Source: Flavobacteriaceae bacterium | GTDB taxonomy: Bacteria; Bacteroidota; Bacteroidia; Flavobacteriales; Flavobacteriaceae | DNA: 32,000 bases | NCBI GenBank assembly: GCA_965224465.1 | Contig: OZ245049.1 | Location: forward strand, 2,280,001 to 2,312,000 | Direction of reading: 5' to 3' | Shown: one piece after another, positions 1 to 32,000 of the stretch | Position numbering within the stretch: the stretch's first letter is position 1 | Layout of the letters: the number at the start of each line of letters is the position of its first letter | The notes under the pieces: generated by a model | What the model was told of the DNA's origin: nothing | Seen by the model: only the letters and a program-made list of their open reading frames with translations | Databases searched by the model: none | Program-made: the position numbers and the translations under genes

Positions 1-61
1 CGCAGTACGTTATTGTGGACGCTGGTTCTATTTTTAAAAAACTATATGCTCAATAGTAAAC

Positions 62-92
62 AAAAAAAGGCTCACAAATTGTGAGCCTTTTT
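62..92. terminator. Bidirectional rho-independent terminator hairpin downstream of infB
   Basis: A-run (62-68), stem GGCTCAC..GTGAGCC (69-87) and T-run (88-92). It lies 20 nt past the infB stop codon. Confidence 0.7.
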
Positions 93-112
93 AATTTTAT
101 GTAAAACTTGAA

Positions 113-3091
113 TTACTTCAAGGTCTTTTTTACTTCAATTTCTTGGTATGCTTCAATAACATCCCCTTGACGAATATCGTTGTAGTTTTTAAGTTGCAAA
201 CCACAATCATATCCTTTGGCTACTTCTTTAACATCATCTTTAAAACGTTTTAACGATGATAATAAACCGTCGTGAACTACTATGTTCTCACGTAAGATTC
301 TAATTTTAGAATTACGGAATATCTTACCAGACATCACCATACAACCAGCAATATTACCAATTTTTGAGATTTTGTAAACCTCTCTAATTTCAACATTACC
401 TGTAACTTCTTCTTTCAACTCTGGAGATAACATACCTTCCATAGCATCTTTTAAGTCGTCAATAGCAGCATAGATAATAGAATAAGTACGGATATCAATT
501 TCTTCTTGATCGGCTAACATTTTAGCATTTCCAGAAGGACGTACATTAAATCCTATAATAATAGCTTCCGAAGCAGATGCTAACAACACATCAGATTCTG
601 TAATAGCTCCTACACCTTTATGTATAATATTTACTTGAATTTCTTCGGTAGATAATTTTTGGAAAGAATCTGTCAAAGCTTCAACAGAACCATCTACATC
701 TCCTTTCAAGATAATATTTAACTCTTTAAAGTCACCTAGTGCAATACGACGACCAATTTCGTCTAATGTAATATGACGTTGGGTACGTACAGACAACTCG
801 CGTTGTAATTGTGCACGTTTGGATGCAATTTGTTTTGCTTCACGTTCGTCTTCAAAAACATTAAATTTATCACCTGCTTGTGGTGCTCCGTCCAATCCTA
901 AGATTGAAACTGGCGTAGAAGGTAATGCAATAATCATTTTTTGACCTCGCTCATTAAACATTGCTTTAATCTTACCAGAGTTTTTCCCTGCTAACATAAA
1001 GTCACCAATTTTTAATGTTCCTTCTTGAACTAGAATGGTAGATACGTATCCACGACCTTTATCCAAAGATGCTTCTACTACTGTACCTGTAGCTAATTTA
1101 TTAGGATTTGCTTTTAACTCGAGCATTTCCGCTTCCAACAATACTTTTTCAAGTAATTCTTCAACCCCAGCTCCTGTTTTAGCAGAAATATCATGTGATT
1201 GTATTTTACCACCCCAATCTTCTACCAATAAATTCATGGCAGCTAATTGTTCTTTAATTTTTTCTGGTTTAGCGTCTGGCTTATCTACTTTATTAATAGC
1301 AAAAATAATTGGCACACCAGCTGCTTGTGCATGGCTAATAGCCTCTTTTGTTTGCGGCATCACATCATCATCTGCTGCAACTACAACAATTACAATATCT
1401 GCTACTTGTCCCCCACGTGCACGCATGGCAGTAAAGGCCTCGTGACCTGGTGTATCCAAGAATGCCATTTTTTGACCTCCTTTTAACTCCACTCCATAAG
1501 CACCAATATGCTGAGTAATCCCTCCAGATTCACCGGCAATTACATTTTCTTGACGGATATAATCCAGCAAGCTTGTTTTACCATGATCTACGTGTCCCAT
1601 AACGGTCACAACTGGAGCTCTATGCTCTAGGTCTTCTTCTTTATCTTCTATAACTTGTACGGCATCTTCTACTTCTGCACTAACAAAATCAAGTGCGTAT
1701 CCAAATTCATCCGCAACAATGGTTAATGTCTCAGCATCTAAACGCTGATTCATGGTTACCATCATTCCTAACATCATACAGGAAGAGATAATATTAGTCA
1801 CAGGAATATTCATCATGGTAGCAACTTCGCTTACCGTAACAAATTCTGTTACTTTAATCACTTTACTTTCTGCCGCTTGTTGTTGTAGATCTTTTTCCGA
1901 CTGTTGACGGTGTAAATCTCTCTTATCTCTACGGTGTTTCGCTCCTTTATTCTTTTTAGATTTCCCTTGAAGTTTTTCTAAAGTTTCGCGAATTTGTTTT
2001 TGTACTTCAGCAGCAGTTGGTTCTTCCTTTACAATAGGTTTACGAACTTGACCTCTACCTTTTCCTTTATTAAATCCAGGTTTTCCTCCACCTCGATATG
2101 GACCTCCTTGTCCCGTACGTTGGTTTCCACCAGCAGTTCCAGTACCTGGTTTTATAATTCTTTTTCGTTTGCGTTTATTTGCAGCATTACCTGTTTTATC
2201 ATTCGCAACCGGTTTTTTCTTTTTTGGACGTTCAAACTGTTTTAAGTCAATTTTCTGACCTGTTAATCGAGGGCCATCTAATTTCTTATACTGTGTTTGT
2301 ATCGATTGTGGTTCTACAGGCTTCACAACTTCTGTTGCTTCTTTTTTAGGTGCATTTGGAGTTGTAATAGCAGGCTTAATCCCAACTATTTTTGCACGGG
2401 CTTTTGGCTCTTCTACTTTTTTAACAGCCGGCTTTGCTGTATGTTTAGGAGCTGGTTTCCCTTTTTTACCCCTCGGTTTCTCGACAGGCAATTCAATCTT
2501 GTCAACAATTTTAAATTCGTGCTTTTTAGCGCGAACTATCGTGTCTTCAGGTTTTTTAATTCCTTTTTCGACGGGAGCTGTCGTTTCTTTTTTAACCAGT
2601 ACTTCCTTTACAGGAGTTGGCTCTTTAGAGACTTCAGTCTTGGTTTTTTCAACCACTGGAGTTTCAACTTTAGCAATTTCAGCTACGTTCTCCTTTGGGG
2701 TTTCCACTGCTGATTTTTCAACAACTGGTACTTCCTTTGATTTTTCTAGGTCTATTTTACCTATTGTTTTTACTTCCACTTTTTCAGCTTTGGCCTTTAC
2801 AATTCGATTCAATTCTTCCTGACGTTTTTTTTCAATTTTAGCTTCTGCCTCTAGACGCATTGCCATTTTCTCTTTACGTTTTTCCTCGCCTACTTCTTTC
2901 GAAGCCGCTTTTTTATTTGCATCACTTGCAAACGTATCGAACAAAATGTCGTATTCGCCTTGGGAAATTTTAGTAGTAGGGCGAGCTTCTATCTCCACTC
3001 CCTTACTTCCTAAATGCTCCACAGCTCTATCTAAAGAGATGTTTAAGTCTCTTAACACTTTGTTTAGCCTCATTGTTTTGTCTCCAGCCAT
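113..3091 (-). CDS. infB: Translation initiation factor IF-2
   Basis: 992-aa ORF. It has a Lys/Glu/Pro-rich N-terminal region, then the GTPase motifs GHVDHGKT, DTPGH and NKVD and a conserved C-terminal domain. It follows nusA in the canonical rimP-nusA-infB order. Confidence 0.97.
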   Translation of the reverse strand: MAGDKTMRLNKVLRDLNISLDRAVEHLGSKGVEIEARPTTKISQGEYDILFDTFASDANKKAASKEVGEEKRKEKMAMRLEAEAKIEKKRQEELNRIVKAKAEKVEVKTIGKIDLEKSKEVPVVEKSAVETPKENVAEIAKVETPVVEKTKTEVSKEPTPVKEVLVKKETTAPVEKGIKKPEDTIVRAKKHEFKIVDKIELPVEKPRGKKGKPAPKHTAKPAVKKVEEPKARAKIVGIKPAITTPNAPKKEATEVVKPVEPQSIQTQYKKLDGPRLTGQKIDLKQFERPKKKKPVANDKTGNAANKRKRKRIIKPGTGTAGGNQRTGQGGPYRGGGKPGFNKGKGRGQVRKPIVKEEPTAAEVQKQIRETLEKLQGKSKKNKGAKHRRDKRDLHRQQSEKDLQQQAAESKVIKVTEFVTVSEVATMMNIPVTNIISSCMMLGMMVTMNQRLDAETLTIVADEFGYALDFVSAEVEDAVQVIEDKEEDLEHRAPVVTVMGHVDHGKTSLLDYIRQENVIAGESGGITQHIGAYGVELKGGQKMAFLDTPGHEAFTAMRARGGQVADIVIVVVAADDDVMPQTKEAISHAQAAGVPIIFAINKVDKPDAKPEKIKEQLAAMNLLVEDWGGKIQSHDISAKTGAGVEELLEKVLLEAEMLELKANPNKLATGTVVEASLDKGRGYVSTILVQEGTLKIGDFMLAGKNSGKIKAMFNERGQKMIIALPSTPVSILGLDGAPQAGDKFNVFEDEREAKQIASKRAQLQRELSVRTQRHITLDEIGRRIALGDFKELNIILKGDVDGSVEALTDSFQKLSTEEIQVNIIHKGVGAITESDVLLASASEAIIIGFNVRPSGNAKMLADQEEIDIRTYSIIYAAIDDLKDAMEGMLSPELKEEVTGNVEIREVYKISKIGNIAGCMVMSGKIFRNSKIRILRENIVVHDGLLSSLKRFKDDVKEVAKGYDCGLQLKNYNDIRQGDVIEAYQEIEVKKTLK

Positions 3092-3137
3092 ATAATCTTA
3101 TTGTTTCGCCTATTATTTTTTTGATGATTTATCCTAA

Positions 3138-4397
3138 TTAATCTTCAAATTCTTCTCGTAAAATACTTTGAACTTCTAAAATGGTTTCTTCTTCCAGATC
3201 TGTTCTTTTCAAAAGCTCTGTAACATCTTTATCCAATACACTTCTGGCGGTATCTAAACCAATTTTCTTAAATTCTTTAATAACCCAATCTTCGATTTCA
3301 TCAACAAATTCTGTCAATTCAACATCATCTTCTCCTACAACACCTTCGCGTTGTACATCTAAATCGTATCCTGTTAATTGTGATGCCAATCTAATGTTTA
3401 CTCCATTACGTCCAATTGCCTTAGATACTTCTTCTGGCAACAAAAATACATCAACTCTACCTTTTTTCCCATCTTCTCGCCCTTCTTCTGGATGAATTTT
3501 CATAGAAACTACTTTCGCAGGACTTAAAGCCCTGGCTATAAACAGACTTTCGTTTTTTGTATAATTGATAACATCTATGTTTTCGTTCCCTAATTCGCGA
3601 ACTATACCATGAATACGTGATCCTTTCATACCAACACAAGCTCCAACAGGGTCAATTCTGTCGTCATAAGAGTCAACTGCAACCTTTGCTTTTTCACCTG
3701 GAATACGTGCCACACCTTGAATAGTAATTAACCCATCAAACACCTCAGGTATTTCTTGTTCAAATAATTTCTCCAAGAATACAGGTGACGTTCTTGATAA
3801 AATAATAGAAGGTTTATTCCCTCGCAATTCTACCGATTTAATAATTCCACGAACAGCATCTCCTTTTCTGAAAAAGTCAGATCTAATTTGTTCGCTTTTT
3901 GGTAATATTAACTCAACCCCATCATCATCCAATAAAATAATTGCATTGTGACGAATATGGTGCACCTCTGCACTATAAATATCTCCTTCTAACTCTTTAA
4001 AGTGTTTAAATATATTGGTACTATCGTGTTCTTGAATTTTTGAGATTAAATTCTGACGCAATGCCAAAATAGATCTTCTTCCTAAATCCATCAGCTTTAC
4101 CTCTTCTGAAACATCTTCTCCTATTTCAAAATCTGGCTCTATCTTACGCGCTTCAGCCAATTCAATCTCTTCATTATCATCTTCAGACATACCATCAGCA
4201 ACCACAGTTCTGTTTCGCCAAATTTCTAAATCTCCTTTATCAGGATTAATAATGATATCAAAATTTTCATCAGACCCAAACTTTCGTTTTAATGCCGTTC
4301 TAAAAACTTCCTCCAGAATTGCCATAAGCGACACTCTGTCTATACTTTTATCACTTTTAAATTCTGAAAATGATTCGATTAATGCTAAGTTTTCCAT
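3138..4397 (-). CDS. nusA: Transcription termination/antitermination factor NusA
   Basis: 419-aa ORF with an S1/KH-domain-like core (e.g. PVGACVGMKGSRI, AIGRNGVNIRLASQLTGY). It sits between rimP and infB. Confidence 0.96.
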   Translation of the reverse strand: MENLALIESFSEFKSDKSIDRVSLMAILEEVFRTALKRKFGSDENFDIIINPDKGDLEIWRNRTVVADGMSEDDNEEIELAEARKIEPDFEIGEDVSEEVKLMDLGRRSILALRQNLISKIQEHDSTNIFKHFKELEGDIYSAEVHHIRHNAIILLDDDGVELILPKSEQIRSDFFRKGDAVRGIIKSVELRGNKPSIILSRTSPVFLEKLFEQEIPEVFDGLITIQGVARIPGEKAKVAVDSYDDRIDPVGACVGMKGSRIHGIVRELGNENIDVINYTKNESLFIARALSPAKVVSMKIHPEEGREDGKKGRVDVFLLPEEVSKAIGRNGVNIRLASQLTGYDLDVQREGVVGEDDVELTEFVDEIEDWVIKEFKKIGLDTARSVLDKDVTELLKRTDLEEETILEVQSILREEFED

Positions 4398-4407
4398 TCT
4401 CTCCTAT

Positions 4408-4869
4408 TTAAAAAATTATTTTCACTTTTGCTTCTTTTATTTCTGTAAACAGGATGGTTTGATTTTTAATTACCGTAACCTTCCCTTTTCCAATAGGTTT
4501 AGGCTCACGCGCTGACCATTCTAATGAAATTGCTTCCTCGGTCACCTCTTTCAAGGATCCCTCCACAATTGAATCTGCAAGCTTCACAACCAATATCCTA
4601 CCAATATTCTTGGTGTATTGACGTTTCACTACCAATGGATTTGCAATGTCTGGGGAAGTAACTTCAAGCGAAAAATCTTCTTCTTCCCTATCTAAATTAC
4701 TCTCTACGTATCGGTTAATTCTGATACATTCACTCAATGCAATTCCTTGATCTCCATCTACTTCGATATAAATTTTATTTCCATCTAAAAATTTCAAATC
4801 GATCAAAAACAAATCCTTGTTTTCAGAGAGTGCTTCTTCTACTAAATGTTTTATTTTATCGTGCTCCAT
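4408..4869 (-). CDS. rimP: Ribosome maturation factor RimP
   Basis: 153-aa ORF immediately upstream of nusA (10-nt gap). Size and position match the conserved rimP-nusA-infB operon. Confidence 0.88.
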   Translation of the reverse strand: MEHDKIKHLVEEALSENKDLFLIDLKFLDGNKIYIEVDGDQGIALSECIRINRYVESNLDREEEDFSLEVTSPDIANPLVVKRQYTKNIGRILVVKLADSIVEGSLKEVTEEAISLEWSAREPKPIGKGKVTVIKNQTILFTEIKEAKVKIIF

Positions 4870-4883
4870 GTGTCTTTATACAA

Positions 4884-4906
4884 AGAGGGGACTTTACGTC
4901 CCCTCT
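4884..4906 (-). promoter_or_regulatory. Perfect 9-bp GC-rich hairpin in the rimP leader, function unknown
   Basis: AGAGGGGAC (4884-4892), loop TTTAC, GTCCCCTCT (4898-4906). It ends 14 nt upstream of the rimP ATG on the minus strand. Confidence 0.35.
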
Positions 4907-5097
4907 CTTTCTATCCCTTTGTTTTCGCTGCAAATATACTAACTAATTCTTAAACAGAAAAATGATTATGTTTATAATTTTAATTTTAGTAACTTTACAT
5001 GAATATATTACGCCCCTTAACCTTATCTTTTGATATGATTTAGCCGTAATATATGAGTCCCCGTCAATATATTCGAACACCTTCAATCCAAATAAAT

Positions 5098-5934
5098 ATG
5101 AAAAAAATTTTAGTTCCAGTAGATTTTTCTAAACAAGCAGAATACGCTGCGAAAGTAGCCTCTCAAATTGCAAAAAAAAACAATCATGAAATTTTCTTAT
5201 TACACATGCTTGATTTACCTGTAGGAGTCATAGACCCTGCAAGTTTTGGATCCAATAACAATGCTCCAATGGGGCTGTTGTTCCTTCAAAGAGCGCATGA
5301 AAAATTTGAAGAATTTAAAAAACTTCCTTTCTTCGATGGTCTTAAAATTTCCGACACTGTACAATTTCACAAAACCTATGATGGAATTATAGAGCAAAGC
5401 CTTAAAAATGATGTAGATCTAATAGTTATGGGGTCTCAAGGAGCTTCCGGTCTTGAAGAAATACTAGTGGGTTCTAATACCGAAAAAGTTGTCAGAAACA
5501 GTACCGTACCAGTACTTGTTATAAAAGAAGACATAGACGATTTTCAAATAAAAAACATTGTATTCGCTTCTGACTTTAACATTAAAAATAAGCCCTCCTT
5601 TCAGAACATACTAGACTTTACCAAAGAATTTGACTCTAAAATTCATCTACTAAAAGTAAATACCGTTCAAGATTTTGAGTCCACCAAAGTATCTAGCGAC
5701 ACCATTCGAAATTTTATAAATGGCCACGACTTGCAAAACTATACTCTTAATATTTATAACGATAGAAGCATAGAAGAAGGAATTCTAAATTTCTCAAAAC
5801 TCATTGAAGCAGATCTTATAATTGTAAATACGCACGGTAAAAGAGGGCTTGCTCATATATTTAGCAATAGCATCAGCGAGGAATTAACAAATCACTCTAA
5901 ACTGCCTGTAGCTACTTTTAAATTGATTTCGTAA
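5098..5934 (+). CDS. Universal stress protein, tandem UspA domains
   Basis: MKKILVPVDFS... is a typical Usp N-terminus. G-x-x-G..(S/T)-type motifs appear twice (MGSQGASGLEEILVGSNTEKV and NTHGKRGLAHIFSNSISEEL). The ORF opens at 5053, but the conserved Usp start is the ATG at 5098. Confidence 0.85.
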   Translation: MKKILVPVDFSKQAEYAAKVASQIAKKNNHEIFLLHMLDLPVGVIDPASFGSNNNAPMGLLFLQRAHEKFEEFKKLPFFDGLKISDTVQFHKTYDGIIEQSLKNDVDLIVMGSQGASGLEEILVGSNTEKVVRNSTVPVLVIKEDIDDFQIKNIVFASDFNIKNKPSFQNILDFTKEFDSKIHLLKVNTVQDFESTKVSSDTIRNFINGHDLQNYTLNIYNDRSIEEGILNFSKLIEADLIIVNTHGKRGLAHIFSNSISEELTNHSKLPVATFKLIS

Positions 5935-5952
5935 ACAAAGGCTTGAGAAGAC

Positions 5953-5986
5953 TAAGAGGAAATAATCAACATGTTATTTCCTCTTA
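5953..5986 (+). terminator. 13-bp perfect hairpin downstream of the usp gene
   Basis: TAAGAGGAAATAA (5953-5965), 8-nt loop, TTATTTCCTCTTA (5974-5986). It starts 19 nt after the stop codon. There is no long T-run. Confidence 0.55.
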
Positions 5987-6151
5987 CCTTTGAAGTGACA
6001 CTAATTTACCCTCCTAAAAATAGCCCTTAAATTTTATTTTAAAAATGATAGGCATCCCCTTAGCTCCTCTTATAGCTAAATATATTTTAAATCACCGAGA
6101 CACATAGCTCCTCCAGTTGCATAAAACTCGGTTACTATTAGTTGATACGTT

Positions 6152-6311
6152 ATATCAAATGCATTTTCAAGTGAAGATTTAAAAATGAATTATTTTTTGT
6201 TTTAGCTAAGCGGGAAATCTAAGAATAGCCATAACTATCATACTGTATTTCAACAACGCTAGCATGTAAAATAAACTGTTGATATCAGACATTTTGATTT
6301 GTAATCGGTAT
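6152..6311 (+). mobile_element. MITE-like element, diverged copy (B'-A' orientation)
   Basis: The 5' end ATATCAAATGCATTTTCAAGTGAAG and the 3' end TTGATTTGTAATCGGTAT are diverged versions of the family's terminal inverted repeats. The interior (..ATCTAAGAATAGCC..TTCAACAACGCTAGCATGTAAAATAAACT..) aligns with the reverse complement of the 111-bp repeat at 23668-24000. Confidence 0.5.
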
Positions 6312-6474
6312 AATACCACAGAAAAACACATTTATAAAAGCCCATCTATCCTCCCTGAGGAATAAAAAGATTGTCATATCACTGATTAATATCATTGTAC
6401 GGCTAATGCATAGTCTCTATTTTTGTGTAATATTCAACACAGGAAACAACAGAACATCTACAAATCAGCGTATC

Positions 6475-7008
6475 ATGACAAAGGACACGGTAATTCTATA
6501 TTCTTCTACTGACGGACATACCTTGAAAATTTGCCTCAAAATAAAAGAGCATCTAGAATCAAACCGTCTTCAAGTGGATCTATTTCCTATTGATGATTTT
6601 CAAAACAACATTCATCAATACAAACTAGTAATTATTGGAGCAAGCATTAGATATGGTGTACATCACAAAAAAATATGTGATTTTATACACAAGTCTAAAT
6701 CTGCATTTGAAACCCTTAAAACAGTTTTCTTTTCTGTGAATTTAGTGGCAAGAAAAAAAACAAAAAACAGCCCTCAAACCAACCCCTATGTGATCAAGTT
6801 TTTTAAAAAAATAAATTGGGAACCAACATTAGTAGCAGTATTTGCAGGGAAATTAGCGTATAAAAAATACCCGCTATTTGATCGATTAATGATTCAGTTT
6901 ATCATGTGGATGACCAAAGGCCCTACAGACATAAACTCAGAAATAGAATATACAGACTGGAAAAAAGTTGAATTATTTTCAGAAAAAATTACTGCTTTAA
7001 GCCCCTAA
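6475..7008 (+). CDS. hemG: Flavodoxin-like, menaquinone-dependent protoporphyrinogen IX dehydrogenase (HemG family)
   Basis: From MTKDTVILYSSTDGHT, with VIIGASIRYG, FFSVNLVARK, PQTNPY and YTDW. These are collinear with E. coli HemG as I recall it. The ORF opens at 6406, but the homologous start is the ATG at 6475. Confidence 0.85.
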   Translation: MTKDTVILYSSTDGHTLKICLKIKEHLESNRLQVDLFPIDDFQNNIHQYKLVIIGASIRYGVHHKKICDFIHKSKSAFETLKTVFFSVNLVARKKTKNSPQTNPYVIKFFKKINWEPTLVAVFAGKLAYKKYPLFDRLMIQFIMWMTKGPTDINSEIEYTDWKKVELFSEKITALSP

Positions 7009-7030
7009 CTACACACTTGTGATTGATAAA

Positions 7031-7079
7031 GTATTTTTTACGCTCTTGAAAAAATACGCTTTCTTACAAGAGCTTTTTT
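7031..7079 (+). terminator. hemG terminator region with two overlapping hairpins
   Basis: GCTCTTG (7042-7048) pairs with CAAGAGC (7067-7073) and is followed by TTTTTT (7074-7079). A second possible stem, GTATTTTTT (7031-7039) with AAAAAATAC (7049-7057), encloses the first arm. Confidence 0.6.
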
Positions 7080-7087
7080 AGCTTGTA

Positions 7088-7214
7088 ATACCAACTACAT
7101 TTCCAAGTGACGGTTTAAAATGGATGGATATTCTTAGCCATCGTTCTATTTTTTAACAACGTTAGAACAGAAAACAAACTATTAATATCGGTCGTTTTAG
7201 ATTGCAATTGGGAT
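7088..7214 (+). mobile_element. MITE-like element, 127 bp, about 26-bp terminal inverted repeats
   Basis: The 5' end is ATACCAACTACATTTCCAAGTGACGG. The 3' end CGGTCGTTTTAGATTGCAATTGGGAT is its imperfect reverse complement. The interior is homologous to 6152-6311 and to the reverse complement of 23668-24000. Confidence 0.55.
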
Positions 7215-7343
7215 AACCTTTAATATGTAAAAAGCAATTCTTTATAATGATACGGCTTTCTCTAATCAACAGCCTCGTTCAAGATTACAAGGTATGCTTC
7301 CGAAAGATGATTTTATATTTCGAGGCAGCACCTTGGAGAAATT

Positions 7344-7380
7344 ACACCAACTACATTTCCAAGTGACAGTTTAGAAATGG
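7344..7380 (+). repeat. Solo copy of the MITE-family terminal repeat (B' half)
   Basis: ACACCAACTACATTTCCAAGTGACAGTTTAGAAATGG nearly matches 7088-7125 and the reverse complement of the 51-bp units at 24003-24257. Confidence 0.5.
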
Positions 7381-7426
7381 AAATTAAACATAAAACAAAC
7401 CCACTGAATCACACATAATTACATAT

Positions 7427-7462
7427 AACTACAAAAATAGTTGTGTAACTAAATAAATAGTT
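7427..7462. promoter_or_regulatory. Two AACTA-N6-TAGTT dyads, candidate BlaI-family operator over the blaI promoter
   Basis: AACTAcaaaaaTAGTT (7427-7442) and AACTAaataaaTAGTT (7447-7462) start 20 bp apart. A -7-like box TAGTATTG (7464-7471) follows, 17 nt before the ATG at 7489. Confidence 0.45.
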
Positions 7463-7488
7463 ATAGTATTGCAGTACAAACAACAGAT

Positions 7489-7842
7489 ATGGAAAAACTC
7501 ACGAATAAAGAAGAAGAAATAATGCAAGCATTGTGGCGTTTAGAAAAAGCTTTTATCAAAGAGATTGTTGTAGAACTCCCAAACGAGAATCATTACAATA
7601 CGGTTTCTACGATTGTCAGAAAACTAGAAGAAAAAGACTATATTTCTCACAAAGCTTTTGGAAAAACACATCAATATTTTCCTTTAATTTCAAAAACTAC
7701 TTACACAAAAAAATTTATGCATGAAGCGATGTCTCATTATTTTGACAATAGCTATAAAAATATGGTGTCATTTTTTGCCAAAAACGAGAAAATATCAGCC
7801 GAAGAGTTAAGAGAAATTATTAACATAATAGAGAAAAAATAA
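7489..7842 (+). CDS. BlaI/MecI/CopY-family winged-helix transcriptional repressor
   Basis: 117-aa ORF. The N-terminus LTNKEEEIMQALW...YNTVSTIVRKLEEKDYISHKAFGKTHQY is typical of the family. It is followed after 1 nt by an M56 peptidase gene. Confidence 0.9.
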   Translation: MEKLTNKEEEIMQALWRLEKAFIKEIVVELPNENHYNTVSTIVRKLEEKDYISHKAFGKTHQYFPLISKTTYTKKFMHEAMSHYFDNSYKNMVSFFAKNEKISAEELREIINIIEKK

Positions 7843-7843
7843 C

Positions 7844-9550
7844 ATGGAACTTCTTCATTATTTATTAAAATCAGGGCTTGTACTGGGGCTGTTCCTAACC
7901 ATATATGGTCTCTTCCTAAAAAAAGAGACGCATTTTCAATGGCATCGAATCTTTTTAAACACTGGTATAATCTTATCATTTGGGCTACCTCTGCTAATAC
8001 TCACACAAGTAATTTACATTTCTATTCCAGTAAGAGAACAGGTTATTCCACTTGTAAATCAAGCATTAACTACTCATACCAATACTATAAACTGGTCCTT
8101 TTATATAGGAATACTCTATTTTTTAGGCGTGGTAATAATGACGCTTCGCTTTTTACACCAATGCAATAGCCTCTACAAAATAATTAGCAAGAGTTCGGTG
8201 AGTAAATTAGAAAACCAACAATACCTAGATACATCCATTAAATGCACCCCGTTTTCTTTTTTCAACTATATCATCATCAATAAAAAACTACATACTGCCG
8301 AGGAAATAAGGATGATACTCACCCATGAAAACGTTCATAGCTCACAATACCATAGCTTAGACATTCTTTTATCTAACCTATTATTAATTATACAATGGTG
8401 GAATCCAATGGCTTGGTTTTATAAAAAATATATGGAAGAAAACATAGAATATATTGCTGACACAGAAACCATCAAAGAAATCTCTTGTCCCAAAGCATAC
8501 CAATATGCTTTAGTAAAAAACATAGTCTCAAACATCCAACCAGCTTTAGCAACTCATTTTTACCAATCACTTATAAAAAAAAGAATCATTATGTTAAACA
8601 AACCCACATCTAACAACATCAGTCGTTGGAAAACCATCCTCGTTTTACCTTTAATTGCTTTATTTTTCTGGACTTTTAATATGGAAGCACAATTTAAATT
8701 TGAGCAAATAGATAAAGAAGCAACACATTATATTGTGAGTCCAAAAACGCCAAAAATGGAATGGAATTCTATGGAGAAATATGCTAACTCAAACCCCTTT
8801 AAACTTACGGATACCCAACAAAATTCAAAGGAGGAAGCTACTCTTAAAACAATAACCAATTCTAACGATTCGAACACAGAAAAGCCAGCTTTAAAAACCC
8901 AAGGCAAAGAGCTACCCGTTACACCTGTTTTTACGAAATATAGTGCTGTAATTCAAACACAAGACAGTCTTATAAAAATTAAAATCCCCAAAGTATTGTA
9001 TGTCCTTAACGGAAAAAAAGTGTCTTCAAAAATTATCGAAGCCATCGATCCTGACAAAATTAAAAGTATAAATATCCTAAAAAGAAGTAACGCAACCGAG
9101 AAATATGGAATTAAAGCAACAAACGGAGCAATAGAAATATACACAAAATCCACAAATATAATAACAGCAACACGTAAAAACACCAAGCCTTCCTTTACCC
9201 TAAGCAACATAGAAACACCAAAGAAAGGTAACTCAAAAACCCCCTTATACATCTTAGAAGGAAAAGAAATTACCGCAGCTCAATTAAAAGACATAAAACC
9301 AGAGCAAATAAAGGCTATAAACGTTCTTAAAAACAAACAAGCTATTGCAAAATATGGACGTAAAGGAACAAACGGAGTCCTAGAAATAACACTAAAACCT
9401 AGCGCTACCAACACCCCCAAAAACACACGTAACATTACAGACGAAAAAGAAACAAACACAGATGAATTAGCTAAAGACAGCATAAAAATAATTCGCATTA
9501 TAAAAGGGAACCCAACAGTAAAAATCAACGATAAAAGAGGAGAAGAATAA
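7844..9550 (+). CDS. BlaR1-like M56-family membrane metallopeptidase, with two C-terminal TonB-receptor-plug-like repeats instead of a penicillin-binding sensor
   Basis: N-terminal transmembrane segments and the zinc motif HENVH with a downstream E (EENIEY). The C-terminus carries two paralogous modules: YVLNGKKV..IKSINILKRSNATEKYGIKATNGAIEIYTK and YILEGKEI..IKAINVLKNKQAIAKYGRKGTNGVLEITLK. Confidence 0.85.
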   Translation: MELLHYLLKSGLVLGLFLTIYGLFLKKETHFQWHRIFLNTGIILSFGLPLLILTQVIYISIPVREQVIPLVNQALTTHTNTINWSFYIGILYFLGVVIMTLRFLHQCNSLYKIISKSSVSKLENQQYLDTSIKCTPFSFFNYIIINKKLHTAEEIRMILTHENVHSSQYHSLDILLSNLLLIIQWWNPMAWFYKKYMEENIEYIADTETIKEISCPKAYQYALVKNIVSNIQPALATHFYQSLIKKRIIMLNKPTSNNISRWKTILVLPLIALFFWTFNMEAQFKFEQIDKEATHYIVSPKTPKMEWNSMEKYANSNPFKLTDTQQNSKEEATLKTITNSNDSNTEKPALKTQGKELPVTPVFTKYSAVIQTQDSLIKIKIPKVLYVLNGKKVSSKIIEAIDPDKIKSINILKRSNATEKYGIKATNGAIEIYTKSTNIITATRKNTKPSFTLSNIETPKKGNSKTPLYILEGKEITAAQLKDIKPEQIKAINVLKNKQAIAKYGRKGTNGVLEITLKPSATNTPKNTRNITDEKETNTDELAKDSIKIIRIIKGNPTVKINDKRGEE

Positions 9551-9608
9551 ATCCTAATTATCAAAATCAAAAAAGAAAAATAACTGGTTCTTATGCCCTA
9601 CGCATACA

Positions 9609-9639
9609 ATCCTTCTTTATCGAAAAGAGGGATTTTTTT
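9609..9639 (+). terminator. Rho-independent terminator of the blaI-blaR1-like operon
   Basis: ATCCTTCTTT (9609-9618) pairs with AAAGAGGGAT (9624-9633) with one G.T pair. A T7 run follows (9633-9639). Confidence 0.7.
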
Positions 9640-9698
9640 ATGCCAATTATTACCAACTTAAAATTAAGACTGCCTTCATAGATTTATTATTATTTACA

Positions 9699-9870
9699 TT
9701 TTCGACATTCGTGAAATAGTTAAAAAAGAAAACGACGAACTGAATTAACAGTCGCCGTTTCAACTATTTTAGCTCACCCTCTTTTCTATTTTCCTTTTCG
9801 GTGTTCGTGAAACATTTAAAAAAGAAAACGACGAACTGAATTAACAGTCGCCGTTTTAAATGTTTTCACA
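9699..9870. repeat. Tandem duplication (period 96 bp) of a long-hairpin module. The cas9-proximal copy is the tracrRNA 3' end.
   Basis: The core AAAAAAGAAAACGACGAACTGAATTAACAGTCGCCGTTT is identical at 9722-9760 and 9818-9856. The flanking arms differ (GTGAAATAGTT/AACTATTT versus GTGAAACATTT/AAATGTTT) but stay complementary within each copy. Confidence 0.85.
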
Positions 9871-9910
9871 ACGGAATAATCCTTATTGTGAATTGATTTC
9901 AAAATTGTAC
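9818..9910 (-). ncRNA. Predicted tracrRNA, transcribed divergently from cas9
   Basis: Minus strand 9909->9886 is UACAAUUUUGAAAUCAAUUCACAA, a perfect complement of repeat positions 2-25 in the GUUGUG sense, with a G.U opposite position 1. It is followed by UAAGGAUUAUUCCGUUGUGAAAAC (nexus-like), the hairpin CGGCGACUG-UUAAUU-CAGUUCGUCG, and the tract UUUUCUUUUUU. The exact 5' and 3' ends are estimates. Confidence 0.7.
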
Positions 9911-9911
9911 T

Positions 9912-9919
9912 CAAATATA
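9912..9919 (-). promoter_or_regulatory. Candidate -7 box (TATATTTG) for the tracrRNA
   Basis: A perfect TAnnTTTG on the minus strand directly upstream of the anti-repeat. I saw no clear -33 TTG. It predicts a TSS at roughly 9903-9908. Confidence 0.4.
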
Positions 9920-9954
9920 TGAAATAAATTCCGAATAAAGAGTTAGTGCGCCGT

Positions 9955-9962
9955 TATTTTTG
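9955..9962 (+). promoter_or_regulatory. Candidate -7 box (TATTTTTG) for cas9
   Basis: A perfect TAnnTTTG 34 nt upstream of the cas9 ATG. I saw no clear -33 element. Confidence 0.4.
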
Positions 9963-9995
9963 TAAATTAGTTGCTCAATACGCTAAAACTTTATT

Positions 9996-12900
9996 ATGAA
10001 AACAATATTAGGACTTGATTTGGGAACAAACTCTATTGGATGGGCCAATATAAAACTGGATTTCGATAAAAAACAAGGTAAAATCGTCGATGTTGGAAGC
10101 AGGATCATACCAATGTCAAAAGACATTATGGATAAGTTTGGAACAGGACAGTCTATTTCTCAAACAGCAAAAAGAACAGGCTATAGAGGAGTACGCAGAC
10201 TCTACCAAAAAGACAACTTAAGAAGAGAACGTCTACACCGCGTATTAAATATTCTTAATTTTTTACCAAAACATTATGCAGCAGCCATTGATTTTGAACA
10301 AAAACTAGGGCAATTCAAAAAAGGAAAAGAAGTAAAACTTAACTACCTTCCAATAGAAAACGGAAAAGATCAATTCATTTTTATGGATTCTTTTTTAGAA
10401 ATGGTCGCAGAGTTTAAAATAGCACAACCACAATTATTCTATCAAAAAGAAAATGGAGAAGAAACAAAAATCCCCTACGACTGGACACTCTATTATTTAA
10501 GAAAAAAAGCATTAACACAAAAGATAAATAGAGAAGAATTATCTTGGTTATTATTAAATTTCAATCAAAAACGTGGATATTATCAGCTTAGAGGAGAAGA
10601 AAATGAAAACGAAACAAAACTGGAAGAATTTCATTCTCTTAAAGTACTACAAGTTGAGGCTACAGAAGATAAAAATTCAAGAGGGATATGGTATAATGTT
10701 TTTTTAGAAAATGATTTAATCTACAAAAGACAGAGCAAAGACCCTTTAGACAACTGGATAGGAAAACAGAAAGAATTTATAATAAGCATAAACTTAGAAA
10801 AAGACGGAACACCTAAAAAGGACAAAGAAGGAAATATAAAACGGAGTTTTAGAGCTGTTGATTCGACCAAAGATTGGATTGCAATTAAGAAAAAAACAGA
10901 GCAAGACATAGAACAATCAAACAAAAAAGTTGGAACTTTTATTTACGACACACTACTTCAAAACCCTTCTCAAAAAATAAACGGAAAATTAGTTAAAACT
11001 ATTGAGCGAAAACTCTACAAAGAGGAATTACAATTAATTTTAAAAACACAAATAGAAAAACACACGTCTTTAAAAGACAGAGCGTTGTACCAATTATGCA
11101 TTGAAGAATTATACCCTAGAAACGAAGCACATCAAAACATTACTAAAGAAAGAAGTTTCCGTTATCTATTTATGGATGATATTCTATTTCATCAAAGACC
11201 TCTAAAGAGTAAGAAATCCACTATTTCCAATTGTGCGTATGAAAATAGAACCTTTTATTTAAAGAACAAAGAGAGTGAAAAATATGAAAAAATTACAGAA
11301 AGTTTAAAGGTAATATCTAAATCAAACCCGCTATTTAATGAATTTAGATTGTGGCAATTTTTAAAAAACTTAAAAATATATCAACTGAAAAATGAAGAAG
11401 ATATTGATATCACAGCACAGTGTATTGCATCCGAAGAGGGTTGGTGTTCATTATTCGACTTTTTAAACAACCGAAAAGAGGTAGAACAAAAACATATTAT
11501 AGATTTTTTACTAAAAACAGGGAAGTTAAACAAAACAGAAAAAACAAATTATCGCTGGAATTATCCCGAAGACAAAAAATACCCCATTAATGAAACACGT
11601 GTACAGTTCTTAAAGCGTTTAGAAAAAGTAACAGCTATAGACCCCCTATTATTTCTAACAAAAGAAAAGGAATATGCCTTATGGCACATTATTTATTCTG
11701 TAAAAGATAAAAACGAATATGAAAAAGCCTTAGGTACTTTCGCAAGGAAAAATAATCTTGACAAAGTTTCTTTTGTGAATGCATTCCTTAAACACCCACC
11801 TTATAGTTCAGACTATGGTTCGTATTCGGAAAAAGCGATTAAAAAACTACTGCCTTTAATGCGCCTGGGGAAATACTGGGACGAAAAGAACATAAACTTA
11901 GTAGTAAAAAATAGGTTAATTGCAATATTTGAAAGAATAGAACATATTAAAATAGACAAAAAAACATCGGCACAAGCGCTAGAGCTCACCTTAAAACAAG
12001 CTATTAAAGCAGTAGCAGATGACGATATTCCACCAGCATTAATTAAAAGTTTCTTAAATACAGATAAAAGTAAAGCCCTAAAAGGCTTAAACACCTACCA
12101 AGCCTGCTACGCTGTGTATGAAAGACACGCCGAAGTTAGTGAAATTATCCAATGGAAAACACCTAATTCCATTGACCAATACCTCAACAATTTTAAACAA
12201 CACAGTCTAAGAAATCCAATTGTAGAACAGGTTGTAACAGAAACCCTACGTACGGTGCGTGACATTTGGCAACAAGCATTAGATAATGATCCTACTTTTA
12301 AATTTGACGAAATTCATGTAGAATTAGGACGGGACATGAAAAACTCAGCTGAAAAACGAAAAAACATTAGTGAACGACAAACCATTAATGAAAACACAAA
12401 CGCACGCATTAAACTATTATTGGAAGAATTAAAAAATGATTATTCCGAAATAGACATACGCCCTTATTCCCCTAGTCATCAAGAAATCCTCAAATTATAT
12501 GAAGAAGGAGTAGGACAAAACCCTCATGTATCTTATGCTAAATTAGGAGAAGATGAAATTATAAAAATAAGAAGAAATGCAAAACCAACCAGTAATGAAA
12601 TCAAGAAATATAAACTTTGGTTGGAGCAAAATTACATCTCTCCATATACAGGAAACCCAATACCTTTAAGTAAACTTTTTACACAAGCGTACGAAATTGA
12701 ACATGTTATACCAAAATCAAGATTTTTTGATGATTCTTTAAATAATAAAGTAATCTGTGAAAGTGCTATAAACCCAAACCCATACAAAGACAACCAAACG
12801 GCTTATGAATTTATAAAAAACATGGGAGGAATGATTGTCCCAGAATTATCTTCCTCTCATAAAAATATAAAATTATTTACACTAGAACAGTATGAGAACC

Positions 12901-14725
12901 ACTGTAATAAATATTTTAAAAACAACCGAACAAAACTTAAAAATTTACTAAGTGAAGAAGTTCCTGAAGGTTTTATTCAACGCCAAATGAATGACAGTCG
13001 CTATATTAGTAAATTAATTAAAGGGCTGCTAAGTAATATTGTACGTGAAGCAGGAGAAAAAGAAGTAACCTCTAAAAATTTAATCCCCGTTAATGGAGCT
13101 ATTACCTCTAAACTAAAACAAGACTGGGGACTTAACAAACAGTGGAACGATATTATTAGACCACGTTTTGAACGAATGAATGAAATTTCTAATTCACAAG
13201 AATATGGATATATAGATTCCGTAAAAGACACAGAAGGCAAACCAAGTGGAGAAACTTTTTTCCGTTTAATTAGCCCTAAAGGAATCAATAAAAAACGAAT
13301 TGACCATAGACACCATGCACTTGACGCTATTATAATAGCATGTTGCACTAGAGAACATACAAATTACATTACTTCTTTAGATACAGCACGAAAAAACCAT
13401 AAATTAGTAGACAAACTACGATACAGAGAAAAAAGAGAAAAAAAGAACAAAAATGGAGAGTTAACACGTTTTTCAGTTGCTAAAGATTACATAAAACCTT
13501 GGGTAAACTTCCCTATAGAAGTTAAGAACGTCCTAGAAAAAATAATTGTAAGTTTTAAACAAAATACACGGATTATAAACAAAACCAACAATAAAACATG
13601 GCAATGGACTGTAAATGATGAAGGAACATTAAAGAAGAAACAAGTAAAACAAACAAAAGGAGACAACTGGGCCATACGAAAACCACTACACAAAGAAACC
13701 GTGTATGGTAGCGTACGTATAAAACAAGAAAAAAAAGGGCTCGTAAGCTTAAATTCATACCTAGATAAACCTGCACTTATAATAGACAAAAAAATACGTA
13801 AAAAAGTAACGGCTCTTAACAGCCTTTTCGACAACAACAAAAAGAAAATAGCAGACTACTTAAAAAAGAATCCTCTAGAAATTGACAAACAAAAAATTGA
13901 TAAAATAAAAGTTTGGGAATGGACTAAAAACGCAACGGCAACACGCACTCTCCTAAGTGATAAATTTACACGTAAACAATTAGATGCTATTACAGATAGC
14001 GGTATTAAAAAGATTCTAGAACACCACCTTCAAAATTATCTAGATGAAAACAATAAGGAACGTTTTGATCTAGCCTTTAACCACGAAGGGTTGGACATGA
14101 TGAATAAAAATATCACCCAATTAAACAATGGAAAAAACCATAAACCTATTAAATCTATACGTCTTTATGAAGAAGGAAATAGATTTGCAATTTCGCAGAA
14201 TGCAAACAACTTAAATAAGACTAAAAAATATGTAGAGGCTGCAAAAGGAACTAATCTATTTTTTGCAATTTATTGGAATGCCGAAAAACAAGAACGTGTG
14301 TATGAAACAATTCCACTACATGAAGTAATTGAATGGCAAAAACAACGTGCAGCTACAAAAGAATATCAACTCCCAATAATCCCTATTAAGCACAGAAAAG
14401 GAGAATTTCTCTTTTACCTTTCCCCTAATGATTTAGTATATGTACCTACTCCAGAAGAAATGAACAACCCAACACTTGTTGACTTTAAAAACCTATCAAA
14501 AGAACAAGTAATGCGGATATATAAAATGGTGAGTAGTACAGGAAATGAATGCCACTTTATCAATAATAGAGTTTCATCTTTAATTAAAAAGTATGATGCG
14601 AAATCAAAAATAGGTGAGTACGGTAGTTTAAATAAATCAGAAAAAACAATAAATGCAATACTAATTAAAAAAACATGTTGGAAATTACAAATAAACAGAA
14701 TCGGTAACATAAAAAACGTAATCAC

Positions 14726-14750
<25 letters not shown>
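9996..14750 (+). CDS. cas9: Cas9 endonuclease, type II-C, unusually large (1584 aa)
   Basis: RuvC-I ILGLDLGTNSIGWA (D8). Arg-rich bridge helix RTGYRGVRRLYQKDNLRRERLHRVL. RuvC-II IHVELGRD (E776 by my codon count). HNH YEIEHVIPKS..DDSLNNKV (H903). RuvC-III HRHHALDA (H1107/D1110). About 470 aa lie C-terminal to RuvC-III. cas1, cas2 and a CRISPR array follow. Confidence 0.97.
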
Positions 14751-15959
<1,209 letters not shown>

Positions 15960-16028
15960 GACTAAAAAAATAAGTATTGTAAAATAGTGTTCTTCTTAAA
16001 CCTTACTGTTTTACAAATCCTAAAAATA

Positions 16029-16065
16029 AATCCCAAAGCCTTAGTATGACTAAGAATTTGGGATT
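16029..16065. terminator. Long hairpin between cas2 and the first repeat
   Basis: AATCCCAAA (16029-16037) pairs with TTTGGGATT (16057-16065), and an inner stem pairs CTTAG (16040-16044) with CTAAG (16050-16054). It could terminate the cas operon (+) and/or array transcription (-). Confidence 0.5.
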
Positions 16066-16068
16066 GAC

Positions 16069-19000
16069 CCTGTGATTGCTCACGTAAAAATACAATTTTG
16101 AAATCAATTCACAACTGTCCTCTCGATGATGCAGATGCATTATGTCCTGTGATTGCTCACGTAAAAATACAATTTTGAAATCAATTCACAACACGATGCA
16201 ATTAATTTGTCGTATGCTAGACCCTGTGATTGCTCACGTAAAAATACAATTTTGAAATCAATTCACAACAAATTGGACTGGTGATTTTGACGTTAAAACC
16301 CTGTGATTGCTCACGTAAAAATACAATTTTGAAATCAATTCACAACTAATCTCCTTGATAGTTTAACACTTCGTTTCCTGTGATTGCTCACGTAAAAATA
16401 CAATTTTGAAATCAATTCACAACGCCATTTTATCTAATTCTTAAAATTTTAAACCTGTGATTGCTCACGTAAAAATACAATTTTGAAATCAATTCACAAC
16501 TGTATTTAGAAACACGCCCATAGCAATCAACCTGTGATTGCTCACGTAAAAATACAATTTTGAAATCAATTCACAACTGAGGCTGATAGCCTTCTGTTCT
16601 TCAATTACCTGTGATTGCTCACGTAAAAATACAATTTTGAAATCAATTCACAACAATTGCTTGTAGTTAGCATCTACTCCTCCTCCTGTGATTGCTCACG
16701 TAAAAATACAATTTTGAAATCAATTCACAACATTCTACTAACCAGTTCATCATATAATCCCCCTGTGATTGCTCACGTAAAAATACAATTTTGAAATCAA
16801 TTCACAACAGTATCTAACAATAGTATTTTACCTCTAACCCTGTGATTGCTCACGTAAAAATACAATTTTGAAATCAATTCACAACGATTACATGTGTTAT
16901 GAAAAATAGTACATGCCTGTGATTGCTCACGTAAAAATACAATTTTGAAATCAATTCACAACTTAAAATATCATTATTCAATGTTGATATTTCCTGTGAT
17001 TGCTCACGTAAAAATACAATTTTGAAATCAATTCACAACTAAACTTCAGTGAATACTTCGCAGGTAAGGAACCTGTGATTGCTCACGTAAAAATACAATT
17101 TTGAAATCAATTCACAACAATAGATACTGTTTGTCAATTAAATATTATCCTGTGATTGCTCACGTAAAAATACAATTTTGAAATCAATTCACAACCAATA
17201 TGTCAGTATCAATATGTCAGTATCACCTGTGATTGCTCACGTAAAAATACAATTTTGAAATCAATTCACAACTAAAAGCCATAACTATTACATTTCAATA
17301 TCCCTGTGATTGCTCACGTAAAAATACAATTTTGAAATCAATTCACAACTGTTGTAATAACGAATAAGTAGTTGTATATCCTGTGATTGCTCACGTAAAA
17401 ATACAATTTTGAAATCAATTCACAACTATAAGTCGCCCTGATAGTTCTAAGATATGCCTGTGATTGCTCACGTAAAAATACAATTTTGAAATCAATTCAC
17501 AACAAGATCAGCGATCGCTTTTTCATGAGTCTCCCTGTGATTGCTCACGTAAAAATACAATTTTGAAATCAATTCACAACCATTTCAATTACTTCAAAAA
17601 CTATTTTTCCTGTGATTGCTCACGTAAAAATACAATTTTGAAATCAATTCACAACTTGGTGCGGCTGACGTGATTCAATAGCATCGCCTGTGATTGCTCA
17701 CGTAAAAATACAATTTTGAAATCAATTCACAACGACACAATGCATCTTTTGGTAACCTGTGATTGCTCACGTAAAAATACAATTTTGAAATCAATTCACA
17801 ACTAACGGCTTAAATGAATTTCTGTAAATCGCCTGTGATTGCTCACGTAAAAATACAATTTTGAAATCAATTCACAACGAAGGCTAATACATTTATTGAC
17901 AAGTAATTACCTGTGATTGCTCACGTAAAAATACAATTTTGAAATCAATTCACAACAAGTTTGTAGTTCCATATATTGAAGCATCTCCTGTGATTGCTCA
18001 CGTAAAAATACAATTTTGAAATCAATTCACAACTGAGGCTTACTAACCAGTTCTGAACTTCTATTTCCTGTGATTGCTCACGTAAAAATACAATTTTGAA
18101 ATCAATTCACAACAGTATCTCTTACTAAGAGTATTTTACCTTTTAACCCTGTGATTGCTCACGTAAAAATACAATTTTGAAATCAATTCACAACTATCCA
18201 TTGCGAAAATATCGTACATCATAACCCTGTGATTGCTCACGTAAAAATACAATTTTGAAATCAATTCACAACTTGATTTCGCTATTGGGTTTCTATCGGG
18301 ATCCTGTGATTGCTCACGTAAAAATACAATTTTGAAATCAATTCACAACTAAATTGTGAGAACTAATAAGTGTTGTACATCCTGTGATTGCTCACGTAAA
18401 AATACAATTTTGAAATCAATTCACAACCTATTTCTTTTATTAAACATTTGGAAATTTCCTGTGATTGCTCACGTAAAAATACAATTTTGAAATCAATTCA
18501 CAACTTACCCTCGTCAACTTCTGGATTTACAGCCTGTGATTGCTCACGTAAAAATACAATTTTGAAATCAATTCACAACATTCTGCGATGGTCTGTTTAA
18601 GAGCTATGTCCTGTGATTGCTCACGTAAAAATACAATTTTGAAATCAATTCACAACAACTAACAATCGAATCCTTAAGCGTTCCTACCTGTGATTGCTCA
18701 CGTAAAAATACAATTTTGAAATCAATTCACAACTTATAGCTTCACTTGCCTTTGATTTTTTAACCTGTGATTGCTCACGTAAAAATACAATTTTGAAATC
18801 AATTCACAACAGAGTATAAATCGGTCATTAAAAGACATATCCTGTGATTGCTCACGTAAAAATACAATTTTGAAATCAATTCACAACATGATACCAATTA
18901 TCAAATACAACTTGATGCCTGTGATTGCTCACGTAAAAATACAATTTTGAAATCAATTCACAACGCTTAGCAGGTTTCGTTCTATTGAGTAAGACCTGTG

Positions 19001-19118
19001 ATTGCTCACGTAAAAATACAATTTTGAAATCAATTCACAACAACAAACATTTGCACTTACTCCTTTAGTCCCCTGTGATTGCTCACGTAAAAATACAATT
19101 TTGAAATCAATTCACAAC
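16069..19118 (-). CRISPR. CRISPR array: 40 x 47-nt repeats, 39 spacers (22-34 nt, mode 30)
   Basis: The + strand repeat is CCTGTGATTGCTCACGTAAAAATACAATTTTGAAATCAATTCACAAC. In the inferred crRNA sense (minus) it is GTTGTGAATTGATTTCAAAATTGTATTTTTACGTGAGCAATCACAGG. I noticed no repeat variant on reading, and repeat plus spacer lengths sum exactly to 3050 bp. The strand call rests on the GTTGT 5' end and on the tracrRNA anti-repeat strand; that orientation has about 0.7 confidence. Confidence 0.97.
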
Positions 19119-19260
19119 GCGTATCTGTACCAGTAATCGACCGTATTATTTTGAAAAGAAATGATAGTTAAAAAAAGAATTAAAAGATATAGGGGGAATT
19201 AAAAAAAATAGCATTTAAAAATACCCAAAGAGTTACTTTTACTGCTTTTTATAAAAAAGA

Positions 19261-19290
19261 AAATCCTTCAAGCAAAAGCTTAAAGGATTT
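19261..19290 (-). terminator. Hairpin downstream of tRNA-Gln
   Basis: AAATCCTT (19261-19268) pairs with AAGGATTT (19283-19290), with an inner AAGC/GCTT stem. On the minus strand it is followed by CTTTTTTATAAAAA. Confidence 0.5.
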
Positions 19291-19302
19291 CTAAAAATAC
19301 CG

Positions 19303-19373
19303 TTGTCCCACAAGGACTCGAACCTTGAATGACGATACCAAAAACCGGAGTGTTACCATTACACCATGGGACA
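19303..19373 (-). tRNA. tRNA-Gln (anticodon UUG)
   Basis: The reverse complement folds as a cloverleaf. Acceptor stem TGTCCCA/TGGGACA. D arm GTGT-AATGGTA-ACAC. Anticodon arm CCGGT-TTTTGGT-ATCGT, with one C.U and one G.U pair. T arm CAAGG-TTCGAGT-CCTTG. Discriminator A. CCA is not encoded. Confidence 0.82.
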
Positions 19374-19391
19374 TTGTTGTTATTTCGGTTG

Positions 19392-19399
19392 CAAAATTA
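19392..19399 (-). promoter_or_regulatory. Candidate -7 box (TAATTTTG) for tRNA-Gln
   Basis: A perfect TAnnTTTG on the minus strand, 18 nt upstream of the mature tRNA 5' end. Confidence 0.4.
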
Positions 19400-19550
19400 A
19401 GGGTTTATTTCGTACCCACAAACATTTTTTTAACTTTTTTTTCAAAAATATTTTTTTAACAACTTTTTATGAGAAAATCGCAGTAGTAACTGACTGATTA
19501 CCGCATGATATGTAGTATTTTTAGTAAATTCGCCTCGATAAAAAAAATTT

Positions 19551-22500
19551 ATGAACTTTACAGATTTTAAAAAATGGAACACCATTTTTGGCTGGATAGC
19601 CTTTGGTATTGCACTTGTAACATACACCCTCACACTAGAACCAACAGTAAGTTACTGGGATTGCGGCGAGTATATTTCCACGGCAGTTAAATTAGAGGTA
19701 GGACATCCACCAGGAGCTCCGTTATTCCAAATGATAGGCGCTTTTTTCGCCATGTTCACTACAGACGCCTCTCAAGTAGCTCAAATGGTGAATTTTATGT
19801 CTGGTTTAGCCAGTGCTTTTACCATTCTTTTTATGTTTTGGACCATTACATATCTGGGACAAAAACTACTTTCTAAAGACAACAAAAACAATATTGCGCT
19901 CTTCGGAAGTGCTTTTGTAGGGTCTTTGGCCTACACTTTTTCGGATAGTTTTTGGTTTAGCGCCGTAGAAGGAGAAGTATATGCTATGTCGTCCTTTTTA
20001 ATGGCATTATTATTTTGGCTTGGATTGCGATGGGAATCGGACATGGACAAACCACAAGGAAACAAATGGCTTGTTTTAATTAGTTTTATTGTTGGGCTAT
20101 CCTTTGGGGTCCATATTTTATCTTTATTAGTCATTCCTTCTATCGTATTTATTTATATTTTCAAAAAATACGACATCAACAATATTCAAAAATTTGTTAT
20201 TGCCAACATTATTTCTGTTTTAGTCTTAATGTTTGTATTTAAATTTTTATTTCCATTTACCTTAAAATATTTCAGTGCATTTGAACTGTTTTTCGTCAAC
20301 AAAATTGGACTTCCATTTAACAGCGGAAGTATTATAGCTGCCTTTTTAATTATCGCAGTATTTTATGCCGCACTTAAATACACGCGTAGTAAAAAAATGT
20401 TTGCTGCCAACACACTTGTTCTTGTACTTGTATTTACCATGATTGGTTTTTCTTCTTGGTTAATGCTTCCTATTAGAGCAAATGCAAACACAACTATTAA
20501 CGAAAACAACCCCTCAAGCGCCCGTGAGCTATTAGCGTATTACAACAGGGAGCAATATGGAGATTCTAACGTGTTCTACGATAATTATTACTCGTTCTCT
20601 TACGACAGAGAGTACGATGCCTCCAACCCTACAAGAGACGAGAAACCTAAATACGAGAAAGACGAAAAAACGGGAACGTATGTAATTGTCAACCACTATA
20701 AAGATGCTTTACCCAATTGGAGTGACTCACATAAAGGATTTATCCCACGTATGGTTGCCTACAACAGCCCTTCTGTGATTGCGAACTACAAATCCATTGT
20801 TGGCATCCCTCAAAAAAGTCATCGAAGACCTACGTTTGCAGAGAACATCCATTTTATGATAGAATACCAATTCGGCTATATGTACGGTCGATATTTTATG
20901 TGGAATTTTGTAGGAAGACAGAACGATGTACAAGGACAATTAAACCTTGAGGATGGGAATTGGTTAAGTGGTATTGATTTTATAGACAGTTTCTTTTTAG
21001 GCACTCAAAAAAACCTACCCGATGATGTTAAAAATAACAAAGGAAGAAACACTTATTATTTCTTTCCATTTATTCTTGGATTTATAGGATTATTTTATCA
21101 ACTGAAGCGCAATAAAAAAGATTTCTACACCCTCCTACTCTTTTTTGCTTTTACAGGGCTTGCCATTATATTTTACACCAATCCAAAACCTTTTGAACCT
21201 AGAGAACGAGATTACGCTGTAGTTGGCTCTTTTTATATTTTTGCCATTTGGATTGGATTTGGAGTCCTTGCTATATTTGAAAAACTATCTAAATACGCAC
21301 AAAAAAACCAAGTAGCCATCGCAGTTTCACTACTTGCACTACTTGCAGTACCCACTTTAATGGCATTCCAAAACTGGGATGATCATGACAGGTCTAATCG
21401 ATACACCTCTCGATTAAACGCCAAAGCTTATATTGATTCTTGTGCCGAAAACGCCATTATGTTTACCATTGGAGATAATGATACCTTTCCACTGTGGTAC
21501 ATGCAAGAAGTAGAAAATTACCGAACAGATATCAAACTGATCAACTCAAGTTTATTTGCGACCGATTGGAATATTGATCAAATGAAACGCGCCACATACA
21601 AAGCGCCTCCGATCCCTTCACAATTGACACACGACGATTATAAACTAGGAAGTTTAGACATTGCCTATCACGTACCTTTTCCTCAATTTAAAGATACGAT
21701 TATAGATATTAAATACTTGATGAGATGGTTGCAAAGTAAGAACGAGAATACGTTTATTGATTTAGACGAAGACGGACGTCCCGAAAAAGTATATCCGACC
21801 AACCGTATCAGAATTCCTGTAAACAAGGAGGCCGTTCTTAAAAACGGTATTGTAGCTCAAAAAGATGCTGATTTAATCCTACCGTATATCGATATTACGA
21901 TTGACGCACAAGGATTGCAAAAAAACAGAATTTTAATGCTTGATATTTTAGCCAATAACGACTGGAAGCAACCTATTTATTTTACAGGAGGCGCACAAGC
22001 TGCAGAAGAATTTATTTGGTTAAAAGACTATTTACAACTAGATGGAATGGCTTATAAACTAGTCCCTATAAAAACCGTAAATAAGAGTAATTTCTTTGAA
22101 ATGGGACGTATGGATTCTGAATTGATGTACAAAAAAGTAAAACAATGGGAATGGGGAACTATTAACAGTGATGCTATATACTTAGACCCAGAATCTCGTA
22201 AAAATTCTGTTACCTATCGCAACAATATGGAGCGTTTAGCTACTACTTTAATCAAAGAAGGAGATTCGATTCGCGCAGAGGAAATCATAGATTTAGCCAT
22301 GGATAAGATGCCGACCAAAAAATTTGGTCATTACAGTATGTTATTGCCATTTATAGATTTATATTACAAGATAGATAGGCCTGAAAAAGCACGTCGATTA
22401 AGTGAAGAATTGGCAGAGATATTCAAGCAAAAACTTGTGTATTACAGTCAGTATAACGAAGCGGATCTTGAAGCAGTTTACGATCCCATTGAAGGTAGTT

Positions 22501-22622
22501 TTAACATGTACAATCAACTGGTACGTATTTCTGTAAAAAACGACACAAAAGAATATGCTGACACTCTAAAAAACAATTTAGTGTCTTATATGCAATTGTT
22601 CCCTTATTTATTCGAGGAATAA
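19551..22622 (+). CDS. DUF2723/TMEM260-like polytopic membrane protein (putative GT-C-type glycosyltransferase)
   Basis: 1023-aa ORF. The N-terminal YWDCGEYISTAVKLEVGHPPGAPLF motif and about 10 transmembrane segments are followed by a large soluble, TPR-like C-terminal part. The family assignment is from memory of the motif. Confidence 0.8.
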   Translation: MNFTDFKKWNTIFGWIAFGIALVTYTLTLEPTVSYWDCGEYISTAVKLEVGHPPGAPLFQMIGAFFAMFTTDASQVAQMVNFMSGLASAFTILFMFWTITYLGQKLLSKDNKNNIALFGSAFVGSLAYTFSDSFWFSAVEGEVYAMSSFLMALLFWLGLRWESDMDKPQGNKWLVLISFIVGLSFGVHILSLLVIPSIVFIYIFKKYDINNIQKFVIANIISVLVLMFVFKFLFPFTLKYFSAFELFFVNKIGLPFNSGSIIAAFLIIAVFYAALKYTRSKKMFAANTLVLVLVFTMIGFSSWLMLPIRANANTTINENNPSSARELLAYYNREQYGDSNVFYDNYYSFSYDREYDASNPTRDEKPKYEKDEKTGTYVIVNHYKDALPNWSDSHKGFIPRMVAYNSPSVIANYKSIVGIPQKSHRRPTFAENIHFMIEYQFGYMYGRYFMWNFVGRQNDVQGQLNLEDGNWLSGIDFIDSFFLGTQKNLPDDVKNNKGRNTYYFFPFILGFIGLFYQLKRNKKDFYTLLLFFAFTGLAIIFYTNPKPFEPRERDYAVVGSFYIFAIWIGFGVLAIFEKLSKYAQKNQVAIAVSLLALLAVPTLMAFQNWDDHDRSNRYTSRLNAKAYIDSCAENAIMFTIGDNDTFPLWYMQEVENYRTDIKLINSSLFATDWNIDQMKRATYKAPPIPSQLTHDDYKLGSLDIAYHVPFPQFKDTIIDIKYLMRWLQSKNENTFIDLDEDGRPEKVYPTNRIRIPVNKEAVLKNGIVAQKDADLILPYIDITIDAQGLQKNRILMLDILANNDWKQPIYFTGGAQAAEEFIWLKDYLQLDGMAYKLVPIKTVNKSNFFEMGRMDSELMYKKVKQWEWGTINSDAIYLDPESRKNSVTYRNNMERLATTLIKEGDSIRAEEIIDLAMDKMPTKKFGHYSMLLPFIDLYYKIDRPEKARRLSEELAEIFKQKLVYYSQYNEADLEAVYDPIEGSFNMYNQLVRISVKNDTKEYADTLKNNLVSYMQLFPYLFEE

Positions 22623-22623
22623 T

Positions 22624-23265
22624 ATGCCCATCATTATTGCAAAAACTCCACGCTTAGTCAAAAGGATCTTCCCGATGCTACGCTGGAGTTTTTCTTCTAA
22701 AAGGAAGGAAATCTACCTTACATTTGACGATGGCCCTACTCTTGAAATAACGGATTGGACACTACAAACACTGAGGAAATACAATGCCAAAGCCACTTTT
22801 TTTTGTATTGGAAAAAACATTGCGTTATATCCAGACATCACCCGAGAAATAGTTACCCATGGACACCGCATTGCAAACCACTCCTACAACCACAACAATG
22901 CGTGGAAATGCAGCGCTAAAGAATATCTTGATTCCGTAAAAAAAACAAACAACGTACTCCTCGATTACCAGGACAATACGACAAAACTTTTCCGCCCACC
23001 CTACGGAAAACTAAGCTATAAGAAAGTAAAGCAACTGCAACAAAACGACTATCAAATTATAATGTGGGATGTACTTAGTAATGATGTTCAACAAAAAGTA
23101 TCCCCTAAAAAAAGCTTAGAAACACTGCTCAAAAAAACCAAAAATGGTAGCATCGTAGTTTTTCATGACAGTGTAAAAGGAAGCAGCACCCTAAAAGAGG
23201 TCTTGCCAGAATTTTTGGACTATTTTAAAAAACTAGGGTATGTGTTTAGAGCTATGGAATCGTAG
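22624..23265 (+). CDS. Polysaccharide deacetylase (NodB homology domain, CE4)
   Basis: LTFDDGP, HSYNH and RPPYG motifs in the canonical order. It starts 1 nt after the upstream stop codon. Confidence 0.85.
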   Translation: MPIIIAKTPRLVKRIFPMLRWSFSSKRKEIYLTFDDGPTLEITDWTLQTLRKYNAKATFFCIGKNIALYPDITREIVTHGHRIANHSYNHNNAWKCSAKEYLDSVKKTNNVLLDYQDNTTKLFRPPYGKLSYKKVKQLQQNDYQIIMWDVLSNDVQQKVSPKKSLETLLKKTKNGSIVVFHDSVKGSSTLKEVLPEFLDYFKKLGYVFRAMES

Positions 23266-23278
23266 TAATAATTTGGTA

Positions 23279-23575
23279 TTACATATAGCCTTTCACTAAG
23301 TCAATCAAAGTATTCGCATCTTGTTCACCTACTTGGCGCCATTTCATTTCTCCATCTTTATAAATAACATAGGTAGGATTTCCTTTTATACGTAAGGCAT
23401 TGGCTAAGGTTTCATTTTTTTCGACATCTATTTTAATCACTTTAGCTTTATCACCCAAAGCTGCTGCCACCTTACGAAGAACCTCTGCAAAATCATAGTT
23501 GTCGTTTTCCCAATCGGCATAAAAATCGATCAAAACAGGAATTTTTTCATTTATAATATCTCCAAACTTTGTCAT
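23279..23575 (-). CDS. Thioredoxin-fold protein lacking the CxxC active site
   Basis: 98-aa ORF with Trx-like layout (PVLIDFYADW....KVIKIDVEKN...RIKGNPTYVIYKDGE). WENDN stands where WCGPC is expected, and the protein has no cysteine at all. Confidence 0.8.
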   Translation of the reverse strand: MTKFGDIINEKIPVLIDFYADWENDNYDFAEVLRKVAAALGDKAKVIKIDVEKNETLANALRIKGNPTYVIYKDGEMKWRQVGEQDANTLIDLVKGYM

Positions 23576-23667
23576 ATCTTTTTTTTTATCTTTTAGAAAA
23601 ACATTTTTAACAACAAATATACATTTATTATACTAATCTTAAACCACATAACTACTAGATAGCGAGT

Positions 23668-24000
23668 AATACCAATTACAATCCAAAATAACAGATATAA
23701 ATAGTTTATTTTACGTGCTAGCGTTGTTGAAAAATAGAACGATAGCTACGGCTATCCTTAGATTTTTCGCCTAACTTTAATACCAATTAAATTCCAAAAT
23801 GACAGATATAAATAGTTTATTTTACGTGCTAGCGTTGTTGAAAAATAGAACGATAGCTACGGCTATCCTTAGATTTTTCGCCTAACTTTAATACCAATTA
23901 AATTCCAAAATGACAGATATAAATAGTTTATTTTACGTGCTAGCGTTGTTGAAAAATAGAACGATAGCTACGGCTATCCTTAGATTTTTCGCCTAACTAG
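23668..24000 (+). repeat. 3 x 111-bp tandem repeat (A half of the MITE-like element)
   Basis: Units start at 23668, 23779 and 23890. Copies 2 and 3 are near-identical. Each begins with the TIR-like AATACCAATTAAATTCCAAAATGACAG and contains the hairpin GATAGC-TACG-GCTATC. Confidence 0.92.
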
Positions 24001-24002
24001 AC

Positions 24003-24257
24003 CAAAAAATAATTCTATTTCTAAACCGTCCCTTGGAAATGTAATTGGTATAACAAAAAATAATTCTATTTCTAAACCGTCCCTTGGAAATGTAATTGGT
24101 ATAACAAAAAATAATTCTATTTCTAAACCGTCTCTTGGAAATTTAATTGGTATAACAAAAAATAATTCTATTTCTAAACTGTCTCTTGGAAATTTAGTTG
24201 GTATAGCAAAAAATAATTCCTTTCTAAACCGTCTCTTGGAAATGTATACGGTATAAC
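24003..24257 (+). repeat. 5 x 51-bp tandem repeat (B half of the MITE-like element, inverted)
   Basis: Units are phased at 24003, 24054, 24105, 24156 and 24207. Each ends in ..CCGTC(C/T)CTTGGAAATGTAATTGGTATAAC, the reverse complement of the 5' TIR seen at 7088. Divergence increases toward the right. Confidence 0.92.
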
Positions 24258-24313
24258 ATCATTTATAAAAAAATAAACCACCGCCACTTCAAACTGCCTA
24301 CGTCTACTGCAAA

Positions 24314-25552
24314 CTACTTCCTCCGCAATGTAATCACAGATATCTCAGGCCAAATCCCAACTCTACCTGGAAAAGCTAAAAACCCAAAACCTCTATTCAC
24401 ATTGATATATCTTCCTGCAACTTGATAGATTCCCGCCCATCGTTTGTACACGTATTGCACAGGGCTCCATTTAAAACCAGGAATTTCTATCCCAAATTGC
24501 ATCCCATGGGTGTGGCCACTTAAGGTCAAATGAAAGTTGGATGGATGTGATTTTATTTCTTGTTCCCAATGCGATGGATCGTGACTCAATACTATTTTAA
24601 AAGCATCGTTGGCTACTAATTTTGAAGCTTTTGACAAGTCCCCAGCTTTTTTAAATCTAAGTCCCCAATTCTCAAGCCCTATTAATTCTATTTTTTCTCC
24701 ATCTTTTTCTATAGATACGTGTTGGTTTAACAATAAATTGAATCCAATTTGGGGATGTACGCTTTTTATTTTTTGGAAATTAGCCTCTTTATCAGCTGTA
24801 GAATTCCACTTTACATATTCACCATAATCATGATTTCCCAAAATAGAGAATTTTCCATACGGTGCTTTCAAGCTTTTAAAATCATCAATCCAAGGATCCA
24901 TTTCTTCTGCTACATTATTTACCAAATCTCCTGTAAAGCAAATGATATCTGATTCTTGTTCGTTAATCAATGTCATACCATGCGCAATTTTATCGGCATT
25001 GTCAAAACTACCACTGTGTACATCCGAAATATGTGTGATTGTAAAACCATCAAAAGCGACTGGTAAATCGTCAAAAAACAACTCGTGTTTTACAATTTGA
25101 TAGTTGTATTTCCCTTTGGTCATTCCGTACAAAATGGCAGCAAAAGGGATGCTTGCCAAGCCCAAGGCTATCTTGCTTGTAAAGGCACGTCTACTAGGCA
25201 TAAACGACGCTTGTTTTTCGCTAAAAAAATAATAAAACACTCCCATTCCTACCCTAGTTATATCTTCTAAAAAAAGGGTTGCAGAAATTAACAGTTTAGG
25301 CACAATACTAATAACAATCAATCCAATAGCATAGGTAAAATACAAGGAAGATTTCACATTAGAGCTATCGTAGCTATACCCTCGAAACACAAAAAAGTAA
25401 ATCACTGCAACATTTACCAACCAGTACATTTTCCAGATATTGGAGTTTCTAAACAGTGTCTTTACACTTTGAAACGCATACAAATCAATACAAATCAGCA
25501 CAATAATAAACAAAAACCACTTCATATACTCCTTTATTAAATTTAGTTCCAA
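24314..25552 (-). CDS. Membrane-anchored metallophosphoesterase (calcineurin-like, YaeI-type)
   Basis: An N-terminal multi-TM region is followed by the motifs ISDVHSG, TGDLVN, GNHDY and SGHTHG. The start could instead be the second ATG (MKWFLF..), 27 nt downstream. Confidence 0.85.
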   Translation of the reverse strand: MELNLIKEYMKWFLFIIVLICIDLYAFQSVKTLFRNSNIWKMYWLVNVAVIYFFVFRGYSYDSSNVKSSLYFTYAIGLIVISIVPKLLISATLFLEDITRVGMGVFYYFFSEKQASFMPSRRAFTSKIALGLASIPFAAILYGMTKGKYNYQIVKHELFFDDLPVAFDGFTITHISDVHSGSFDNADKIAHGMTLINEQESDIICFTGDLVNNVAEEMDPWIDDFKSLKAPYGKFSILGNHDYGEYVKWNSTADKEANFQKIKSVHPQIGFNLLLNQHVSIEKDGEKIELIGLENWGLRFKKAGDLSKASKLVANDAFKIVLSHDPSHWEQEIKSHPSNFHLTLSGHTHGMQFGIEIPGFKWSPVQYVYKRWAGIYQVAGRYINVNRGFGFLAFPGRVGIWPEISVITLRRK

Positions 25553-25687
25553 ATATAAACTTTCTTTGGTTTATTCCAATACCCCACACAATCCACAACA
25601 CACTATTTAGCCGAGAAACAAAAAAAACCTTACAGCTAATTTAGTTAAAAATCATTTTACTATTTTTACCAAAACTTATACTGACTT

Positions 25688-28501
25688 ATGCCTACTCAAA
25701 AACGCCTATTTTTACTCGATGCTTTTGCTTTAATTTTCAGAGGATATTACGCCTTGATAAAAAACCCACGCATCAATTCGAAAGGAATGGACACCTCTGC
25801 TATTTTAGGGTTTACCAATTCGTTATTAGACGTTATCAAGCGAGAAAAACCAGATTTACTAGCCGTAGCATTTGACAAGGGAGGCTCTCATGCACGTGTA
25901 GCCGCATTTCCAGAATACAAATCAAACAGACAAGAAACTCCCGAAGCCATAAAAATAGCGGTACCTTATATACAAGCCATCTTAAAAGCCATGAACATCC
26001 CCATTATAGAAGTGGCAGGATTTGAGGCAGATGATCTGATTGGAACCTTGGCAAAACAAGCAGAAAAAGAAGGATTTCAGACTTTTATGGTTACTCCTGA
26101 CAAGGATTTTGCGCAGTTGGTTTCTGAAAATATTTTTATGTACAAACCAGCCCGTATGGGAAATGGGATCGAGATTTGGGGAATTCCCGAAGTTCAAAAA
26201 CGTTTTGAAGTAGAAACACCTATACAAGTAATTGATTATTTAGGAATGATGGGAGATGCCGTGGATAACATCCCTGGGCTACCTGGCGTTGGAGACAAAA
26301 CAGCGAAAAAATTTCTAAAAGCTTACGGAACTATGGAAGGCTTGTTTGAAAACACCCATGAGCTTAAAGGTAAAATGAAAGAAAAGGTAGAAAACAATAA
26401 GGAACTGGGATTGCTTTCAAAGCAATTGGCTACTATAATGCTCGACTGCCCCGTAACATTTAAAGCAGATGATTACGAACTAACTCCTCCCAATTTTGAG
26501 GAGGTTAATAGCATTTTACAAGAATTAGAATTTAAACGTATTGCAGACAGCATTGGTCGTATTTTTAATGCCCAATCAAAAACCAATACCACAGCAACTA
26601 GCACAACAACAGTCAATGCTAGTGGAGAAGCGCAGTTGGATTTATTTGCTAGCCCTTCATCAGAAAACAACAACACCATGTCTTCTGGCTTTAATACCCT
26701 AGAAAAAAACGCTCATTTTTACCAATATATAGATTCAGAAATGGCAAAAGGATTGTTTCTAAAAAAACTGATCCAACAAAAATCGGTGAGTATTGAATTA
26801 GAAACCAGTGAACAAAATCCATTGACGGCATGTATTTTAGGAATCGCATTTTCTTACCATGCAGGCAGTGGTTATTACATCCCTTTTCCTAGTGATTTTG
26901 AAGCATCTGTATTGCTTGTCCAAGAGTTGAAACCTTTTTTCGAAAACAAAAATATCGAGAAGATTGGGCGTCATTTAAAAAACGACATCAAGGTACTCTC
27001 GCGCTATAACACGCAATTAAAAGGAGCTATTTTTGACACGACTATCGCACATTATTTATTGCAGCCAGACATGAGACATCATCTAGATATCTTGTCAGAA
27101 ACCTATCTCAAGTACGAAATAATGCAAGAGGATTCGGTGTTAGGTAAAGGACGCAATAAAATTACATTGAACCATGTATCGCTTGAAAAACAACGAAATT
27201 ACGTTGTTGAAAAAGCAGATGTTGTGTTTCAATTAAAATCGATTTTCGAAATAAAATTAGCTGAAAAAAACCTAGATTCTTTATACAATGATATTGAATT
27301 GCCTTTATTAAAAGTATTGGCACAAATGGAATTGGAAGGAATTAAATTAGATGTTCCATTTTTAAACGCTTTATCTACGGATTTGACCACTGATATTGCA
27401 GTTTTAGAAAAATCTATTTACGAAGAAGCCAATACCGATTTTAATTTAGCATCTCCAAAACAATTAGGCGTTGTTTTATTTGAGCACATGAAATTGGTAG
27501 AAAAACCTAAAAAGACAAAAACTGGACAGTACGCTACAGGCGAAGAAATCCTATCTAAACTTGCCAAGGACCATCCTATAGTACAGCGTATTTTGGAATG
27601 GAGAGGTTTGGTGAAATTAAAAAACACCTATGTAGATGCCTTGCCAAACGAGGTAAACAAAGAAACCAAAAGAGTACACACTACTTTTAGTCAAGCAGTG
27701 GCTGCAACGGGAAGATTAAGTTCTAACAATCCCAACTTACAGAACATTCCAATCCGTACCAAACGCGGTCAGGAAGTACGTAAATCTTTTATTGCTAAAA
27801 ACGAGAATTACACCTTGGTTGCAGCAGATTACTCACAAATAGAATTGCGTTTAATTGCAGCCATGAGTGGAGACGAAACCATGATTAAAGCATTTAACGA
27901 TGGACAAGACATACATGCTGCCACCGCTTCAAAAGTTTTTGATGTTGCCTTAGAAGATGTAACTAAAACCCAACGTAGCGATGCCAAGGCGGTTAACTTT
28001 GGAATTATTTACGGACAAGGAGCCTTCACATTAGCACAGCAATTAAACAAATCAAGAAAAGAAGCCAAAGAACTGATTGACAACTATTACGCTAACTTTT
28101 CTAAACTCAAAGAATACATTGCAGCACAAGTAGAAATTGCTCGCGAAAAAGGCTATGTAGAAACCGTTCTCGGTAGACGCCGCTATTTAAAAAACATCAA
28201 TTCCCAAAACGCCATTGTCCGTAGTGCCGATGAACGAAATGCTGTGAATGCACCTGTACAAGGTTCGGCAGCAGATATCATTAAAATTGCCATGATTAAC
28301 ATCCAACAATTATTAAATGATGGTAATTATAAAACAAAAATGCTTTTACAGGTACATGATGAATTGGTTTTTGATATGCACAACGATGAAATGGATACCT
28401 TAAAACCATTAATTAAAAATGCCATGGAATCAGCATATAAAATGTCAGTTCCATTGGATGTAGATATGGGTGAAGGTAGGAATTGGCTGGAAGCGCATTA
28501 G
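25688..28501 (+). CDS. polA: DNA polymerase I
   Basis: 937-aa ORF with three parts: a 5'-3' exonuclease N-terminus (LLDAFALIFRGYYA, GDAVDNIPGLPGVGDKTA), a 3'-5' exonuclease-like middle, and family A polymerase motifs (DYSQIELR, RSDAKAVNFGIIYG, QVHDELVF). Confidence 0.97.
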   Translation: MPTQKRLFLLDAFALIFRGYYALIKNPRINSKGMDTSAILGFTNSLLDVIKREKPDLLAVAFDKGGSHARVAAFPEYKSNRQETPEAIKIAVPYIQAILKAMNIPIIEVAGFEADDLIGTLAKQAEKEGFQTFMVTPDKDFAQLVSENIFMYKPARMGNGIEIWGIPEVQKRFEVETPIQVIDYLGMMGDAVDNIPGLPGVGDKTAKKFLKAYGTMEGLFENTHELKGKMKEKVENNKELGLLSKQLATIMLDCPVTFKADDYELTPPNFEEVNSILQELEFKRIADSIGRIFNAQSKTNTTATSTTTVNASGEAQLDLFASPSSENNNTMSSGFNTLEKNAHFYQYIDSEMAKGLFLKKLIQQKSVSIELETSEQNPLTACILGIAFSYHAGSGYYIPFPSDFEASVLLVQELKPFFENKNIEKIGRHLKNDIKVLSRYNTQLKGAIFDTTIAHYLLQPDMRHHLDILSETYLKYEIMQEDSVLGKGRNKITLNHVSLEKQRNYVVEKADVVFQLKSIFEIKLAEKNLDSLYNDIELPLLKVLAQMELEGIKLDVPFLNALSTDLTTDIAVLEKSIYEEANTDFNLASPKQLGVVLFEHMKLVEKPKKTKTGQYATGEEILSKLAKDHPIVQRILEWRGLVKLKNTYVDALPNEVNKETKRVHTTFSQAVAATGRLSSNNPNLQNIPIRTKRGQEVRKSFIAKNENYTLVAADYSQIELRLIAAMSGDETMIKAFNDGQDIHAATASKVFDVALEDVTKTQRSDAKAVNFGIIYGQGAFTLAQQLNKSRKEAKELIDNYYANFSKLKEYIAAQVEIAREKGYVETVLGRRRYLKNINSQNAIVRSADERNAVNAPVQGSAADIIKIAMINIQQLLNDGNYKTKMLLQVHDELVFDMHNDEMDTLKPLIKNAMESAYKMSVPLDVDMGEGRNWLEAH

Positions 28502-28610
28502 AAAAACCTTAACACAAACAAGCTCGTAGAACAAATATCAAATTTAAAACAGAAAGTATAAAAATTGTCCGTAAATTTGTCCGTGTACGTAAAAACGTCC
28601 GCAAATAAAT

Positions 28611-30818
28611 ATGGCAACAATAAACTTTTACTTAGACAAACCTGATAAAAAAGGATTTGCACCAATTCATTTGAGAATAAACTGTAATGGAAGTCAAATA
28701 AAACTATCTACAGGACAGAAAATACAACCAAAAAAGTTTGACAAAAAAAACCAACAAGCAATAGGGTTAAGTAATGAATCTAACGAAATAAATCACTATT
28801 TAAATTTTTTGACAGAAAGAGCAGACGAACTTTTACACCATTCTAATAAAAAGATATTTATTCAAGATGAAGTTAAAACGATTTTAAATGAGCATATCAA
28901 TAACTACAAAGAGAACAACAATGTAACTATTGTTAGAGAACAAATTCCTCTCTACGGTAAGCCGTTCACTTTTGTAGATTTATTTGCGGGTGCAGGTGGA
29001 TTTAGTGAAGGATTTTTACAAGCAGAATCTAATAATAAATTTTTCGATTTTATCGTAGCAAATGACATCAACGAAAACTGTGAATTAACTCACGTAGTCC
29101 GTTATAATCATCAACTAGGATTAGATGCTGAATTTTTAAGACAAGACATCACTGAACCCGATTTTTTAGACAATCTCTTAACCAAAATTAAAGGAAAAAA
29201 AATAGATGTAGTTTGTGGAGGACCACCATGTCAAAGCTTTAGTCTAGCGGGAAAAAGAAGGAAATTTGACAAAAAAGACGATTTATTCACTCACTATCTA
29301 GAAGTAATTAAGGTATTACAACCAAAATACTTTGTAATGGAAAATGTGAAGGGAATTCTAACTAAAGAAGGCGGAAAAATAAAGGAATTAATCATTAAAG
29401 AAATCAATTCTATTGTTGACATTAAAGAGATCCCATTACTAAATTCATTCATAAAAAAAGTAAGAAAAGAATCAAATGCTTTTCTTTTTGATAGTCTTAT
29501 AAAAAGAGTAGAACTTGAAAAATTACTTGAGAAAGACAAAGAATCTGGAAGAGCAGATTTTATTCAATTTGTGGAAAATAGATTCAAAAAGTTAATCCCT
29601 AAAATAGCAGATTACAAGACCAGTAAAACAGACGAAAACATCCATACAATTCGACATGGATTTAATCTATTAGCACGCGCAAAGGAATGGAACAAACTAA
29701 AAAGGGATATAATAAAAGAGAAAGATTTTTGTAATATTGATAGTGATAATTTTGTTAACACATTTACAGTTTTTCTTACAGAAATAGGTTCTGAAAATAT
29801 TATTTCAAAAATTGAAACCGCTTTCAAATCTTTAAAAGTTCCTACAAACTACAAAAAAGATTGTGCAGACATTATAATTGCTCTAAAAATATACACAACC
29901 TCTTTTGATGAATCAATAGAAATCTTAAAAACTCATTGTAACGTATCACAAAAAAAGGAATTGGGTACAATTCTTGAAAGCATTAGACTCTATAAAATAG
30001 AAAAACCTTTTGTTGCTAACGCATCAAATTATGGAGTTCCTCAAAATAGAGAAAGAGTTCTTTTTATTGGCTGTCGTAAAGACCAAAAATACATTTCTGA
30101 AATACCAGCAACAGTATCAGAAAAAGAGAAAGTAACTATTTTTGAAGCACTTTATGACCTAGATTTTATTGGAAACAATCAAGAAGCACATCATTATGAA
30201 TTGATTGATATTTCAACACAATATAACGGAAAATCGAAAAAAATGACTAAGCTTCTTAAAAAAAGAAATATAGACGGAAAACCGAATATTAAATCCGGAA
30301 AAACTTTTGCTGAATGGTCAAAAAAAGGAAGGTTAATTGATCGTTTCAAGCCACAAACAAAGCCTTTCTATGTTAAAAACACCCAAGGACTAGAGAATGG
30401 AGAAAAATATTTTGATTCTCTTAACAATCACAAAACAAGCAATCAAAATGAAACAGTAATTGAGCGCCTTAAAGTTATTTTAAAAAATGGCACTTATAAA
30501 AAAGCACAAACTCAGTTAGAAAAACTTAATCTTTCTTCAAAAAAGAGAAATTATAATGTTTTAAAACCAGATCAACAAAGTTCTACAATAATGACTATTC
30601 CAGATGATTATGTTCATTATAATTCTCCTCGTGCATTAACGGTTAGAGAAATGGCACGCCTACAATCATTTGATGATTCCTTTGTTTTTCAAGGAAAACG
30701 TTCAACTGGAGGAAACAATAGAAAAACTGAAGTGCCACAATACACACTTGTTGGAAATGCAGTTCCTCCATTGTTAGCAAGAGCAGTTGCAAATGAAATT
30801 TTAAAACACATCAAGTGA
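28611..30818 (+). CDS. DNA (cytosine-5)-methyltransferase fused to an N-terminal integrase-type Arm DNA-binding domain
   Basis: C5-MTase motifs: I FVDLFAGAGGFSEGF (aa 121-135), IV GGPPCQSFS (C207), VI ENVKG (244-248), VIII QNRERV (478-483), X GNAVPPLLA. Residues 1 to about 100 (MATINFYLDKPDKKGFAPIHLRINCNGSQIKLSTGQKI..) resemble the N-terminus of Bacteroidota tyrosine integrases. No other ATG lies upstream of motif I. Confidence 0.88.
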   Translation: MATINFYLDKPDKKGFAPIHLRINCNGSQIKLSTGQKIQPKKFDKKNQQAIGLSNESNEINHYLNFLTERADELLHHSNKKIFIQDEVKTILNEHINNYKENNNVTIVREQIPLYGKPFTFVDLFAGAGGFSEGFLQAESNNKFFDFIVANDINENCELTHVVRYNHQLGLDAEFLRQDITEPDFLDNLLTKIKGKKIDVVCGGPPCQSFSLAGKRRKFDKKDDLFTHYLEVIKVLQPKYFVMENVKGILTKEGGKIKELIIKEINSIVDIKEIPLLNSFIKKVRKESNAFLFDSLIKRVELEKLLEKDKESGRADFIQFVENRFKKLIPKIADYKTSKTDENIHTIRHGFNLLARAKEWNKLKRDIIKEKDFCNIDSDNFVNTFTVFLTEIGSENIISKIETAFKSLKVPTNYKKDCADIIIALKIYTTSFDESIEILKTHCNVSQKKELGTILESIRLYKIEKPFVANASNYGVPQNRERVLFIGCRKDQKYISEIPATVSEKEKVTIFEALYDLDFIGNNQEAHHYELIDISTQYNGKSKKMTKLLKKRNIDGKPNIKSGKTFAEWSKKGRLIDRFKPQTKPFYVKNTQGLENGEKYFDSLNNHKTSNQNETVIERLKVILKNGTYKKAQTQLEKLNLSSKKRNYNVLKPDQQSSTIMTIPDDYVHYNSPRALTVREMARLQSFDDSFVFQGKRSTGGNNRKTEVPQYTLVGNAVPPLLARAVANEILKHIK

Positions 30819-31993
30819 GAAACCTAACAGAATCAGAACAAAAAAAGATAAAATTACTAACAAAAAACCAAGTATCTATTACACTAATTGAACCTACTGA
30901 AACTGGGCTAAAAAAATCTATTATGGATGCTACAGGTTCAGTACGTAATTTTTTAAAAAACGAGAACATTCACAATTTTGAGTTACAAAAACAGGGGCCT
31001 AATTACAAGGTACTAATTCCTACTGTTATTCATACTGAATTTAAAACAACTAAATCAACAGCATCTTTATACCGTCCTGTCACCAAAAGTGGAGACCCTA
31101 GAATTTGGTTCTATAAAATGACAAAGATTGCAGCAGCAAATGACATTGTAGCAATCACATATTTTGACGGTAGTTTTCATGTTTTTAACCTTACACAACT
31201 AGATATTGAAACTTTAGTAAATTCTTCTATTCAAAACCCCTTACAAGATTTAATCAGAGAAATTAATAGTACAGAAAATGAAGTAGCATTTGAGCTTTTA
31301 GGAATGTTAAGAAAAATAGCGAGTGCTGGTCCAATTCCTTCAATGGTTGACGCTGACACTTCTGTTGGAAGAACACTCGAGACCGCACTTGGAATTGCAA
31401 TAAATTCTTCAAGAAAACCAGATTATAAAGGGATTGAATTAAAGTCTTTTAGAAAAAGCAGAACAAATAGGAAAAATCTATTTGCACAAGTTCCAGATTG
31501 GAGTTTAAGTAAATTTAAAAGTTCTACCGAAATTCTGAATAATTTCGGATATGAACGTGGTCAGGATTTTAAGCTATATTGTACAGCTTCAGCAATTACA
31601 AGAAATTCACAAGGTCTGAATCTTAGAATTAATAATGACTTAAAACAATTGATTGAGAATTCAGATAAGCCAGAAATTGGAGACTTTGTTATCTGGACTT
31701 TAGATAAACTTCACAACCGACTAAAAGAAAAGCACAAAGAAACATTTTGGGTTGAAGCAGAAAGTACGAGAATAAATAACCGTGAGCATTTTCAATACAA
31801 ATTAGTTGAGCACACAAAAAAACCTATAACTTCTCAGTTTGATTTACTAATTGACCAAGGAATTATAACGCTTGACCATTTAATTAAACGAAACTCAAAA
31901 GGGAGAGTCGTTGAAAAGGGTCCCTTATTTAAAATTAAACCGAAGGGAATTGAACTTCTTTTCCCTCCTAGTGAAAGTTATCTTTTAATTTAA
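30815..31993 (+). CDS. Putative type II restriction endonuclease, MvaI/BcnI (MutH-like) catalytic core with an extra N-terminal domain
   Basis: The GTG start overlaps the MTase TGA stop (GTGA). PDYKGIELK gives D203-x4-E208-x-K210, the same spacing as the D-x4-E-x-K site I recall for BcnI/MvaI. An upstream GRTLETALGI segment is present. The first roughly 170 aa are unassigned. The alternative ATG start is at residue 37. Confidence 0.55.
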   Translation: MRNLTESEQKKIKLLTKNQVSITLIEPTETGLKKSIMDATGSVRNFLKNENIHNFELQKQGPNYKVLIPTVIHTEFKTTKSTASLYRPVTKSGDPRIWFYKMTKIAAANDIVAITYFDGSFHVFNLTQLDIETLVNSSIQNPLQDLIREINSTENEVAFELLGMLRKIASAGPIPSMVDADTSVGRTLETALGIAINSSRKPDYKGIELKSFRKSRTNRKNLFAQVPDWSLSKFKSSTEILNNFGYERGQDFKLYCTASAITRNSQGLNLRINNDLKQLIENSDKPEIGDFVIWTLDKLHNRLKEKHKETFWVEAESTRINNREHFQYKLVEHTKKPITSQFDLLIDQGIITLDHLIKRNSKGRVVEKGPLFKIKPKGIELLFPPSESYLLI

Positions 31994-32000
31994 TCTGAAT

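Follow-up and report, generated by a model that had tools for sequence, protein, structure and literature searches.

In 2013, Cas9 loci with CRISPR repeats as long as 48 nt were already distinguished in Bacteroidetes (PMC3737331), and a 'clade X' with 45–50-bp repeats appears in a catalogue of Cas9 orthologs from 2020 (PMC7606464). The covariance model CRISPRCas_38, published in 2022, describes a type II-C tracrRNA of Bacteroidetes. Its 599 instances are found exclusively in type II-C loci, 578 of them in Bacteroidetes; their usual place is no more than 100 nt upstream of cas9, and their anti-repeat matches long repeats (PMC9067536). A functional member is known from F. psychrophilum CN46, where Fp2Cas9 works with a 99-nt tracrRNA reading ...UACAAUUUUGAAGCAAUUCACAAUAAGGAUUAUUCCGUUGUGAAAACAUUUAAAGCGG... 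(PMC10309648; PMC12609912, Table S2). In 2025, this RNA was shown to support DNA cleavage in vitro together with a crRNA ending in GUUGUGAAUUGCUUUCAAAAUUGUA; the essential region of the tracrRNA is nt 25–64, and the 3' hairpin lies outside this mapped core, although truncations of the hairpin in an sgRNA reduced activity (PMC12609912). For the type II-C arrays of Flavobacterium, promoters encoded within the repeats have been proposed (PMC8092290, PMC10309648), and crRNA promoters embedded in repeats have been demonstrated in Neisseria type II-C systems (Zhang et al. 2013, as cited in PMC10309648 and PMC8092290).

The locus studied here lies in a window of 32,000 nucleotides, by which we mean the whole stretch of DNA that was analysed. 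Its Cas9 homologs, taken as the best 120 database matches, are 56–79% identical to it, the named ones coming chiefly from Flavobacteriaceae, and by this measure the source would be called 'Flavobacteriaceae-like' only. The catalytic positions of Cas9 (RuvC D8, HNH H903/N926) fall in invariant alignment columns. Neither csn2 nor cas4 was seen beside cas9–cas1–cas2, which fits type II-C. The repeat, which in the crRNA sense (minus strand) is GUUGUGAAUUGAUUUCAAAAUUGUAUUUUUACGUGAGCAAUCACAGG, also written GTTGTGAATTGATTTCAAAATTGTATTTTTACGTGAGCAATCACAGG, has a length of 47 nt, within the 45–50 nt of the long-repeat type II-C family, and the partner proteins of that family, Cas9, Cas1 and Cas2, are all encoded. 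The locus is apparently an intact, large type II-C system with ~40 spacers, and the tracrRNA completes its annotation. The coordinates of all features are collected in Table 1.

Table 1. Features of the CRISPR-Cas9 locus and of the predicted tracrRNA gene with its 3' extension, in window coordinates
Feature	Position	Strand	Basis or remark
-7 promoter box TATATTTG, Bacteroidetes-type	9912..9919	-	TAnnTTTG, read from the sequence
Putative short-form tracrRNA, ~90–94 nt	9818..9909	-	covariance model R1; region fold z = -3.5
Anti-repeat	9885..9909	-	24 Watson-Crick pairs and one G.U with repeat positions 1–25, no bulge
Core UAAGGAUUAUUCCGUUGUGAAAACAUU	9859..9885	-	invariant or nearly so across loci; contains the nexus and the predicted mini-hairpin
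Nexus hairpin GGA-UUAU-UCC	9882->9873	-	within the core; module fold
Predicted mini-hairpin UGU-GAAA-ACA	9870->9861	-	within the core; module fold
Linker L1 GUGAAAACAUUUAAAA	5' of the terminator 1 hairpin and U-tract	-	unit 1
Terminator 1 hairpin (AACGGCGACUGU...AGU-U-CGUCGUU, one bulge)	9826..9856	-	dG -10.5 kcal/mol
U-tract UUUUCUUUUUU	9828->9818	-	follows the terminator 1 hairpin
C1 AAAUGUUUCACGAAC	9803..9817	-	complementary to linker GUGAAAACAUUU; closing strand of a long hairpin (9870->9803) that encloses terminator 1
A-rich spacer ACCGAAAAGGAAAAUAGAAAAGAGG	9778..9802	-	25 nt, between the two units
Unit 2	9707..9777	-	GUGAGCUAAAAUAGUUGAAA, hairpin same as in unit 1, U-tract, C2; without anti-repeat or nexus
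U-tract of unit 2	9722–9732	-	after the hairpin
C2 AACUAUUUCACGAAU	9707–9721	-	3' end of unit 2
cas9 (1584 aa)	9996..14750	+	TIGR01865, E = 3.6e-110; partner protein of the tracrRNA
cas1	14726–15616	+	cas1_NMENI, E = 2e-87
cas2	15618–15959	+	cas2 profile, E = 9.4e-19
CRISPR array	~16069–19118	crRNA sense = minus	~40 repeats of 47 nt, period ~77 nt

A preliminary description of this DNA had predicted a tracrRNA gene with a 24-nt perfect anti-repeat, divergent from cas9. The match is exact, since plus-strand positions 9886–9909 (TTGTGAATTGATTTCAAAATTGTA) equal repeat positions 2–25 with no mismatch in 40 of 40 repeats, the same letters being read on the minus strand of every repeat in the array. 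It is the sole match outside the array at up to three mismatches, where 0 are expected from 100 shuffles. Position 9885 is A on the plus strand, which gives the U predicted to lie opposite repeat G1 in a minus-strand RNA. Co-folding of the crRNA repeat with the tracrRNA, which had been suggested as a check, yields a duplex of -36.9 kcal/mol. When repeat nt 1–25 are fused to the RNA in the manner of an sgRNA, the anti-repeat folds as a 25-bp duplex and the whole molecule folds into four modules (duplex, nexus, GAAA mini-hairpin and terminator; z = -9.9) in the order of known Cas9 guide RNAs. The last Watson-Crick pair involves repeat position 25, where complementarity had been said to end; beyond it, at most three weak U.G/U-A pairs can form, in or beside the promoter box. 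The anti-repeat ends 86 nt from the cas9 ATG, and the gene is predicted to be transcribed away from cas9.

After the anti-repeat, the minus-strand RNA continues CACAAUAAGGAUUAUUCCGUUGUGAAAAC, or in a longer reading CACAAUAAGGAUUAUUCCGUUGUGAAAACAUUUAAAA. The order of parts given in the preliminary description, a core UAAGGAUUAUUCCGUUGUGAAAAC followed by a hairpin and then by UUUUCUUUUUU ending at 9818, was recovered, and the S. pyogenes and N. meningitidis scaffold strings that it had used for comparison (AAGGCUAGUCCGUUAUCAACUUG, CAAUAAGGCCGUCUGAAAAGAUGUGCC) both occur in the literature, for example in PMC8038530. The terminator 1 hairpin is followed by 4+6 U residues. A simple terminator scan did not flag this hairpin, which is bulged; the sole match of that scan was the plus-strand terminator of the upstream gene, at 9608–9634. 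As to the promoter, a sigma-70 scan is uninformative in Bacteroidota, and the TAnnTTTG box reported upstream is present as the reverse complement of 9912–9919, which fits the consensus and ends 26 nt before the end of UCACAA. On these landmarks, the short-form RNA would have its 5' end at ~9905–9911 and its 3' end within the U-tract 9828->9818. The earlier placing of the 3' end at 9818 holds in part: the hairpin and U-tract are there, but 9818 may be just one of two or three 3' ends.

The comparison set consisted of 80 fetched Bacteroidota cas9 loci, whose Cas9 proteins are 45–79% identical to that of the window. About 70 of these 80 related genome loci, nearly all of those with sufficient DNA upstream, have an anti-repeat 20–300 nt before the cas9 start, visible on the cas9 strand as TTGTGA..., and the opposite-strand RNA runs on with the same core. 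Counting from UCACAA, nearly every one of the first 30 nt is unchanged across 62 of 62 aligned loci; the sole variable position of the core is A26, which differs in two of them, and the window is identical to the rest. The anti-repeat itself varies between loci and tracks each locus's own repeat, so that repeat and anti-repeat co-vary, in duplexes of 14–34 bp of which some have a one-nucleotide bulge and many do not. In 110 of 151 distinct loci (73%), a perfect TAnnTTTG is present no more than 54 nt upstream, compared with 3.9% of shuffled upstream regions, and the box ends 25–27 nt before the end of UCACAA in 71 of the 110, the modal distance being that of the window. Of the 69 genome-set loci, 68 have a hairpin and U-tract at the terminator position, and their hairpins represent 61 distinct sequences (median energy -10.7 kcal/mol, median z -3.5).

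A covariance model, R1, was built from 58 loci with the window left out and comprises 89 positions. Run against the 32-kb window, it gave one strong match, 9911->9818, spanning model positions 1–89 of 89 with a score of 84.1 bits (E = 1.2e-15); the next-best matches, at 19 bits or less, were all array repeats. The nexus stem and the mini-hairpin never vary across loci, and covariation therefore neither supports nor refutes these two hairpins. An Rfam scan of 9500–10100 at E values up to 10 returned noise only and no tracrRNA family, as expected because the sole tracrRNA model in Rfam is of the S. pyogenes type. The gathering score of that model, RF02348, was not reached, and the window RNA is not a member of the S. 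pyogenes-type sequence family, though it would work in a similar way. We also considered phage-borne tracrRNA decoys. Seventeen IMG/VR contigs contain the core, all in the short form, and a cas9-sized ORF adjoins most of them, so that they resemble host loci whose contigs had been classified as viral. Literature searches with the core and the unit motifs as sequence strings found no papers.

The 24 nt on the plus strand are a copy of the repeat, and tracrRNAs are thought to be derived from repeats, according to the discussion in PMC3737331; the element might accordingly be a stranded degenerate repeat, or a piece of the plus-strand 5' leader of cas9, with no trans-acting RNA function. We regard this as very improbable. 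A decaying relic would not hold 24/24 identity, and the adjoining family-specific nexus and linker are invariant over Cas9 proteins that have diverged to 45–79% identity. The promoter box and the U-tract both point to the minus strand, as does the asymmetry of G.U pairs described below. Moreover, cas9 has a separate TATTTTTG box of its own downstream, at 9955–9962 (+). We conclude, with a probability of about 0.9, that minus-strand positions 9909->9818 encode the tracrRNA of a type II-C CRISPR-Cas9 system of the Bacteroidota-type, long-repeat 'clade X'. The original reading of the element as a tracrRNA is borne out by ~70 other type II-C loci, by the covariance model and by an active ortholog, Fp2Cas9, whose RNA has an identical core. 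The tracrRNA itself is ordinary for its clade and already known in kind, the family having been described and functionally tested before. For the 1584-aa Cas9, an sgRNA could be designed as repeat nt 1–25, a loop and then 9909->9818. Of some general use from the family as a whole are the invariant 30-nt core, the promoter box at its fixed distance and the -7 box inside the repeats.

This last feature bears on how the crRNAs may arise. The last 22 nt of the 47-nt repeat had been described as lying outside the cover of the tracrRNA, and repeat nt 26–47 are indeed unpaired. Repeat nt 24–31 read TATTTTTA, a 7/8 match to the Bacteroidetes -7 box TAnnTTTG with A for the final G, and are preceded at a distance of 19 nt by TTG (nt 2–4). 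Related repeats have a perfect TAnnTTTG starting at positions 23–27 in 21 of 54 cases and a 7/8 match in 25 of 54, the window included. From the 7/8 box and the TTG at 19 nt, it appears that each repeat of the array probably carries its own crRNA promoter. Each repeat would then start its own crRNA near nt 36–40, and the tracrRNA would need to cover nt 1–25 only. In the scheme that we propose, transcription of the tracrRNA would start a few nucleotides downstream of TATATTTG, heading away from cas9, and the first 20–25 nt of the product would pair with repeat positions 1–25 in crRNAs from the minus strand of the array. Cas9 would bind the duplex, the nexus AAGGAUUAUUCCG and the next segment, UGU-GAAA-ACA, and the resulting complex would cleave PAM-flanked targets, for which the Fp2Cas9 ortholog provides the in vitro precedent.

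A feature missed in the preliminary description is a tandem duplication of the 3' module of the tracrRNA, with a second copy at 9707–9777. It is evident as an 80-nt direct repeat, 9691–9770 and 9787–9866, which is 88% identical and has a period of 96 nt. The long hairpin of unit 1 has a predicted energy of -23.3 kcal/mol (z = -5.3) and that of unit 2 an energy of -19.4 kcal/mol (z = -3.85). Between the outer stems of the two units there are two compensatory pairs and one G.U that pairs on the minus-strand RNA only. Generalised over loci, a unit of this long form starts with a linker-like segment (GUGAGCUAAAACAUUYAARG), continues with a terminator-type hairpin and a U-tract, and closes with a stretch that is complementary to the linker. 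Small ORFs in 9551–9995 are short low-complexity frames only, and none accounts for the 3' units. A guide-like role for the A-rich spacer was considered and set aside, the spacer matching nothing else in the window when up to three mismatches are allowed and having no meaningful 11-mers. Nor do the units appear to be a dispersed repeat or MITE; across the window and ~10 kb around the 80 loci, the unit motifs occur beside the tracrRNA only.

The long form was found in 7 of the 69 genome-set loci, in Saccharicrinis, several Flavobacteriaceae, Chryseobacterium and Imperialibacter. A metagenome scan gave 93 contigs, with a second unit in most and three or four in some; units per locus were counted by a crude regular expression, and these figures show only that 2-, 3- and occasionally 4-unit loci exist. 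Literature searches for the long form, including the unit motifs as strings, found no description of it.

In an alignment of 65 distinct loci, 92.2% of the cells in the L1:C1 stem are paired, against 27–49% in slid controls. Double-change cells number 66, compared with 26.6 ± 4.0 in shuffles (0 of 500 reaching the observed value). G.U cells are frequent (~94) and A.C cells rare (no more than 5), and this asymmetry indicates that the selected structure lies in RNA of the tracrRNA sense, which must include C1. At loci where L1 differs from L2, C1 matches L1 and not L2, and the flanking motifs CAYGARYWCC and RYGAGCU are kept across families.

These data bear on the view that duplication or replication slippage at a palindromic terminator produced the tandem 3' units as a by-product, with their symmetry maintained by processes at the level of DNA and not by selection on RNA. 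There is something to be said for it. In the window, units 1 and 2 share an identical inner hairpin, which suggests a recent duplication or gene conversion, the 96-nt period is close to the length of the short tracrRNA, the number of units ranges from 1 to 4 depending on the locus, and the same hairpin 'cassettes' are met at different positions. Such processes would, however, be expected to produce Watson-Crick pairs on both strands, in place of the strong excess of G.U over A.C cells that is seen. In most loci, moreover, the hairpins of units 1 and 2 differ, yet each C fits its own L, and the two flanking motifs are conserved across families. We therefore consider an origin of this kind, without a part for RNA, to be unlikely.

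Selection on the stem would require a transcript that contains it. The conserved covarying structure needs RNA that continues past the U-tract to at least 9803, so RNA reading through the first U-tract would seem to exist and to matter, at least in evolution; it probably extends to the second terminator near 9722. The extension can also be lost. In L002 and L013, which are short-form loci, the linker variant and the hairpin are those found in unit 2 of L012, a long-form locus, and this likeness suggests that deletion between repeated linkers can give rise to short forms. Such deletions would explain both why the long form is patchily distributed and why a few hairpin 'cassettes' recur at different positions.

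How such a transcript would be used is a matter on which we can be only tentative. C1 pairs in cis with GUGAAAACAUUU, a stretch inside the region that Fp2Cas9 needs in vitro. A part of the transcripts probably passes the first U-tract; these molecules would form the closing stem GUGAAAACAUUU:AAAUGUUUCAC and stop at the duplicated terminator near 9722, and in them C1 would sequester GUGAAAACAUU, a segment of the region essential to Fp2Cas9 that is otherwise expected to fold into the mini-hairpin. The closing stem, if it forms, would thus occupy a segment required by Fp2Cas9, and the long form may be inactive and not part of the working RNA. The hypothesis that we prefer, albeit with low confidence, is that read-through of terminator 1 gives either a conformer in which the Cas9-binding tail is masked or a substrate marked for processing. 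The loci with a canonical tracrRNA and 1–3 tandem units would on this hypothesis make up a 'long-form' class, not described before, with a built-in regulator of the quantity of active tracrRNA.

It is also possible, though we would not call it probable, that the long form is the main functional transcript. The U-tract ending at 9818 would then be a weak or regulated stop, the RNA would run to ~9722 or 9707, and the L1:C1 stem and unit 2 would be integral parts of it, acting as an off-state conformer that hides GUGAAAACAUU, as an element that serves processing or stability, or as a second tail for binding Cas9. The covariation of C1 with L1, the bias towards G.U, the matching of C1 to L1 where the two linkers differ and the compensatory changes between the two units of the window all speak for an RNA of this extent, and its occurrence in distant taxa does so too. 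Against its being the main product, terminator 1, with its good hairpin and U residues, resembles the sole terminator of ~60 short-form loci, a short-form ortholog of 99 nt has full activity in vitro, and the extension is present in only 7 of 69 loci of an unbiased genome set and can be lost, as L002 and L013, which resemble L012 minus unit 1, illustrate. Returning to the preferred hypothesis, control by the extension over the amount or conformation of active tracrRNA would constitute a new cis-regulatory layer in Cas9 systems, and would be a caution for the practice of predicting tracrRNA 3' ends from the first terminator.

Set beside the systems already described, the window element fits CRISPRCas_38 by the published description of that model, its own score having come from the separately built model R1. 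CRISPRCas_38 candidates are 32–109 nt long, so the model cannot include tandem 3' units, which the window locus adds. The Fp2Cas9 tracrRNA is alike in being encoded beside cas9, in having a GC hairpin and U-tract of the same kind and in its core CACAAUAAGGAUUAUUCCGUUGUGAAAACAUUUAAAG, which is identical in the window; its essential nt 25–64 correspond to the part that is invariant across loci. The 5' end of the Fp2Cas9 crRNA repeat is one base off that of the window. The Fp2 duplex contains a one-nucleotide crRNA bulge, reported to be important (PMC12609912), whereas the window duplex is perfect. The sequence of the Fp2 terminator hairpin also differs, and the C1 segment and the second unit, present in the window, are absent from the 99-nt Fp2 RNA.

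The N. meningitidis system is likewise of type II-C, with an array read in the direction opposite to the cas genes, and it has the ACAAUAAGG junction 3' of the anti-repeat, as in the window. It differs in its 36-nt repeat with a sigma-70-type extended -10 box, where the window has 47 nt and TTG-N19-TAnnTTT(A), and the tails of the two tracrRNAs are unrelated in sequence. The S. pyogenes scaffold (RF02348) presents the same elements in the same order, namely the duplex, AAGG-nexus-CCG, GUU..., a GAAA-loop hairpin and a terminator, but it belongs to a type II-A system, in which the repeats are 36 nt long, the duplex is bulged and processing, from a leader promoter, depends on RNase III. Extra tracrRNA-linked segments that base-pair with a portion of the tracrRNA and alter the action of Cas9 are known from the long tracrRNA of S. 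pyogenes (tracr-L) and the scaRNA of F. novicida. These direct Cas9 to promoters and act by way of the anti-repeat or of a 5' extension, whereas the extra segment of the present locus is located 3', pairs in cis with the post-nexus linker and gave no target-like match within the window.

The 3' module of the predicted tracrRNA, which lies on the minus strand and divergent from cas9, is duplicated in tandem in the window. Each of the two units comprises a linker, a terminator hairpin, a U-tract and a segment complementary to the linker, and in both the terminator is enclosed by a long hairpin that is closed through this complementary segment. The layout is kept, with covariation, across many Bacteroidota loci, and no description of such an arrangement of 3' units was found in the literature searched. 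Convergent with the units is a plus-strand terminator that ends a gene pair encoding a BlaI/CopY-family repressor and a 568-aa protein, the latter with weak BlaR1-like and TonB/SusC-signature matches.

Comparison of the tracrRNA regions of three related loci bears on the loss of units. L002 and L013, both short-form, have a single terminator, GCGGTTCTTACGAATCGC, whose sequence is almost the same as that of the hairpin in unit 2 of L012, a long-form locus (GCAGTTCTTACGAATCGC); the unit 2 linker variant of L012 (ACATTC) is also present in L002. The pattern fits a loss of unit 1 through recombination between the repeated linkers.

[quoted passage not shown] Fold predictions for the free RNA allow this segment to form a CACAA/UUGUG stem with the anti-repeat's 3' end. 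These bases thus have three possible partners that exclude one another: the crRNA, the internal stem and the complementary segment of unit 1.

Features of the window and of related loci
Sequence	Feature	Position	Strand
Window	BlaI/CopY-family repressor (117 aa), then 568-aa protein	7489-9550	+
Window	Terminator of gene pair	9608-9634	+
Window	Tandem duplication	9691-9866	-
Window	Units	9870->9803, 9777->9707	-
Window	Post-nexus segment	9856-9872	-
Window	tracrRNA promoter (predicted)	9919->9912	-
Window	-7 box, probable cas9 promoter	9955-9962	+
Window	CRISPR array	16069-19118	-
Window	Tandem repeats, 111 nt x 3.0 copies, 98% identity	23667-23998	
Window	Tandem repeats, 51 nt x 5.0 copies, 93% identity	24003-24258	
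L002	tracrRNA region	9817-9900	
L013	tracrRNA region	9828-9911	
L012	tracrRNA region	about 9700-9913	
L027	Repeat-like sequence	about 9679-9705	

The tracrRNA core was also found on 17 IMG/VR contigs classified as viral (L174-L190). A cas9-sized ORF adjoins the core on most of them. Rather than phage decoys, these are probably CRISPR loci of the host, carried on prophage-like contigs or adjacent to them. In Mucilaginibacter arboris (L027), cas9 is preceded, 296 nt upstream, by a repeat-like sequence, TTGTGATTTGCTTTCATTC. It is followed by no nexus, the actual core motif occurring once, elsewhere in the locus, and possibly represents a stray copy of the repeat. The window's two tandem repeat arrays lie side by side in apparently non-coding DNA and show no relation to the CRISPR repeat.

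Located 33 nt 5' of the cas9 ATG, TATTTTTG fits the Bacteroidetes -7 box perfectly and is probably the cas9 promoter, divergent from that of the tracrRNA. Each array repeat contains TTG-N19-TATTTTTA (nt 2-4 and 24-31, minus-strand sense), a 7/8 match to the -33/-7 promoter consensus, and a perfect TAnnTTTG is found at the same repeat position in 21 of 54 related loci. These boxes suggest that crRNA promoters may reside within the repeats.

Follow-up and report, generated by a model that had tools for sequence, protein, structure and literature searches.

We found that the 3′ terminator module of the tracrRNA of a type II-C CRISPR-Cas locus from a Flavobacteriaceae bacterium has been duplicated in tandem. 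The window, that is, the whole 32,000-nt stretch of DNA analysed, holds both copies on its minus strand. The duplication is old, both copies fold like intrinsic terminators, and the outer arms within each copy are complementary and covary. Judged from the sequence, there is about an even chance that this old duplication supplies a back-up intrinsic terminator whose extended helix has been selected at the RNA level. The feature is real, rare and dispensable, and a simple scar would be younger and less structured. The simplest reading is a tandem terminator, not a new system.

ORF mapping and Pfam searches revealed cas9, cas1, cas2 and a CRISPR array in the window (Table 1). The tracrRNA lies beside them and neither csn2 nor cas4 is present, as in type II-C systems. 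The crRNA-sense repeat (GUUGUGAAUUGAUUUCAAAAUUGUA...) is read on the minus strand, and no further ORF of at least 80 aa was listed between the end of cas2 (15959) and the start of the array (16069). The nearest Cas9 relatives are from Flavobacteriaceae, namely the MAG NORP270 (79% identity) and Sediminicola luteus (65% identity). Upstream there is a blaI/blaR1-like gene pair, which is convergent with the tracrRNA and has its own terminator.

Several other features of the window were recorded. Transcription of the CRISPR array runs towards cas2, and there is a hairpin between the two at ~16025-16066. Each of the 47-nt repeats carries, on the crRNA strand (16069-19118, minus), the sequence TATTTTTA, which is one base off the TAnnTTTG box described below. 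This fits the repeat-internal promoters that have been described for type II-C systems (PMC10309648). A tRNA gene (19303-19373, minus strand; Rfam, 55.2 bits) was found ~185 nt past the distal end of the array. Positions 23667-24258, between a thioredoxin gene (23279-23575, minus) and a metallophosphoesterase gene (24314-25552, minus), contain a pair of adjoining tandem arrays, with three copies of a 111-bp unit (98% identical) and then five of a 51-bp unit (93%).

Table 1. Positions of the genes, promoter boxes and tracrRNA elements discussed in the text (positions are those of the window; elements of the tracrRNA and of copy B are given in minus-strand RNA sense)
Feature	Position	Strand	Remarks
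blaR1-like gene	7844-9550		Convergent with tracrRNA; Pfam Peptidase_M56 match over 7844-9547
Intrinsic terminator of blaR1-like gene	9608-9641	+	Found by terminator scan; boundary that any tracrRNA read-through would meet
Tail of 80-nt repeat, copy B, GUCGAAAAUGUAAAUA	9691-9706	-	Within direct repeat D1
Copy B 3′ arm X″, AACUAUUUCACGAAU	9707-9721	-	Pairs with 9762-9777
Copy B intrinsic terminator	9722-9761	-	Identical to copy A except first base (G9761 vs A9857)
Copy B 5′ arm, GUGAGCUAAAAUAGUU	9762-9777	-	Linker-like; GCU insertion and two substitutions compensated in 3′ arm
Inter-module spacer	9778-9802	-	Homologous in window, L002 and L004; largely deleted in L021 (alignment A3)
Post-terminator arm X, AAAUGUUUCACGAAC	9803-9817	-	Reverse complement of linker; after copy A U-tract
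Copy A intrinsic terminator	9818-9857	-	Stem AAAACGGCGACUG/CAGU(U)CGUCGUUUU, loop UUAAUU, U-tract UUUUCUUUUUU
Linker, GUUGUGAAAACAUUU	9858-9872	-	Also 5′ arm of copy A extended hairpin
Nexus hairpin, AAGGAUUAUUCC	9873-9884	-	Predicted stem GGA/UCC
Anti-repeat	9886-9909	-	24/24 complementary to 5′ part of crRNA-sense CRISPR repeat
tracrRNA promoter -7 box, TATATTTG	9912-9919	-	Exact TAnnTTTG match
Probable cas9 promoter -7 box, TATTTTTG	9955-9962	+	Exact TAnnTTTG match; divergent from tracrRNA promoter
cas9	9996-14750	+	1584 aa; Pfam RuvC_III, HNH_4, Cas9-BH
cas1	14726-15616	+	Pfam Cas_Cas1
cas2	15618-15959	+	Pfam CRISPR_Cas2
CRISPR array	16069-19118	crRNA sense, minus	40 exact 47-nt repeats

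The tracrRNA gene lies directly upstream of cas9 on the minus strand, with all textbook parts present. TAnnTTTG is the Bacteroidota promoter consensus as quoted in PMC10309648, and the promoter conventions given there agree. Only two exact matches to it occur in 9560-10010, the tracrRNA box and the probable cas9 box, the latter being located 34 nt upstream of the cas9 ATG. The related loci likewise have a TAnnTTTG box directly upstream of the anti-repeat. We infer that tracrRNA transcription starts at ~9904-9907. The anti-repeat had a local alignment score of 48 against the 47-nt repeat, and its duplex with the 5′ end of the repeat has a predicted energy of -33.5 kcal/mol. The nexus sequence is common to the related tracrRNA loci examined, some of which were themselves retrieved with patterns containing it. 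The columns of the linker are invariant or nearly so in a 21-locus alignment (A1), as expected from its position joining the nexus to the terminal hairpin, and the linker is presumably read by Cas9. The terminated form of the terminal hairpin, which belongs to the first copy of the module (copy A), folds with -15.5 kcal/mol (z -3.9), and the related loci in the alignment have a hairpin and a U-tract at the same position. The U-tract of copy A is the expected 3′ end of the tracrRNA, which would then be ~85-90 nt long. Every sequence or structure feature of a type II-C tracrRNA that we looked for was thus found with copy A, i.e., the anti-repeat, the cas neighbours, and the nexus with a terminal terminator hairpin.

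We also observed that 12/15 positions of the linker agree with the 15 nt at the start of the crRNA repeat (GUUGUGAAUUGAUUU). Owing to this likeness, a free tracrRNA can fold the 3′ end of its anti-repeat (CACAAU) onto GUUGUG, and this pairing around the nexus is present in the minimum-free-energy fold of the tracrRNA.

A repeat search found one direct repeat family, D1, at 9691-9770 and 9787-9866, with a length of 80 nt, an identity of 88% and a spacing of 96 nt. This agrees with a first-pass annotation of the sequence, which had described a module of about 75-80 bp occurring twice, 96 bp apart, as a tandem duplication of the tracrRNA terminal hairpin. In minus-strand RNA sense, 9787-9866 is copy A and 9691-9770 is copy B. 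The inner part of the module, given earlier as 9722-9760 and 9818-9856, is indeed identical between the copies, but the identical core is two bases longer (41 nt; 9720-9760 = 9816-9856). In minus-strand RNA it reads AAACGGCGACUG-UUAAUU-CAGUUCGUCGUUU, then UUUUCUUUUUU, and it coincides with the terminator hairpin and the U-tract. If 10 differences fall among 80 positions, the probability of 41 or more consecutive positions without one is 0.004. The terminated form of copy B folds with -16.6 kcal/mol (z -3.4). Therefore two G+C-containing hairpins with U-tracts are present on the same strand downstream of one gene, which is the sequence arrangement of tandem terminators. Both hairpins were missed by the terminator scan, probably owing to a one-base bulge in the stem, and were judged by folding instead.

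All 41 positions of the core are identical while the flanks outside it differ at 10/39 positions (~26%). Gene conversion fits this pattern at least as well as selection does. The same pattern thus favours the main dull alternative, which we consider rather unlikely: the second module would be a neutral, non-functional leftover of the duplication, with gene conversion keeping the core identical and templated repair in the quasi-palindrome (intrastrand template switching) mimicking compensation. The related locus L002, whose two copies differ at one loop base only, also favours it.

As the first-pass annotation had noted, one copy is without an anti-repeat. This is copy B, for which the best alignment score to the CRISPR repeat was 13 on either strand of 9680-9830, compared with 48 for the true anti-repeat. 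This indicates that copy B is not a tracrRNA. No exact TAnnTTTG box was found for copy B on either strand in 9560-10010. As a candidate promoter of its own, only a relaxed match, TACATTTT at 9695(+), was found, and it is not conserved in copy A. Copy B with the spacer was also considered as a decayed full tracrRNA and rejected, for the spacer aligned with the 5′ half of the tracrRNA (anti-repeat and nexus) no better than shuffled sequences, of which fractions of 0.63 and 0.80 scored as high. Searches for known RNA families with Rfam, by gathering cutoff and by E-value, gave the tRNA elsewhere in the window and only noise in 9550-10000.

Copy B could be taken for a separate small RNA (a Cas9 decoy, a scaRNA-like tracrRNA partner or a decayed second tracrRNA), as it carries a tracrRNA-like linker and a terminal hairpin. 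The lack of a promoter box at copy B, of any repeat-like or anti-repeat-like segment in it, of spacer similarity to the anti-repeat or the nexus, and of an Rfam match makes this highly improbable. Likewise, the earlier suggestions of a decoy, a separate structured RNA or a protein-binding site found no backing, with no TAnnTTTG box on either strand and no Rfam match. Since copy B has neither a promoter box nor an anti-repeat, read-through from copy A is the sole evident route for its transcription, and we infer that copy B is reached by read-through only.

Because the core of copy B is a competent-looking terminator and read-through is the only evident way to it, a fail-safe terminator is its most likely role. 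A tandem duplication would have copied the 3′ module of the tracrRNA, consisting of the linker, the Rho-independent terminator and a post-terminator arm. Termination would then occur at both sites. Copy A would end the normal tracrRNA at ~9818, and copy B, 96 nt downstream, would stop polymerases that pass copy A, so that a long isoform of ~180 nt would end near 9722, before running antisense into the convergent blaI/blaR1-like operon. The read-through RNA would fold into a long helix with ~17 outer and 13 inner bp, whose pairing would be maintained at the RNA level. However, a fail-safe role leaves the kept outer helix unexplained, because a back-up needs neither a linker-like arm nor an outer helix.

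In copy A the outer helix is formed by the linker and the post-terminator arm X. As X lies 3′ of the U-tract, the long helix is possible only in read-through RNA. The first-pass annotation had regarded the outer stem as part of the tracrRNA terminal hairpin; this has to be corrected, since its 5′ arm is the linker and its 3′ arm comes after the U-tract, and it is absent from the terminated tracrRNA. In the predicted fold the outer helix has ~17 bp rather than 8 and is interrupted by a 7-nt bulge. The extended fold of copy A has -24.7 kcal/mol (z -5.3), compared with -15.5 for the terminated form, and the arm-to-arm duplex of linker and X has -14.6 kcal/mol (z -5.3 against shuffles). The extended fold of copy B has -21.6 kcal/mol (z -3.6). 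X was also tried as a pseudo-anti-repeat for the crRNA repeat and rejected, with a duplex of -7.6 kcal/mol against a shuffle mean of -6.5.

The outer arms are complementary within each copy, as had been stated, with AAACAUUU/AAAUGUUU in copy A and AAAUAGUU/AACUAUUU in copy B. All of the five outer-stem differences between the copies keep the pairing: two pairs are changed on both sides (C:G->U:A and U:A->G:C), one on a single side (A:U->G:U), and none is broken. The two covarying pairs that had been pointed out are therefore real. They are also unlikely by chance: when 10 substitutions were placed at random in a simulation, at least two double changes had a probability of 0.005, and the same with none broken 0.0002. 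In an alignment of seven modules, 90.9% of the cells were paired and three pairs were changed on both sides, compared with 37-55% paired in slid controls, and the covariation score was 0.186 vs 0.089 in shuffles (0/500); these counts come from a small sample of related sequences, and the structure was derived from those same sequences. The conclusion drawn earlier from covariation, that the hairpin is selected as a structure, stands for the compensation and not for selection as its only cause, because parts of the same picture could also arise from gene conversion and from mutation templated by the palindrome.

Read in the sense of the tracrRNA, the wobble pairs take the form G:U, which favours pairing at the RNA level over pairing in DNA. 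They speak against the neutral relic, since DNA-templated correction of a palindrome would yield Watson-Crick pairs only. The second modules of L002 and L031 each have their own matched outer arms. According to the predicted folds, a GAGC insertion in the second copy of L002 pairs with GCUU, and GAAUAAAA pairs with UUUUAUUC in that of L031. Together with the window there are three independent B copies that each keep matched arms of their own, which is not expected of a relic. The 5′ arm of the B copies is free of the Cas9 constraint, and both arms change together, which points towards selection on the helix. On the other hand, the arm complementarity of the B copies is barely above that of shuffles, as a relic would have it: the arm duplex of copy B alone is marginal (p = 0.068), and so are the outer arms of the B copies taken singly in this A/U-rich sequence (p = 0.068, 0.053 and 0.037).

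The conservation of X also bears on this question. It is identical at 17/17 positions between the window and L002, whose Cas9s are 63% identical, and at 15/17 in L031 and 13/17 in L004, while the flanking intergenic sequence has diverged around it in the window, L002 and L031. The Cas9s of these loci are 62-79% identical to each other. Such conservation is hard to reconcile with a neutral relic, and it is predicted by selection for pairing with an invariant partner. From these comparisons the long helix appears to be selected at the RNA level.

We then compared 39 distinct tracrRNA loci including the window, which were left after removal of duplicates and truncated contigs. They were drawn from a genome scan with Cas9 (19), a metagenome scan (6), contig look-ups (14), which covered ~14 of the 120 closest Cas9 clusters, and IMG/VR matches to the tracrRNA core (17). 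The complementarity of the linker to the downstream sequence was bimodal, with five loci at z -2.6 or below and the others at z -2.1 or weaker. The arm energies were -14 to -16 kcal/mol in L031, L002 and the window, -10.3 in L004 and -9.0 in L021. The second module or its remains was found in these same five loci only and was absent in the other 34. It is intact in three (window, L002 and L031) and decayed in two (L004 and L021), whose second copies no longer fold (z +0.85 and +0.14, respectively). L004 is the closest relative, with a Cas9 79% identical to that of the window, and has lost the second hairpin. The first-pass annotation had proposed to look for the second module in related genomes; it is present in few of the loci compared, and its conservation is weak. 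The neutral relic is favoured by this loss or decay in most lineages, the closest relative included.

The five loci align along their length (A3), through the U-tract, X, the spacer, GUGA(GC)U and AAAACAUUUAAAGC, and have a common layout of X, spacer, GUGAGCU and second module. This full-length alignment points to a single origin. The GAGCU insertion of the copy B 5′ arm is common to L002 and L021. The second copy of L002 is nearly identical to its first, and 38 nt are inserted ahead of the second X. In L031 the hairpin of the second module (AGCAGC...GUUGCU) differs from the first (GCCGCCUCGA...UCGGGGC). The Cas9s of the module-bearing loci are 54-79% identical to that of the window, which bears out the earlier view that this is not a recent duplication scar. 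In a neighbour-joining tree of Cas9 the five loci are scattered and have sister loci without the module. This suggests that the module is either ancestral with many losses or has been moved by recombination. The arrangement, as far as its sequence tells, is old, yet dispensable. Its absence in 34/39 loci and its decay in L004 indicate that any benefit is small or context-dependent.

Two further observations were made on the related loci. The terminal hairpin GCCGCCUCGACUUYYAAUUCGGGGC is nearly the same in L031, L003, L006 and L026, which belong to four separate Cas9 clades and whose sister loci carry different terminal hairpins. This suggests that the 3′ hairpin of the tracrRNA is exchanged between loci by recombination, and such exchange might likewise account for the patchy occurrence of the second module. 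In L008, ~130 nt downstream of the tracrRNA, there is a short hairpin, CGUGAAAAUGUAGUGUUUUCAC, that looks as if the interior between outer arms GUGAAAAC...GUUUCAC had been lost. The resemblance may be due to chance, or the hairpin may be what is left of a collapsed module.

RNase III processes RNA duplexes in type II systems, and it is also the enzyme by which lambda sib works. By analogy, X and the second module could form a termination-coupled switch of the tracrRNA, although we think this improbable. Read-through would lock the linker, presumably bound by Cas9, in a helix of ~17 bp, and the duplex would block Cas9 loading or be marked for cutting by RNase III, while copy B would end the transcripts and fold likewise. 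How much tracrRNA is active, and with it the activity of Cas9, would then depend on the efficiency of the terminator. Selection on the pairing of linker and X would explain why X is invariant opposite an invariant linker and why the arms covary in the unconstrained B copies. Such control is consistent with an extended helix that ties up the linker and cannot form unless the RNA continues past the U-tract, and with pairing at the RNA level as judged from the G:U wobbles. Moreover, X occurs only together with the second module (5/5 loci), which suggests that the two work as a unit. However, the 7-nt bulge interrupts the outer helix as a putative RNase III substrate, and X is absent in most relatives. 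L099 (IMGVR_UViG_3300013936_000003, ~990-1047, minus strand) also argues against it. The terminal hairpin of its tracrRNA has no U-tract, and the linker forms part of a perfect 16-bp palindrome, ACAUUUAAGGCGGCCC / GGGUCGCCUUAAAUGU, in which it is paired. A different hairpin and a U7 run follow ~10 nt later. Pairing of the linker may therefore be tolerated, not inhibitory.

With its arms of ~19 nt, each module forms a large inverted repeat, formally like the terminal inverted repeats of miniature elements. It might thus be a DNA-level element, i.e., a palindromic protein-binding site, a cruciform, or a MITE/REP-like mobile palindrome carrying a terminator, but several results make this very improbable. 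No more copies of X or of linker plus hairpin were found in the 32-kb window or, outside the tracrRNA position, in ~515 kb of related loci. X itself occurred once in the window with three mismatches allowed, a search that does not pick up the diverged X of copy B. One of the two arms is the conserved, functional linker of the tracrRNA, which is present in loci without the other arm, and on the opposite strand the G:U pairs would turn into A:C mismatches. IMG/VR (viral-contig) matches to TTAAATGTTTCAYGAAC, 47 in number, were examined as traces of a dispersed element; they have no tracrRNA context and look like chance.

If the fail-safe reading is true, it adds a little to the biology of tracrRNAs, in that some Bacteroidota type II-C loci would have a paralogous second terminator and an 'anti-linker' that is present on read-through only. 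This may be of practical use in predicting tracrRNA 3′ ends and in designing sgRNA scaffolds for these large Cas9s, for which the true end would be the first U-tract. Such scaffolds are best designed without the downstream sequence, since the linker would be sequestered by it. A real read-through switch would amount to a sib-like retroregulation of a CRISPR guide scaffold, through which Cas9 activity would be tuned in a new manner. If there is none, what the locus has is an ordinary tandem terminator whose evolutionary history can be read unusually well.

A full-text search found no description of duplicated tracrRNA terminators in the literature. Among known systems, the closest are the Bacteroidota type II-C tracrRNAs with 47-nt repeats (Flavobacterium loci, PMC10309648), of which copy A is a standard member. 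Like them, it is transcribed divergently from cas9 under a TAnnTTTG promoter and comprises a 24-nt anti-repeat, the same nexus and linker, and one terminator hairpin. Unlike them, the window and two to four other lineages have a doubled 3′ module and a post-terminator arm complementary to the linker.

Extra Cas9-associated RNAs are encoded next to the tracrRNA in other systems, namely the Francisella scaRNA and the long-form tracrRNA of S. pyogenes. The window similarly has extra tracrRNA-related sequence beside its tracrRNA gene, whereas copy B has neither a promoter nor a guide-like portion, nor any segment resembling the repeat or the anti-repeat. In the retroregulation of phage lambda by sib/tI, an RNase III site is completed only in the read-through RNA. 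According to the predicted folds, the terminator hairpin of the window likewise grows into a longer helix only on read-through. In contrast to lambda, what the helix predicted here would sequester as its 5′ arm is not mRNA but a protein-binding segment belonging to a guide-RNA scaffold. The tandem Rho-independent terminators of highly expressed or small-RNA genes resemble the window in having two units of hairpin plus U-tract on the same strand within 100 nt, the second of them without its own promoter. The window differs from these in that its second unit is a paralogue of the first, with a copied linker and matched outer arms.

Follow-up and report, generated by a model that had tools for sequence, protein, structure and literature searches.

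Promoters of crRNAs that lie inside the CRISPR repeats are said to have been found in Campylobacter jejuni by Dugar and co-workers in 2013. The Neisseria paper published by Zhang and colleagues in 2013 reportedly places the promoter box at the 3' end of the repeat, with transcription starting inside the spacer. Repeat-embedded promoters of the type II-C system of N. meningitidis are ascribed to Zhang et al. (2013) in the two papers through which we cite that work (PMC8092290, PMC5006608). The idea is not new for Flavobacterium: repeat-encoded promoters were proposed for the II-C arrays of Flavobacterium columnare and F. psychrophilum (Hoikkala et al., 2021, PMC8092290; PMC10309648) on the basis of eight RNA-seq reads or of analogy, and these proposals point to a TTG alone, '33' or '35 bp upstream of each spacer'. 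Related loci were described as a Bacteroidetes II-C subcluster with repeats of up to 48 nt (Chylinski et al., 2013, PMC3737331) and as 'branch4' of the tracrRNAs, that of Bacteroides (Faure et al., 2018, PMC6546382); both papers leave the repeat length unexplained and make no mention of promoters. A study of Riemerella stated that its 47-nt repeats carry no promoter, treated the region between cas2 and the array as its upstream leader and ran the BDGP promoter predictor on that region (PMC5006608).

The window analysed here, a 32,000-nt stretch of contig OZ245049.1, holds a type II-C CRISPR-Cas locus of a Flavobacteriaceae-like bacterium, with cas9, cas1 and cas2, neither csn2 nor cas4, and a tracrRNA with an anti-repeat (Table 1). 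The array directly follows cas2, with no further cas-sized reading frame between them in the ORF list, and is read opposite to cas9-cas1-cas2. Of its neighbours, the ORF at 7844..9550 matches SusC/RagA and the one at 19551..22622 has no match; an Rfam search of the window returned a tRNA alone. The 47-nt repeat is present in 40 identical copies with 39 spacers, 28 of which are 30 nt long, in units of about 77 nt. It reads CCTGTGATTGCTCACGTAAAAATACAATTTTGAAATCAATTCACAAC on the plus strand and GTTGTGAATTGATTTCAAAATTGTATTTTTACGTGAGCAATCACAGG (beginning GTTGTGAATTG) on the minus strand, which is the crRNA sense. The locus shares with the subcluster of PMC3737331 and branch4 of PMC6546382 a Cas9 of about 1450-1590 aa, repeats of 46-47 nt beginning with GTTGTGA, a tracrRNA upstream of cas9, and a nexus that follows AA and has GG at the base of its stem.

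Table 1. Features of the CRISPR-Cas locus and its flanks (positions within the window)
Feature	Position	Strand	Remarks
Predicted tracrRNA, ~90 nt	9818..9908	-	Anti-repeat, AA-GG nexus hairpin, then terminator hairpin and U-run
Perfect -7 box TATATTTG, putative tracrRNA promoter	9912..9919	-	Predicted start lies 4 nt downstream
Perfect -7 box TATTTTTG upstream of cas9	9955..9962	+	33 nt from its last base to the ATG; points away from the tracrRNA promoter
cas9 (1584 aa)	9996..14750	+	TIGR01865, E 3.6e-110
cas1 (type II, NMENI class)	14726..15616	+	TIGR03639, E 2e-87
cas2	15618..15959	+	TIGR01573, E 9.4e-19
Hairpin (16065..16029) and U-run, likely intrinsic terminator	16020..16065	-	Directly past the last repeat in the crRNA sense
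CRISPR array	16069..19118	-	Sense set by the tracrRNA anti-repeat
Predicted transcription start zone (repeat nt 34-38, TGAGC)	16078..16082	-	In each repeat; position predicted
Candidate -7 box TATTTTTA (repeat nt 24-31)	16085..16092	-	cas2-proximal repeat; in all 40; TAnnTTTG/A kept here family-wide
Candidate -33 element TTG (repeat nt 2-4)	16112..16114	-	cas2-proximal repeat (16069..16115); in all 40
tRNA-Gln (19373..19302), then strong terminator hairpin (19291..19260)	19260..19373	-	Upstream of the array on the crRNA strand; terminator stem 14 bp

The plus strand holds a copy of repeat nt 1-25 at 9885..9909. This puts the tracrRNA, and hence the crRNA, on the minus strand and settles the crRNA sense in favour of the one taken in an earlier note on this DNA. 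The tracrRNA anti-repeat pairs with repeat nt 1 to about 24 (about 24 bp). The duplex has an energy of -30.5 kcal/mol, compared to -7.3 kcal/mol for pairing of a repeat-derived 5' tag with the next repeat, which was judged unimportant. Complementarity to the tracrRNA usually stops at repeat nt 18-31 among relatives and at nt 25-28 in the window, and a related Flavobacterium Cas9 cleaves using crRNAs with just 16-25 nt of repeat (PMC12609912). The 3' half of the repeat is predicted not to be needed by the effector. As to protospacers and the PAM side, a blastn search with the complete array as query yielded nothing above chance-level matches in 50,697 phage records, and three exact 22-mers of cas2-proximal spacers had no match in IMG/VR.

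Every 47-nt repeat probably carries its own Bacteroidota-type -33/-7 promoter, so that each guide RNA would be transcribed separately. The first 24 or so nucleotides of the repeat would form the duplex with the tracrRNA, and nt 24-31 would act as a -7 box of the primary-sigma type (sigma-ABfr) of Bacteroidota, with the consensus TAnnTTTG and the form TATTTTTA here. The invariant TTG at nt 2-4, 19 nt upstream of the box, would stand at the -33 distance. The earlier note had this geometry right, including the 16 nt left after the box. RNA polymerase would initiate near repeat nt 34-38, in place of the nt 37-40 suggested earlier, because the Bacteroidota motif is centred at -7 (PMC7366714) and because the distance from box to anti-repeat at tracrRNA genes points to the same zone. 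Each spacer would then form its own transcription unit behind a repeat-derived 5' tag of about 10-14 nt, and the transcripts would head toward cas2 and end at the hairpin terminator past the last repeat. No leader promoter would be required, since the integration leader is probably downstream of the array. As the earlier note suggested, RNase III may then be unnecessary for making the 5' end. The use of the box in transcription, the start position and the maturation of the 5' and 3' ends are what we infer from this arrangement.

The proposed mechanism is a phylum-specific version of the Neisseria/Campylobacter design. Both have cas9-cas1-cas2 only, an array opposite to the cas genes and directed toward the end where spacers are added, and one promoter element per repeat with the leader promoter unneeded, a function demonstrated there and predicted from sequence here. 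Unlike the extended -10 elements of sigma-70 type in those organisms, the element in this locus follows the Bacteroidota -33/-7 grammar, TTG ... TAnnTTTG. Its box is in the middle of the 47-nt repeat, and the predicted start within the repeat, leaving a tag before the spacer, contrasts with Neisseria. F. columnare and F. psychrophilum belong to the same genus-level group and share the direction of transcription and the TTG at the repeat start, but neither of the corresponding papers gives a -7 box, whereas here the comparison of relatives puts the informative element at nt 23-31. Our search of the open-access literature found no report of a -7 box in CRISPR repeats.

All 40 repeats, read as crRNA, show a near match in sequence to the primary-sigma promoter consensus, and across the family the consensus is a perfect TAnnTTTG confined to the sense strand. 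On its minus strand the array contains the composite TTG-N19-TATTTTTA 40 times; its plus strand has none. The earlier score of '7 of 8' for the -7 match had counted two N positions; the true score is 5/6 informative positions, with A in place of the consensus G. When the window repeat is shuffled, a box of 5/6 or better turns up with P=0.55, and TTG-N17-21 followed by such a box with P=0.040 (one strand). Since a 5/6 match is frequent in T-rich sequence, the box of the window is weak by itself. The exact composite TTG-N17-21-TAnnTTT[GA] was found 11 times in about 58 kb of strand (the window minus the array), and from this background rate we calculate about 0.008 expected occurrences per 47-mer. 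Taken alone, the motif in a single window repeat is weak and not strongly beyond chance. A scan for sigma-70-type promoters showed no excess (39 found vs 43 expected), which is the expected outcome for Bacteroidota.

The distance of 19 nt between the TTG and the repeat box falls inside the range of about 17-21 nt for the -33 element. This element is optional in published Bacteroidota promoter data (PMC7366714) and is missing from the window's own tracrRNA and cas9 promoters. The TTG also belongs to the invariant GTTGTG, a stretch paired with the tracrRNA, so its conservation is no argument for a promoter. The spacing argument therefore weighs little.

For the comparison, 99 loci that encode Cas9 relatives (46-79% identity) supplied 48 distinct repeats. 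The repeats were anchored from their ends and scanned for motifs; a MAFFT alignment, in which indels at nt 17-23 smeared the box, was discarded. A perfect TAnnTTTG is present in the crRNA sense in 26 of the 48 repeats, which are related by descent (10 clusters at 80% identity) and do not count as independent events; shuffles would give 2.8, and the antisense strand has none. At the threshold of 5/6, a box is found in 45 of 48 repeats in sense vs 14 of 48 in antisense, with three repeats (L025, L065, and L073) having no such box at all. The weaker plus-strand box mentioned in the earlier note, CAATTTTG, does exist (nt 25-32 of the plus-strand repeat), with the nearest TTG just 14 nt upstream. 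It was dropped as a promoter candidate in view of these antisense counts and is probably noise.

Mean pairwise identity among the 48 repeats is 0.87 over the first 16 nt, 0.83 in the box, 0.40 over the next 10 nt and 0.69 over the last 6 nt, so the conserved box sits between the tracrRNA-pairing half and a variable stretch. In five repeats (L028, L040, L062, L075, and L097), no box at nt 23-26 reaches 5/6. These five have TATATTTG, TATATTTA, GATATTTG or GATCTTTG at nt 32, which is 8 nt downstream of the usual place and 20 nt past a second TTG (nt 9-11). The distance from box to spacer ranges from 5 to 17 nt among relatives. The window variant TATTTTTA (G to A, 5/6) has been retained by a clade of 10 or more distinct repeats, and the same A variant is found at the tracrRNA promoters of relatives (TATCTTTA, TACTTTTA, and TACATTTA). 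The family evidence supports a putative repeat promoter well, and far better than the window alone does.

The same box precedes other transcription units. A perfect box is located on the tracrRNA strand before the anti-repeat in 44 of 65 distinct anti-repeat regions of relatives, with its G mostly at the equivalent of repeat nt 26-31. In the window, perfect boxes precede cas9, tRNA-Gln and the ORFs that start at 28611, 23575, and 4869, and two ORFs, 19551 and 25688, have the TATTTTTA variant ahead of them at a distance of 20-28 nt. A TTG at exactly 19 nt from the box was found at the promoters of tRNA-Gln and ORF 24314..25552. The box is thus predicted to mark promoters in the window.

The hairpin past the last repeat (-17.3 kcal/mol, z -5.1) is present in 12 of 51 distinct flanks; across 6 relatives, 4 of its 9 pairs show compensatory changes and 98% of cells are paired. 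It is likely to stop array transcription ahead of cas2. At the other end, the terminator after tRNA-Gln should block read-through into the array. The distal flanks are unrelated among relatives, even between the window and its counterpart L004 (79% Cas9 identity), and those of relatives contain decayed repeats. The search for a decayed repeat in the window's own distal flank gave nothing significant, so the argument that this is the trailer end rests on the relatives. The tracrRNA orientation and the terminator past the last repeat have the array transcribed toward cas2, which would be the spacer-acquisition end by analogy with R. anatipestifer (47-bp repeats), where new spacers are added at the cas2 end (PMC6008519). 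The 47-nt array of B. fragilis is transcribed opposite to the cas genes in published metatranscriptomes (PMC4911918), and some antisense transcription of it has also been published.

The array could instead yield one long pre-crRNA from an outside promoter, whether one at the cas-distal end or, through read-through, that of tRNA-Gln, with the box retained for a reason at the DNA level, e.g., as an anchor or bend for Cas1-Cas2 integration. CRISPR integrases of other CRISPR types read motifs within repeats, and the box does lie inside the DNA that Cas1-Cas2 must duplicate; there are also TATTTTTA and TATCTTTT octamers in the distal flank (19223..19216). We find this unlikely. A promoter located in distal flanks that are unrelated between close relatives and contain decaying repeats would be unstable, and read-through would have to pass the 14-bp terminator stem. 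Neither the match to a sigma consensus on one strand only (26 vs 0) nor the 8-nt move with the consensus retained is expected of an integration anchor.

Alternatively, the U-rich box may act in RNA, as a nuclease entry or protein-binding site which sets the 5' end of the next crRNA in a long precursor. Type II crRNAs are trimmed at the 5' end by nucleases, and the box follows immediately on the 3' side of the tracrRNA duplex, at the point from which the repeat is discarded. Such a role leaves unexplained both the exact match to TAnnTTTG, including TA, and the same octamer at the tracrRNA, cas9 and tRNA promoters of the same loci, and the 5-17 nt variation in the distance to the spacer suits a promoter better than a fixed processing ruler; we regard it as very unlikely. 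That a T-rich repeat of a 33% G+C genome resembles the consensus by chance, the family pattern being common descent alone, agrees with the shuffles and the shared ancestry of the repeats but is hardly credible, since descent alone would not hold the box at 83% beside a 40% segment, give 26 perfect boxes vs 0 on the opposite strand or re-create the box 8 nt away after the first had decayed.

The central proposal of the earlier note, a promoter inside each repeat in the crRNA sense, is thus favoured by the conservation, strand bias and relocation of the box, its presence at tracrRNA genes, the terminator after the array and the non-conserved upstream flank; the window taken alone supports it far less.

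The promoter had also been offered as the reason for the 11 extra nucleotides of the repeat. This is not supported, as the box stays at nt 23-24 in four relatives whose repeats are truly 36 nt long (period 66), which places the extra bases downstream of the box. We tentatively suggest that the 46-47-nt II-C repeat of Bacteroidota may combine one half for the guide scaffold with another for the promoter, the extra 11 nt or so lying between the -7 box and a terminal integrase motif and shifting the start from the spacer into constant repeat. Each crRNA would then have the same initial transcribed sequence, making output independent of the spacer, and the box would be free to migrate within the 3' half. 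If true, this two-part reading would explain a repeat length unexplained since 2013.

If promoters in the repeats are confirmed, the II-C design of one promoter per repeat would have been rebuilt in the very different promoter grammar of Bacteroidota, which would argue that the design is selected for and is no quirk of Proteobacteria. Published claims of promoterless 47-nt repeats would be corrected, and the crRNA strand, hence the PAM side and the leader assignment, would be fixed for many arrays of gut, oral, fish-pathogenic and marine Bacteroidota. Engineering of Bacteroides and Flavobacterium would gain a simple rule for native guide expression: a single repeat would be a self-contained promoter.

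The window contains a complete type II-C CRISPR-Cas locus. The Cas9 relatives found all belong to Bacteroidota (Flavobacteriaceae, Bacteroidales and others), an ORF neighbouring the locus carries SusC/RagA signatures, and the G+C content is 33.5%. Of the 39 spacers, 28 are 30 nt long; the other 11 differ, giving an overall range of 22-34 nt, which for a type II array is unusually wide. Spacer 15 (17196-17225) is a 14-nt unit repeated 2.1 times. Spacer pairs 9/26, 10/27 and 17/30 resemble diverged versions of one protospacer region each, small indels included (e.g., 16809-16838 vs 18114-18147), which suggests that the same hot spots in related phages were sampled more than once. Two adjacent intergenic tandem-repeat blocks, 23667-23998 (111 nt x 3, 98% matches) and 24003-24258 (51 nt x 5, 93%), have no relation to the CRISPR repeat.

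Features of the CRISPR-Cas locus and its surroundings (window coordinates)
Feature	Position	Strand	Remarks
candidate tracrRNA box	9919..9912	-	TATATTTG, perfect
predicted tracrRNA	about 9908..9818	-	anti-repeat, nexus, terminator
perfect box before cas9	9955..9962	+	
cas9	9996..14750	+	TIGR01865, E 3.6e-110
cas1 (type II class)	14726..15616	+	
cas2	15618..15959	+	
hairpin, then UAUUUUU	16065..16029	- (crRNA sense)	directly after last repeat
CRISPR array	16069..19118		3' of cas2; 40 identical 47-nt repeats, 39 spacers
tRNA-Gln terminator	19291..19260	-	14-bp
tRNA-Gln	19373..19302	-	beyond array
tRNA-Gln promoter	19392-19421	-	textbook TTG-N19-TAATTTTG

A copy of repeat nt 1-25 is located on the plus strand at 9885..9909, 111 nt 5' of cas9, and therefore the tracrRNA is predicted on the minus strand. 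Behind its anti-repeat (24 bp, -30.5 kcal/mol) come first an AA-GG nexus hairpin and then a terminator hairpin with a U-run, in agreement with the Bacteroides tracrRNAs described by Faure et al. (PMC6546382). It follows that the crRNA also corresponds to the minus strand and that the array is transcribed towards cas2, so the anti-repeat confirms the crRNA sense chosen in the earlier note. Read antisense to cas9, the repeat begins with GTTGTG in 57/57 related loci whose repeat consensus is full-length. The predicted tracrRNA 3' tail and terminator occur as a tandem duplication (9691-9770 and 9787-9866), with 80-nt copies that are 88% identical and spaced 96 nt apart. The second of them, which lacks an anti-repeat, could be a back-up terminator or a remnant of a duplicated tracrRNA gene.

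The minus-strand repeat is GTTGTGAATTGATTTCAAAATTGTATTTTTACGTGAGCAATCACAGG. The promoter-like elements proposed for it are exactly where the earlier note placed them: TTG, the candidate -33 element, at nt 2-4, a 19-nt gap, and the -7 box TATTTTTA at nt 24-31, with 16 nt after it. Scanning of the array for TTG-N17-21-TAnnTTT[GA] found 40 matches, every one of them on the minus strand. The match to the TAnnTTTG consensus, put at seven of eight positions, was overstated: only six positions are informative and five of them agree, the single mismatch being the consensus G. A box of this quality (5/6) arises in 55% of shuffled window repeats and the composite of box and TTG in 4%. Judged from the window alone, the case for a repeat promoter is suggestive at best.

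The comparison set of loci encoding Cas9 relatives (46-79% identity) comprised 19 from genomes and 80 from metagenomes, and gave 48 distinct repeats. Perfect TAnnTTTG occurs in 26 of them in the crRNA sense and in none antisense, with 2.8 expected from shuffles; for boxes matching at least 5/6 the numbers are 45 vs 14. TATCTTTG is the most frequent form, while the window's clade has TATTTTTA or TAATTTTA, a variant kept despite diverged sequence 3' of the box. The box starts at nt 23-26 in relatives' repeats, and mean pairwise identity reaches 0.87 in the first 16 nt and 0.83 in the box, drops to 0.40 over the following 10 nt and recovers to 0.69 in the last 6. The plus-strand box, also considered as a promoter, is not conserved among relatives.

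Five repeats (L028, L040, L062, L075, L097) score below 5/6 at nt 23-26; in L040, L062 and L075 this site reads GTTCTTTG or GTTCTTTC. All five have a shifted box at nt 32 (TATATTTG, TATATTTA, GATATTTG or GATCTTTG), 20 nt past a second conserved TTG (nt 9-11). Selection for a promoter would predict such a move of the box on one strand only with its consensus kept, and descent alone would not. Guide function imposes no effector constraint on the 3' half of the repeat, since in relatives tracrRNA complementarity usually extends to repeat nt 18-31 (nt 25-28 in the window) and a related Flavobacterium Cas9 cuts DNA with crRNAs retaining just 16-25 nt of repeat (PMC12609912).

The same box is found at other putative promoters. 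Perfect TAnnTTTG is present on the tracrRNA strand in 44 of 65 distinct anti-repeat regions, its G mostly at repeat-equivalent nt 26-31, with complementarity beginning a few bases further 3'. In the window, perfect boxes also lie 5' of tRNA-Gln and of the ORFs that begin at 28611, 23575 and 4869, and TTG lies exactly 19 nt 5' of the box at the tRNA-Gln and ORF 24314..25552 promoters. The tRNA-Gln promoter and terminator provide a handy internal standard for promoter appearance in this genome. Since TATTTTTA is located 28 nt 5' of ORF 19551 and 20 nt 5' of ORF 25688, the variant ending in A may well function in this organism.

The locus offers no good site for an external crRNA promoter. The upstream flank of the array is unrelated even to that of the closest relative, and in several related loci it contains decayed repeats, which identifies it as the old array end. 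In R. anatipestifer (47-bp repeats) new spacers enter beside cas2 (PMC6008519). Therefore, the integration leader is transcriptionally downstream of the array, the same layout as in Neisseria, and cannot contain the crRNA promoter. The B. fragilis 47-nt array is likewise transcribed opposite its cas genes in metatranscriptomes (PMC4911918). The hairpin behind the last repeat (-17.3 kcal/mol, z -5.1) has both sides changed in 4 of 9 outer pairs among six relatives, with 98% of cells paired, and its U-run is restricted to the crRNA strand; a comparable terminator is present in 12 of 51 distinct flanks.

We propose that RNA polymerase carrying the primary sigma factor of Bacteroidota would bind each repeat and, because the motif is centred at -7 (PMC7366714), start at about nt 34-38. 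Each transcript would then consist of a 10-14-nt tag, a spacer and the next repeat, which would pair with tracrRNA and be bound by Cas9. RNase III cleavage and 5' trimming may come after, though they would not be required for unit definition, and transcription would stop at the terminator ahead of cas2. The tag is predicted to pair weakly with the repeat that follows (-7.3 kcal/mol). The earlier suggestion that the promoter accounts for the 47-nt repeat length is not supported: true 36-nt repeats (period 66) in four relatives (L048, L049, L051, L063) keep the box at nt 23-24, just 5-6 nt from the repeat end. The extra ~11 nt make up the variable region that separates the box from the terminal ACAAC/ACAGG, and would place the start inside the repeat instead of at the repeat-spacer junction. 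The four period-66 arrays are a natural series for asking what these bases do.

Hoikkala et al. (2021, PMC8092290) and a 2023 F. psychrophilum paper (PMC10309648) had already put forward repeat-encoded promoters in Flavobacterium, on the basis of TTG alone and very few reads. A Riemerella study reported no promoter in the 47-nt repeats, treating the cas2-array spacer as an upstream leader and applying the BDGP predictor to it (PMC5006608), and Chylinski et al. (PMC3737331) noted long repeats with no explanation given. We found no published report of the -7 box in these repeats in the open-access literature. Judging by the comparison with relatives, each repeat probably carries a Bacteroidota promoter in the crRNA sense. 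Repeat-embedded promoters are established in N. meningitidis and C. jejuni; those proposed here would be a phylum-adapted form of this known mechanism and not new in kind.

Follow-up and report, generated by a model that had tools for sequence, protein, structure and literature searches.

A C5 methyltransferase with an integrase Arm domain and its predicted self-repression in a mobile restriction-modification operon

Known self-repressing methyltransferases and the M/R operon

Self-repression through an N-terminal DNA-binding domain is established for the methyltransferases M.SsoII, M.Ecl18kI and M.EcoRII (PMC3978073, PMC2760811, PMC12707154). Regulatory methyltransferases with HTH N-termini are the sole kind described (review PMC12707154). 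The gene examined here, M (28611-30818, + strand, 735 aa, ATG start), lies in the window, the whole 32,000-nucleotide stretch of DNA that was analyzed. Like M.SsoII, M.Ecl18kI, M.EcoRII and M.MspI, its product is a type II C5 methyltransferase with an N-terminal DNA-binding extension, which is sequence-specific and covers approximately 70-100 aa in those enzymes, and comprises aa 1-118 in M. As in the M.SsoII group, self-repression via an operator in its own promoter is proposed; for M it is a prediction. The regulatory domains share no sequence homology, since that of the M.SsoII group is HTH and that of M has the integrase Arm-type beta-sheet fold PF17293. In SsoII and Ecl18kI, R and M are transcribed separately with the operator, which is palindromic, in between. 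Here the two genes are co-directional and coupled with a GTGA overlap, and the candidate operator consists of four direct hexamers. C-protein R-M systems also combine a dedicated DNA-binding module with repeated operator sites overlapping the promoter, as is predicted here. However, a C protein is a small HTH protein in its own right and typically works first as an activator and later as a repressor, whereas the module of M is non-HTH and fused to the methyltransferase.

The second gene of the operon, R (30815-31993, + strand, 392 aa, GTG start), encodes a restriction endonuclease, as judged by PF15515, R.MvaI and PADLOC (label REase_II). Its start overlaps the M stop codon (TGA, 30816-30818), both genes point the same way, and on sequence grounds R is translationally coupled to M. 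The MvaI/BcnI domain PF15515 occupies aa 163-383 (31301-31963; 257.8 bits, cut-off 25), and R matched the R.MvaI structure (PDB 2OA9) with E 4.5e-6, placing it in the same MvaI/BcnI family. The approximately 160 aa ahead of this domain are uncharacterized. Among pentamers in the host flanks CCWGG shows the strongest depletion, which fits an MvaI-like specificity, and the operon is probably specific for CCWGG. The two systems are not alike throughout. M.MvaI is an N4-cytosine methyltransferase, whereas M is a C5 enzyme with an Arm domain and a helical insert of approximately 190 aa, and R has the extra N-terminal region.

In many relatives the R-M operon is an integron cassette with attC-like bounds and a G|TT junction, while in others it sits elsewhere. 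The cassette relatives occur in co-oriented cassette arrays, sometimes beside an IntI-like recombinase. The IntI-like ORF of one locus (L019) scored 200 bits against TIGR02249, below the cut-off of 265, and 218 against NF040815, where 220 is needed. The operon resembles other defence and R-M integron cassettes in its bounds, its junction and its position in an array in most relatives. It differs from them in carrying its own, predicted regulated, promoter and, for the window copy, in adjoining polA. The left boundary zone of the shared unit (28502-28545, + strand) directly follows the polA stop codon (28499-28501), and when the window was compared with 80 loci by blastn the matches began at 28526-28566 and never included polA. 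The first 75-100 bp or so of the canonical cassette (G|TTACCTGCAAGC...) are absent from the window copy, so that its 5' junction is missing, and its 3' end lies past base 32000. A near-identical copy of M (P0293, loci L090-93) sits in an attC array, unlike the one in the window. The earlier note had proposed a search for att repeats. Flanking repeats do occur in relatives, but these are integron attC sites next to an IntI-like recombinase and differ from att sites, such as an Arm-type integrase would use. A search of the window with an IntI probe sequence found nothing. An rRNA or tRNA cause for the ends of short contigs was rejected, as tRNA and Rfam scans were empty and the ends are attC repeats.

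The integrase-derived N-terminus of M

The M translation contains the C5 methyltransferase motifs I (FVDLFAGAGG, aa 121-130, 28971-29000), IV (GGPPCQ), VI (ENV), VIII (QNRER), IX (REMARLQSF) and X (GNAVPP). DNA_methylase PF00145 matched from aa 119 with 185.7 bits and NCBIfam dcm TIGR00675 with 159.2 bits. Arm-DNA-bind_5 PF17293 matched aa 9-73 with 29.7 bits on the whole protein, and aa 1-120 alone gave 35.4 bits (E 1.6e-8), against a Pfam cut-off of 22.6. Both families are therefore found in one ORF, confirming the claim of the earlier note that an Arm N-terminus is fused in frame to a C5 methyltransferase. Its statement that the ATG at 28611 is the only one ahead of motif I also held: Met is absent from residues 2-120, and no in-frame start precedes the ATG. 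The same note placed the start of a SAM-like core-binding domain in M. This was not borne out, as Pfam gave no Phage_int_SAM_5 match in M and the integrase homology ends near aa 92, while the core-binding domain of integrases starts at approximately aa 103-118. Neither PF13102 (SAM_5 core-binding) nor PF00589 (Phage_integrase) was found in M at E ≤ 1.

The Arm domain (28611-28829, + strand) is predicted to form three strands (aa 3-8, 17-25 and 28-38) and a helix (aa 55-76). It is followed on the same strand by the fusion junction (aa 74-118, 28830-28964), which comprises the end of helix 1, helix 2 and a linker; AF2 placed a helix at aa 85-102 and had low confidence at aa 104-111. The N-terminal lobe of the methyltransferase (aa 119-267, 28965-29411, + strand) carries motifs I, IV and VI. 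An all-helical insertion of approximately 190 aa separates motifs VI and VIII (aa 268-460, 29412-29990, + strand); it has no Pfam match, is conserved (dN/dS 0.062) and was modeled by AF2 as helices at pLDDT 60-83. The C-terminal part (aa 461-735, 29991-30818, + strand) holds motif VIII, the target-recognition region and motifs IX and X.

The AF2 model of aa 1-118 (pLDDT 83) begins beta-beta-beta-alpha, with more helices after. Foldseek of this model against BFVD returned phage integrases (E 6e-6, 5e-5 and 2e-3). Against the PDB it returned nothing below E 0.1, and a profile search of PDB sequences found no solved arm-domain relative. Neither Pfam nor AF2 gave an HTH in the N-terminus; an Arm-type beta-sheet domain was found instead. 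The full-length AF2 model was poor (pLDDT 46) and Foldseek matches obtained from it are meaningless.

Alignment of the M N-terminus with Bacteroidota integrases by hhalign gave a probability of 99.7% and E 2e-25 over aa 1-92. The nearest non-methyltransferase relatives found by phmmer are proteins of approximately 400-450 aa that align at their residues 1 to about 100, and 5/5 full-length relatives checked with Pfam are integrases with Arm_5, SAM_5 and Phage_integrase domains. Identity to the closest integrase Arm domains is 43-52% where measured (BLASTP), and integrases P0186 and P0196 start with MATINFYLDK, as does M. When the N-terminus by itself was the query of a word-indexed search, the matches were fragments of M's own family and nothing else. 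As judged by this homology, the first 92 or so residues of M are an arm-type DNA-binding domain from a Bacteroidota tyrosine integrase. M shares these residues, and a hexamer pair upstream of the gene, with the Arm-DNA-bind_5 integrases P0186, P0195 and P0196, whose family includes the CTnDOT type. Unlike them it is without SAM_5 and catalytic domains and cannot recombine DNA, and its repeat unit is doubled.

Relatives of M were sought in the contigs of a genome collection with one genome per species. There were 138 matches, and the 80 loci kept are all intact at approximately 735 aa. The architecture that the earlier note had suggested seeking in other genomes is thus present, unbroken, in all 80 Bacteroidota genomes examined, which span several orders, with 75-91% identity. 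Because their amino acid sequences diverge by 9-25%, these homologues cannot be a single sequence duplicated in assembly. The best 120 homologues in the database have lengths of 734-749 aa, and each has PF17293 and PF00145. The Arm region has a dN/dS of 0.06-0.08 (0.079 for 28611-28829), with dS > 1.5 and saturated, indicating that this region is under strong purifying selection. The flanks of M in the 80 loci are unrelated, and polA adjoins it only in this window. No relatives were found in viral contigs. Members of the family abound in marine Flavobacteriaceae and in other Bacteroidota.

Upstream hexamers and the predicted promoter

A 36-bp element upstream of the M ATG (28567-28602) contains four GTCCGT-like hexamers in direct orientation, which form two GTCCGT-N6-GTCCGT units. 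Candidate operator unit 1 (28567-28584, + strand), GTCCGT-AAATTT-GTCCGT with a 12-bp period, is an exact match. Unit 2 (28585-28602, + strand), GTACGT-AAAAAC-GTCCGC, is a degenerate copy of unit 1 with 2 mismatches. Within the window the composite motif is found at the unit 1 site and nowhere else, and in 1.16 Mb of loci it had 133 matches at the position upstream of M vs 3 weak ones elsewhere. The element, TGTCCGTAAATTTGTCCGTGTACGTAAAAACGTCCGT, is nearly invariant in 81 copies, while identity drops to 70-75% in the coding DNA. The element lies at a variable 29-34 nt from the ATG, and for this reason it is taken as non-coding. The most divergent family members, with N-termini 46-56% identical, keep the four hexamers exactly or nearly so, and unit 2 in divergent relatives reads GTCCGT-N6-GTCCGT or GTCCGT-N6-GTCCGa. 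A candidate DNA target for the Arm domain is GTCCGTAAATTTGTCCGT.

The Bacteroidetes -7 consensus is TAnnTTTG, placed at -12 to -5 (PMC9723704). A predicted sigma-A -7 box of this form, TAAATTTG (28572-28579, + strand), lies between the hexamers of unit 1. It is present inside unit 1 in 83/86 loci, with variation confined to the two 'n' positions, and is the sole such box in the upstream 130 bp in 78/85 loci. No clear -33 TTG element was seen upstream of it. Judging from the predicted box, transcription would start near 28584, and unit 2 would span +2 to +19.

Hexamer pairs with the same 12-bp period were found 23-72 nt upstream of the ATG in 5/5 genes of a small sample of integrases that start with xxxNFYLDK (GTCCGTATATTTGTCCGT, GTCCGTAAAATAGACCGT, GACCGTAATATTGACTGT, GTCGGTTATAATGTCGGC and GTCCTGTAAACTGTCCTG). 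Among integrases with differing Arm sequences the hexamer sequence varies. Because the same Arm subtype goes with the same hexamer pairs and a different Arm sequence with a different hexamer, protein and site may be a cognate pair. The pairs shared with the integrases closest in Arm sequence further suggest that the Arm domain was taken from an integrase gene along with its promoter and arm-type sites. An unbiased scan of viral contigs with GTCCGTANNTTTGTCCGT gave 85 matches, none upstream of an xxxNFYLDK ORF; nearly all are one unrelated conserved phage coding motif, making the scan uninformative.

Proposed regulation, rival explanations and significance

We consider it rather likely, though well short of certain, that M is a regulatory C5 methyltransferase in a mobile type II R-M operon (28567-31993) and represses its own promoter through the integrase Arm domain and the upstream sites. 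The Arm domain would have been captured along with the upstream region of an integrase gene bearing GTCCGT hexamer pairs, giving an operon with M first and R second behind a promoter of its own. The four hexamers, in two 18-bp units, would overlie both the predicted -7 box and the predicted start of transcription. In a naive cell the promoter would be free, and M and the coupled R would be produced. As M builds up, Arm domains would fill the hexamers, keep RNA polymerase out and shut the operon. The outcome would be a self-contained, host-independent expression set-point, fitting for an integron-cassette operon. We infer three steps in this scheme: binding of the hexamers by the Arm domain, activity of the -7 box as a promoter, and repression by binding. 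The earlier note had raised such a tethering or autoregulatory module as one of two readings, and the near-invariant promoter repeats together with the integrase-upstream pairs lend it support, with binding and repression still predicted. Since M and R are co-directional, repression by M would also lower R. For the same reason self-repression alone leaves a delay of R on entry into a new host unexplained, unlike the SsoII or C-protein circuits.

The other reading of the earlier note was a relic of recombination that had put an R-M cassette into an integrase gene just after polA. That integrase gene would have been resident in this genome, and the Arm domain would be non-functional dead weight. 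The N-terminus of M clearly comes from an integrase, and the window copy directly follows polA with a truncated cassette 5' end. Yet the identical fusion at the same length recurs in 80/80 loci from several Bacteroidota orders amid unrelated flanks, the dN/dS of about 0.06-0.08 at saturated dS points to a maintained domain, and the ORF has no integrase remnant (no SAM_5, no catalytic domain). An inert relic is therefore extremely improbable, and of the note's reading only an ancient fusion origin stands, not a local event beside polA. The conserved 36 nt might instead act as RNA, through a 5'-UTR structure controlling translation, given a folding energy of -13.8 kcal/mol (z = -2.5) for the window sequence and complementarity between the R2 hexamer region and the region of the start codon. 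The consensus structure of 21 diverse copies, however, reaches just -2 kcal/mol with zero compensatory changes, and third-position changes in a Thr codon disrupt pairs. Unit 1 would be untranscribed given the predicted transcription start, and direct repeats common to integrase upstream regions do not suggest an RNA fold. An RNA element, which we hold to be very improbable, was rejected for its weak consensus fold and for the pairs broken by codon changes.

Two further explanations give the Arm domain a function other than repression. It could serve mobility, forming with the arm-type sites a nucleoprotein complex that aids a recombinase in excising or inserting the cassette. The module does derive from a recombination protein, arm binding operates in integrase intasomes, and the operon is mobile, being an integron cassette in many genomes and at other sites in others. 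We regard such a role as very unlikely, because the position of the repeats is fixed with respect to the ATG and -7 box and not to the cassette ends. In arrays they are approximately 130 bp away from the G|TT junction, and they persist where attC flanks are absent. M also has no recombinase domain, and we know of no use of arm sites by integron integrases. Alternatively, the Arm domain could serve the enzyme as a DNA clamp or in target search or recruitment of M, with the upstream block a strong promoter or host-factor site. Additional DNA-binding domains can tune the catalysis of a methyltransferase, and the regulatory site is described as inhibiting methylation by M.SsoII (PMC6100179). Against this, four phased GC-rich hexamers reaching +19 are more than a mere promoter requires, and the hexamer pairs are common to integrase genes of the same Arm subtype and differ where the Arm differs. 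This account is unlikely.

An integrase from the host or encoded by an element, instead of M, could also be what binds the repeats. It is conceivable, though quite unlikely, that the Arm of M keeps the GTCCGT arm-site specificity of Bacteroidota integrative elements, so that R-M cassette and elements cross-talk. If so, M occupying the arm sites of an element could block its integration or excision, as defence or inter-element competition, and resident integrases of the GTCCGT family could silence an incoming R-M operon. Restriction-modification and site-specific recombination would then share a regulatory link.

Self-repression by M would most likely follow a route new to regulatory methyltransferases. 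If this is true, the M family is a second, independently evolved solution to that task. An integrase arm-binding domain, apparently transplanted with its cognate sites and promoter, would serve as a portable switch by which a toxic gene pair regulates itself, making the family a clear instance in which a protein-DNA recognition pair was exapted en bloc. GTCCGT with a 12-bp period is the predicted recognition sequence for this PF17293 subfamily, for which no arm site was found in the literature searched. The Arm/hexamer pair could give a compact, orthogonal repressor-operator for Bacteroidota genetics. Through its abundance and its travel in cassettes, the M family may influence gene flow in communities of marine Flavobacteriaceae and other Bacteroidota.

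Integrase origin and conservation of the N-terminus

The C5 methyltransferase M is a 735 aa protein encoded on the plus strand (28611..30818). Pfam analysis of the whole protein placed Arm-DNA-bind_5 (PF17293) at aa 9-73 (29.7 bits, cut-off 22.6; 35.4 bits and E 1.6e-8 in aa 1-120 alone) and matched DNA_methylase (PF00145, 185.7 bits) over two segments, the earlier one starting at aa 119. The NCBIfam dcm match agrees with this C5-MTase call. Motif I (FVDLFAGAGG) occupies aa 121-130 and is followed in the translation by GGPPCQ, ENV, QNRER, REMARLQSF and GNAVPP. After residue 1 no further Met precedes motif I, and no in-frame start occurs 5' of the ATG. The in-frame fusion and the sole ATG upstream of motif I, both proposed from the sequence alone, were thus borne out. 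Some gene calls (P0049, P0077, P0081, P0122, P0128 and P0133) lengthen M by 14 aa at its N-terminus, from an ATG within the candidate operator (MSVNLSVYV...); because this frame is not conserved among loci, the extended starts are probably mis-annotated.

An exhaustive phmmer search of 1.84 billion representatives with M aa 1-118 gave 132 matches, which after the same MTase family include proteins of ~400-450 aa. Five full-length examples examined by Pfam are integrases (Arm_5, Phage_int_SAM_5 and Phage_integrase). M is 43-52% identical to the integrases across the first 56-93 residues, and the N-terminus of integrase P0186, MATINFYLDK, is identical to the start of M. Profile-profile comparison aligned M aa 1-92 with integrase aa 1-94 (probability 99.7%, E 2e-25), ending ahead of the integrase core-binding domain (~aa 103-118). 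Because the alignment stops there, the suggestion in the earlier note that M includes the start of the SAM-like core-binding domain is unsupported. In an AF2 model of aa 1-118 (pLDDT 83), three strands (aa 3-8, 17-25 and 28-38) precede two helices (aa 55-76 and 85-102). With this model Foldseek retrieved phage integrases from BFVD (E 6e-6, 5e-5 and 2e-3) and nothing significant from PDB.

Homologues of M were sought among 5.8 billion proteins. The best 120 are 734-749 aa long, 86-93% identical, all annotated PF17293 + PF00145, and represent many genera of Flavobacteriaceae. Scanning one genome per species gave 138 relatives, of which 80 loci were kept (75-91% identity; Flavobacteriales, Bacteroidales, Cytophagales, Chitinophagales and Saprospiraceae). 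M is intact in every kept copy (732-738 aa). DNA homology between the window and its relatives starts at 28526-28566, directly past the stop of polA (25688-28501), and polA is never common to them. Against the window copy, dN/dS is 0.063 for M aa 1-118, 0.079 for the Pfam Arm segment and 0.024-0.062 for the remainder, with dS saturated (1.5-2.1), indicating that the Arm part is kept by selection. The intact fusion across relatives, the low dN/dS and the unshared polA refute a local relic, in which an R-M cassette recombined into an integrase gene beside polA. In one locus, L081, M is split into 496 + 233 aa and R is missing, yet a perfect operator is retained.

Between motifs VI (ENV) and VIII (QNRER) M carries a conserved insertion of ~190 aa, helical throughout (29412-29990; AF2 helices at pLDDT 60-83, dN/dS 0.06), with no family match. 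It could be an oligomerisation module aiding cooperative operator binding.

Hexamer repeats upstream of M and of integrase genes

A 36-bp block upstream of M (28567-28602; GTCCGTAAATTTGTCCGT followed by GTACGTAAAAACGTCCGC) is near-invariant across all 81 copies, where coding DNA is down to 70-75% identity with saturation at synonymous sites. Depending on the copy, 29-34 nt separate it from the ATG, indicating that the block is non-coding. It comprises a tandem pair of 18-bp units, each hexamer-N6-hexamer (unit 1, 28567..28584; unit 2, 28585..28602). Even the family members that diverge most, with 46-56% identity in the N-terminus, keep exact or near-exact hexamers. The L081 array reads GTCCGT AATTTT GTCCGT GTCCGT AAAATA GTCCGT, and that of L082/83 is GTCCGTAAATTTGTCCGT twice with GTCCGa as the final hexamer. 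The composite motif occurs in the window only at 28567-28602; 1.16 Mb of related loci gave 133 matches at this position and 3 weak ones elsewhere. One relative (L038:9930-10000) has an additional 12-bp repeat (TTTGTCCGTAAA twice), making five hexamers. About 70 IMG/VR viral contigs (L094-L178) carry GCGTCCGTATCTTTGTCCGTAAC in an apparent conserved phage coding region; this was rejected as an operator relative, the pattern match to an apparent phage coding motif being coincidental.

The flavobacterial sigma-A -7 box, TAnnTTTG, is located at -12..-5 (PMC9723704). The unit 1 spacer makes this box, which is present in 83/86 loci with variation only at the two 'n' positions and is the sole such box within 130 bp upstream in 78/85. 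Its position predicts a transcription start near 28584; unit 1 would then cover the -7 box, with unit 2 at +2..+19. No clear -33 element was found upstream of M.

The integrases with N-termini nearest to that of M were then examined. All five loci with an xxxNFYLDK start have a direct hexamer pair of the same 12-bp period as the M array, 23-72 nt before the ATG: P0195 (GTCCGTATATTTGTCCGT, with a TAnnTTTG box inside it as well), P0186 (GTCCGTAAAATAGACCGT, flanked by a tRNA 3' end and int), P0196 (GACCGTAATATTGACTGT), P0191 (GTCGGTTATAATGTCGGC) and P0281 (GTCCTGTAAACTGTCCTG). The five differ in hexamer sequence and also in Arm sequence, as would be expected of a cognate protein-site pair, five loci being too few for covariation. 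In the simplest history, the 5' end of an integrase gene would have fused to a C5-MTase as one piece comprising promoter, arm-type sites and codons 1-~92, with the repeat unit duplicated afterwards. The integrase loci have further direct repeats in their att-proximal arms, TGACACC four times at ~12-bp period (L084:95-142) and GATAACCAACGATAAA twice (L179:795-830), possibly additional arm-type or accessory-factor sites.

The endonuclease and the integron cassette

The downstream gene R (30815-31993) encodes an MvaI/BcnI-family endonuclease (PF15515, 257.8 bits) whose GTG start codon shares bases with the stop of M in the sequence GTGA. It aligns to R.MvaI, which has 249 aa only; the extra N-terminal ~160 aa (30815-31300) have no match in Pfam, NCBIfam or PDB. 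In 0.88 Mb, comprising the flanks of the kept loci and window 1-28500, CCWGG (CCAGG/CCTGG) is the most depleted pentamer (431 observed, 710 expected, O/E 0.61), and CCSGG (CCCGG/CCGGG) is at expectation (O/E 1.00). The R.MvaI alignment and this specific depletion suggest that the system targets CCWGG. An insert of 0.5-2.3 kb sits precisely between M and R in some copies (L003:12211-13925, L031:4104-6313, also L002, L042, L044 and L072). The ORFs in these inserts are co-directional and closely spaced, and include GmrSD_N/DUF262-like proteins (71.8 bits, L003); thus the operon behaves as a small expandable defence locus.

In most relatives the R-M operon is an integron gene cassette. A conserved G|TTACCTGCAAGC junction marks its start and an attC-like imperfect palindrome its end; it lies among co-oriented small cassettes or ORFs separated by ~140-bp repeats (L016:1-12000; L019:7449-13802; L090:760-4800), themselves attC-like imperfect palindromes (...ACAACACCGTGTATAA ... 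ATACACAACAACGTTGT). An IntI-like tyrosine recombinase is sometimes nearby; that of L019 (7449-8624) scores below cut-off for both TIGR02249 (200 bits, cut-off 265) and NF040815 (218, cut-off 220). The cassette state explains both the 75-91% identity across orders and the many stand-alone 3.6-4.0-kb contigs. Integrons have been described before in Bacteroidota, as have restriction/methylation cassettes (PMC8618304). At the DNA level the window copy shares 91% identity with the L090 cassette. It starts right after the polA stop (28502-28545), without the initial ~75-100 bp of the canonical cassette, and has its 3' end past base 32000. The window contains no IntI. Directly downstream of one cassette (L077:3817-3894) is a group II intron domain (RF00029, 61.9 bits). 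Elsewhere in the window, ~3.9 kb (15616-19551) has no ORF of at least 120 aa and holds one minus-strand tRNA gene (19303-19373, 55 bits).

Proposed self-regulation of the M-R operon

Comparative sequence evidence for the fusion and its candidate cognate sites is strong. We propose M as a self-repressing regulatory methyltransferase, its Arm domains occupying the four hexamers, occluding the -7 box and transcription start and so limiting M-R transcription. The functional reading in the earlier note, a tether or autoregulator, is supported by the conserved repeats on the predicted promoter and by the similar repeats of integrase genes; the repression itself we infer. Repression would lower R too, so the timing of R on entering a new host is left unexplained.

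Other roles were considered for the repeats and the Arm domain. The R2 hexamer region (28577-28585, UUGUCCGUG) is complementary to the start-codon region (28610-28620, UAUGGCAACA) in all copies, and a 5'-UTR hairpin could mask the AUG. The invariance of the two sides has other causes, and changes at third positions are uncompensated. The consensus fold of the block reaches -2 kcal/mol without compensatory changes, and action as an RNA structure is not supported. A recombination accessory is unlikely, since the repeats follow the ATG and promoter rather than the cassette ends and are kept where attC flanks are missing. A purely catalytic or tethering role for the Arm domain is less probable and leaves the phased hexamers common to integrase genes unexplained.

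Self-repression by M would be functionally analogous to that of M.SsoII, M.Ecl18kI and M.EcoRII, each of which binds an operator in its own promoter through its N-terminal region (PMC3978073, PMC2760811). In contrast to those systems, the candidate operator is made up of direct repeats, and translational coupling links M to a co-directional R. According to a 2025 review, regulatory enzymes of this type are all HTH fusions (PMC12707154), whereas M has a beta-sheet Arm fold; our literature search found no Arm-domain-methyltransferase combination. The M family would be a regulatory methyltransferase assembled around the arm-binding module of an integrase together with the sites of that module.
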